Origin: Escherichia coli
Lineage (GTDB): Bacteria; Pseudomonadota; Gammaproteobacteria; Enterobacterales; Enterobacteriaceae
Strand: one strand, 5' to 3'
DNA length: 64,000 nt
Assembly: GCF_016026235.1 (NCBI RefSeq)
Contig: NZ_CP065613.1
The notes below the pieces were generated by a model that was given only the letters and a program-made list of their open reading frames with translations, was not told the origin of the DNA and did no database searches. Every line of letters begins with the position of its first letter. Position 1 is the first letter of the stretch. Both the position numbers and the translations under genes were made by a program. Shown piece after piece: positions 1 through 64,000 of this stretch.

Positions 1-113
1 TGCGCACCAGTGTTATTCGTGGATTTAGTGCCGTAATCAAACGACGATGTGGTTTTCGTCCCCAAATCCGTACTGGATGCGCTGGCGCTGTGGGTATGCG
101 ATTTAATGCCGTC
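1..113 (-). other. Distal continuation of stf reading frame after in-frame TAG; runs off the window start
   Basis: Same frame as stf stays open for 37 codons after the TAG at 114-116 and translates [37 protein letters not shown], matching the distal part of lambda Stf as I recall it. Confidence 0.7.
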
Positions 114-2693
114 CTATTCCTGAGACAATACGGCCCGACCACTGGTAGGTTTGCCCTTAATCGTCCAGCCACGCATATCAGGGATCACGCCTGACGGATA
201 AGCCGCTGCAAGTTTCGGGTATGCAGATTTGTCAAAAGTCTGCCCCTGCATCAGGGCATAGCCAGACGGAACGGTATCTGATGGCCACGGGATTGGTGCA
301 CCGACTGGATAAAACTCTGCAGGAGGATGAGCCGAGGTGTAAAGCTGCGCCCACGGCGACCAGTTTGCGTCGGTCGTATCCCGTCGTGAACGAATAAATG
401 CCGGAGCATGAGCACCGCTTGTACCACTCCAGCCGATGAGTAACTCACCTTCGCCAACGGCTGTCATCCCTTTCAGGTGAATGATATTTCCATACGCTGT
501 TGGATATCCGTTGTTATACACCTCGTATAACTCAAGACCTGTTGCCCCCTGCGTATTGTCTGTCAGCGCGGTTACCCGACCTTTTGAAGACAGATTAACT
601 GATGATACTGCTGTTCCACCTGACGGTAACGCCCCGATCTCTGATGCCGTTGGCTTATTTCTGGAGTTATAGTCCCTTCGCCAGCCAGGTGAATAATCTG
701 TTCCGTGATTAATATAGGTAAACTGGGCGTTAGTTGTTCCACCACCAGTGGAGGTGGTCGGTGTGGTAATGCGGATCGTCATCGCTGACTTTATCCCCAT
801 TACTTCAATGACAGCTCCGGCGAGATGAATATTACCGCAGTCAGTATCAGTAATGATTTTATTATTGCCATAAGACCAGGAACCCTTGCACATCCAGTAG
901 GGATGGTTAAATGCTCCCTGAGAATCCAGCCACTCGATAAACTGTGCAGTCGTCCAGTTTCCTGTTATTGTGCTTACTGACCCACCAAAGGCACGGCAGG
1001 CACCAATATTTTTCGTAAAGGTGTCTTTGCCAGGGATATCCGCACCGTTCTGATCTTTCTGCAGACGTTTCTCAGCATTGTCATAGGCTGTTTTTACTGC
1101 CTTTGGTGTCGCGGCAAGCGTTTCAGACGTGCTGTTGGTCGCGCTGCTTAGCTGGATTATCCCTTTCTGTGCTGTCGTTGCATCCTGTGCGGTGTATTTC
1201 CCGTTAGCCAGGTCATACGCGGCCTTAACGGCTTTTGGTGTTGCCGCCAGTGACTCGGAAGTGCTGTTAGTCGCACTACTGAGCTGTACTATCCCCTTTT
1301 TCGTCGTGCTCGCATCCTCAAGCGCCACAGCGGATGCAATATCCTCTGCCCGTTTTGCTGCTGTCTCGGCGCGCGTTGCTGCGGATTCTGCCGTACTCTT
1401 GCTCTGTGCTGCCGCCGTCGCACTGCCAGCAGCCTCTGTTGCCTTCGTGGATGCCGTCGTGGCGCTGCCCTTCGCTGCTGACGCTTGTCTGGTCGCCTCA
1501 TCTTTTGAAGCAGACGCCGATGAGGCCGATGACGCCGCCGAACTGGCGGACGATGCGGCAGCCGTTTTTGAGGATTCTGCGCTGGTTTCCGACGCTTTCG
1601 CGTTCGTTTCGGATGTCTTCGCTGCGGAAGCTGACCTCGCTGCTGCGCTGGCCTGTTCAGTGGCTTCGCCAGCCTTCGTTGTGGCTGTTGAAGCGGATGA
1701 TGCGGCGCTTTCTGCCGATTTTCCGGCGGCGATGGCACTGGCTGAGGCCTGCCCGGCACTTGTTGACGCGGCACTGGCAGACGACGCAGCCGCTGTTTTT
1801 GAGCCTGCCGCAGCTGAGGCGCTCTGTCCCGCTGCCGTCTCAGAAGACCTGGCGTTCGTCTCGGACGTTTTTGCCGCCTTCGCGGAATTTGCTGCCGCCG
1901 TTGCCGAGGAAGCTGCGCTACTGGCGCTCGAGGATGCGTTCGTTTCTGATGATTTTGCCGCCTCTTTTGAAGCCGACGCATCCTGGGCTGAGGTGGCAGC
2001 TTCTGACGCTTTCGTAGTCGCGGTGGATGCAGAAGTGGCTGCTGATTGTTGTGACGCTGCAGCATTCGTTTCTGACGTTTTCGCGGCACTGGCACTGGTA
2101 GCTGCCGCGCTTTTTGAGGACTCTGCAGCGGCAGCACTTTTTGATGCTTCAGTGGCCTTTGCTGATGCCGTTCCTGCGCTGGAAGACGCTGACTGAGCCG
2201 ACGACGCGGCCTGTCCGGCTGACGTGCTGGCTGCGCGTGCTAAGCCTGCAGCATCAGTTGCATGGGTTGCCGCCTCACGGGCTGATGTGCCGGCATCGCT
2301 GGCTGACTTCTTCGCGGCTGCTGTGTTCTGTGCCACCGCGGACGCGTTACGCGCCACCTCTTCCACCATCAGTTCAAAACGTCGCAGTGCCTCCGGACGG
2401 GCATCATCCTCCGTCATGGCACCGAGAAAATCATTCAGCGTACCGGGTTGAGAATCTTCATACACGGTGATGGTCCCGGCATGTGACGGCGGGAATCCTT
2501 CCACCAACAGAATAACGCTGTACTGACCGTACTCAACGTCCATGCTGTAACGCCCGGCTTCATCCGGATTTTCTGAGGCCAGCGTGTTCACCACCACCGC
2601 GGTGCTGTTACGTTTTGCTTTCAGCTGGATTGTGCAGTTCTGTACCGGTTTTCCTGTGCCGTCTTTCAGTACACCTGAAATCTTTACTGCCAT
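114..2693 (-). CDS. stf: Side tail fibre protein (lambda Stf / StfR-like), ending at an in-frame amber codon
   Basis: ORF 114..2735; likely start at the internal Met ([27 protein letters not shown]), which matches the lambda Stf N-terminus; long Ala/Ser/Thr-rich repeat region and conserved [41 protein letters not shown] block. Confidence 0.9.
1150..2200 (-). repeat. Degenerate tandem coding repeats (AAKTSETNA...-type) inside stf
   Basis: Repeated [16 protein letters not shown] motifs in the translation; the GC-rich low-complexity DNA produces long overlapping shadow ORFs in other frames. Confidence 0.6.
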
Positions 2694-2756
2694 ATTCACC
2701 CCACAAAAAGCCCGCCTGAACCAGCGGGCTGTCATAACACTGTGTTACCTGGCTAA

Positions 2757-3356
2757 TCAGAACTTATAACCGACACCCACGATGAAACCGTCAGTGCGCC
2801 AGTCGCCACTGCCGGAACCTTCATAAGCAAGGTCAATGGCCACGGATTCGGTCGGGTTAAACTGCACGCCAGCTCCCCACGCCAGAGACGTGTTGCTGTG
2901 GCGACCGTCATCACTTCCGGTCAGCACGTCGTGCGTTTTCCCCTTGTTGTCAGTTACGCGGAGATAATCCCCGGAGAAAGTCGACACACGGCTGTAAGCC
3001 ATACCCGCCATCGCATACGCGCTGAACCATTCATTCACGCGCACAGACGGCCCCACCATCACGCTGAACCAGCGGTTACGCACGGAATCTTCATGCCAGC
3101 GGGTATCGCTGTAACGGGTAAGCTGGCGATTCTTGTCTCCTGCATAGCTGAATGACGTCACCAGCCCCAGTGTGTCCGTAAACTCATAACGGTATTTCAC
3201 GTTAATCCCGTTAAGATCATCGCTGCCGGGAACGTTCGTCGAGGCATGAAGATACCCCGCGCTCAGCGTGGACTGATGTTCAGATGCCCATGCAGGCGCA
3301 CCGGATACGGCCAGACAAATGGCTGCGGACAAAATGGCGGCATAAAGTTTACGCAT
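2757..3356 (-). CDS. lom: Outer membrane protein Lom (Ail/Lom/PagC family), prophage moron
   Basis: 199 aa with signal peptide; C-terminus [23 protein letters not shown] matches lambda Lom; located between J and stf as in lambda. Confidence 0.9.
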
Positions 3357-3425
3357 AATTACCTCTCGCTTTTCTGCAATAAAAAAGGCACCATTTCTGG
3401 TGCCCTTATATGGGTTATAACAATT

Positions 3426-6838
<3,413 letters not shown>

Positions 6839-6895
6839 TCACGCTCCATAAACGACAAAACCGCCCGGAGGCGGTTTCACATAAAACGTTTTTCA

Positions 6896-7543
6896 TCAGC
6901 GACCAATCACCACAACCTGACCACCATCCCCTTCGTCTGCCGTGCGGATCTCCTGAGAGACCACCCGCGACCCCACGCGCATTTCACCGTACAGAACGGG
7001 CAGAACATTGCCCTGGGCAACCATGTTATCCAGTGAGGAGAAATAGGTGTTCTGTTTGCCGTTATCTGTACTTGCTGCCGTGGGCGTCCTGGCTTTCGGT
7101 GCCAGCATCTGCGCCACTCCGCCCAGGATCATACTGGCCCCTGCCGCATACATGCCCGATACAGCCGCGGCACCCAGCCAGCCCACAGGGTTCCACCATG
7201 CCACCGCAATCAGCGCCACCCCCAGCACCACCTGAAACACACTGCCACTTTTAGCTCCCGCCAGACGCGGCACGATGTGGATCACGGCACCATTTGCCAG
7301 CGGCTCATTAAGACGGGCAGACAATTCGGTTTCACCTGCATCACGCCCGGCAATGCGTACCTGGTACCAGCCGTCGCTCAGTTTCTGACGAAACGCCGGG
7401 ATCTGCATGGCCAGCGCCCGGATGGCTTCGGACCCCGTTTTCACTCGAAGGTCGATGCGGCGGCCAAATCGTTGTAAATCCCCGTAAAGGCAGATGCGTG
7501 CCATGCCCGGTGACGCCAGAGGGAGTGTGTGCGTCGCTGCCAT
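6896..7543 (-). CDS. I: Tail assembly protein I (lambda gpI-like); true start probably an internal Met
   Basis: Position between K and J; C-terminal hydrophobic segment; the annotated start overlaps K by about 100 bp. Confidence 0.75.
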   Translation of the reverse strand: MAATHTLPLASPGMARICLYGDLQRFGRRIDLRVKTGSEAIRALAMQIPAFRQKLSDGWYQVRIAGRDAGETELSARLNEPLANGAVIHIVPRLAGAKSGSVFQVVLGVALIAVAWWNPVGWLGAAAVSGMYAAGASMILGGVAQMLAPKARTPTAASTDNGKQNTYFSSLDNMVAQGNVLPVLYGEMRVGSRVVSQEIRTADEGDGGQVVVIGR

Positions 7544-8193
7544 TTGTCGGTGTACCTCTCTCGTTTGCTCAGTTGTTCAGGAATATGGTGCAGCAGCTCG
7601 CCGTCACCACAGTAAATGGCGGCATGATTCGGCACCGATGAACCAAAACAGCACAGCAGCACATCGCCCGGCTGCGCCGCTGACAACGGCACCTGATACA
7701 GCCCTGTGGCCTCCAGATTATCCAGATAGAGATTCTGACCGTTACGCCACCAGTCATCCTCGCGATGAAAATCCGGCATCTCAATCCCCGCCAGATGGTA
7801 AGCATCCCGGAACAGCGTGTAACAGTCCGTCACCCCGTGCTCAAAGCGCCGCCCGGAAAGATGTGGCACACAGCGGAACTTGTGAATCGCCCCCCGGCAA
7901 ACCAGCCACCACGGCAAATCACTCTGCACCTGCAGCCGCCGGTCGGTCTCACTCAGCCAGGGCAGACCACCGGGGTGGCTGTGGACCAGCGCCACAATCT
8001 CACCCTGCATCTCTGCCCGCAGCCAGTCCTCCGGCGACATCCGGAAATACTCCTCCGGCTCACCGGAGATATTCACGCAGGGAAAATATCTTTCCCCCTC
8101 CGGTGTTCTCACCACGAAGCCGCACGACTCCGCTGGCGCACATCGCCGGGCGTGCGCCAGAATCGCTGATTCTGTCTCTGTCATGGGATTCAC
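7441..8193 (-). CDS. K: Tail assembly protein K (JAB/MPN + NlpC/P60 domains)
   Basis: HSHPGG JAMM-type motif and downstream Cys/His peptidase region; start overlaps the L stop by 4 bp. Confidence 0.8.
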   Translation of the reverse strand: MNPMTETESAILAHARRCAPAESCGFVVRTPEGERYFPCVNISGEPEEYFRMSPEDWLRAEMQGEIVALVHSHPGGLPWLSETDRRLQVQSDLPWWLVCRGAIHKFRCVPHLSGRRFEHGVTDCYTLFRDAYHLAGIEMPDFHREDDWWRNGQNLYLDNLEATGLYQVPLSAAQPGDVLLCCFGSSVPNHAAIYCGDGELLHHIPEQLSKRERYTDKWQRRTHSLWRHRAWHASAFTGIYNDLAAASTFE

Positions 8194-8888
8194 TGCGAAA
8201 GTTTGTTAATGGAAAGGAAGCCGCCAAAGTTGCCGACGTTATTGCGAAACTTACAGCCGCTCAGGCATTTGCTGCATTTATCCTTCGTGATATCGGAGGT
8301 CGGCTGGTCATATTCATCCGCGACCGCCGGACCGTGATAACCGCACTCATCACCGCGATAGGTCCAGGTGCAGGTATTAGCCAGCATGATGCGCCCCGGA
8401 AAAACAGCGCCGTCCGTTTCCGTCGGCGTGGACAGTACAAAAGAGGCACTCACCGCGCTCAGTTCGCTGCACTGCTCGATGCGCCAGCGGCTGATCACCT
8501 CCTGCTCCGGATCGGCGTCACTGTTTCCGTTGACGAAGTTCACCGCATCCAGAAAACGGGCGTAAACCTTACGCCGGACCACCGTTCCTCCGACCAGACT
8601 CTGCAGGTCTTCCGCCATCCCGGTGACCATGCCGTGCAGGTTAGAAACCGTCAGTGTCGGACGGGCAGCACTGCCTTTGCCGTTCAGTTCAAATCCCGTC
8701 CCCTGAATGGGATACGCCTGATACTGTCGCCTCTGCCAGGTGACCGGCTCACCTTTATCGTTCTGCTCATTACAGAAAAAATAACGCTCACCACCGACCT
8801 CTGTCAGATCGATTTCCCAGAGCTCCACCCGGACTGACTGCTCCGCACGGGTGCATTCATTCAGTGTTTCCTGCCGGATATCCTGCAT
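8190..8888 (-). CDS. L: Minor tail protein L
   Basis: 232 aa, same length and position as lambda gpL; Cys-rich C-terminus. Confidence 0.85.
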   Translation of the reverse strand: MQDIRQETLNECTRAEQSVRVELWEIDLTEVGGERYFFCNEQNDKGEPVTWQRRQYQAYPIQGTGFELNGKGSAARPTLTVSNLHGMVTGMAEDLQSLVGGTVVRRKVYARFLDAVNFVNGNSDADPEQEVISRWRIEQCSELSAVSASFVLSTPTETDGAVFPGRIMLANTCTWTYRGDECGYHGPAVADEYDQPTSDITKDKCSKCLSGCKFRNNVGNFGGFLSINKLSQ

Positions 8889-9217
8889 CAGTTCACCACC
8901 TGTTCAAAATCGGCCGTTACAGTCACCCATAACGCCCCCACGCTTGCCGACCATTTACGACAAACCACCCTGATCGGTTTCCAGTCATAAGGTGGCGTCC
9001 ACTGAAATGCGCGGACGCCACCGTGCCGTTCCAGAAAGGCTTTTAAAGATGGGTGTTCACATTTACGAACACGTATCGTCACGCTGTAAATCGACAACTG
9101 GTTATTCAGTCCCGCCGCACGACGCTGTTCATAACCATCGCCCAGCTTCACTGTCACCACTTTCGGCTCTGATACCACATTCATATCCGGGCGCACTTTC
9201 CAGTGAAACGTCTCCAT
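8888..9217 (-). CDS. M: Minor tail protein M
   Basis: 109 aa, same length and position as lambda gpM. Confidence 0.85.
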   Translation of the reverse strand: METFHWKVRPDMNVVSEPKVVTVKLGDGYEQRRAAGLNNQLSIYSVTIRVRKCEHPSLKAFLERHGGVRAFQWTPPYDWKPIRVVCRKWSASVGALWVTVTADFEQVVN

Positions 9218-12200
9218 TACCGATATGCTCCACTTAACCGACCACCATCACGGGCCTGCTGTTGCATAAAGTCCGCTGCCGCTTTTTTCCCAAGGTCATA
9301 AACCACCTTCAGGGCAGCCGGACCTATCTGCCCGTTCGTGCCATCGTTATTGATCTCGATGTTGTACTGCGGGGCAAACATCGCCATACCTGAACCACCA
9401 ATATCCGCCACAACCCCCAGCTTACCGTCAGCACCACGACGCAGTGGCAGAATGGCTTCAGGTCCAGCTTCCCCCATCACACCCGCGCCTTTTGCAAAAG
9501 CAAAAAACGTCGGACGGTTAACCACCGTGCCACTGTAACGACTCAAATCAGCAGACTGATAAATCCCCCCATTGGCATTCAGGGAAAGGCTGCTGAGATC
9601 AAATCCCAGTACACTGCCAATCCCTTTTATCGATTTCATCATGGTTGCCTGCGCCAGGATTTTCGCCATATCTGACAGCACCGAAGAGGTGAAGGATTTG
9701 AAGTTGAGTTTGCCGGTAGTGACAAAAGTTGCCAGGCCATTTCCCATGTTGCTGAAGGCTGATGAGAACACCTGTTCTGCTGTTCCTGCCGTATTGTCTG
9801 CATCCACGGTAAAATCCTGAAATGCACGCAGGACTCCGTTTTTCCAGTTACCCTGCACAACTTCAAGCTGTTGCCAGTAACGGCGATTCTCATTCAGTTG
9901 TCGGTTCAGGCTCTCCGTCAGCGCCTGCTCGGCCTTTCTGTAGTCATCCGTGTTATATGTCCCTTTCTGCTCACTATCCCGCCTCAACTGCTCCAGCTGT
10001 TGCTGGTATTTCTGGCGAAGACTCAGTTGTACCTGATATCGCTGCCGCTGCTGATCACCCATACCCACCGTGGCGATATCCAGGTCATGTTGCTGACGCT
10101 GAGCGCGCTCTTCTTCAGCCAGTTGACTGGTCAGCTGAATTGTTTTTTTCTTCAGATCGTTGAGTGCCGTTTGTTTCTGAAGCTCCTGCTGTTTTACATC
10201 CAGCAGCGTCAGTGCCTGAATCAGCTCATTCTTACGGGCCAGCACACTCTTTTCATCTGCCGTCAGCTTTTTCCCGTCCAGGTCGCTGATGCGCTGCTGC
10301 AGGGCCAGAAGCTGTTTATGCGCTTCAGTCATCCTTTCAGTGGCAATGCCTGCTGACTGTCTTGCAGCAGCAATCTGTCCTTCCACCTGTGCCTGTTGCT
10401 GACTGTACTGCAGCAATAACCGGGTGGCCTCATCATTACGGGTTTCGCGTGTTTTTTTCTTACCGGATGCCAGGGCTTTCTCGTAACGTTCATTTTCACG
10501 TTGTATCGCCGCATCCCTGACAGCCTGGTCGGCGTACTGCATGGCATTAATACGCGCAATTTCACGCTGATGTCGTGCTGCTTCCGTTTCATTCATCCGG
10601 TTCAGTGCAGCATTTTCAGCATTACGTCGTTTCTGTTGCTCCTGATAATTCCGCTCTGCCTGCTCTTTTGCATCCTGCAAATCCTTCTGGCGTTTTTTCT
10701 CCTGAAGATCGTTAAGACGCTGCTGATCGTATTCAACCTGAGAAGATGATGCCGTCCAGGGGAGTCTTTTCGCCCGCGACACTTTCTCCTGTAAAGCGGT
10801 AATCTGTTCATCCAGCGAGTCTTCACGACCAATATTCATGGCCGCATCCCAGAAACGACTCCACAAATCAGACAGATACTTCAGCGTACTGCCAAGCGCA
10901 TTGAGGTTATTATCAATATCCGCAGTACGCCGACCGGTTTCCTCTGCCAGTGCAGACATGGCTATCCGTGCAGCATCACTGGACCGTCCCTGATCCCCAA
11001 GGACACGTATCTGCTCAAGCTGAGTGGCAGTAAGAAAATGCAGCTCATTGTCCAGAGCCTTCGCGGCATTTACAGGATCATCCTTCAGCCGCTTAAACTG
11101 ATTTATGGTATCGCTGACCGACTGGCCAACCGATCGCTCCATCTGTGCGGCAGCTCTCGCCACCATACCGATATCGTTTCCACGAAATGCACCACTCCCC
11201 ACCACCTGCGCCAACGCACCGGCTGCAGCATGTTGCGTGATACCATTCCCGGAAATAGCACGACTGAGCGTCCACAGCTGCCCGGCAGTGACTCCGGCAT
11301 AATGCCCCGTCAGCGACAACTGGCGGTTAAATTCTTCCCCCTCCTTCTGACCGTCATACCAGGCTTTACCCAGACCATAGACGGCCGCGGCAATACCGCC
11401 AATAACCCCGCCAAGCATCATGCCTTTCGGTGACATCAGTGCGCCTGTCCATCCGGCACGGTTAGCCAGCGTTATCCCGGATCCCCTCAGCGCCCCTAAA
11501 TTGCCGCGGGCCAGTTCACCTATCAGAACGCCTATCTCCTGGCGGGCTGCTGCACTTTTCAGACCCAGCGAATGCGTGGCTTTTCCTGCCTGCTCCATTT
11601 TGCGGATATACACTTCTGCAGCACTGCTTACCCCCAGCTGGGCTGCCCTGGCGCGAAGCAACTCAGAAGATGAAAGATTCTGGCGGGTTGCCTGCTCTTT
11701 AAGCTGACGGATAAACGCCACTTTCTGTCGGGTAGCCTCTTCCTCAGCCTGTGTAAGAACACGGGTTTTCGCAGTAACCTCAGAAATCAGCGCCAGATAA
11801 TCCTGCTGACCAATCCCGCCACTGTTTCTGGCCTGTCGGATCTGCTGCTGAATACGCTGTAATTCCTGCAGCCCCGCACTGGCCTGTTTCACACTGTCAA
11901 TCTGACGATAAAACGCAGCAGCCGCTTTATCCTGAGCCTCCGCCAGAGCCATGGCCTGCGCCTGTTCCTCGCGCATTTTCTGGCTCAGCGCCTCCATGCG
12001 CTGGCGGGTTTTCTCCACCTCGCGGGCCATGCGTTCATGAGCCTGTGCGTTCTTCTCCACCGTCTGCGCATGGACGGATGCGGCTGTTGCAGCCGAAGAA
12101 GCCGCCTGCGTTGTCTGCCGGGCGGCCTGAGTCTGACGCTCCATAAAACGCTGCATACGGGCAGAAGACCGTTCTGCATCGCTGGCTGCACCATTCAGAA

Positions 12201-12312
12201 GGTTTTTGATACGGGGAATTTCATTTTTAAACTCTGCCGCATCAATCCCCAAATCAATGACCAGGTTGGCTATCTGGTCCATAACGCACACCTCCGGAAA
12301 TACCTTCCCCAA
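9217..12312 (-). CDS. H: Tail tape measure protein H (start possibly at 12282)
   Basis: About 1030 aa, coiled-coil-rich, Gly-rich C-terminal part ending NNDGTNGQIGPAALKVVYDLGKKAA... similar to lambda gpH. Confidence 0.9.
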   Translation of the reverse strand: MGKVFPEVCVMDQIANLVIDLGIDAAEFKNEIPRIKNLLNGAASDAERSSARMQRFMERQTQAARQTTQAASSAATAASVHAQTVEKNAQAHERMAREVEKTRQRMEALSQKMREEQAQAMALAEAQDKAAAAFYRQIDSVKQASAGLQELQRIQQQIRQARNSGGIGQQDYLALISEVTAKTRVLTQAEEEATRQKVAFIRQLKEQATRQNLSSSELLRARAAQLGVSSAAEVYIRKMEQAGKATHSLGLKSAAARQEIGVLIGELARGNLGALRGSGITLANRAGWTGALMSPKGMMLGGVIGGIAAAVYGLGKAWYDGQKEGEEFNRQLSLTGHYAGVTAGQLWTLSRAISGNGITQHAAAGALAQVVGSGAFRGNDIGMVARAAAQMERSVGQSVSDTINQFKRLKDDPVNAAKALDNELHFLTATQLEQIRVLGDQGRSSDAARIAMSALAEETGRRTADIDNNLNALGSTLKYLSDLWSRFWDAAMNIGREDSLDEQITALQEKVSRAKRLPWTASSSQVEYDQQRLNDLQEKKRQKDLQDAKEQAERNYQEQQKRRNAENAALNRMNETEAARHQREIARINAMQYADQAVRDAAIQRENERYEKALASGKKKTRETRNDEATRLLLQYSQQQAQVEGQIAAARQSAGIATERMTEAHKQLLALQQRISDLDGKKLTADEKSVLARKNELIQALTLLDVKQQELQKQTALNDLKKKTIQLTSQLAEEERAQRQQHDLDIATVGMGDQQRQRYQVQLSLRQKYQQQLEQLRRDSEQKGTYNTDDYRKAEQALTESLNRQLNENRRYWQQLEVVQGNWKNGVLRAFQDFTVDADNTAGTAEQVFSSAFSNMGNGLATFVTTGKLNFKSFTSSVLSDMAKILAQATMMKSIKGIGSVLGFDLSSLSLNANGGIYQSADLSRYSGTVVNRPTFFAFAKGAGVMGEAGPEAILPLRRGADGKLGVVADIGGSGMAMFAPQYNIEINNDGTNGQIGPAALKVVYDLGKKAAADFMQQQARDGGRLSGAYR

Positions 12313-12978
12313 GATGCATCAGTTCTTCGTCCGTTCGCTCCGGTATCCCGTTCTCTTCCGGTAAAAGGCTGAAATCAGCCACCGCAGCATCACTGCTGCC
12401 GGACACCATTCTCACGATCAATGCCTTCAGCGAGGCAAACTGCGCATCCATCCACACATCACTGAAGCTCTGCATCCGGAAATAATCGCCCCACTCACCA
12501 AGCTCAGTGGCCGACATTTCCGACAGCATCCGCCGCCAGTCTGCCCGCCTGAACTCCCGGGCAAGCCGCATGACAAACTGCATTTCCCGCGTCAGGACTT
12601 TTCCGGCGTCAGCACCTCATGCTCCAAATCCCCGGCATTCTCAATGGCTCCCATACCGCTCAGCGACAGAACCATCTCCGCCCCCGCTCCCAGGGCATCA
12701 TACGACCATGTTGTAATAACGGATGCGCAAAGCGTCTCAACATCCTGAGACTGTTCCGCATTCCACAGTGAGCGGGAAACCAGCCAGGCATTGATATCCA
12801 TCCCCATCCGTAGAAAAGCAATCTGTCGTTCAGCCTCCGGCAGTTCTCCCTCTTCGGCATCAAACTTTGCCGTTCGCTGCTGAACAAACGCCAGATATTC
12901 AATTCTCTGCAGCCCGGACAGCTCACTGAGCACCACGGACTGCTTTTCATAATTAAACGTGCCCTGTTTCAGAAACAT
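12254..12978 (-). CDS. Tail assembly chaperone G-T, expected to be made by -1 frameshifting near the G stop
   Basis: The -1 frame is open across the G stop (…AGKVLTREMQFVMRLAREF…) and continues as ORF 12254..12583. Confidence 0.6.
12592..12978 (-). CDS. G: Tail assembly chaperone G
   Basis: Starts MFLKQGTFNYEK like lambda gpG (MFLK...); lies immediately upstream of H. Confidence 0.8.
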   Translation of the reverse strand: MFLKQGTFNYEKQSVVLSELSGLQRIEYLAFVQQRTAKFDAEEGELPEAERQIAFLRMGMDINAWLVSRSLWNAEQSQDVETLCASVITTWSYDALGAGAEMVLSLSGMGAIENAGDLEHEVLTPEKS

Positions 12979-13037
12979 CATGTTCTCCGGATGCAAAAAG
13001 CCCCGGATAACCGGGGCAAATGATGAGTATCGTCCTG

Positions 13038-13669
13038 TTAACCTGCGGCGCTGACAGCCACCGTAGCCACTGCCACAAAATCGCCGTCAGAAGTCATGCC
13101 CACAATGCTGACACTGCCCTGCTTCACGCCTTTCACCGTGGCAGTCTGTGGATCTGTCGAATGCACACTGATCGCTTTGTCACTGGCTCCGTCAGGTTTT
13201 ACTGTAAAGGTCAGCGTGGTGGTTGCTCCCGCTTTGACACTGGCAGATGCCGGTGCCATCGTCAGCCCGGTAACGCCCACGATTTCAGTGCCTTCCTCTG
13301 CCAGATACGGAAAACATCAACAGTACCGTTGGGATATTTGATACGAAAAGCGCAGACTTCACCGGAGTCGAACAACTGAACCAGTTTTTTCTGCCCGCTG
13401 TCCCCCGGACGCCAGGCCAGCGTCGCCGAAGTATCACCGACTGATTTCTGCCCCTGGGTTGTCGTTTTCCAGTCTGCATCTTCATCATCGAGATAAGTGT
13501 CATCTTCTGCATCAGCGGTCATTTCGCCAGGTTGCAGATCCTTCACCATCGCAAGACGCAGCCAGTCAGTGTCCGATAAAGGGTTCGCAAACGCATCGCC
13601 CTTGCCGGTATACATCCAGAACGTCGTTCCCGCACCTTTCGTTTTTGCCAGTGGATTTGGTGTGGTCAT
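13038..13669 (-). CDS. V: Major tail protein V, split into two overlapping frames (13262..13669 and 13038..13280)
   Basis: N-terminal part [20 protein letters not shown]...NGTVDVFR resembles lambda gpV; the Ig-like C-terminal domain ([24 protein letters not shown]...) is in another frame. Confidence 0.8.
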
Positions 13670-13679
13670 TACCACCTCC

Positions 13680-14093
13680 TTAATTCGTGTACGTGATCTG
13701 GTACGTGATTTCCGCCATCGCCCAGGTGGCCATCTCATTATCACGTTGATAGTTAAAACCGAGTGGGATCAGGGTGTCGATGAGTCCGGAAAGTGCTGGT
13801 ACATCATTCAGGGCCGGGAAAATGGTGCTCTCCATCCACATATCCAGCTCTGAATCCGGTGCCTGTGCCCGGATGAAGACAGCAATATGCAGAACAGCCT
13901 GCCAGTCATCTTCATCCGTCATTTTTCCGGTGTACTGAGCATCACTCAGCCACACCGCCACGGCAGGCAGTTCCTGCGCATCAACAAATGCCGGAAGCCC
14001 GTCAAAAAACGTGGCGCTGTCTCCACACTGTTCCCGAAGGCGTGCCAGTACGACCTGGCGGATTTGTGTATGTCGGTTCATCGGGTCAGCCAT
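13680..14093 (-). CDS. U: Tail tube terminator protein U
   Basis: ATFFDG...AVAV...PDSELD.WMES motifs similar to lambda gpU. Confidence 0.8.
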
Positions 14094-14656
14094 AACCTCA
14101 GTTGTTGTTTCAGTGCATACCCCAGCTGTTTCGGCATTTCCGCAGCAATGATGCGGTCGCGGGCATCTTCAAATGTCTGTGTCAGCGGTCCGGACAGCGG
14201 GATTTTCACCACATCAATGGGGTAACGATTTTTGCCATCAATACGCCGCATCACATGCCAGCGACCATTCGCCAGTTGCTGAATAAACGCATCCCGGAAA
14301 AGATATTTACCCACCTTCAGCACACTGCCACGGTACTGCAGTTTTCCACCACGCCGGGCCAGTCTGACCCGGGCTGTCCCCAGCTTAATGGCAGGCAGAT
14401 TGCCCCGGTTAACGCGGATCCTGGCCGTCATTTTTCCTGACGGACTGGCTTTAAACACCCGGACACGCTGACGTACCAGTTTCAGGGGGATCCCTTTCAC
14501 CTGGTTATCTCCCGCAACGGTATTCCCGGCAACCTGCCGGGTGGCAACCGAGACCGCTTTCTGTGCCACACGGTTTATCGCCCATGCGCTGGCCTGTGGC
14601 ACCATACGGGTATCAAGGCTGTTCAGATTGCGGATGGCATTCTCAAGCCCCTTCAT
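14078..14656 (-). CDS. Z: Minor tail / tail completion protein Z
   Basis: 192 aa; RWHVMRRIDGKNRYPIDVVKIPL and C-terminal KQLGYALKQQLR resemble lambda gpZ. Confidence 0.8.
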   Translation of the reverse strand: MKGLENAIRNLNSLDTRMVPQASAWAINRVAQKAVSVATRQVAGNTVAGDNQVKGIPLKLVRQRVRVFKASPSGKMTARIRVNRGNLPAIKLGTARVRLARRGGKLQYRGSVLKVGKYLFRDAFIQQLANGRWHVMRRIDGKNRYPIDVVKIPLSGPLTQTFEDARDRIIAAEMPKQLGYALKQQLRLWLTR

Positions 14657-14667
14657 CCCACACCTCT

Positions 14668-14943
14668 TTACTCAATAAAGATCATTGGCTTACCGTTAAA
14701 GCGTTCATGCCGTGTGACCGTCCATTGTTGTCCGTCATAAACAACGCGATCACCGCGCCGTGGGCGGTATCCCGAAGAAAACACCACCAGAGAGACCGCA
14801 GGTCCGGACAGAGCATTCAGCTCTGCCAGTGTTTCTCCCGGGATCACAGTCATATCGACATCATTAATCGAGGCTGTCTTTCCCATCTTTCTGACCGTGA
14901 TAGCATCCATACGCGCTGCCAGCCGGGAAAAGGGATCAGACAT
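14668..14943 (-). CDS. Head-tail joining protein (FII-like)
   Basis: 91 aa, positioned between the head module and Z as lambda FII is; call is by position and size. Confidence 0.55.
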   Translation of the reverse strand: MSDPFSRLAARMDAITVRKMGKTASINDVDMTVIPGETLAELNALSGPAVSLVVFSSGYRPRRGDRVVYDGQQWTVTRHERFNGKPMIFIE

Positions 14944-15259
14944 TGAGTTTTACCGGCACTTCTTCTGCACTGGTTCCGGCATCTGCCCAGACAACCCCGA
15001 CCAGCGGATCAGAGCCGCTGTTAGTCAGCTGAATTTTTCCGGACTTCAGATAAACCTTCTTACCCGTTTTCATGTCATCCGTTTTCAGCTTAGGCAGCAT
15101 AAACACACCTTCGGTCATGCCGTCGCCTGTTTCACCCTGTGGAATATCGGTCAGCGCCACCGCAAAAACATCGCCCACCTGCACCAGATCTCCGCTGCTG
15201 ATGGCTGCACTGGCAACAATCGCCACCGTTTTTCCTTCTTCTACAAAATTCTTTGCCAT
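14936..15259 (-). CDS. Small phage head-associated protein (DUF2190-like), probable start MAKNFVEEGK
   Basis: About 107 aa immediately downstream of the capsid gene; tentative family assignment. Confidence 0.45.
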   Translation of the reverse strand: MAKNFVEEGKTVAIVASAAISSGDLVQVGDVFAVALTDIPQGETGDGMTEGVFMLPKLKTDDMKTGKKVYLKSGKIQLTNSGSDPLVGVVWADAGTSAEEVPVKLNV

Positions 15260-15345
15260 AACTGTCTCCGCACAGCCCCGTTCAGGGGCTGATTTCAGGT
15301 ACAAAAAAAGCCCTTACGGGCCATCAGAGATGTTGTCTGCGACGT

Positions 15346-17057
15346 TTACGCCGTACATTTCACCAGACCGCGGTGATCAACTGGCGCGACACCGGCGTCA
15401 ATACGCACTTTCGTTGTCACGCCATCCACACTGAAGCCCTCCATCTGATCAATATATGGCGTATCCACACCGTTGAGATAAGCCACTTCAATCGTATCGG
15501 AGCCTTTTGACGCAGCCAAGTAGAAGGTGGTCTGGCTGTTATCATCAAGACGAGGCTCTGCAATAACGGTCGCAAAATCTTTCACCGGGTTAATAATACC
15601 GGCGTTAATGTCAGCCCCCTTGACACTTGAGGAGCGAATGACCTGGTTAGCAACAGACTCCATCGCCGTCGGTACCAGTACGAACGCAGGACGAATATTC
15701 AGATGACGCTCCCCCTCTTTCTGAACGCGCATCAACTGGCGGGCTTTATCCAGCGATGCCACGTCCATTGCAGCGCTCTCCAGTACGTTTGCATGTTTCG
15801 CTTTATCGAACAGACTTACATTATCTGTGGAGATTTTCGGGTTAGACGTCAGAATGGCATAAACCAGATCGGCAATAGTGGATTTCGCCGCACGGCCCAG
15901 TTTCATCGGGACATCGGTCAGCATATTCAGATCATCATTGATAATGGCCTGACGGGTGATACTGAACAGCTCGCCATAGGTCGCCAGTGCAATAGTGGCC
16001 TGTTTATCTCCGGTGGTGACGTATTTATATTCCGCCCCTTCACGCACCTGACGCAGAGCACTGAAGCCCCCCATACCCACACGATGGGCAATTTTAAAAT
16101 CAGACAACTGACCTTTCCGCGTCCACTGTTCATAGGTTTCAGGGGCATCTTCCCAGCCCTGCAGAATGGCTTTGTTCGCAACATCCAGCAGAATATTACC
16201 GAAGTCAGACGTACTGTGTGTGAACGCCGCACCGACCATCTGCATCGGGTTATAACCGGAAACCCCAATACCCCGTTCAGTCAGTGACATACGGGCATAT
16301 TCACGCAGGGTCATCCCGTTGTAGACATTATCACGTTCGGTTTTTTCAAATCCGGCACGCGCCATCAGCGCCTGGCGGATCCCGTCCCCCACAAAATTAC
16401 CGTTACCGGCATAAATATGAGCCGGGGTATTTTTATTGGATGGCGTGGACTCGCGCCCCATCTCGTTCAACAGCTTTTCACGGGCCTGCTCCAGCGAACA
16501 TTCAGGATCGGCAAGACACTGAGCCTGCAGCGTCTGATAACGCCCGCCAAACATGGCAAACAGATCATTAATACCGTTTACACGCGCTTTTTGCTCTGCC
16601 AGTACCTGCGCACGGATGCTGTTTTCATCCACCACGGGTGCTGCTGCCTGCACTGGCGTCCGGGAGGCTTCAGATTCATTATCCTGTACGCGTGGAGCAC
16701 TGTTGCGTGGCGGAGTAATCATGTTTCGAATGGATTCCGGCATCTTTTTAAATTCCTCTGTACGTTTTGACTGAATACATGCCATTGCCTTAACGGCTGG
16801 CGTTACCTGATCAGCAAATCCATGTGCCAGACATTCGGCACCGGACATCCAGGTCTCATCCGCCAGCATGGCAGCAATTTCATCGGTGGTTTTCCCGGTT
16901 TTCTGTGCATAAGCGGGTAACAGAACCGCCTCAACTTTATCGAGCAGGTCGGCATAGGTGCGCATGTCCTCCGCATCACCGCCCGTAAAGCCAAATGGTT
17001 TATGAATCATCATGAAGGTGTTTTCCGGCATAATGACCGGGTTTCCTACCATCGCAA
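15346..17057 (-). pseudogene. Prohead protease / major capsid protein fusion (HK97-fold), 5' end cut by IS600-like element
   Basis: N-terminal part looks like the C-terminal half of a ClpP-like prohead protease, followed by a capsid-like domain; the frame runs directly into the IS end at 17058. Confidence 0.75.
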
Positions 17058-17100
17058 TGAGGTGTACTGGCAATAGCGGACACTACCATTTGTTCTTTTT

Positions 17101-17919
17101 TTAAGCAGCCATCTGATGATATTTTTCCCTGAAGGCTGCCGGGGAGATATTCCCCAGACGAGAGTGACGACGCTGACGATTGTAGAAAATCTCAATGTAT
17201 TCCCGTATTACTGAGATGGCTTCATCCCGGTTATTAAAACGATAGTGGCTCAGGCTCTCATTTTTCAGCGTTCCCCAGAAGCTTTCCATCGGAGCGTTGT
17301 CGTAACAGTTACCTTTACGCGACATTGATGTTTTCAGACCAAACTGCTCCTGTATGACCCGGTAATCGTATGCGCAGTACTGTGAACCTCGATCAGAGTG
17401 GTGGATTAGCCCGGCAGGTGGGCGCTGGCTCCTGAGCGCCATAAACAGGGCTTTACCTGTCAGCTCTTTTGTCATGCGCTCTCCCATGGCGTAGCCGACA
17501 ATTTCGCACGTATAAACATCTTTGATGCCAGCGAGGTACAACCATCCCTCCTGTGTGGCAACATACGTCAGGTCCGCCACCCAGACCTGATTTGGTGCTG
17601 TAGGAGCGAACGTCTGGTTCAGCAGATTTGGCGCAACTGGCAGATTGTGGTTCGGGTTCGTAGTCGCTCTGAACTTGCGTTTCTGCTTACAGCGTAGCCT
17701 TAGCTCCTTACGAAGACGTGCCAGTCGGTCACGACCAACGATGATGCCATTCTCTGCCAGCTCCGTCTGGAGCCGCCGGGTTCCATATGTTTCGCGAGTG
17801 CGGATATGTGCCACCTTAATCTCCAGTTTTAGCCGCTCATCACTTTGTTTTCTGTCTGAGGGTTCATGCTGTACCCAGTTGTAATAACCGCTCCTGGATA
17901 CACCAAATACCTGACACAT
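17101..17919 (-). CDS. IS3-family transposase OrfB (DDE integrase-like catalytic domain)
   Basis: 272 aa with HSDRGSQY and later E; the -1 frame joins orfA to orfB through an A7 run (about 17995-18005). Confidence 0.9.
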   Translation of the reverse strand: MCQVFGVSRSGYYNWVQHEPSDRKQSDERLKLEIKVAHIRTRETYGTRRLQTELAENGIIVGRDRLARLRKELRLRCKQKRKFRATTNPNHNLPVAPNLLNQTFAPTAPNQVWVADLTYVATQEGWLYLAGIKDVYTCEIVGYAMGERMTKELTGKALFMALRSQRPPAGLIHHSDRGSQYCAYDYRVIQEQFGLKTSMSRKGNCYDNAPMESFWGTLKNESLSHYRFNNRDEAISVIREYIEIFYNRQRRHSRLGNISPAAFREKYHQMAA

Positions 17920-17954
17920 CGCTTCAATGGGAAATTGTTGTCGCCATTGTTCGA

Positions 17955-18257
17955 TTAACGCGTATTTTTCAGCGACTCCTGTGCAAAATACGCTGTTGCT
18001 TTTTTTAATATATCTCGCTCAAGGCGAGCTTCATTTAACGCCTTACGCAGTTGCAGAATTTCAGATTCCAGTTCAGCCACCGTGCGGGAGCCAGGAGTAC
18101 CGAGCCCTTTTCTGGCGGCGGTAACCCATTGTCCTAAAGTGCCTTCAGGAAGGGATAATCGGGAAGCGCCTTCACTGATCGAAAGTTGATTTTCAAGAAC
18201 CGTTCTGACAGCTTCGGCTTTGAACTCTTTAGAGTAACGTTGGGTTTTTCTGCTCAT
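17955..18257 (-). CDS. IS3-family transposase OrfA (helix-turn-helix)
   Basis: 100 aa, MSRKTQRYSKEFKAEAVRTV..., typical IS3-family OrfA. Confidence 0.9.
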   Translation of the reverse strand: MSRKTQRYSKEFKAEAVRTVLENQLSISEGASRLSLPEGTLGQWVTAARKGLGTPGSRTVAELESEILQLRKALNEARLERDILKKATAYFAQESLKNTR

Positions 18258-18321
18258 TATTAGCTCCTTCTGATGCCATTCTATTTCAGGAAGGAGTGTC
18301 CGTTAAACTCAGGCTACCTCA

Positions 18322-18405
18322 GTTTTCCCTGACTCTTACGCCTTTATAAACAAACCAGATACGTAATTTCCCTCCATGGCTTTCCACGCCTGTCGGATAT
18401 TTCAT
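18322..18405 (-). pseudogene. Phage integrase N-terminal remnant (about 27 codons), truncated by IS600-like element
   Basis: Minus-strand translation MKYPTGVESHGGKLRIWFVYKGVRVREN is the characteristic N-terminus of lambdoid tyrosine integrases, directly downstream of xis. Confidence 0.6.
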
Positions 18406-18439
18406 TTCAATTTCTCTCATTAGTTAGTGTGGCTTTTAG

Positions 18440-18691
18440 TCAAGTAAGATGACGTCTTGGTCTTGCTGATGCCTGGCGCTCAATCCAGCGATCAATTTCT
18501 TCCAGGTTGTAAAAGCATGGACTGTTATCCCATGGCATACCGTCATGAGCGACATGCTTATATTCCCTTCCTTCCATAAACGATTTTTCCCGGGCCTTTT
18601 TTAACGTACCTTTTTTTATTCCTTTCAGCGCAATTAACTGCTCTTCGGATACCCATTTGCCGGGAGAGACAATCATGATTACTTCGCTCAT
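18440..18691 (-). CDS. Putative excisionase-like protein
   Basis: 83 aa, immediately upstream of the int remnant on the same strand; assignment mainly by position. Confidence 0.5.
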   Translation of the reverse strand: MSEVIMIVSPGKWVSEEQLIALKGIKKGTLKKAREKSFMEGREYKHVAHDGMPWDNSPCFYNLEEIDRWIERQASARPRRHLT

Positions 18692-18775
18692 CGATTTCTT
18701 TATCTCTTACATCAGACGAGCGCCGGTTGCAGAATACCAGTCACAACCGGCGACAGTTGAACATTAAGAATCAGC

Positions 18776-18904
18776 CTGACTCGGGATCAGTTTTTGCCAG
18801 ATAACTGAAACGTATTTTGCCTGGTAACGGGCGTCATCAAGTGCATTATGGCGCTCACCTTCGAATGGAATAGCCGTTCTGGCATCGAAGTCTATGGCTT
18901 TCCC
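18776..18904 (-). pseudogene. C-terminal fragment of a DnaQ-like (DEDDh) 3'-5' exonuclease, 5' part removed by IS10-like insertion
   Basis: Translation ...FEGERHNALDDARYQAKYVSVIWQKL contains the H-x-A-L-D-D-A exo III motif; the frame runs into the IS end at 18905. Confidence 0.45.
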
Positions 18905-20198
18905 CTGAGGAATCCCCAGAAAACAAGACAGGCATAGTGAGATGTGATCTAATTGATTGTGCTAACAATTTCAAGGAGATCACCACTATGCCTGCACGTT
19001 CATTATGCCAAAATTTCCTTAACAACATACTGGCCCCTTTGCATCTTTACCGTCAAAAATCACTGATTGACGCAACTAATGCTGTAATAAATGGCGCTTC
19101 CCTCACACTTACCAGTATCGGGCGTCATTTAACCGGTACGGCATCAGTTAAAAACAAAATAAAGCGGGTGGATCGACTGTTGGGGAATCGACATTTGCAA
19201 AATGAGGTTTCCACCATTTTTCAGCGAATTACCCAAAAGATTACGCGGGGAATGTCTCGTGTTGTGATACTCATTGACTGGAGTGCTTATCATGCCTCTC
19301 GTTTTCAGCTTTTGCGGGCAAGCCTGGCATGTGACGGGCGTTCTTTACCGTTGATGAGTTGTGTCGTTCCATCATCACAGACAGCGAATGCAGATGTACA
19401 TGAGCGTTTTCTGGAATCGCTTGCTGAGTGCTTTTCCCCCGGGACTGATGTCATTGTTATTACAGATGCCGGTTTTCAGGGGCGATGGTTCCAACAGCTC
19501 CGCTCCCGTGGCTGGACCTATATTTGCCGGGTACTGGGCAATCATTATTACAATGTTGGTAATGGCTGGGAAAAGGTGTCGGACTCAGGCACAAAAGCAT
19601 CAACGACAGCAATTTATTTAGGTGAAGGCCTGCTGGGTCGAGATAAAAATGCACAACATGAAGGGCATTTTTATCTTTATAAAAGTAAGCCTAAAGGTCG
19701 TAGATTTAAACGCTCGAAGGAAAGAGCAACCAGACCATCGGTGACGGCTAAAGCTCGTACTGCCGGGAAATCACCATGGTTTATTTTCACAAACAGTACT
19801 GAGTTCTCGCCAAAACAGGTAATGAAATTATACAGCCGTAGAATGCAAATTGAGCAAAATTTCAGGGATGAAAAAAATCCTCGCTGGGGATTTGGACTAC
19901 GGTTTGGTGCCAGTCATTCATCCGGGCGGGTCACGGTATTGAGTCTGATCGCAACATTAGCCAGTATCATTATGTGGTTAAGCGGTTTCAGCCTGGAAAA
20001 CAAAGGGATACATCATAAATATCAGGCAAATACAGTGAAGCACAGGCGAGTCATCTCGTTATTAAAACTGGCGGAGAATGTGATTCGACATTCTCCACTC
20101 ATACTAAACACACTGTCACTTGACGCAGGGCTGAAAGTTCTACAGCAACGGTATACCAATATGATAATGGTTTACTAAATTTTCTGGGGATCCCTCAG
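18905..20198 (+). mobile_element. IS4-family insertion sequence, IS10-like, copy 1 (1294 bp)
   Basis: Terminal inverted repeats CTGAGGAATCCCCAGAAAA (left) and CTGAGGGATCCCCAGAAAA (right, reverse complement), resembling IS10 ends; single transposase ORF; no 9-bp direct repeat in the flanks. Confidence 0.85.
18988..20178 (+). CDS. IS4-family (IS10-like) DDE transposase
   Basis: ATG at 18988 preceded by AAGGAG; motifs KRVDRLLGNRHL, ILIDWS, VITDAGF and YSRRMQIEQNFRD align with the IS10 transposase DDE residues. Confidence 0.85.
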   Translation: MPARSLCQNFLNNILAPLHLYRQKSLIDATNAVINGASLTLTSIGRHLTGTASVKNKIKRVDRLLGNRHLQNEVSTIFQRITQKITRGMSRVVILIDWSAYHASRFQLLRASLACDGRSLPLMSCVVPSSQTANADVHERFLESLAECFSPGTDVIVITDAGFQGRWFQQLRSRGWTYICRVLGNHYYNVGNGWEKVSDSGTKASTTAIYLGEGLLGRDKNAQHEGHFYLYKSKPKGRRFKRSKERATRPSVTAKARTAGKSPWFIFTNSTEFSPKQVMKLYSRRMQIEQNFRDEKNPRWGFGLRFGASHSSGRVTVLSLIATLASIIMWLSGFSLENKGIHHKYQANTVKHRRVISLLKLAENVIRHSPLILNTLSLDAGLKVLQQRYTNMIMVY

Positions 20199-20824
20199 CA
20201 GTCAGCCCCGCTCTCTTTCGCTTTTTCCAGTCGTTCATCAATGCGATCGGCAACAATCACATTTTTAACGTTATAGACGCCTTTTAATACCTGAACGATC
20301 GTCAGGCCGATTGGACCGGCACCGTAAACCAGAACGGTATCATTTTCAGTCGGTTGACCATGGCCGGTTACGTTAGCCGCAATGGTAAAAGGTTCGATCA
20401 TCACCGCATATTGATCGGCCACTGCTTCAGGAATTTTCCACGCATTTTTTGCCGGAACCACGGCATATTCACTGAAACCACCGTCAGCGTGCACACCTAA
20501 TACAGCCAGTGTCGTACAAACGTTCGGTTTACCTATAGAGCACGGATAGCAATGCCCACAGCTGACCACCGGATCGACAGCAACACGTTCACCGACTCTG
20601 GCGCTTTCCACACCTTCACCCACCGCATCAATGACGCCAAAGAATTCATGTCCAATGACGCGCGGATATTTCGCAAAAGGATTATGCCCACGATAAATAT
20701 GGCTATCTGAACCACAAATTCCGGCAAGTTTCACTTTTACTCGTACTTCACCCGCTGACGGGGTGGGTATTTCACGTTCGACAATCGCCAGTTGATTCGG
20801 TTTTTCAATTAATATGCTTTTCAT
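20199..20824 (-). pseudogene. rspB: Starvation-sensing zinc-type dehydrogenase RspB, 3'-truncated by IS10-like element
   Basis: N-terminus MKSILIEKPNQLAIVEREIPTPSAGEVRVKV... matches RspB; reading frame ends in a TGA supplied by the IS terminus after about 208 of roughly 339 residues. Confidence 0.85.
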
Positions 20825-20835
20825 TATCTTACTCC

Positions 20836-22050
20836 TTACCAGTTCCACAGCGTGCCATCTTCCAGACGTGCGACTGGTAGATAAGCAGGTTCATAGGGAT
20901 ATTTCGCCGCCAGCTTTTCATCGAATTCGATGCCAAGACCCGGTTTGTCTCCCGGATGCATATAGCCGTTATCGAAAGTCCAGTTGTGCGGGAAGACTTC
21001 GAGCATTTGTTCGGAATAACCCATGTATTCCTGGACACCGAAATTGGGGACCCACAGATCAAAGTGCAGCGCTGCAGCCATGCAGACTGGTGACAAATCG
21101 GAAGGACCGTGTGAGCCAGTACGTACCTGATACAGCGAAGCAAAATCGGCAATCCGGCGCATACCGGTAATTCCGCCTGCATGGGTCAGCGTGGTGCGGA
21201 TATAATCGATGAGTTGCTCTTCAATCAGTTGTTTGCAGTCCCAGATGCTGTTGAAGACTTCACCCACTGCGATGGGTGTGACGGTATGTTGGCGAATGAG
21301 ACGGAAGCATTCCTGGTTTTCCGCAGGCGTCGGGTCTTCCATCCAGAACATGCGATAATCTTCAATGCTTTTACCAAAGCGCGCCGCTTCAATAGGCGTT
21401 AAGCGATGGTGCATGTCATGCAGCAAATGTTCATTAAAACCAAACTTGTTACGTACCGCGTCAAACAATTTCGGCATGAAATCGAGGTATTTCTCCGTCG
21501 ACCACAGCTGCTCTTCCGGCCACTGTCCTTTGGTTGCGGGTTCATAAGCCAGACCTTTACCTTTCGACATGCCGTAGGTGGTTTTCATACCAGGGATTCC
21601 GCACTGCACGCGGATGGCTTTGAATCCCAGCTCCTGATGACGGGCATAATCATCCAGAGCTTCATCAATACTGTGACCGGTGGTATGGCAATAAACCATC
21701 ACCCCTTCACGAGACGCGCCGCCGAGTAACTGGTAAAGCGGCATGTTGGCAGCTTTGGCTTTAATATCCCACAGCGCCATATCAACCGCTGAAATGGCCG
21801 ACATCGTAACCGGACCGCGACGCCAGTAAGCACCTTTATAGAAAAACTGCCAGATATCTTCGATACGGTGCGCATCGCGACCAATAAGCTGCGGACAAAG
21901 GTGATCCTGCAAATAAGAGGCCACGGAAAGCTCACGTCCATTGAGGGTGGCATCCCCAAGGCCCGTAATACCGTCCTCAGTGGTGATTTTTAATGTGACG
22001 AAATTACGCCCCGGACAGGTAACAAAAACTTCAGCCTTTACGATCTTCAT
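20836..22050 (-). CDS. rspA: Starvation-sensing protein RspA (mannonate dehydratase / enolase superfamily)
   Basis: [40 protein letters not shown]...; 404 aa from the internal Met. Confidence 0.9.
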
Positions 22051-22255
22051 GTTCGATTCCTTGCATCGCTTGTCGTGATGCATGAAATCTACGCAACTGA
22101 ACTACTACCATACAAGTATGAAGATCGAAAAAAGCCGGAGTGATCACAAAAAAAGGCGTATATTTGCGCTGTGAATGGTTGACAAAAGATGAAATAGAAT
22201 ACCTTTTGTCAGCTGACGCTTCCTCGTATCTTATTGATAAAATGGATTTATGTTC

Positions 22256-22582
22256 CTACGTGCGCCCCCAGCCCGCAACAATGATCAACATGCCGCAAAG
22301 CGCAATCAACGCACCCGTCCAGTCATAAAGTGTCAGTTTCACGCCATCCACAACGCGCAGCCACATCAACGCCGTGCAGACATAAACGCCACCATAAGCC
22401 GCGTAAACACGCCCACTCGCCGCAGGATGCAACGTTAACAACCAGACAAACAGCGCCAGTGAAATCCCCGCCGGAAGCAACAGCCAGATACTGGCGTTTC
22501 GTTTTAACCACAACCAGGGCAGAAAGCATCCAATAATTTCACACAGCGCAGTAGCAAAAAATAGTAACGTTGTTTTAATCAT
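22256..22582 (-). CDS. ynfA: UPF0060 inner membrane protein YnfA
   Basis: 108 aa, four predicted transmembrane helices; conserved synteny. Confidence 0.85.
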
Positions 22583-22716
22583 CTTTGTCACTTATTGACA
22601 TCATGTATAGTTATAGGGCGACATAATATCATCAATATAAACACCCTCCTGGTACGTTTTGCGTCCGCAGTGGATGGTGTAGAATCACCTTTAATCATTC
22701 ACACAGGGAATGAATT

Positions 22717-23058
22717 ATGAAAATCACTCTCAGCAAACGAATCGGCCTGCTCGCTTTTCTGCTGCCTTGCGCACTGGCATTGAGCACAACTGTTCATGCC
22801 GAAACTAACAAACTGGTGATTGAGTCTGGCGACAGTGCACAAAGCCGCCAGCACGCCGCTATGGAAAAAGAGCAATGGAATGACACGCGCAATCTGCGCC
22901 AGAAAGTGAATAAACGCACTGAAAAAGAGTGGGATAAAGCCGACGCCGCTTTTGATAACCGCGATAAATGTGAGCAAAGCGCCAACATCAATGCCTACTG
23001 GGAGCCAAATACTTTGCGCTGCCTGGACCGTCGAACTGGCCGCGTTATTACCCCCTAA
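22717..23058 (+). CDS. ynfB: UPF0482 secreted protein YnfB
   Basis: 113 aa with signal peptide. Confidence 0.85.
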
Positions 23059-23092
23059 CCTGTTATTGATTTAAGGAATGTAAGGACACGTT

Positions 23093-23653
23093 ATGCCAAG
23101 CGCCCACAGTGTTAAGCTACGCCCGCTGGAGCGTGAAGATTTACGCTATGTACATCAACTCGACAATAACGCCAGTGTGATGCGTTACTGGTTTGAGGAA
23201 CCCTACGAAGCCTTTGTTGAACTCTCTGATCTGTATGATAAGCATATTCACGATCAGAGCGAACGACGCTTTGTGGTGGAATGTGACGGCGAAAAAGCCG
23301 GTCTGGTGGAGTTGGTGGAAATTAACCATGTACATCGCCGCGCAGAATTTCAGATAATTATCTCCCCGGAGTATCAGGGGAAAGGTCTGGCAACCCGTGC
23401 CGCCAAATTAGCAATGGACTATGGCTTCACCGTTCTCAATCTCTATAAGCTGTATCTGATCGTTGATAAAGAGAATGAAAAAGCGATTCACATTTACCGC
23501 AAGCTTGGCTTTACGGTTGAAGGTGAATTGATGCATGAGTTCTTTATTAATGGTCAATATCGTAATGCCATTCGCATGTGTATATTCCAGCATCAGTATC
23601 TGGCAGAGCACAAAACACCGGGTCAGACTCTCCTGAAGCCGACCGCACAATAG
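23093..23653 (+). CDS. speG: Spermidine N1-acetyltransferase (GNAT)
   Basis: 186 aa; GNAT fold motifs; matches SpeG. Confidence 0.9.
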
Positions 23654-23655
23654 CA

Positions 23656-24366
23656 TTAATAATAATCGATCGTATTTTTGATGGTGTAAACCCGTTCGAC
23701 GGCGGGTTTTACTCCTTCATCAACAATGATCAGCTGACAGTCCACCGGATTGGCGTGACTGTCATATTCACAGCTCTGTTTTACATTACCAACTCGTTGA
23801 TTATTCAGTAAAGTAACCGCTGTGTAATCTAATTTTTTGATCGGGTCCGTTGATGGCGTGGCGCTGACAGATAATGTTTTGTCGTTACTTTTCGTGGTTT
23901 TACCCAGTGGATAACCCTGATCATCATAGCGATATTCCATCTGCATTTGTTTGCTGCTGGCTTTAATCACGAAGCCATTATCATCGGTTTCCCAACTCAC
24001 CCCGGCAGAAGGTAATTCTGCTAGCTGGCATTTTCCCTGTAAACGTACTCTCTTCTCCAGCGTCTCGGCATCACGGTAATAATTGGCGTCCAGTACCAGA
24101 GCGACCACGGTATTATTTTCCAGATCCAGTAATTCGAGTGAATCAAAACAGCCTTCTTCCGACAAAGTCCCCGAAACACGTTTCGTCACTTCACCTTGCT
24201 CATCCATTAATGTCTGAGTGAAATCTTTTACCGGACCACGCAGCGGATCAAAATCGAATTCATTAGAGAAACTGGCCATCTCAGGAGTAAATGAAAGTGT
24301 TACCTCTGTGCGGTCACATCCTGTGAGTAATATCGCGAGTAAGCATGGCAGTAATTTGTATTTCAC
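23656..24366 (-). CDS. ynfC: Lipoprotein YnfC (UPF0257); probable GTG start
   Basis: Lipobox LLTGC; 236 aa from the GTG. Confidence 0.8.
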   Translation of the reverse strand: MKYKLLPCLLAILLTGCDRTEVTLSFTPEMASFSNEFDFDPLRGPVKDFTQTLMDEQGEVTKRVSGTLSEEGCFDSLELLDLENNTVVALVLDANYYRDAETLEKRVRLQGKCQLAELPSAGVSWETDDNGFVIKASSKQMQMEYRYDDQGYPLGKTTKSNDKTLSVSATPSTDPIKKLDYTAVTLLNNQRVGNVKQSCEYDSHANPVDCQLIIVDEGVKPAVERVYTIKNTIDYY

Positions 24367-24470
24367 ATCAGTCACCAGAGAGTAGAGATGATTCTCAATC
24401 ATAGTAGCAAATACAGTACTTTACACGTTAAATGCTATGCTTAAAGAAGTTATCTTCGCGTAAGGAGCTT

Positions 24471-24779
24471 ATGATGAAACTCTCAACCTGCTGTGCCGCG
24501 CTTCTGCTCGCCCTCGCCTCACCCGCGGTACTCGCCGCGCCGGGATCCTGTGAGCGCATACAAAGCGATATATCACAGCGCATTATCAATAATGGCGTAC
24601 CCGAAAGCAGCTTCACGTTAAGTATTGTACCCAATGACCAGGTTGATCAGCCTGATTCCCAGGTCGTCGGGCATTGCGCTAATGATACGCATAAAATTCT
24701 CTACACCCGCACCACCAGCGGTAACGTCTCTGCTCCCGCGCAGTCTACCCAGGATGGCGCGCCTGCCGAACCGCAGTAA
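24471..24779 (+). CDS. ynfD: DUF1161 secreted protein YnfD
   Basis: About 101 aa with signal peptide ending AVLAAPGSC. Confidence 0.8.
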   Translation: MMKLSTCCAALLLALASPAVLAAPGSCERIQSDISQRIINNGVPESSFTLSIVPNDQVDQPDSQVVGHCANDTHKILYTRTTSGNVSAPAQSTQDGAPAEPQ

Positions 24780-24796
24780 CACATTATCGACTGAAC

Positions 24797-24817
24797 GCCG
24801 GATACGACGCATCCGGC
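24797..24817. repeat. REP-like palindromic unit downstream of ynfD
   Basis: Perfect inverted repeat GCCGGAT-ACGACGC-ATCCGGC in the intergenic region. Confidence 0.4.
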
Positions 24818-24976
24818 GATTTGAACATACAACATAACCCACCTTATTACTCATACCCTTCTATTGATATGGATTAATAATTCTTAACCCAAAATGGGTA
24901 GACTCCCTCTATTGTTAGCGCGCTAAATATTCAATATATAAACTTTTATATAACGATAAAGAACAGGGAGTGAGTT

Positions 24977-27403
24977 ATGTCCAAAAATGAACAAATGGTG
25001 GGCATCAGCCGCAGAACACTCGTTAAATCCACCGCGATAGGTTCTCTGGCGCTGGCTGCAGGCGGTTTTTCTTTACCGTTCACCCTGCGCAGTGCAGCGG
25101 CAGCGGTACAACAGGCCAGCGAGAAAGTGGTCTGGGGTGCCTGTTCCGTCAACTGTGGTAGCCGCTGTGCACTTCGTCTGCATGTTAAAGATAATGAAGT
25201 GATCTGGGTGGAAACTGACAACACCGGCAACGACGAGTATGGCAATCATCAAGTACGCGCCTGTTTGCGCGGTCGCTCCATCCGCCGGCGTATTAATCAT
25301 CCCGATCGCTTGAATTACCCAATGAAACGCGTGGGTAAACGCGGTGAACGCAAATTCGAACGGATTAGCTGGGATGAAGCCCTAGATACTATCGCCAGTA
25401 GCCTGAAAAAAACCGTCGAACAATATGGCAATGAGGCTGTATATATTCAGTACTCTTCGGGGATTGTTGGCGGCAATATGACCCGCTCTTCGCCATCAGC
25501 CTCGGCGGTCAAACGCCTGATGAACTGCTACGGCGGTTCACTCAACCAGTATGGCTCCTACAGCACTGCGCAAATTTCCTGTGCCATGCCCTACACCTAC
25601 GGCAGTAATGATGGCAACAGCACCACGGATATTGAAAACAGCAAGCTGGTCGTGATGTTTGGTAACAACCCGGCAGAAACCCGCATGAGCGGCGGTGGCA
25701 TCACTTATCTTCTTGAAAAAGCGCGCGAAAAATCGAACGCAAAAATGATTGTTATCGATCCGCGATATACCGATACGGCTGCCGGTCGTGAAGACGAATG
25801 GCTTCCTATTCGCCCGGGCACCGATGCCGCGCTGGTTGCGGGTATTGCCTGGGTATTGATTAACGAAAATCTCGTTGATCAACCTTTTCTCGATAAATAC
25901 TGCGTCGGCTATGACGAAAAAACCTTACCCGCAGATGCACCCCAAAATGGTCACTATAAAGCCTATATTCTTGGTGAAGGAGACGATAAAACAGCGAAAA
26001 CGCCGCAGTGGGCTTCGCAAATTACCGGTATCCCAGTGGACCGTATCATCAAACTGGCGCGTGAAATTGGCACAGCAAAACCCGCTTATATCTGCCAGGG
26101 CTGGGGGCCGCAACGCCAGGCAAACGGCGAACTGACCGCACGCGCTATTGCTATGTTGCCAATTCTGACGGGCAATGTCGGCATCAGCGGCGGAAATAGT
26201 GGCGCGCGTGAATCGACCTATACCATTACCATAGAACGCCTGCCGGTGCTGGATAATCCGGTCAAAACGTCAATTTCCTGCTTCAGCTGGACAGATGCTA
26301 TCGATCATGGTCCGCAAATGACGGCAATCCGCGACGGCGTCCGCGGCAAAGATAAACTGGATGTGCCCATTAAGTTCATCTGGAACTACGCGGGAAATAC
26401 CCTGGTTAATCAGCATTCTGACATCAACAAAACGCATGAAATTCTGCAAGACGAATCGAAATGCGAAATGATTGTGGTCATCGAAAACTTTATGACCTCA
26501 TCGGCAAAATATGCCGACATTCTGCTGCCAGACCTGATGACCGTTGAGCAGGAAGATATTATTCCTAACGACTACGCCGGTAACATGGGATATCTCATTT
26601 TCCTCCAGCCAGTCACCAGCGAAAAATTCGAACGTAAACCGATTTACTGGATCCTGAGTGAAGTCGCGAAACGTCTTGGACCTGACGTCTATCAAAAGTT
26701 CACTGAAGGTCGCACGCAGGAACAATGGTTACAACATCTGTACGCCAAAATGCTTGCCAAAGATCCGGCGTTACCGTCTTACGACGAACTGAAAAAAATG
26801 GGTATCTATAAGCGTAAAGATCCCAATGGTCATTTTGTCGCCTACAAAGCATTTCGTGACGACCCCGAGGCAAATCCACTTAAAACACCTTCCGGTAAGA
26901 TTGAAATTTATTCCAGCAAGCTGGCGGAAATTGCCCGTACCTGGGAACTGGAAAAAGATGAAGTGATAAGCCCACTGCCAGTTTATGCCTCTACCTTTGA
27001 AGGCTGGGACTCACCTGAACGTAGAACCTTCCCACTGCAACTGTTTGGTTTCCATTACAAATCCCGTACTCACTCGACCTACGGCAACATTGATGTCCTG
27101 AAAGCAGCCTGCCGTCAGGAGGTGTGGATCAACCCTATAGATGCGCAGAAACGTGGGATTGCCAACGGCGATATGGTGCGGGTGTTTAACCATCGTGGCG
27201 AAGTTCGGCTACCAGCCAAAGTGACACCACGTATTCTCCCTGGAGTTAGCGCTATGGGCCAGGGAGCCTGGCACGAGGCCAATATGTCTGGCGATAAAAT
27301 CGACCATGGAGGCTGTGTGAATACGCTAACCACTCTGCGCCCTACACCACTGGCGAAGGGAAACCCGCAGCATACGAATCTGGTCGAGATCGAAAAAATA
27401 TAA
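24977..27403 (+). CDS. ynfE: Molybdopterin (DMSO reductase family) oxidoreductase catalytic subunit YnfE, Tat-exported
   Basis: 808 aa; twin-arginine signal SRRTLVKS; DmsA-like. Confidence 0.9.
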   Translation: MSKNEQMVGISRRTLVKSTAIGSLALAAGGFSLPFTLRSAAAAVQQASEKVVWGACSVNCGSRCALRLHVKDNEVIWVETDNTGNDEYGNHQVRACLRGRSIRRRINHPDRLNYPMKRVGKRGERKFERISWDEALDTIASSLKKTVEQYGNEAVYIQYSSGIVGGNMTRSSPSASAVKRLMNCYGGSLNQYGSYSTAQISCAMPYTYGSNDGNSTTDIENSKLVVMFGNNPAETRMSGGGITYLLEKAREKSNAKMIVIDPRYTDTAAGREDEWLPIRPGTDAALVAGIAWVLINENLVDQPFLDKYCVGYDEKTLPADAPQNGHYKAYILGEGDDKTAKTPQWASQITGIPVDRIIKLAREIGTAKPAYICQGWGPQRQANGELTARAIAMLPILTGNVGISGGNSGARESTYTITIERLPVLDNPVKTSISCFSWTDAIDHGPQMTAIRDGVRGKDKLDVPIKFIWNYAGNTLVNQHSDINKTHEILQDESKCEMIVVIENFMTSSAKYADILLPDLMTVEQEDIIPNDYAGNMGYLIFLQPVTSEKFERKPIYWILSEVAKRLGPDVYQKFTEGRTQEQWLQHLYAKMLAKDPALPSYDELKKMGIYKRKDPNGHFVAYKAFRDDPEANPLKTPSGKIEIYSSKLAEIARTWELEKDEVISPLPVYASTFEGWDSPERRTFPLQLFGFHYKSRTHSTYGNIDVLKAACRQEVWINPIDAQKRGIANGDMVRVFNHRGEVRLPAKVTPRILPGVSAMGQGAWHEANMSGDKIDHGGCVNTLTTLRPTPLAKGNPQHTNLVEIEKI

Positions 27404-27460
27404 CCCACTACAACCATAAATTCTGGCATGACATTTTGTTTGAAAAGCAATAAGTGAGTA

Positions 27461-29887
27461 ATGATGAAAATCCATACCACAGAGGCGCTCATGAAGGCTG
27501 AAATCAGCCGTAGAAGTCTGATGAAAACCTCCGCACTTGGCAGTCTTGCGCTGGCAAGCAGTGCTTTCACTCTGCCATTTTCCCAAATGGTCCGGGCGGC
27601 ACAGGCTCCGGTAGAAGAGAAAGCGGTCTGGAGTTCCTGCACCGTTAACTGCGGGAGCCGCTGTCTGTTACGTTTGCATGTGAAAGATGACACCGTGTAC
27701 TGGGTGGAGTCTGATACGACAGGTGACGACGTCTACGGTAATCATCAGGTTCGTGCGTGTTTACGCGGGCGCTCTATCCGCCGACGGATGAATCATCCTG
27801 ATAGGTTGAAATATCCCATGAAGCGCGTCGGCAAGCGCGGTGAAGGTAAATTTGAACGGATAAGTTGGGACGAAGCCCTGGATACCATCAGTGATAATCT
27901 TCGGCGGATCCTGAAAGATTACGGCAATGAGGCTGTACATGTCCTGTACGGAACAGGCGTAGATGGCGGAAACATCACCAACTCAAACGTCCCGTACCGT
28001 CTGATGAACTCTTGCGGTGGTTTTCTCAGTCGCTATGGCAGCTACAGTACCGCACAGATCAGTGCCGCAATGAGTTATATGTTCGGTGCCAATGATGGCA
28101 ACAGCCCGGATGATATCGCCAATACGAAACTGGTCGTTATGTTCGGAAATAACCCGGCAGAAACGCGGATGAGCGGTGGTGGTGTCACTTACTACGTCGA
28201 GCAAGCCCGCGAACGTTCAAACGCACGCATGATCGTCATCGATCCACGTTATAACGACACAGCTGCCGGGCGTGAAGATGAATGGCTGCCCATTCGCCCT
28301 GGCACCGATGGCGCACTGGCCTGTGCGATTGCCTGGGTACTGATTACTGAAAACATGGTCGATCAGCCATTTCTCGACAAATATTGTGTTGGTTACGATG
28401 AAAAAACGCTGCCCGCCAACGCACCACGTAACGCGCATTATAAAGCCTATATTCTGGGCGAAGGGCCTGACGGCATAGCTAAAACGCCGGAATGGGCAGC
28501 AAAAATCACCAGCATCCCGGCAGAAAAAATTATCCAGTTGGCACGAGAGATCGGTTCAGCAATACCTGCTTATATTTGTCAGGGTTGGGGGCCACAACGA
28601 CACTCCAACGGCGAGCAAACATCCCGCGCTATTGCCATGCTTTCCGTTCTCACCGGTAACGTCGGCATAAACGGCGGCAACTCAGGCGTACGCGAAGGTA
28701 GCTGGGATCTGGGGGTAGAATGGTTCCCGATGCTCGAGAATCCTGTTAAAACGCAGATTTCCGTCTTTACATGGACAGATGCCATCGACCATGGTACGGA
28801 AATGACCGCGACCCGTGATGGTGTTCGTGGAAAAGAAAAACTGGATGTCCCCATCAAGTTTTTATGGTGCTACGCCAGTAACACATTGATCAATCAACAT
28901 GGCGACATCAATCACACCCATGAGGTGCTTCAGGATGACAGCAAGTGCGAGATGATTGTCGGCATTGACCACTTCATGACGGCCTCGGCTAAGTATTGCG
29001 ATATCCTGTTGCCCGACCTGATGCCAACAGAGCAAGAAGACCTTATCTCTCATGAATCTGCAGGGAATATGGGCTATGTGATCCTCGCCCAACCCGCAAC
29101 CTCAGCAAAATTTGAACGCAAACCCATCTACTGGATGCTGAGTGAAGTCGCCAAACGCTTAGGACCGGACGTTTATCAAACCTTTACTGAAGGTCGCAGT
29201 CAGCATGAATGGATCAAATATCTCCATGCGAAAACGAAGGAACGTAACCCTGAGATGCCCGACTACGAGGAGATGAAAACGACCGGGATCTTTAAGAAAA
29301 AATGCCCAGAAGAACACTACGTCGCTTTCCGCGCATTCCGTGAAGATCCACAGGCAAACCCGTTGAAAACACCTTCGGGGAAAATCGAAATTTATTCTGA
29401 ACGACTGGCGAAGATTGCAGATACCTGGGAATTGAAAAAAGATGAAATTATTCATCCCCTTCCTGCGTATACCCCAGGTTTTGATGGCTGGGACGATCCC
29501 CTGCGGAAAACCTATCCACTGCAGTTAACGGGCTTCCACTACAAAGCGCGTACCCACTCCAGCTACGGCAATATTGATGTGTTACAGCAGGCCTGCCCAC
29601 AAGAGGTGTGGATCAACCCCATTGATGCTCAGGCACGCGGTATCCGTCATGGCGATACCGTGCGGGTATTTAACAATAATGGAGAAATGCTGATTGCCGC
29701 AAAAGTGACTCCGCGTATTCTGCCTGGCGTTACCGCCATCGGGCAAGGTGCGTGGCTTAAAGCGGATATGTTTGGTGACCGGGTCGATCACGGCGGCAGT
29801 ATTAATATTCTGACCTCTCACCGCCCTTCACCGCTGGCAAAGGGAAACCCGTCGCACAGCAATCTTGTCCAGATCGAAAAGGTTTAA
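27461..29887 (+). CDS. ynfF: Molybdopterin oxidoreductase catalytic subunit YnfF (DmsA paralog), Tat-exported
   Basis: 808 aa; Tat motif SRRSLMKT; tandem paralog of ynfE. Confidence 0.9.
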   Translation: MMKIHTTEALMKAEISRRSLMKTSALGSLALASSAFTLPFSQMVRAAQAPVEEKAVWSSCTVNCGSRCLLRLHVKDDTVYWVESDTTGDDVYGNHQVRACLRGRSIRRRMNHPDRLKYPMKRVGKRGEGKFERISWDEALDTISDNLRRILKDYGNEAVHVLYGTGVDGGNITNSNVPYRLMNSCGGFLSRYGSYSTAQISAAMSYMFGANDGNSPDDIANTKLVVMFGNNPAETRMSGGGVTYYVEQARERSNARMIVIDPRYNDTAAGREDEWLPIRPGTDGALACAIAWVLITENMVDQPFLDKYCVGYDEKTLPANAPRNAHYKAYILGEGPDGIAKTPEWAAKITSIPAEKIIQLAREIGSAIPAYICQGWGPQRHSNGEQTSRAIAMLSVLTGNVGINGGNSGVREGSWDLGVEWFPMLENPVKTQISVFTWTDAIDHGTEMTATRDGVRGKEKLDVPIKFLWCYASNTLINQHGDINHTHEVLQDDSKCEMIVGIDHFMTASAKYCDILLPDLMPTEQEDLISHESAGNMGYVILAQPATSAKFERKPIYWMLSEVAKRLGPDVYQTFTEGRSQHEWIKYLHAKTKERNPEMPDYEEMKTTGIFKKKCPEEHYVAFRAFREDPQANPLKTPSGKIEIYSERLAKIADTWELKKDEIIHPLPAYTPGFDGWDDPLRKTYPLQLTGFHYKARTHSSYGNIDVLQQACPQEVWINPIDAQARGIRHGDTVRVFNNNGEMLIAAKVTPRILPGVTAIGQGAWLKADMFGDRVDHGGSINILTSHRPSPLAKGNPSHSNLVQIEKV

Positions 29888-29897
29888 GGAGTAGCCC

Positions 29898-30515
29898 ATG
29901 ACCACACAATATGGATTTTTTATCGATTCCAGCCGCTGTACTGGCTGTAAAACCTGCGAACTGGCGTGCAAAGATTTTAAAGATCTTGGCCCGGAAGTCA
30001 GTTTCCGCCGTATTTATGAATATGCTGGCGGCGACTGGCAGGAAGATAATGGCGTCTGGCACCAGAACGTGTTCGCTTATTATCTCTCCATCTCCTGTAA
30101 CCATTGCGATGACCCCGCATGTACAAAAGTCTGCCCCAGCGGCGCAATGCATAAGCGTGAAGATGGCTTTGTGGTGGTTGATGAAGATGTTTGTATCGGC
30201 TGCCGCTACTGCCACATGGCTTGTCCGTACGGCGCGCCACAGTACAATGCTGAAAAAGGGCACATGACGAAGTGCGATGGTTGTTATTCGCGCGTCGCCG
30301 AGGGGAAACAACCCATATGCGTCGAATCCTGCCCGCTGCGTGCACTTGAGTTCGGTCCAATTGAAGAGCTGCGCCAGAAGCACGGCACTCTGGCTGCCGT
30401 CGCGCCACTGCCGCGCGCGCATTTCACAAAACCCAATATCGTTATCAAACCTAACGCCAACAGCCGCCCGACCGGCGATACCACTGGTTATCTGGCTAAT
30501 CCGGAGGAAGTGTAA
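29898..30515 (+). CDS. ynfG: 4Fe-4S ferredoxin-type subunit YnfG (DmsB paralog)
   Basis: 205 aa with four Cys clusters (CxxCxxCxxxCP). Confidence 0.9.
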   Translation: MTTQYGFFIDSSRCTGCKTCELACKDFKDLGPEVSFRRIYEYAGGDWQEDNGVWHQNVFAYYLSISCNHCDDPACTKVCPSGAMHKREDGFVVVDEDVCIGCRYCHMACPYGAPQYNAEKGHMTKCDGCYSRVAEGKQPICVESCPLRALEFGPIEELRQKHGTLAAVAPLPRAHFTKPNIVIKPNANSRPTGDTTGYLANPEEV

Positions 30516-30516
30516 A

Positions 30517-31371
30517 ATGGGAAATGGATGGCATGAATGGCCACTGGTTATCTTTACCGTATTGGGTCAATGCGTAGTAGGCGCGCTGATTGTTAGCGGA
30601 ATTGGCTGGTTCGCCGCCAAAAATGACGCAGACCGTCAGCACATTGTTCGTGGCATGTTTTTCCTCTGGCTGTTGATGGGCATCGGGTTTATTGCCTCTG
30701 TCATGCACCTGGGATCGCCACTGCGGGCGTTTAACTCGCTGAATCGAATCGGAGCTTCTGGTCTGAGTAACGAGATTGCTGCCGGTTCCATATTTTTTTC
30801 CGTTGGCGGACTATGGTGGCTGGTGGCGGTCATCGGTAAAATGCCGCAAGCGTTGGGGAAACTCTGGTTACTTGTCAGCATGGCGCTCGGCGTCATTTTC
30901 GTCTGGATGATGACCTGCGTGTATCAAATCGACACTGTGCCAACCTGGCATAACGGTTACACTACGCTGGCTTTCTTCCTGACGGTATTGTTGAGTGGTC
31001 CAATACTTGCTGCCGCAATTCTGCGGGCAGCCCGCGTTACATTTAATACCACACCATTTGCCATCATTAGCGTTCTGGCGCTGATCGCTTGTGCCGGGGT
31101 GATTGTGCTGCAAGGTTTGTCTCTGTCGTCTATTCACTCATCCGTGCAACAAGCCAGCGCACTGGTACCAGATTACGCCTCCTTACAGGTCTGGCGTGTG
31201 GTATTGTTATGCGCAGGTCTAGGATGCTGGCTTTGTCCGCTCATACGTCGCCGTGAACCTCACGTTGCCGGACTTATTCTGGGGCTAATCCTCATACTTG
31301 GCGGTGAGATGATCGGGCGTGTGCTCTTTTATGGCCTGCACATGACGGTAGGAATGGCTATTGCAGGTTAA
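30517..31371 (+). CDS. ynfH: Membrane anchor subunit YnfH (DmsC paralog)
   Basis: 284 aa, polytopic membrane protein; ATG one base after the ynfG stop. Confidence 0.85.
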   Translation: MGNGWHEWPLVIFTVLGQCVVGALIVSGIGWFAAKNDADRQHIVRGMFFLWLLMGIGFIASVMHLGSPLRAFNSLNRIGASGLSNEIAAGSIFFSVGGLWWLVAVIGKMPQALGKLWLLVSMALGVIFVWMMTCVYQIDTVPTWHNGYTTLAFFLTVLLSGPILAAAILRAARVTFNTTPFAIISVLALIACAGVIVLQGLSLSSIHSSVQQASALVPDYASLQVWRVVLLCAGLGCWLCPLIRRREPHVAGLILGLILILGGEMIGRVLFYGLHMTVGMAIAG

Positions 31372-31413
31372 CAAATTAGTGCGGGGCAACCCGCACATTT
31401 CGGGATGTTAGGA

Positions 31414-32028
31414 ATGACCCATTTTTCACAGCAAGATAATTTTTCTGTTGCGGCGCGCGTGTTGGGCGCGCTGTTTTATTACGCTCCAGAGAGTGCTGAA
31501 GCCGCACCTCTGGTTGCGGTACTCACCCGTGACGGCTGGGAAACTCAGTGGCCTCTACCAGAAGCGTCATTAGCGCCGCTGGTGACGGCTTTTCAGACAC
31601 AGTGTGAAGAGACTCACGCCCAGGCCTGGCAGCGTTTGTTTGTCGGCCCGTGGGCACTGCCGTCTCCGCCGTGGGGGTCGGTCTGGCTGGATCGCGAATC
31701 TGTGCTGTTTGGCGATTCAACATTGGCACTTCGTCAGTGGATGCGCGAGAAAGGCATTCAGTTTGAAATGAAGCAAAACGAACCGGAAGATCATTTTGGT
31801 TCACTGCTGTTGATGGCTGCGTGGTTGGCGGAGAATGGTCGCCAGACAGAATGCGAAGAATTGCTGGCATGGCACCTTTTTCCGTGGTCAACACGTTTTC
31901 TTGACGTTTTTATCGAAAAAGCAGAACACCCTTTCTACCGTGCACTGGGTGAACTGGCTCGCTTAACGCTGGCGCAATGGCAATCACAACTGTTAATTCC
32001 TGTCGCGGTTAAACCACTCTTTCGATAG
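31414..32028 (+). CDS. dmsD: Tat proofreading chaperone DmsD
   Basis: 204 aa, MTHFSQQDNFSVAARVLGALFYY... Confidence 0.9.
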   Translation: MTHFSQQDNFSVAARVLGALFYYAPESAEAAPLVAVLTRDGWETQWPLPEASLAPLVTAFQTQCEETHAQAWQRLFVGPWALPSPPWGSVWLDRESVLFGDSTLALRQWMREKGIQFEMKQNEPEDHFGSLLLMAAWLAENGRQTECEELLAWHLFPWSTRFLDVFIEKAEHPFYRALGELARLTLAQWQSQLLIPVAVKPLFR

Positions 32029-32222
32029 GATCACCGTAATATTGCCGGATGGTGACGATTACGCGCGATTCGGCAATAATACGTTACAGTGTCACGTTTT
32101 TTTATCTCTTAAAGCACGCACTGCTTTTGCGGCTGGCCTCTTTTGCCGCAAAATAGTCGCCCGTGTTTCATTGCCCATTTCTGCTCATGCATCATCTACA
32201 CATCTATCCGGATCTGCGCACT

Positions 32223-33479
32223 ATGTTCCGCCGTCTGCTTATCGCAACAGTCGTCGGTATTCTCGCGGCCTTTGCCGTTGCCGGGTTTCGTCATGCGATG
32301 CTGCTACTGGAGTGGTTGTTCCTCAATAATGACTCGGGCAGTCTGGTCAATGCAGCGACAAATCTTTCCCCGTGGCGACGGCTGCTAACTCCGGCGCTCG
32401 GCGGACTGGCGGCGGGTTTGTTGCTGATGGGCTGGCAGAAATTTACCCAGCAACGCCCTCATGCGCCGACCGATTATATGGAAGCGTTGCAAACCGAGGG
32501 TCAGTTTGATTACGCAGCAAGCCTGGTTAAATCGCTTGCCTCTCTGCTGGTAGTAACCAGCGGTAGTGCAATTGGTCGCGAAGGTGCGATGATTCTTTTA
32601 GCTGCCCTTGCCGCCTCCTGTTTTGCCCAACGTTTTACGCCACGCCAGGAGTGGAAATTATGGATCGCCTGTGGGGCCGCGGCGGGAATGGCTGCAGCCT
32701 ATCGCGCCCCGCTTGCTGGCAGTTTATTTATAGCCGAAGTGCTGTTTGGCACTATGATGTTGGCCTCTCTCGGCCCGGTGATTATTTCCGCCGTCGTGGC
32801 ATTGCTGGTTAGCAATCTGATTAATCATAGCGACGCGTTACTCTACAGCGTACAACTCTCAGTGACGGTTCAGGCTCGTGACTATGCGCTGATTATCAGT
32901 ACAGGTGTGCTGGCAGGTCTGTGCGGACCACTGTTGTTAACGTTAATGAACGCCTGTCATCGTGGATTTGTGAGTCTCAAACTTGCGCCGCCCTGGCAAC
33001 TGGCACTAGGCGGGTTGATCGTGGGTTTGCTTTCCCTGTTCACACCTGCAGTGTGGGGCAACGGCTATAGCACCGTACAATCCTTTTTAACCGCCCCGCC
33101 ACTGTTAATGATCATTGCCGGGATCTTCCTTTGTAAACTGTGTGCCGTGCTGGCGAGTAGCGGTTCCGGCGCACCCGGTGGTGTCTTTACACCGACGCTA
33201 TTTATCGGTCTTGCCATTGGCATGTTGTATGGTCGTAGCCTAGGATTATGGTTCCCTGATGGCGAAGAAATTACGCTTTTACTCGGATTGACCGGGATGG
33301 CGACACTGTTGGCGGCAACCACGCACGCGCCGATTATGTCGACGTTGATGATATGTGAAATGACCGGGGAGTATCAGCTACTCCCCGGTTTATTGATTGC
33401 CTGCGTAATTGCGTCGGTAATCTCGCGGACGTTACACCGTGACTCTATCTACCGCCAGCACACTGCGCAGCATAGCTAA
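32223..33479 (+). CDS. clcB: ClC-family voltage-gated chloride channel
   Basis: 418 aa from [22 protein letters not shown]-like / GREG selectivity motifs. Confidence 0.9.
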
Positions 33480-34127
33480 GCGGATGTATTGCCCCAGTTC
33501 ACGCTGTTCGGCGCGCGGCAGATAAGGCAGTTCACCAATGAGCGGTGCCGGAAGTTTTTTACCGAGCACATCAATGATTTCCGCATAATGCGCCAGTCCT
33601 GGGTTGATTCGGTTAGCCACCCAGCCAATGAGCGGCAGCCCGTCGTTGGCAATCGCCTGAGCTGTTAGCAGTGCATGGTTAATGCAACCTTCCTGAATAC
33701 CGACAACCATCAACACCGGCAGTTGTTCCTGCACCACCCATTCAGAGAGTGGACGCAAATCATTCATCAGACTGCGCCAGCCGCCAGTCCCTTCTACCAC
33801 GACATGATCGACTTTTTCGGTCAGGTTTGCCAGGCCGTTTGAAATGAGGGTGTAATTGATTGGGCAACTGTGCGCCACGCTACTTTCTTCTTCGCTTAAC
33901 GCGATAGGATTAACTGCTTCATAAGGCAGTTCGATGGTTGAAACACTCTGCAACACCAGGGCATCTTTATTACGCAGCCCTTCGGGTGTCTCTTTGCTCC
34001 CCTTCGCTACGGGTTTATATCCCGCAACCGTTTTTCCCTGGGAGGCTAACGCTTGTAGCAATGCGCGGGAAACCACCGTTTTCCCTACAGAAGTGTCTGT
34101 ACCGGTAATAAAGAAACGTTTCAGCAT
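33432..34127 (-). CDS. bioD2: Dethiobiotin synthetase paralog (BioD2 / YnfK)
   Basis: P-loop GTDTSVGKT; 231 aa from MLKRFFITG. Confidence 0.85.
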
Positions 34128-34251
34128 CACTAACTCCACCGTTATGCTTCACAAATATAAACCAGCAAGATAATTAATCTTGAAAGTCTAAGTTATGCTT
34201 TCCTGGCCCAAATTGAGATAGCGCAAATTTTGGTAGAACAGTTAAAAAATG

Positions 34252-35472
34252 TTAACCCTGCAACAGACGAATCAACAAAGAACCGTTATACATCGCGTCT
34301 TTTACCAGCGCAGCGCCTGCCATCGTACCCTGGTTAGAAAACTGAGTACTCTCAACGCTAATGTGCTGACTATACGCAGGAAGGGCCTGCTGACGGATGC
34401 TATCTGAGATGACCGGGAAGAGGATATCTGCAGCTTTACTTAACGGTGAGCCAATCAGTATTTTTTGTGGGTTAAATAAATTCACCATGATGGCAAGAAT
34501 GCGCCCGACATGCGCGCCTACCCCGGTAATGATGTCTTTTGCCAGTAGATCGCCACGCAATGCCGCCTGACACAATGAGTCCACGGTTAACGGCTGTCCA
34601 TGTAACATCGAGCTCATGGATTGATTGAGACGCAGCTGTGCCAGCTCAAGAATACTGTCCACACTGGCGATGGTTTCGAGGCAGCCGTGGTTCCCGCAAT
34701 AACAGCGTTTACCATATGGGTCTACCTGTGTGTGACCTATTTCCACGAGGCTACTGCTGCCTGCGTGTAGCAGATGACCATCGGTAATGACGCCCGCCCC
34801 CACGTTGTGATCGATAACCACCTGAATCACATCGCGCGCCCCGCGTGAGGCACCAAACAAGGCCTCTGCCATCGTCCATGCGCTGATATCATGCTGTATA
34901 TAAACCGGAACGCCGGTATGCTGCTCCAGAGCCTCGCCGAGCGGCATCTCTTTTACATCCTCGTAGAACGGCATGCGATGTACAATGCCATTTTCCGTAT
35001 CAATAATTCCCGGCAGGGTTATGGCAATCGAAGTTAGACGCTCAAGTTTTTTCTGGTGGCGGATAAAAAACTGATCGATATGGGAAATGATACGATCCAG
35101 CAATGGCGAGTCATCTTTTAACGCCAGTTCCTGCGACTCTTCCACCACCAGTTTGCTGCTCAGATCGCGCAGAGCAAGGAAAATCTCCCCGCGACTAATG
35201 CGCAGAGAAAGATAGTGCCAGGCTTCAGTTTCAACCACCAGCCCCACCGCCGGACGGCCACGGTTCCCCGCTTCTTTGATTTCCAGCTCTTGCACCAGGT
35301 GTGCTTCGAGCATCTCACGGACAATTTTAGTGATACTGGCAGGAGCCAGCTGCGCCAGACGGGAAAGATCGATACGCGAGACTGGACCAAGCTGATCAAT
35401 CAGGCGATAAACCGCGCCCGCGTTGGTCTGCTTTATTTGATCAATGTGCCCAGGCTGGTTTTCAGCAACCAC
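34252..35472 (-). CDS. mlc: ROK-family transcriptional repressor Mlc (DgsA)
   Basis: 406 aa; ROK motifs and Zn-binding CxCGxxGC. Confidence 0.9.
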   Translation of the reverse strand: MVAENQPGHIDQIKQTNAGAVYRLIDQLGPVSRIDLSRLAQLAPASITKIVREMLEAHLVQELEIKEAGNRGRPAVGLVVETEAWHYLSLRISRGEIFLALRDLSSKLVVEESQELALKDDSPLLDRIISHIDQFFIRHQKKLERLTSIAITLPGIIDTENGIVHRMPFYEDVKEMPLGEALEQHTGVPVYIQHDISAWTMAEALFGASRGARDVIQVVIDHNVGAGVITDGHLLHAGSSSLVEIGHTQVDPYGKRCYCGNHGCLETIASVDSILELAQLRLNQSMSSMLHGQPLTVDSLCQAALRGDLLAKDIITGVGAHVGRILAIMVNLFNPQKILIGSPLSKAADILFPVISDSIRQQALPAYSQHISVESTQFSNQGTMAGAALVKDAMYNGSLLIRLLQG

Positions 35473-35606
35473 CGCATACTCCCTATATTTTCGCGCTCCG
35501 AAATAATCTGTAGGCTATGGTGAAGCACTTCAATACGTGTCGTCAAATTTTTACTTAGGCATGTGATTAACAGCACATTTTTCGGGCTTTTTCGCTGAAA
35601 TTTCCC

Positions 35607-36500
35607 TCACCTGAGAGCATTCAGCAGATGAATACGAAAGTTACGCGCAGCTGGACTTTGTTCATGATGTTTCGGCCAGACCAACCACATTTCAGAAACC
35701 GCATCCTCTTCAGCAATCGGCACCCAGCGCATTTCGTTGAGCTGAACACGTTTAAATGACGCAGGCAAAATTGAAACACCCAGACCGGCGGAAACCAGAC
35801 CGATGATGGTCATTGCCTCGCCCACCTCCTGAGTGATGACGGGCGTCAAATGGTAACGTCGCATCAGCCCGAGAATATCGTCATACAGCCCTGTCCCGAC
35901 GTGCGGATCAAAAAAGACAAAGGGTTCTTTCGCCAGTTCAGCCAGCGTTACATTCGGGTTATTTGCCAGGGGATGATCGTGCGGGATCATCGCCATAAGC
36001 GGTTCATGGACGATGACTGCGTGTTCAAGCGTCTCCGGTAACGCTGTGTTACGCAGCAATCCCATATCCAGCGTTCCTTCAATGAGCGGAGCGATTTGCT
36101 CGCGAGTGTTCATTTCGCGGGTTTGTAAATGGACATCGGGATAATCTCGGCGAAACAGCGATAACGTATCGGACACCGCCCGAATAAAAGGAGCCGACGA
36201 AGTAAAACCAATGCGCAACTCCCCCGCTTCACCCTGATGCAGTCTTTCAGCGCGAGCGGCAGCGTCATCCACCATAGACAGGATTTGCCGACTATCTGCA
36301 AGAAACTGTTTTCCTGCTGCCGTCAGCAATACACTGCGATTGGTTCGTGCCAGCAGTCGGGCACCAATTTGTTGCTCCAGCGCCTGAATCTGCTGACTTA
36401 GCGGCGGTTGCGAAATATTCAGGCGGGCAGCGGCGCGCCCGAAATGCAGCTCTTCCGCAACAGCAACAAAGTAACGCAGATGACGAAGTTCAATATTCAT
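35607..36500 (-). CDS. ynfL: LysR-type transcriptional regulator YnfL
   Basis: 297 aa; N-terminal HTH MNIELRHLRYFVAVAEELHFGRAA. Confidence 0.85.
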   Translation of the reverse strand: MNIELRHLRYFVAVAEELHFGRAAARLNISQPPLSQQIQALEQQIGARLLARTNRSVLLTAAGKQFLADSRQILSMVDDAAARAERLHQGEAGELRIGFTSSAPFIRAVSDTLSLFRRDYPDVHLQTREMNTREQIAPLIEGTLDMGLLRNTALPETLEHAVIVHEPLMAMIPHDHPLANNPNVTLAELAKEPFVFFDPHVGTGLYDDILGLMRRYHLTPVITQEVGEAMTIIGLVSAGLGVSILPASFKRVQLNEMRWVPIAEEDAVSEMWLVWPKHHEQSPAARNFRIHLLNALR

Positions 36501-36606
36501 ATTTAAAACATCTTATTTGAGATTATTAATATATTAGACAGAACAATTCGATTTTCCTAACCTATGTATAAGCCTGATCCACAGGCATATTTAGCAAGGA
36601 TTTCAA

Positions 36607-37860
36607 GTGAGCCGTACTACAACTGTTGATGGCGCTCCGGCAAGCGACACTGACAAGCAAAGCATTTCTCAGCCAAATCAATTTATTAAACGCGGTACGC
36701 CGCAATTTATGCGCGTCACCCTGGCGCTGTTCTCTGCCGGACTGGCAACATTTGCACTTCTCTATTGTGTGCAGCCTATCCTTCCGGTGCTTTCGCAGGA
36801 GTTTGGCTTAACGCCCGCGAACAGTAGTATTTCACTGTCCATTTCCACGGCGATGTTGGCTATTGGTTTGCTGTTTACTGGCCCCCTATCCGATGCCATT
36901 GGTCGCAAACCAGTGATGGTCACGGCGCTACTGTTGGCCTCCATTTGTACGTTACTTTCGACAATGATGACCAGCTGGCACGGCATTTTGATTATGCGCG
37001 CCTTGATTGGGCTTTCGTTAAGTGGCGTGGCAGCTGTTGGCATGACTTATCTTAGCGAGGAAATCCACCCCAGTTTCGTGGCCTTTTCGATGGGGTTGTA
37101 TATCAGCGGCAACTCAATTGGCGGCATGAGCGGACGCTTAATTAGCGGTGTCTTCACGGACTTTTTCAACTGGCGAATTGCTCTGGCGGCTATCGGTTGT
37201 TTCGCGTTAGCCTCGGCGTTGATGTTCTGGAAAATCCTCCCGGAATCACGCCATTTTCGCCCGACTTCGCTGCGACCTAAGTCGTTGTTTATCAACTTTC
37301 GTCTGCACTGGCGTGACCGGGGATTACCGTTATTGTTCGCAGAAGGCTTTTTGCTGATGGGGTCGTTCGTCACGCTGTTTAATTACATCGGCTATCGGTT
37401 GATGCTCTCCCCCTGGCATGTCAGTCAGGCCGTGGTTGGCTTATTATCGCTGGCTTATTTGACCGGTACATGGAGCTCCCCCAAAGCCGGAACCATGACC
37501 ACCCGCTATGGGCGTGGTCCAGTGATGTTGTTTTCGACGGGGGTTATGCTGTTTGGTTTACTGATGACCTTATTCAGCTCGCTGTGGCTGATCTTTGCCG
37601 GAATGTTACTCTTCTCAGCCGGATTCTTCGCAGCCCACTCAGTAGCCAGCAGCTGGATCGGCCCCCGCGCAAAACGCGCTAAAGGCCAGGCCTCCTCGCT
37701 GTATCTGTTCAGTTACTATCTGGGGTCGAGTATTGCCGGGACGCTGGGTGGTGTTTTCTGGCATAACTATGGCTGGAACGGCGTCGGCGCATTTATTGCT
37801 CTGATGCTGGTCATTGCTCTGCTGGTCGGGACGCGTTTGCATCGTCGTCTGCACGCCTGA
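36607..37860 (+). CDS. ynfM: MFS transporter YnfM
   Basis: 417 aa, 12 predicted transmembrane helices; divergent from ynfL. Confidence 0.85.
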   Translation: MSRTTTVDGAPASDTDKQSISQPNQFIKRGTPQFMRVTLALFSAGLATFALLYCVQPILPVLSQEFGLTPANSSISLSISTAMLAIGLLFTGPLSDAIGRKPVMVTALLLASICTLLSTMMTSWHGILIMRALIGLSLSGVAAVGMTYLSEEIHPSFVAFSMGLYISGNSIGGMSGRLISGVFTDFFNWRIALAAIGCFALASALMFWKILPESRHFRPTSLRPKSLFINFRLHWRDRGLPLLFAEGFLLMGSFVTLFNYIGYRLMLSPWHVSQAVVGLLSLAYLTGTWSSPKAGTMTTRYGRGPVMLFSTGVMLFGLLMTLFSSLWLIFAGMLLFSAGFFAAHSVASSWIGPRAKRAKGQASSLYLFSYYLGSSIAGTLGGVFWHNYGWNGVGAFIALMLVIALLVGTRLHRRLHA

Positions 37861-38166
37861 AAAATAAGTCCGGACTGCGGTAAATACCCGTCCGGACTTA
37901 TTGCCTGCTCAAACCAACGTTAATAGCCATCCTAAAATAGACGAAGCGCCAGCCAATTCCCGCAGCGCGTCTAGCGTCATCAGGATTATAAGTACCCAAA
38001 TAAACGGATTCATTTTGCTGTGTGTCATTTATTACTGATGCGCAGTTATTCTACCGCTTTGTAAGTAGTAAAATAGTTAACCCGATCAAGACTACTATTA
38101 TTGGTAGCTAAATTTCCCTTAAGTCACAATACGTTATTATCAACGCTGTAATTTATTCAGCGTTTG

Positions 38167-38180
38167 TACATATCGTTACA
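38167..38180 (+). promoter_or_regulatory. RstA box-like site (TACATATCGTTACA) in the asr promoter region
   Basis: Matches the published RstA box pattern TACA-T-N-T-N-GTTACA, about 105 bp upstream of the asr start. Confidence 0.5.
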
Positions 38181-38283
38181 CGCTGAAACCAACCACTCAC
38201 GGAAGTCTGCCATTCCCAGGGATATAGTTATTTCAACGGCCCCGCAGTGGGGTTAAATGAAAAAACAAATTGAGGGTATGACA

Positions 38284-38592
38284 ATGAAAAAAGTATTAGC
38301 TCTGGTTGTTGCCGCTGCTATGGGTCTGTCTTCTGCCGCCTTTGCTGCAGAGACTGCGACCACACCTGCTCCGACTGCGACGACCACCAAAGCAGCGCCG
38401 GCGAAAACTACACATCATAAAAAACAGCATAAAGCAGCACCTGCCCAGAAAGCGCAGGCGGCTAAAAAGCATCATAAAAATACGAAAGCTGAACAGAAAG
38501 CCCCTGAACAAAAAGCGCAGGCAGCGAAGAAACACGCCGGGAAACACAGCCATCAGCAACCGGCAAAACCTGCTGCACAACCCGCAGCGTAA
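38284..38592 (+). CDS. asr: Acid shock protein Asr
   Basis: 102 aa, signal peptide then Lys/His/Ala/Gln-rich low-complexity sequence. Confidence 0.9.
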
Positions 38593-38684
38593 GTTTTCAA
38601 CAGTAATGCTGGCGCGCCCCCTCGCGCCTGAAAATTACGGTGCTAAGCGGGTAACGTTTAGCACCGCCTTTAGCGGAGGGTAGT

Positions 38685-38768
38685 ATGGTGGGCCGTTATC
38701 GCTTTGAGTTCATTCTTATCATCCTTATTTTATGCGCACTGATTGCCGCCCGTTTTTATCTTTCCTGA
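38685..38768 (+). CDS. ydgU: Small hydrophobic protein YdgU (27 aa)
   Basis: Translation MVGRYRFEFILIILILCALIAARFYLS; short single transmembrane helix; conserved position after asr. Confidence 0.5.
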   Translation: MVGRYRFEFILIILILCALIAARFYLS

Positions 38769-38867
38769 CTGTAGTTATCTGATTTTACTCCCACTTTCAT
38801 CCCGTCCCGTCTATAGTATTTATGAGGGTTTGCTTTTAATAATCATAATTACCCACCAGAGTGTGAT

Positions 38868-39689
38868 ATGCGTACAACCATTGCTGTAGTGTTGGGTGCA
38901 ATTAGTTTGACGTCTGCTTTTGTGTTTGCAGATAAACCAGACGTTGCCAAATCGGCAAACGATGAGGTCAGCACCCTGTTTTTTGGTCATGATGATCGTG
39001 TGCCAGTGAATGACACGACCCAATCACCGTGGGATGCGGTTGGGCAACTGGAAACGGCCAGCGGCAATTTATGTACGGCGACGCTGATTGCACCCAATCT
39101 GGCATTAACGGCAGGACACTGTTTATTGACACCTCCAAAGGGTAAAGCCGATAAAGCAGTGGCGCTGCGTTTTGTGTCAAATAAAGGTCTTTGGCGCTAT
39201 GACATCCACGACATAGAAGGCCGCGTTGATCCGACACTGGGAAAGCGGTTAAAAGCAGATGGGGATGGTTGGATTGTACCTCCCGCAGCCGCGCCGTGGG
39301 ACTTCGGATTGATTGTGCTACGTAATCCCCCTTCTGGCATTACGCCGTTGCTGTTATTTGAGGGAGATAAAGCCGCGCTTACCGCCGCATTAAAAGCGGC
39401 AGGTCGTAAAGTGACTCAGGCAGGATACCCTGAAGATCATCTCGATACGTTGTACAGTCATCAAAACTGTGAAGTGACTGGCTGGGCGCAAACGTCGGTG
39501 ATGTCACATCAGTGCGATACCTTGCCGGGTGACAGCGGTTCGCCTCTGATGTTGCATACCGATGACGGCTGGCAATTAATTGGGGTGCAAAGTTCGGCTC
39601 CTGCCGCGAAAGATCGCTGGCGCGCCGATAACCGGGCCATTTCTGTTACCGGTTTTCGCGACAAGCTGGATCAACTGTCGCAAAAATAA
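38868..39689 (+). CDS. ydgD: Secreted trypsin-like serine peptidase YdgD
   Basis: 273 aa; signal peptide; TAGHC and GDSGSP active-site motifs. Confidence 0.85.
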
Positions 39690-39696
39690 TGTTCAA

Positions 39697-39722
39697 ACGC
39701 TGCCCGACAGCGCGGGCAGCGT
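39697..39722. terminator. Hairpin between convergent ydgD and mdtI
   Basis: Inverted repeat CGCTGCCCG-ACAG-CGCGGGCAGCG. Confidence 0.4.
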
Positions 39723-39727
39723 GTTCA

Positions 39728-40057
39728 TCAGGCAAGTTTCACCATGATCATTCCAGCCAACAGCAAGACCAGGCCAATCCAGCCTTTACGATTTAACCGT
39801 TGACCAAACAAGATCCAACCTGCGGCTAACGTGGCGGCAATACCAAACCCGCCCCACAATGCATAAGCGACAGACAAGTCGATCCCTTTAACGGCTTGAG
39901 AAAGCGCACTAAAGGCAGCCAGCACCGCCGCCAGGGAGAGCAAGCCAAATATTTTGCGACGAAAGCCGTCAGAAAATTTCAAAAAGACGTTAGCAACGAT
40001 TTCCAGCACGATTGCCAATGCCAGCCAGGCGGCGTGAACCCATTCAAACTGCGCCAT
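39728..40057 (-). CDS. mdtI: SMR-family spermidine exporter subunit MdtI
   Basis: 109 aa, four transmembrane helices. Confidence 0.9.
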
Positions 40058-40409
40058 GGTTCACCTCCAGTTCAGGTTTACGCGCTTTACGGGTACCTGA
40101 TTTTATCAACACAATCCCGGCGACCAGGGTGGTTAACCCGGCAATTTTCATCAGCGATAAACTTTCGTCGAATAACAAAACGCTAAACAAGGTAATAAAT
40201 AAAATACCGATACCTTCCCACAGCGCATAAGCTACGCCTAAGGCGATTTTTTTAACGGCGAAAGAGAGAAATATATACGACAGAGAAATCATCACCAGCA
40301 TTAAAATAAAGCCGCCATTTCCCTCACTGACGCTCGCCCATTTCATGGACAGCGTACCGGTAATTTCTGTAGCAATAGCCAGACCTAATAAAATCCAATA
40401 AATATACAT
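40044..40409 (-). CDS. mdtJ: SMR-family spermidine exporter subunit MdtJ
   Basis: 121 aa; overlaps mdtI start. Confidence 0.9.
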
Positions 40410-40820
40410 TGTCCTTCTCCTGCAAGAGAATTATTTTAATTTTCGCTTAATTCAGCGAAACCAAAGTAAAGTGGTCAAGCCCCGCGCTTAGCGCAAGCTT
40501 TGGCAGAAGAAAGGACTAAAGCGCGTTGCGCCAGTGCTGCTCACCTACGAGCAAGATAGTGGATGAGGTACGAAGATGGGTAAATGTAGAAAATAACGTC
40601 CTGAACAAATTGTCCATAATATTACAATTATCCGCAGTGTTGCTTCTCGTCATCGCGGATGATAATTGTCCTCGGTAGTTGAACACGCCTGATTTGTATC
40701 ATAGCTTAAGAATTAACTCAAAATATTTTCACTTCTTTACCTGAGCGGTTTGATTTTCGTTATGATGATGGAGCGAAAAAGACATTATTATTAGCAAAGG
40801 AAGAAAAAACGGGGACAAGC

Positions 40821-41855
40821 ATGGCAAAGCCGATCATCACGCTCAATGGCCTAAAAATCGTCATTATGTTGGGAATGCTGGTCATTATTCTCTGCGGTAT
40901 CCGTTTTGCCGCCGAGATCATCGTGCCGTTTATTCTCGCATTATTTATTGCTGTTATTCTTAACCCGCTGGTGCAACACATGGTCCGCTGGCGAGTGCCG
41001 CGTGTACTGGCGGTGTCGATTTTGATGACCATCATCGTGATGGCTATGGTGTTGCTGTTAGCTTATCTGGGTTCCACGCTCAACGAGTTGACGCGGACGT
41101 TACCGCAATATCGCAACTCTATTATGACGCCGCTGCAAGCTCTTGAGCCGTTGTTGCAACGCGTAGGGATTGACGTCTCAGTTGACCAACTGGCGCATTA
41201 CATTGATCCGAACGCGGCGATGACGTTGCTCACCAACTTATTGACGCAGTTATCTAATGCCATGTCATCAATATTTTTATTGCTGCTGACGGTGCTGTTT
41301 ATGCTGCTCGAAGTGCCACAATTGCCCGGAAAATTTCAGCAAATGATGGCGCGTCCGGTTGAAGGGATGGCGGCGATTCAGCGTGCGATTGACAGTGTGT
41401 CTCATTATCTGGTGCTGAAAACAGCCATCAGCATCATCACCGGCCTGGTCGCATGGGCGATGCTCGCCGCCCTCGATGTTCGCTTCGCTTTTGTCTGGGG
41501 ATTGCTGGCCTTTGCACTTAATTACATCCCTAATATTGGTTCAGTTCTCGCGGCAATCCCCCCTATCGCTCAGGTACTGGTATTTAATGGCTTCTACGAA
41601 GCGTTGCTGGTGCTGGCGGGATATCTGCTGATTAATCTGGTCTTCGGCAATATTCTGGAGCCGCGCATCATGGGGCGTGGGCTGGGTCTTTCCACATTGG
41701 TGGTATTTTTGTCGTTGATTTTTTGGGGATGGTTGTTAGGACCGGTGGGTATGCTGCTTTCCGTGCCGTTGACAATTATTGTCAAAATTGCGCTTGAACA
41801 AACAGCGGGAGGTCAAAGCATCGCCGTTCTGTTAAGCGATCTCAATAAAGAGTGA
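40821..41855 (+). CDS. tqsA: AI-2 exporter TqsA (YdgG), AI-2E family
   Basis: 344 aa polytopic membrane protein. Confidence 0.85.
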
Positions 41856-41876
41856 CGGCCTCCGCAGAGGCCGTCA
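41855..41876. terminator. Hairpin between convergent tqsA and pntB
   Basis: Inverted repeat GACGGCCTC-CGCA-GAGGCCGTC. Confidence 0.4.
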
Positions 41877-41879
41877 GGG

Positions 41880-43271
<1,392 letters not shown>

Positions 43272-43278
43272 TTACCCC

Positions 43279-44874
<1,596 letters not shown>

Positions 44875-45334
44875 TCATGTACGAGCTAAATGTTACTCCG
44901 TTAAAATAAATTAGTAACAAACGCCCTATAACGTACTGAAAATTATGCCTGTGATCTAGCGCCAAAAATGAGTATTTCGGCGTGAACTCGCAAAATATTA
45001 ACGATTCAGCCGTGATAGTGGGATAAACACCTTAGAACGCCGGATAAAGACTGATAATTGTCTTCGACGGTCGGGTAAAACGAGACATCGCCCCGGCACG
45101 ATTCACTACTTAACATTAAATTAACTTATACAATTCAGTTGCTTCAGTAGTAATGATGCTGACACGGCTGTTTTTTAAGCATAGACGGTCATTTGAGCAG
45201 GATTAAAATTGGCTTAAGGAATGTGATATGAAAAATGACGCAGACAGTTACACCGTTTAAATGCAATAATCAGCCACGTTTCTCGTTAATAACAATACCA
45301 GTACCTGGTTTGCGCAAGGCGAAGGATTATTTTT

Positions 45335-46279
45335 ATGAAGCTTAAGAACACCCTCCTGGCGTCGGCACTGCTTTCTGCTACGGCATTCTCCGTTAACGCA
45401 GCAACAGAACTGACACCGGAGCAAGCGGCAGCGGTTAAACCTTTTGACCGTGTAGTGGTTACCGGTCGTTTTAATGCTATTGGCGAAGCGGTGAAAGCCG
45501 TTTCTCGTCGCGCAGATAAAGAAGGTGCCGCCTCTTTTTATGTTGTCGACACTTCTGATTTTGGTAACAGCGGTAACTGGCGTGTGGTCGCTGACCTCTA
45601 TAAAGCCGATGCTGAAAAAGCAGAAGAAACAAGTAATCGCGTAATTAACGGTGTTGTCGAACTGCCGAAAGATCAGGCTGTTCTGATTGAACCGTTTGAC
45701 ACGGTCACCGTCCAGGGCTTCTATCGTAGCCAGCCAGAAGTCAATGATGCCATCACCAAAGCAGCAAAAGCGAAAGGTGCCTACTCTTTCTACATTGTTC
45801 GTCAAATCGATGCCAACCAGGGCGGCAACCAGCGTATTACTGCATTCATCTATAAAAAAGATGCTAAGAAACGTATCGTCCAGAGCCCGGATGTGATCCC
45901 GGCAGATTCCGAAGCAGGACGTGCAGCTCTGGCTGCCGGTGGCGAAGCCGCGAAGAAAGTTGAGATCCCAGGTGTTGCGACTACCGCATCACCAAGTTCT
46001 GAAGTCGGTCGTTTCTTTGAAACCCAGTCATCAAAAGGCGGACGTTACACTGTCACGCTTCCTGACGGCACTAAAGTCGAAGAACTGAACAAAGCGACAG
46101 CAGCGATGATGGTCCCGTTCGACAGCATCAAATTCTCTGGCAACTACGGCAACATGACCGAAGTCTCCTATCAGGTTGCGAAACGTGCCGCGAAGAAAGG
46201 TGCTAAGTATTACCACATCACCCGCCAGTGGCAGGAACGTGGTAATAACCTGACCGTCAGCGCAGATCTGTATAAATAA
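45335..46279 (+). CDS. ydgH: DUF1471-repeat periplasmic protein YdgH
   Basis: 314 aa, signal peptide, three YdgH/BhsA/McbA-like repeats. Confidence 0.85.
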   Translation: MKLKNTLLASALLSATAFSVNAATELTPEQAAAVKPFDRVVVTGRFNAIGEAVKAVSRRADKEGAASFYVVDTSDFGNSGNWRVVADLYKADAEKAEETSNRVINGVVELPKDQAVLIEPFDTVTVQGFYRSQPEVNDAITKAAKAKGAYSFYIVRQIDANQGGNQRITAFIYKKDAKKRIVQSPDVIPADSEAGRAALAAGGEAAKKVEIPGVATTASPSSEVGRFFETQSSKGGRYTVTLPDGTKVEELNKATAAMMVPFDSIKFSGNYGNMTEVSYQVAKRAAKKGAKYYHITRQWQERGNNLTVSADLYK

Positions 46280-46298
46280 CTATTCAATTACTCCTATG

Positions 46299-46330
46299 AG
46301 GCGGCTTGATGCCGCCTTTCGCATTTTTAG
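46299..46330 (+). terminator. Rho-independent terminator after ydgH
   Basis: Hairpin AGGCGGC-TTGAT-GCCGCCT followed by a T-rich run. Confidence 0.6.
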
Positions 46331-46464
46331 TCACAAATTTCCCCGCGACCATTGCATGCAGACACATCTCTTCGTAAAATCCCGCGCTTCAGTGGCAAAC
46401 TCCATTTTTATGCGTTTTGCCCTAATATTTATTCTTCTTATCACGTTTTAATCACTGGATATCG

Positions 46465-47847
46465 ATGGAAAAGAAACTGGGACTGAGCGCACTCACCGCG
46501 CTGGTATTAAGCTCAATGCTGGGCGCGGGTGTTTTCAGTCTGCCGCAAAATATGGCGGCAGTTGCCAGCCCGGCAGCACTGCTCATCGGCTGGGGTATTA
46601 CTGGCGCTGGCATTTTATTGCTGGCCTTTGCCATGCTGATCCTCACGCGCATTCGTCCCGAACTTGACGGCGGTATCTTTACCTATGCCCGCGAAGGGTT
46701 TGGCGAGCTAATCGGCTTTTGTTCCGCATGGGGATACTGGCTGTGCGCAGTCATCGCCAACGTCTCCTATCTGGTGATCGTTTTTTCCGCGTTAAGCTTT
46801 TTTACGGACACGCCGGAATTGCGCCTGTTCGGCGATGGTAATACCTGGCAATCGATAGTCGGTGCATCGGCTTTATTGTGGATTGTTCACTTTTTGATCC
46901 TGCGCGGGGTGCAAACCGCTGCCAGCATTAACCTGGTGGCGACACTGGCAAAATTGTTGCCGCTGGGTCTGTTTGTTGTGCTGGCGATGATGATGTTCAA
47001 ACTGGATACCTTCAAGCTCGACTTCACCGGACTTGCACTTGGCGTACCCGTTTGGGAACAGGTGAAAAACACCATGCTGATCACCCTGTGGGTTTTCATT
47101 GGTGTGGAAGGTGCCGTGGTTGTTTCTGCGCGTGCGCGTAATAAACGTGATGTTGGCAAAGCGACACTGCTGGCGGTTCTCTCCGCTCTGGGCGTTTACT
47201 TGCTGGTAACGCTGCTTTCGCTGGGTGTGGTGGCACGTCCTGAACTGGCTGAAATTCGTAACCCGTCAATGGCCGGTCTGATGGTGGAAATGATGGGACC
47301 ATGGGGCGAAATCATCATCGCTGCCGGTTTGATCGTTTCCGTTTGCGGCGCGTACTTAAGCTGGACCATCATGGCGGCAGAAGTTCCGTTCCTGGCTGCC
47401 ACTCATAAAGCATTCCCACGCATTTTTGCGCGCCAGAACGCACAAGCTGCGCCATCCGCCTCACTGTGGTTGACCAACATCTGCGTGCAAATTTGTCTGG
47501 TACTCATCTGGCTGACCGGTTCCGATTACAACACGTTGCTGACCATCGCCTCAGAAATGATTCTGGTGCCCTATTTCCTGGTCGGCGCGTTCTTGCTGAA
47601 AATCGCAACCCGTCCACTGCATAAAGCGGTAGGTGTCGGTGCCTGCATTTATGGCTTATGGTTATTGTACGCCTCTGGTCCAATGCACTTGCTGTTATCC
47701 GTTGTTCTGTATGCACCGGGGCTGCTGGTTTTCCTGTATGCGCGCAAAACGCATACACATGATAATGTACTGAACCGTCAGGAAATGGTGCTGATTGGCA
47801 TGCTGTTAATTGCCTCAGTTCCGGCGACCTGGATGCTGGTGGGATAA
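46465..47847 (+). CDS. ydgI: APC-family amino acid antiporter YdgI (ArcD-like)
   Basis: 460 aa, 12-13 transmembrane helices. Confidence 0.85.
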   Translation: MEKKLGLSALTALVLSSMLGAGVFSLPQNMAAVASPAALLIGWGITGAGILLLAFAMLILTRIRPELDGGIFTYAREGFGELIGFCSAWGYWLCAVIANVSYLVIVFSALSFFTDTPELRLFGDGNTWQSIVGASALLWIVHFLILRGVQTAASINLVATLAKLLPLGLFVVLAMMMFKLDTFKLDFTGLALGVPVWEQVKNTMLITLWVFIGVEGAVVVSARARNKRDVGKATLLAVLSALGVYLLVTLLSLGVVARPELAEIRNPSMAGLMVEMMGPWGEIIIAAGLIVSVCGAYLSWTIMAAEVPFLAATHKAFPRIFARQNAQAAPSASLWLTNICVQICLVLIWLTGSDYNTLLTIASEMILVPYFLVGAFLLKIATRPLHKAVGVGACIYGLWLLYASGPMHLLLSVVLYAPGLLVFLYARKTHTHDNVLNRQEMVLIGMLLIASVPATWMLVG

Positions 47848-47883
47848 CGTTCATCCCATCGTTGGATAGCAAAGGAGATAACG

Positions 47884-48606
47884 ATGGGTAAAACCCAGCC
47901 CTTGCCAATATTAATTACTGGCGGAGGTCGTCGCATCGGCCTCGCCCTCGCATGGCATTTCATTAATCAAAAGCAACCGGTGATTGTCAGCTATCGGACA
48001 CACTATCCAGCCATTGATGGACTGATTAATGCAGGTGCGCAGTGTATTCAGGCTGATTTTTCGACCAACGACGGTGTGATGGCGTTTGCCGATGAAGTAC
48101 TAAAAAGCACCCATGGTCTGCGTGCTATTTTGCATAACGCCAGTGCGTGGATGGCGGAAAAACCGGGTGCGCCACTGGTCGACGTACTGGCTTGCATGAT
48201 GCAGATCCACGTTAATACCCCATACCTGCTCAACCATGCGCTGGAAAGATTACTGCGTGGGCACGGACACGCCGCCAGCGATATCATTCACTTTACCGAT
48301 TATGTGGTGGAGCGCGGTAGCGACAAACATATTGCGTATGCTGCAAGCAAAGCGGCACTGGATAATATGACCCGCTCGTTTGCCCGCAAGCTGGCACCGG
48401 AAGTGAAAGTGAATTCTATTGCGCCATCGCTGATCCTGTTTAATGAACATGATGATGCCGAATATCGACAACAGGCGCTGAATAAATCACTGATGAAAAC
48501 CGCGCCTGGCGAGAAAGAAGTGATCGACCTGGTCGATTACTTACTTACCAGTTGCTTTGTCACCGGACGCAGTTTCCCACTTGATGGCGGTCGTCATCTG
48601 CGTTAA
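47884..48606 (+). CDS. folM: Dihydromonapterin reductase (SDR family)
   Basis: 240 aa; TGGGRRIG cofactor motif and YAASKAAL catalytic motif. Confidence 0.9.
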   Translation: MGKTQPLPILITGGGRRIGLALAWHFINQKQPVIVSYRTHYPAIDGLINAGAQCIQADFSTNDGVMAFADEVLKSTHGLRAILHNASAWMAEKPGAPLVDVLACMMQIHVNTPYLLNHALERLLRGHGHAASDIIHFTDYVVERGSDKHIAYAASKAALDNMTRSFARKLAPEVKVNSIAPSLILFNEHDDAEYRQQALNKSLMKTAPGEKEVIDLVDYLLTSCFVTGRSFPLDGGRHLR

Positions 48607-48938
48607 TGCAGCTTTATCCAGCATATAATCAACACCCATGCGCTTATCCCCCAACACGCAACAGAACCAACAAAAGCGGCGGGCAAGCGCATCATTCCGG
48701 TGAAATACCACAGCGACACCAGGTAAACAAAATAGGGAATAATCGACCACATACTAAAAATGATGGTTGCGCGTAAGGCTTCAATGCCGCGTTCGCTGGC
48801 AACAATATAATGCGCGATAAGCGCAAAGGTCGGGAAAAGTGGAATCAGCCCGGCGATATAATAATTTTTCGTTTTTGCTAAAACACCAATCAACAGCACT
48901 ACCAGCGCACCGAGCGCGGCTTTGATTACCAGCCCCAT
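48603..48938 (-). CDS. ydgC: GlpM-family inner membrane protein YdgC
   Basis: 111 aa, hydrophobic. Confidence 0.85.
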   Translation of the reverse strand: MGLVIKAALGALVVLLIGVLAKTKNYYIAGLIPLFPTFALIAHYIVASERGIEALRATIIFSMWSIIPYFVYLVSLWYFTGMMRLPAAFVGSVACWGISAWVLIICWIKLH

Positions 48939-49066
48939 CTTTTTACCTTAACACTTCCATAACAAGTCATCAGTAGAATACCTGATGAAAACTTGTTTAG
49001 AAACGATTGATAGTAAGTAAAAACAGCGCGGTGTATTGTGACGTTTTTATATCTACCGTGAATGTT

Positions 49067-49786
49067 ATGAACACTATCGTATTTGTGGAAGATGATGCGG
49101 AAGTCGGTTCACTGATTGCCGCGTACCTGGCAAAACATGATATGCAGGTTACCGTAGAGCCGCGCGGCGACCAGGCCGAAAAAACCATTTTGCGAGAAAA
49201 TCCGGATTTGGTGTTACTCGACATCATGCTACCAGGCAAGGACGGCATGACCATTTGTCGTGATTTACGCGCAAATTGGTCCGGACCGATTGTTCTTCTA
49301 ACCTCTCTCGATAGCGATATGAACCACATCCTGGCACTGGAAATGGGTGCCTGCGACTATATTCTCAAAACGACGCCCCCTGCTGTTTTGTTAGCGCGTT
49401 TACGTTTGCATTTGCGTCAGAATGAGCAAGCCACGCTTACCAAAGGTCTTCAGGAAACGTCACTGACTCCCTACAAAGCCCTGCATTTCGGCACGTTGAC
49501 CATCGATCCTATCAACCGCGTAGTCACCCTGGCTAACACTGAAATCTCGCTCTCGACAGCTGATTTCGAATTATTGTGGGAATTAGCAACCCATGCCGGG
49601 CAAATCATGGACCGCGATGCATTGCTGAAAAATTTACGCGGCGTCAGTTATGACGGACTGGATCGTAGCGTGGACGTGGCTATTTCGCGGTTAAGAAAAA
49701 AACTGCTCGATAACGCCGCAGAACCTTATCGCATTAAAACTGTGCGTAACAAAGGCTATCTTTTTGCGCCTCATGCATGGGAATAA
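49067..49786 (+). CDS. rstA: OmpR-family response regulator RstA
   Basis: 239 aa from MNTIVFVEDDAEVGSL; receiver plus winged-helix domains. Confidence 0.9.
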   Translation: MNTIVFVEDDAEVGSLIAAYLAKHDMQVTVEPRGDQAEKTILRENPDLVLLDIMLPGKDGMTICRDLRANWSGPIVLLTSLDSDMNHILALEMGACDYILKTTPPAVLLARLRLHLRQNEQATLTKGLQETSLTPYKALHFGTLTIDPINRVVTLANTEISLSTADFELLWELATHAGQIMDRDALLKNLRGVSYDGLDRSVDVAISRLRKKLLDNAAEPYRIKTVRNKGYLFAPHAWE

Positions 49787-49789
49787 GCG

Positions 49790-51091
49790 ATGAAAAAACT
49801 GTTTATCCAGTTTTACCTGTTATTGTTTGTCTGCTTCCTTGTGATGTCTCTGCTGGTTGGGCTGGTGTACAAATTTACCGCCGAACGCGCGGGCAAACAG
49901 TCGCTGGATGATTTGATGAACAGTTCGCTGTATCTGATGCGCAGCGAATTGCGTGAGATCCCCCCACACGACTGGGGTAAGACGCTGAAAGAGATGGATT
50001 TAAATCTCTCTTTCGATCTGCGAGTCGAGCCACTGAGTAAATACCATCTTGATGATATTTCCATGCACCGACTGCGTGGCGGCGAAATTGTCGCCCTGGA
50101 CGATCAGTACACGTTTTTGCAGCGTATCCCGCGCAGCCACTACGTGCTGGCAGTTGGTCCTGTTCCTTATCTTTATTATCTCCATCAGATGCGATTGCTG
50201 GATATCGCCCTGATCGCTTTTATTGCTATTTCCCTCGCCTTTCCGGTGTTTATCTGGATGCGTCCGCACTGGCAGGATATGTTAAAACTGGAAGCAGCGG
50301 CGCAACGATTTGGCGATGGGCATCTCAATGAACGTATCCACTTTGATGAGGGTTCGAGCTTTGAACGACTTGGTATCGCATTTAACCAGATGGCGGACAA
50401 TATCAACGCCTTGATTGCCAGCAAAAAACAGCTTATTGACGGTATCGCTCACGAACTGCGAACACCGTTAGTGCGCCTGCGTTATCGACTGGAGATGAGC
50501 GATAACCTGAGCGCCGCCGAATCCCAGGCGTTGAATCGTGATATCAGTCAACTTGAAGCTTTAATTGAAGAGCTGCTGACTTATGCCCGACTCGATCACC
50601 CACAAAACGAGCTTCATCTTAGCGAACCAGACCTGCCGTTGTGGCTGTCAACGCATCTGGCAGATATTCAGGCAGTAACGCCCGATAAAACGGTACGGAT
50701 AAAAACGCTCATGCAAGGCCATTATGCGGCGTTGGATATGCGCTTAATGGAGCGCGTGCTGGATAATTTGCTCAATAATGCCCTGCGCTACTGCCATTCA
50801 ACGGTTGAAACCAGCCTGCTACTGTCGGGGAATAGAGCGACATTAATTGTTGAGGATGATGGCCCAGGGATTGCCCCAGAAAACCGCGAACATATCTTTG
50901 AACCTTTTGTTCGCCTCGATCCCAGCCGGGATCGCTCAACCGGCGGCTGCGGGCTGGGGCTGGCAATTGTCCACTCTATAGCACTGGCAATGGGCGGTAC
51001 GGTTAATTGTGACACCAGCGAACTGGGTGGTGCCCGCTTCTCGTTTAGCTGGCCGTTGTGGCATAACATCCCGCAATTTACCTCTGCTTGA
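49790..51091 (+). CDS. rstB: Sensor histidine kinase RstB
   Basis: 433 aa; HAMP, H-box IAHELRTPL and ATPase motifs. Confidence 0.9.
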   Translation: MKKLFIQFYLLLFVCFLVMSLLVGLVYKFTAERAGKQSLDDLMNSSLYLMRSELREIPPHDWGKTLKEMDLNLSFDLRVEPLSKYHLDDISMHRLRGGEIVALDDQYTFLQRIPRSHYVLAVGPVPYLYYLHQMRLLDIALIAFIAISLAFPVFIWMRPHWQDMLKLEAAAQRFGDGHLNERIHFDEGSSFERLGIAFNQMADNINALIASKKQLIDGIAHELRTPLVRLRYRLEMSDNLSAAESQALNRDISQLEALIEELLTYARLDHPQNELHLSEPDLPLWLSTHLADIQAVTPDKTVRIKTLMQGHYAALDMRLMERVLDNLLNNALRYCHSTVETSLLLSGNRATLIVEDDGPGIAPENREHIFEPFVRLDPSRDRSTGGCGLGLAIVHSIALAMGGTVNCDTSELGGARFSFSWPLWHNIPQFTSA

Positions 51092-51133
51092 CACTACGCG
51101 CACGGTGGTCAAGTCACCACCACTGTGCTATAA

Positions 51134-53496
<2,363 letters not shown>

Positions 53497-53607
53497 GGCC
53501 AGCTCCTCACCTGATTAATTTTTTCTTTCTGTTTTGCTTTCGTTAAGCAACTTTTAGCTCACTCATTATTTACCATTTGATAACAAATGTTTGGTCTTTC
53601 GTGCCAT

Positions 53608-53636
53608 GTAAAAAAACCGCCCCGAAGGGCGGCTCT
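53608..53636 (-). terminator. Rho-independent terminator downstream of fumA
   Basis: Minus-strand hairpin AGCCGCCC-TTCG-GGGCGGT followed by a T7 run, 5 bp after the fumA stop. Confidence 0.75.
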
Positions 53637-53638
53637 GT

Positions 53639-55285
53639 TTATTTCACACAGCGGGTGCATTGTGTGAGTTGTATCTGCTGAAAGAAGTCATTTCCTTTAT
53701 CATCCACAAGAATAAACGCCGGGAAATCTTCCACTTCAATTTTCCAGATGGCTTCCATTCCCAGTTCCGGATATTCAACACATTCCAGGCTCTTAATACT
53801 TCCCTGCGCCAATACAGCGGCCGGACCACCGATACTGCCAAGGTAGAAGCCGCCGTGTTTTTTACAGGCATCCGTCACCTGCTGGCTGCGGTTGCCTTTC
53901 GCCAGCATGATCATACTTCCGCCCTGCGCTTGCAGTTGATCGACATAAGAATCCATCCGTCCGGCGGTCGTTGGGCCAAGAGAACCGGAGGCATAACCTT
54001 CCGGCGTTTTGGCCGGACCCGCGTAGTAAATCGGATGATCTTTAATGTATTGCGGCAGCCCTTCACCGTTATCCATCCGCTCTTTCAGTTTGGCGTGAGC
54101 AATATCACGACCAACGATAATCGTGCCGTTAAGCGATAAGCGTGTAGAAACGGGATACTGCGACAACTGTGCGAGGATCTCTTTCATCGGACGGTTAAGG
54201 TCAACGCGCACCGCTTCGCCTTCTCCCGCTTTGCGCAGCTCTTCCGGGATATATTTGCCTGGATTATGTTCCAGTTTTTCGATCCAGATCCCCTGACGGT
54301 TGATCTTCGCTTTGATATTACGGTCAGCAGAACAGGAGACGCCCATACCGACCGGGCAGGATGCGCCGTGACGTGGCAGGCGAATCACGCGGATGTCGTG
54401 AGCGAAGTATTTACCACCAAACTGCGCACCCAGACCAAGATTTTGCGCTTCGATCAGCAATTCTTTTTCCAGTTCCACATCGCGGAACGCCTGACCGTGC
54501 TCATTCCCTTCCGTTGGCAGTTCATCATAGTATTTAGCGGAAGCCAGTTTCACCGTTTTAAGGTTCGTTTCTGCAGAAGTTCCACCAATAACGAACGCAA
54601 TATGATACGGAGGACAGGCCGCCGTACCCAGCGTGCGCATCTTCTCAACCAGGTAATTTTTCAGTTTCCCCGGCGTCAGTAACGCTTTGGTTTCCTGATA
54701 GAGATACGTCTTGTTTGCCGAACCACCACCTTTGGCGATACAGAGGAATTTGTATTCGTCGCCATCAACGGCATAAAGATCGATCTGCGCTGGCAGATTG
54801 GTGCCGGTATTCACTTCTTTATACATATCCAGCGGCGCGTTTTGCGAGTAGCGCAGATTATCTTCGATATAAGTGTTATAGACACCGCGCGCCAGCGCCG
54901 CTTCATCACCACCACCGGTCCATACACGCTGCCCTTTTTTACCAACAATAATCGCGGTGCCGGTATCCTGACAGGTTGGCAGAACGCCTTTCGCCGCGAT
55001 GTCGGAGTTACGCAGGAATTGCAGCGCCACATATTTATCATTTTCGCTGGCCTCCGGGTCACGCAGAATGTCGGCCACCTGTTGTTGGTGCGCCGGACGC
55101 AGCATAAACGACGCATCATGAAACGCCTGACGCGCCAACAGAGTTAACGCTTCGGGTGCGACTTTCAAAATCTCCTGCCCTTCAAATTCAGATACGCTAA
55201 CGTGTTCGCTGGTTAGCAGGTAATACTCAGTATCATCTTTTTTGAGTGGAAAAGGAGCCTGATAATGAAAGGGTTTGTTTGACAT
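53639..55285 (-). CDS. fumA: Class I (Fe-S) fumarate hydratase
   Basis: 548 aa; class I FumA/FumB-type sequence. Confidence 0.95.
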
Positions 55286-55483
55286 TGTTCTCTCACTTAC
55301 TGCCTGGTTTGGTTATGCTCTGGGCGGGTGTTCCGTTGCCCTGTTAAAAGCGAGTAACAATATCCTACACACTTTTTTAACAAAAACTGAGACTAGTACG
55401 ACTTTTTGCGGCTCCAGGTTACTTCCCGTAGGATTCTTGCTTTAATAGCGGGATTAATTTCCACATTAAAACAGGGATTGATC

Positions 55484-56659
55484 ATGCAAAAACTCATTAA
55501 CTCAGTGCAAAACTATGCCTGGGGCAGCAAAACGGCGTTGACTGAACTTTATGGTATGGAAAATCCGTCCAGCCAGCCGATGGCCGAGCTGTGGATGGGC
55601 GCACATCCGAAAAGCAGTTCACGAGTGCAGAATGCCGCCGGAGATATCGTTTCACTGCGTGATGTGATTGAGAGTGATAAATCGACTCTGCTCGGAGAGG
55701 CCGTTGCCAAACGCTTTGGCGAACTGCCTTTCCTGTTCAAAGTATTATGCGCAGCACAGCCACTCTCCATTCAGGTTCATCCAAACAAACACAATTCTGA
55801 AATCGGTTTTGCCAAAGAAAATGCCGCAGGTATCCCGATGGATGCCGCCGAGCGCAACTATAAAGATCCTAACCACAAGCCGGAGCTGGTTTTTGCGCTG
55901 ACGCCTTTCCTTGCGATGAACGCGTTTCGTGAATTTTCCGAGATTGTCTCCCTACTCCAGCCAGTCGCAGGTGCACATCCGGCGATTGCTCACTTTTTAC
56001 AACAGCCTGATGCCGAACGTTTAAGCGAACTGTTCGCCAGCCTGTTGAATATGCAGGGTGAAGAAAAATCCCGCGCGCTGGCGATTTTAAAATCGGCGCT
56101 CGACAGTCAGCAGGGTGAACCGTGGCAAACGATTCGTTTAATTTCTGAATTTTACCCGGATGACAGCGGCCTGTTCTCTCCGCTGTTGCTGAATGTGGTG
56201 AAATTGAATCCTGGCGAAGCGATGTTCCTGTTCGCTGAAACACCGCACGCTTACCTGCAAGGCGTGGCGCTGGAAGTGATGGCAAACTCCGATAACGTGC
56301 TGCGTGCGGGTCTGACGCCTAAATACATTGATATTCCGGAACTGGTTGCCAATGTGAAGTTCGAAGCCAAACCGGCTAACCAGTTGTTGACCCAGCCGGT
56401 GAAACAAGGTGCAGAACTGGACTTCCCGATTCCTGTTGATGATTTTGCCTTCTCGCTGCATGACCTTAGTGATAAAGAAACCACCATTAGCCAGCAGAGT
56501 GCCGCCATTTTGTTCTGTGTCGAAGGCGATGCAACGCTGTGTAAAGGTTCTCAGCAGTTACAGCTTAAACCGGGTGAATCAGCGTTTATTGCCGCCAACG
56601 AATCACCGGTGACTGTTAAAGGCCACGGCCGTTTAGCGCGTGTTTACAACAAGCTGTAA
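55484..56659 (+). CDS. manA: Mannose-6-phosphate isomerase
   Basis: 391 aa from MQKLINSVQNYAWGSKTALTELYG; cupin fold. Confidence 0.95.
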   Translation: MQKLINSVQNYAWGSKTALTELYGMENPSSQPMAELWMGAHPKSSSRVQNAAGDIVSLRDVIESDKSTLLGEAVAKRFGELPFLFKVLCAAQPLSIQVHPNKHNSEIGFAKENAAGIPMDAAERNYKDPNHKPELVFALTPFLAMNAFREFSEIVSLLQPVAGAHPAIAHFLQQPDAERLSELFASLLNMQGEEKSRALAILKSALDSQQGEPWQTIRLISEFYPDDSGLFSPLLLNVVKLNPGEAMFLFAETPHAYLQGVALEVMANSDNVLRAGLTPKYIDIPELVANVKFEAKPANQLLTQPVKQGAELDFPIPVDDFAFSLHDLSDKETTISQQSAAILFCVEGDATLCKGSQQLQLKPGESAFIAANESPVTVKGHGRLARVYNKL

Positions 56660-56759
56660 GAGCTTACTGAAAAAATTAACATCTCTTGCTAAGCTTATTA
56701 AAGGCTTATAACACCTTCAGGCGGCCAGTCCGCCTGATTTCATTTTATGGATAATCATT

Positions 56760-58268
56760 ATGAATAAATCGCTGGTAGCGGTAGGCGTCATTGTTGCGCT
56801 AGGCGTAGTCTGGACAGGCGGCGCATGGTATACAGGCAAGAAGATTGAAACCCATCTCGAAGAGATGGTCGCGCAGGCGAACGCGCAACTCAAACTGACC
56901 GCTCCTGAATCCAACCTGGAAGTGAGTTATCAAAACTATCATCGCGGCGTATTCAGCAGCCAGTTGCAACTGTTGGTGAAACCCATTGCCGGGAAAGAAA
57001 ATCCGTGGATTAAAAGCGGTCAGAGCGTCATCTTCAACGAATCGGTTGATCATGGTCCCTTCCCGCTTGCCCAGCTTAAAAAACTGAACCTGATCCCGTC
57101 GATGGCATCAATTCAAACCACGCTGGTTAATAACGAAGTAAGCAAACCACTGTTTGATATGGCAAAAGGTGAAACGCCTTTTGAGATTAACTCGCGCATT
57201 GGTTACAGCGGTGATTCCAGTTCCGATATTTCGCTCAAGCCACTGAATTACGAGCAAAAGGATGAAAAAGTCGCCTTTAGCGGCGGCGAGTTCCAGTTAA
57301 ATGCTGACAGAGACGGCAAAGCTATCTCCCTTTCCGGGGAGGCGCAAAGTGGTCGGATAGACGCAGTTAACGAATATAACCAGAAAGTGCAGTTGACCTT
57401 TAATAATCTGAAAACCGACGGTTCCAGCACGCTGGCAAGTTTTGGTGAGCGCGTAGGAAACCAAAAACTGTCACTGGAAAAAATGACCATTTCAGTGGAA
57501 GGCAAAGAACTGGCACTGCTGGAAGGCATGGAGATCAGCGGTAAATCGGATCTGGTCAATGATGGTAAAACGATCAATAGCCAACTGGATTACTCGCTAA
57601 ACAGCCTGAAGGTACAGAATCAGGATCTGGGCAGCGGCAAGCTGACTTTAAAAGTCGGCCAGATTGATGGTGAAGCCTGGCATCAGTTTAGCCAGCAATA
57701 TAACGCGCAAACTCAGGCGCTGCTGGCACAGCCAGAAATTGCCAACAATCCCGAACTTTATCAGGAGAAAGTGACGGAAGCCTTCTTTAGCACCCTGCCG
57801 CTGATGTTGAAAGGCGATCCGGTGATTACTATCGCGCCGCTAAGCTGGAAAAACAGTCAGGGTGAAAGTGCGCTGAATCTGTCGCTGTTCCTGAAAGATC
57901 CGGCAACGACTAAAGAAGCGCCGCAAACGCTGGCGCAGGAAGTAGATCGTTCGGTTAAATCTCTGGATGCGAAACTGACCATTCCGGTGGGTATGGCAAC
58001 TGAGTTGATGACTCAGGTAGCGAAGCTGGAAGGTTATCAGGAAGATCAAGCGAAAAAACTGGCGAAACAGCAAGTTGAAGGTGCATCAGCAATGGGGCAG
58101 ATGTTCCGTCTGACCACCTTGCAGGACAATACCATCACCACCAGCCTGCAATATGCTAACGGTCAGATAACGTTAAATGGGCAGAAAATGCCACTGGAAG
58201 ATTTCGTTGGTATGTTTGCAATGCCGGCATTAAACGTTCCGGTCGTACCCGCTATTCCGCAGCAGTAA
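56760..58268 (+). CDS. ydgA: DUF945-family periplasmic protein YdgA
   Basis: 502 aa with N-terminal signal/anchor. Confidence 0.85.
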   Translation: MNKSLVAVGVIVALGVVWTGGAWYTGKKIETHLEEMVAQANAQLKLTAPESNLEVSYQNYHRGVFSSQLQLLVKPIAGKENPWIKSGQSVIFNESVDHGPFPLAQLKKLNLIPSMASIQTTLVNNEVSKPLFDMAKGETPFEINSRIGYSGDSSSDISLKPLNYEQKDEKVAFSGGEFQLNADRDGKAISLSGEAQSGRIDAVNEYNQKVQLTFNNLKTDGSSTLASFGERVGNQKLSLEKMTISVEGKELALLEGMEISGKSDLVNDGKTINSQLDYSLNSLKVQNQDLGSGKLTLKVGQIDGEAWHQFSQQYNAQTQALLAQPEIANNPELYQEKVTEAFFSTLPLMLKGDPVITIAPLSWKNSQGESALNLSLFLKDPATTKEAPQTLAQEVDRSVKSLDAKLTIPVGMATELMTQVAKLEGYQEDQAKKLAKQQVEGASAMGQMFRLTTLQDNTITTSLQYANGQITLNGQKMPLEDFVGMFAMPALNVPVVPAIPQQ

Positions 58269-58278
58269 TTCACAGCCA

Positions 58279-58312
58279 AAACGCCGGAGGTTTTTCTCTC
58301 CGGCGTTATTTC
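58279..58312. terminator. Hairpin terminator between convergent ydgA and uidC
   Basis: Inverted repeat ACGCCGGAG-GTTTTTCTC-TCCGGCGT with flanking T-rich sequence. Confidence 0.5.
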
Positions 58313-59578
58313 TTACTTCAGCATAAAGTCATACTGAATACTCATTTTCACATCCCAGTAATTCAGGCGATCGCCCAGCGTACTGCCATCGCGCTTTTCC
58401 CGCCCTTTATCGGCAGCAAGAAAGAAATTCATCCCTTGTAACGGCCCTTCGCTGACCCGATAGTTCATACCACCTAAGATACCCGCGCCTTCAATCCGCA
58501 CATCTCGTTTACTGGATTCATAGCCGCGAGTCACAATCGGTGCAAATGTCAGCGTAAATTGCGGGGTTAAACGATAGTTGACACCCAATTGCCAGGACTG
58601 CATTCCTTCACGGTTACGATCTAGACTTAATGAAAAGGGATAGCCAATGTCGGTATCCACCACGGCACCCTTAATTGCATGGCGCAAATAACCACCACTG
58701 CCAAATACGCTTCCCCACGGCGCATTCCAGGTTAATTGTCCACTAACCAACGCCGTTTCATTGGGCTGGCTGGTATTACGACTTAAACCTTCGATTTGCG
58801 CGTAAAAGCCGAGCAACTCCCCTTTCAACGTATAATTCGGGTCGAGCGGTATACTTTTCTCGAGAATACTTTGTATCTGATTGGAAACATCTTTCTGTAC
58901 CGATGCCCCCAGAGAATAGCGACTGGTATCATCATGCCAACTGGCGGCTAAAAAAGAACGTGCGCGATGTTTATCGTATTTTCCCGTCTGGCTGTTATAC
59001 ACCCCTTCATCACGAATACCGGTTGTTGAATCAGTCCATAAAAATACTCGTGAACGCCACATTCCCCACAGATCAATATTTGGCGTTAAAGCCCAATAAC
59101 CTAATGCTCCTTCAGAAACTGTCGGTAATGTACGTTGCGAACTGCCAGCCATTAACGGAATACGATAAGGTAAGCTACCATAACTATAATCCGTCCCGAA
59201 GCGACCTAATTTAAGCAGGCTATTTTCACTGGGTTTTATTTTTACTGCCCCGAGGGCAAAGCCAAAACTTTTATCACCATCAAGATACCACCGGGTACTC
59301 ATATCAGCACGAGCACCTAATTTATAAACATAATACGCTCCGCCTTCAACGCCAATAATATTGGAATAATAACCACTATTGAAATCGAGCAATCCTCCCT
59401 GTACCCATGCGTAAATATCTCTTCCCGCGCCAGCACTGGGCTTATCCGCCCTGCGCAATTCGTTTTTCAGTCTGATGCGTAGTCCCGCTTCATCGTCAGC
59501 CAGTTGCGCCGCGTAAGCAGAGGTAAGGCCAGAGGCAGCCGTCAGGCAAATAACGGCCATGGCCACTATTTTTCTCAT
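58313..59578 (-). CDS. uidC: Outer membrane glucuronide-associated porin UidC (GusC)
   Basis: 421 aa; signal peptide; C-terminal aromatic residue typical of beta-barrels. Confidence 0.9.
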   Translation of the reverse strand: MRKIVAMAVICLTAASGLTSAYAAQLADDEAGLRIRLKNELRRADKPSAGAGRDIYAWVQGGLLDFNSGYYSNIIGVEGGAYYVYKLGARADMSTRWYLDGDKSFGFALGAVKIKPSENSLLKLGRFGTDYSYGSLPYRIPLMAGSSQRTLPTVSEGALGYWALTPNIDLWGMWRSRVFLWTDSTTGIRDEGVYNSQTGKYDKHRARSFLAASWHDDTSRYSLGASVQKDVSNQIQSILEKSIPLDPNYTLKGELLGFYAQIEGLSRNTSQPNETALVSGQLTWNAPWGSVFGSGGYLRHAIKGAVVDTDIGYPFSLSLDRNREGMQSWQLGVNYRLTPQFTLTFAPIVTRGYESSKRDVRIEGAGILGGMNYRVSEGPLQGMNFFLAADKGREKRDGSTLGDRLNYWDVKMSIQYDFMLK

Positions 59579-59616
59579 AGTTGCACCTTTGATGTTCTGA
59601 TTATTTTTATTGAATA

Positions 59617-63100
<3,484 letters not shown>

Positions 63101-64000
63101 CTGAGGGATCCCCAGAAAATTTAGTAAACCATTATCATATTGGTATACCGTTGCTGTAGAACTTTCAGCCCTGCGTCAAGTGACAGTGTGTTTAGTATGA
63201 GTGGAGAATGTCGAATCACATTCTCCGCCAGTTTTAATAACGAGATGACTCGCCTGTGCTTCACTGTATTTGCCTGATATTTATGATGTATCCCTTTGTT
63301 TTCCAGGCTGAAACCGCTTAACCACATAATGATACTGGCTAATGTTGCGATCAGACTCAATACCGTGACCCGCCCGGATGAATGACTGGCACCAAACCGT
63401 AGTCCAAATCCCCAGCGAGGATTTTTTTCATCCCTGAAATTTTGCTCAATTTGCATTCTACGGCTGTATAATTTCATTACCTGTTTTGGCGAGAACTCAG
63501 TACTGTTTGTGAAAATAAACCATGGTGATTTCCCGGCAGTACGAGCTTTAGCCGTCACCGATGGTCTGGTTGCTCTTTCCTTCGAGCGTTTAAATCTACG
63601 ACCTTTAGGCTTACTTTTATAAAGATAAAAATGCCCTTCATGTTGTGCATTTTTATCTCGACCCAGCAGGCCTTCACCTAAATAAATTGCTGTCGTTGAT
63701 GCTTTTGTGCCTGAGTCCGACACCTTTTCCCAGCCATTACCAACATTGTAATAATGATTGCCCAGTACCCGGCAAATATAGGTCCAGCCACGGGAGCGGA
63801 GCTGTTGGAACCATCGCCCCTGAAAACCGGCATCTGTAATAACAATGACATCAGTCCCGGGGGAAAAGCACTCAGCAAGCGATTCCAGAAAACGCTCATG
63901 TACATCTGCATTCGCTGTCTGTGATGATGGAACGACACAACTCATCAACGGTAAAGAACGCCCGTCACATGCCAGGCTTGCCCGCAAAAGCTGAAAACGA
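63101..64000 (-). mobile_element. IS4-family IS10-like element, copy 2 (partial, runs off the window), inverted relative to copy 1
   Basis: Terminus CTGAGGGATCCCCAGAAAATTTAGTAAACC and about 880 bp identical to the reverse complement of copy 1. Confidence 0.85.
63121..64000 (-). CDS. IS10-like DDE transposase, partial (N-terminus beyond window end)
   Basis: The 288 aa within the window are identical to the C-terminal 288 aa of the copy 1 transposase. Confidence 0.85.
   Translation of the reverse strand, partial: RFQLLRASLACDGRSLPLMSCVVPSSQTANADVHERFLESLAECFSPGTDVIVITDAGFQGRWFQQLRSRGWTYICRVLGNHYYNVGNGWEKVSDSGTKASTTAIYLGEGLLGRDKNAQHEGHFYLYKSKPKGRRFKRSKERATRPSVTAKARTAGKSPWFIFTNSTEFSPKQVMKLYSRRMQIEQNFRDEKNPRWGFGLRFGASHSSGRVTVLSLIATLASIIMWLSGFSLENKGIHHKYQANTVKHRRVISLLKLAENVIRHSPLILNTLSLDAGLKVLQQRYTNMIMVY

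Follow-up and report, generated by a model that had tools for sequence, protein, structure and literature searches.

[quoted passage not shown]

The 14-mer TACATATCGTTACA upstream of asr is, with a probability that we put at about 95%, the RstA box already characterised in the asr-samT promoter, which depends on sigma70. It was studied within a 64,000-nucleotide stretch of Escherichia coli DNA, referred to here as the window. The element is already known and tells nothing new about E. coli. It falls inside the interval published for the RstA site of asr, -77 to -55 (PMC9026648); the preliminary description had proposed a comparison with published RstA footprint data, and the literature found contains no report that places the RstA site of asr elsewhere. 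The features discussed below are collected in Table 1.

The 14-mer matches the published consensus TACATNTNGTTACA exactly and is built of two TACA half-sites in tandem with 10-bp phasing, TACAtatcgtTACA. It had been described beforehand as a sequence of the RstA box pattern about 105 bp upstream of asr; the 3' end of the box lies 104 nt from the asr ATG (38284). When both strands of the 64-kb window were searched with the consensus, the asr box was the only exact match, compared with a mean of 0.01 matches in dinucleotide-preserving shuffles (n = 100, with a match in 1 of the 100). With up to two mismatches allowed, the sole further match was 17870-17883, which has two mismatches to the consensus; a match of this quality is at chance level, and the site was rejected as a second RstA box. 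An inverted repeat flanking the asr box, CAGCGT (38159-38164) and ACGCTG (38180-38185), was likewise dismissed as incidental, its upstream arm being unconserved in orthologues. The identical 14-mer is present in K-12 MG1655 (NC_000913.3, 1671259-1671272), also 104 nt before the asr ATG, and a 30-mer around the box had a single occurrence in 5405 of 5426 complete E. coli genomes.

However, the fit to the consensus is circular. The RstA consensus, with 12 specified bases, was built from two sites only. The asr site is one of these two founding sites, so its perfect match provides no independent evidence. In the csgD promoter of MG1655 the site, read on the strand of csgD, is TACATTTAGTTACA; this sequence is identical to the asr box at 12 of 14 bases, differing at positions 6 and 8 only, and the intersection of the asr and csgD sites is exactly TACATNTNGTTACA.

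[quoted passage not shown] In that paper, the PhoB box of the promoter overlaps the -35 element, and a 9-bp spacer, TCCCAGGGA in the wild type, separates the PhoB box from the -10 element. Placing the spacer in the window fixes the positions of the Pho box, the -10 element, the transcription start and the published RstA interval. The -77 to -55 interval and +1 rest on this secondary source plus geometric consistency. Relative to the inferred +1, the RstA box spans -68 to -55, with its centre at -61.5, and forms the 3' end of the published interval. It is on the strand of asr, with the Pho box, the -10 element and the transcription start all downstream of it. A generic sigma70 promoter scan of 37850-38900 returned no promoter, a result that is uninformative since the asr promoter has no -35 hexamer. 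The lack of a -35 hexamer fits what is expected of an activator-dependent promoter. Within the transcribed leader, a stem-loop is predicted that may act as a stabilising 5' hairpin. Its sequence is nearly invariant in orthologues, leaving no variation for a covariation test, and the folding energy of the leader is unexceptional (z = -0.23 for a 61-nt stretch, not significant).

Table 1. Positions in the window of the asr promoter elements and of the genes of the RstBA-asr-samT circuit, with the basis of each assignment.
Feature	Position	Strand	Basis
RstA box TACATATCGTTACA	38167..38180	+	sequence read; exact match to TACATNTNGTTACA
Published RstA box interval, -77..-55	38158..38180	+	PMC9026648 coordinates mapped to the window
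Invariant block CGCTGAAACCAACCACTCACGGA, -54..-32, 23 bp	38181..38203	+	phylogenetic footprint
PhoB (Pho) box CTCACGGAAGTCTGCCAT, -39..-22	38196..38213	+	PMC9026648 coordinates mapped to the window
Wild-type spacer TCCCAGGGA	38214-38222	+	PMC9026648 sequence mapped to the window
-10 hexamer TATAGT	38223..38228	+	directly after the 9-bp spacer TCCCAGGGA
Inferred asr transcription start, A preceded by C	38235	+	deduced from published box coordinates
Predicted stem-loop in asr leader, GGCCCC-GCAGU-GGGGUU, +4..+20	38238..38254	+	predicted fold, -9 kcal/mol
asr, acid-shock periplasmic protein, 102 aa	38284..38592	+	NCBIfam Asr equivalog, 99 bits vs cutoff 50; RefSeq
ydgU/samT, 27-aa membrane peptide	38685..38768	+	NCBIfam small_YdgU, 70 bits
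rstA, OmpR/PhoB-family response regulator	49067..49786	+	NCBIfam RstA equivalog, 484 bits vs cutoff 330
rstB, cognate sensor histidine kinase	49790..51091	+	NCBIfam RstB equivalog, 830 bits vs cutoff 478

Binding of RstA to this promoter is documented in the literature. In electrophoretic mobility shift assays (EMSA), RstA shifted the asr promoter, and the shift was abolished when the box was deleted or scrambled (PMC11135836). An EMSA shift of Pasr by RstA was also reported in EHEC (PMC6824119), and purified RstA bound Pasr in DRaCALA (PMC13425233). According to the last of these studies (2026), purified RstA and sigma70 holoenzyme suffice for Pasr activation in vitro, and acid induction of Pasr in vivo requires rstA, which bears out the agreement with known acid-inducible control of asr that had been claimed for the box. 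The same study describes asr-ydgU as an RstA-dependent operon and renames YdgU as SamT; SamT inhibits RstB, a negative feedback, and Asr gives positive feedback. The crystal structure 4NHJ shows two DNA-binding domains of the near-identical K. pneumoniae RstA in a head-to-tail arrangement on the RstA box of asr; the alpha3 helix of each domain is in the DNA major groove at one TACA half-site (PMC4117788). Going by the Klebsiella data, the upstream half-site would be the more critical of the two. That paper restates the RstA consensus and the recognition of tandem TACA and, citing Ogasawara 2007, places asr under the control of a PhoQP-RstBA relay that responds to acid and low Mg2+.

We performed an ortholog scan with one genome per species, anchored on the N-terminus of Asr rather than on the promoter. 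The scan yielded 120 asr loci, which come from about 100 Enterobacterales species, the sampled genera including Citrobacter, Enterobacter, Klebsiella, Raoultella, Salmonella, Serratia, Rahnella, Ewingella and Hafnia. The best match to the consensus differed from it at 0-2 positions in all 117 loci having at least 200 nt of upstream sequence, and was in every case on the asr strand and at a fixed position, -117 to -122 from the ATG. The reverse-strand control in the same loci mostly gave 4-5 mismatches. For the phylogenetic footprint, 118 distinct asr promoters were aligned with MAFFT. TACA and GTTACA were invariant or almost so. TAC of the first half-site and TTAC of the second were each found in 118/118 sequences, the TACA/TTAC cores as a whole were conserved at 116-118/118, and the final A of the half-sites was kept in 116/118 (first) and 111/118 (second). 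Only -71 to -55 of the published -77 to -55 interval was conserved among orthologues, and there was no conservation upstream of -74. The -10 element was invariant at T-12, A-11 and T-7 (118/118 each); A+1 was found in all 118 sequences and C-1 in 111. Unlike the consensus fit, this conservation of the box is independent support for the RstA site.

The footprint also bears on the consensus itself. The T at consensus position 7 is unconserved, the 118 orthologous promoters having A in 27, C in 59, G in 7 and T in 25 (window 38171-38174). The published consensus is therefore over-specified, and the orthologues support TACA-W-N3-GTTACA. Moreover, the alignment contained no indels between -74 and -7. 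This fixed, indel-free spacing in all orthologues suggests that the geometry between the RstA box and the -10 element may be required.

For each of the proteins encoded by asr, ydgU, rstA and rstB, the score against its NCBIfam equivalog model exceeded the curated cutoff. The RstA of the window has a winged-helix DNA-binding domain (residues 132-239) that aligns to the 4NHJ and 2MLK chains (E = 3e-56), and the stretch DRSVDVAISRLRKKLLDN is identical between them. The preliminary description placed rstA-rstB about 11 kb downstream; both genes are indeed on the same strand as the box, 10.9 kb from it. Since RstA acts in trans, however, this proximity is no evidence of regulation. A functional connection exists all the same, as the second gene of the operon encodes SamT, which inhibits RstB (PMC13425233). 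The box had further been proposed as an internal check on the annotation, and the window does hold the circuit complete and intact, with RstBA, the promoter of asr-samT and the feedback peptide SamT. The window comes from a non-K-12 strain, and its positions 37900-38700 (801 bases) are 100% identical to E. coli ECC-1470, in which the PGAP annotation gives the gene order ynfM, small ORF, asr, ydgU, ydgD ... rstA, rstB, tus. Among orthologous loci, a ydgU-like ORF lies 3' of asr in at least 56 of 100.

Several side observations concern the surroundings of these genes. In frame with asr, another ATG 27 nt ahead of the annotated start (38257-38283) gives a mechanical ORF of 111 aa; the annotated start at 38284 fits a signal peptide and a GAGG Shine-Dalgarno sequence at 38271-38274. 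On the minus strand, an ORF of 39 aa at 37909-38028, between ynfM and asr and divergent from asr, belongs to the KPN_01571 family (NCBIfam NF033695, 63 bits), and the sequence between this ORF and Pasr -74 is unconserved. About 60-85 bp upstream of the rstA ATG there are two overlapping PhoP-box-like sequences, 48983-48999 and 48994-49010, with two mismatches each. PhoP-box matches of this quality occur in the window at chance frequency (16 found versus 13.3 expected) and were rejected as evidence for the control of rstA; the pair would be consistent with the reported PhoP control of rstA.

Directly 3' of the RstA box lies a block, -54 to -32, that is as invariant as the box, most of its positions being identical in 110-118 of the 118 sequences. 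Thus, the 14-mer alone does not explain all of the conserved promoter information. The 5' half of the proposed Pho box falls within the block, and the literature found gives no binding partner for the block beyond this overlap. Invariant AC dinucleotides recur in phase at -67/-66, -57/-56, -47/-46 and -36/-35, and the csgD site likewise has a third phased repeat. By eye, the -48 to -34 stretch matches about half of the specified positions of the RstA consensus; a second RstA site in this stretch would be speculative. The block could be a low-affinity second site bridging to RNA polymerase, occupied by an RstA dimer or by a different member of the family. As a side observation, many genera (Rahnella, Raoultella, Cedecea, Hafnia, Ewingella and some Enterobacter) have two asr copies, each with its own RstA-type box plus the conserved -54 to -32 block; in our locus set the pairs include L008/L019, L041/L042, L046/L047, L055/L056, L069/L070 and L079/L080.

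The 3' half of the Pho box, CTGCCAT (38207-38213), is similar to CTGTCAT in the window and E. albertii alone; all other sequences sampled have 2-7 mismatches of 7 there, mostly 4-5. Together with the invariant block, this pattern suggests a longer activator target and an Escherichia-specific PhoB half-site, and control of asr by PhoB may be confined to Escherichia. In a joint reading, which we offer tentatively and consider rather unlikely, the 14-mer would be the distal half of a larger activator target and the classical Pho box a recent Escherichia overlay, the latter because the 3' half CTG(C/T)CAT is absent in every other sampled genus. If this is true, RstA control of asr is ancestral and PhoB control lineage-specific. 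The -54 to -32 block and the Escherichia Pho half-site bear on the engineering of the asr promoter, which is widely used and acid-inducible.

A different regulator of the OmpR family, OmpR for instance, might share the 14-mer with RstA or be its main user, and asr would then integrate more than RstA at this sequence. The csgD promoter offers a precedent: one motif serves both RstA and OmpR there, in a box that is only 2 of 14 positions off the asr box, and Pasr has GTTACA and TGAAAC elements that we take to resemble OmpR-type half-sites. However, binding of OmpR to Pasr, or control of Pasr by OmpR, is not reported in the literature found, acid induction of Pasr depends on rstA, and purified RstA alone activates the promoter in vitro. 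Use by OmpR, which we regard as improbable, would supplement the explanation by RstA rather than replace it. We give considerably less credence to the view that the 14-mer is itself a Pho box and part of a PhoB-dependent control of asr. The gene was first described under phoBR control (Suziedeliene 1999, through citing papers), and PhoB and RstA are members of the same family that both recognise tandem direct repeats. A Pho box is defined by two 7-bp repeats similar to CTGTCAT, phased at 11 bp and placed about 10 bp before the -10 element. The 14-mer looks different: its arrangement is TACA-N6-TACA with 10-bp phasing, and 42 bp separate it from the -10 element downstream. As published, the Pho box of this promoter is another sequence, at -39 to -22 (38196-38213), and RstA binding is abolished on deletion of the RstA box. 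Because half-site sequence, phasing and position all differ and the Pho box is mapped elsewhere, the PhoB-site reading is excluded for practical purposes.

A functionless chance match is the least probable of these alternatives, to a degree that makes it negligible. The site is short, with 12 specified bases, and the consensus comes from just two sites, which would favour coincidence; against this, the expectation is 0.01 matches per window, the 118 distinct promoters agree in position, strand and core bases of the box while being unconserved upstream of -74, and binding and deletion data are available in the literature. Conservation and the published binding data together exclude chance, and we conclude that the 14-mer is very probably the RstA box of asr.

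With the 14-mer taken as this RstA box, the following mechanism may be proposed. In the circuit as reported, acid or low Mg2+ acts through PhoQP and then RstBA on asr-samT. Phosphorylation of RstA would lead to its dimerisation, and the dimer would be placed at -61.5, a class-I-like position. As in the K. pneumoniae structure, two RstA domains would be bound head-to-tail on one face of the DNA, with one recognition helix per TACA half-site. From this position, the dimer may recruit or stabilise RNA polymerase at a promoter without a -35 hexamer, and the fixed spacing to the -10 element would be needed for its contact with the polymerase. As reported, SamT then inhibits RstB, a negative feedback on a kinase encoded 11 kb away, and Asr exerts positive feedback. 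PhoB acts separately, at -39 to -22, in low phosphate.

The RstA box of K-12 asr (Ogasawara 2007, J Bacteriol 189:4791, through its citation by PMC4117788 and PMC9026648) is the same element, in an identical promoter. The asr box of K. pneumoniae (PDB 4NHJ; PMC4117788) belongs to an orthologous promoter with an orthologous regulator and shows head-to-tail binding at tandem half-sites. Its repeat is an imperfect TACA/TACT, whereas the E. coli box has two perfect TACA; the TACA/TACT variant was also found in the Raoultella loci L042 and L120. In the csgD box, TACA and GTTACA stand in tandem as they do in the asr box, and both boxes are oriented alike with respect to their gene. At csgD, however, the box overlaps a site for OmpR and papers differ on the sign of control by RstA, whereas all reports on asr describe RstA as an activator. 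Pho boxes, one of which is in the asr promoter itself, resemble the RstA box in having a regulator of the same family, a direct repeat and activation without a -35 hexamer, but differ from it in half-site, phasing and position, the Pho box lying over the -35 region at -39 to -22 and the RstA box at -68 to -55.
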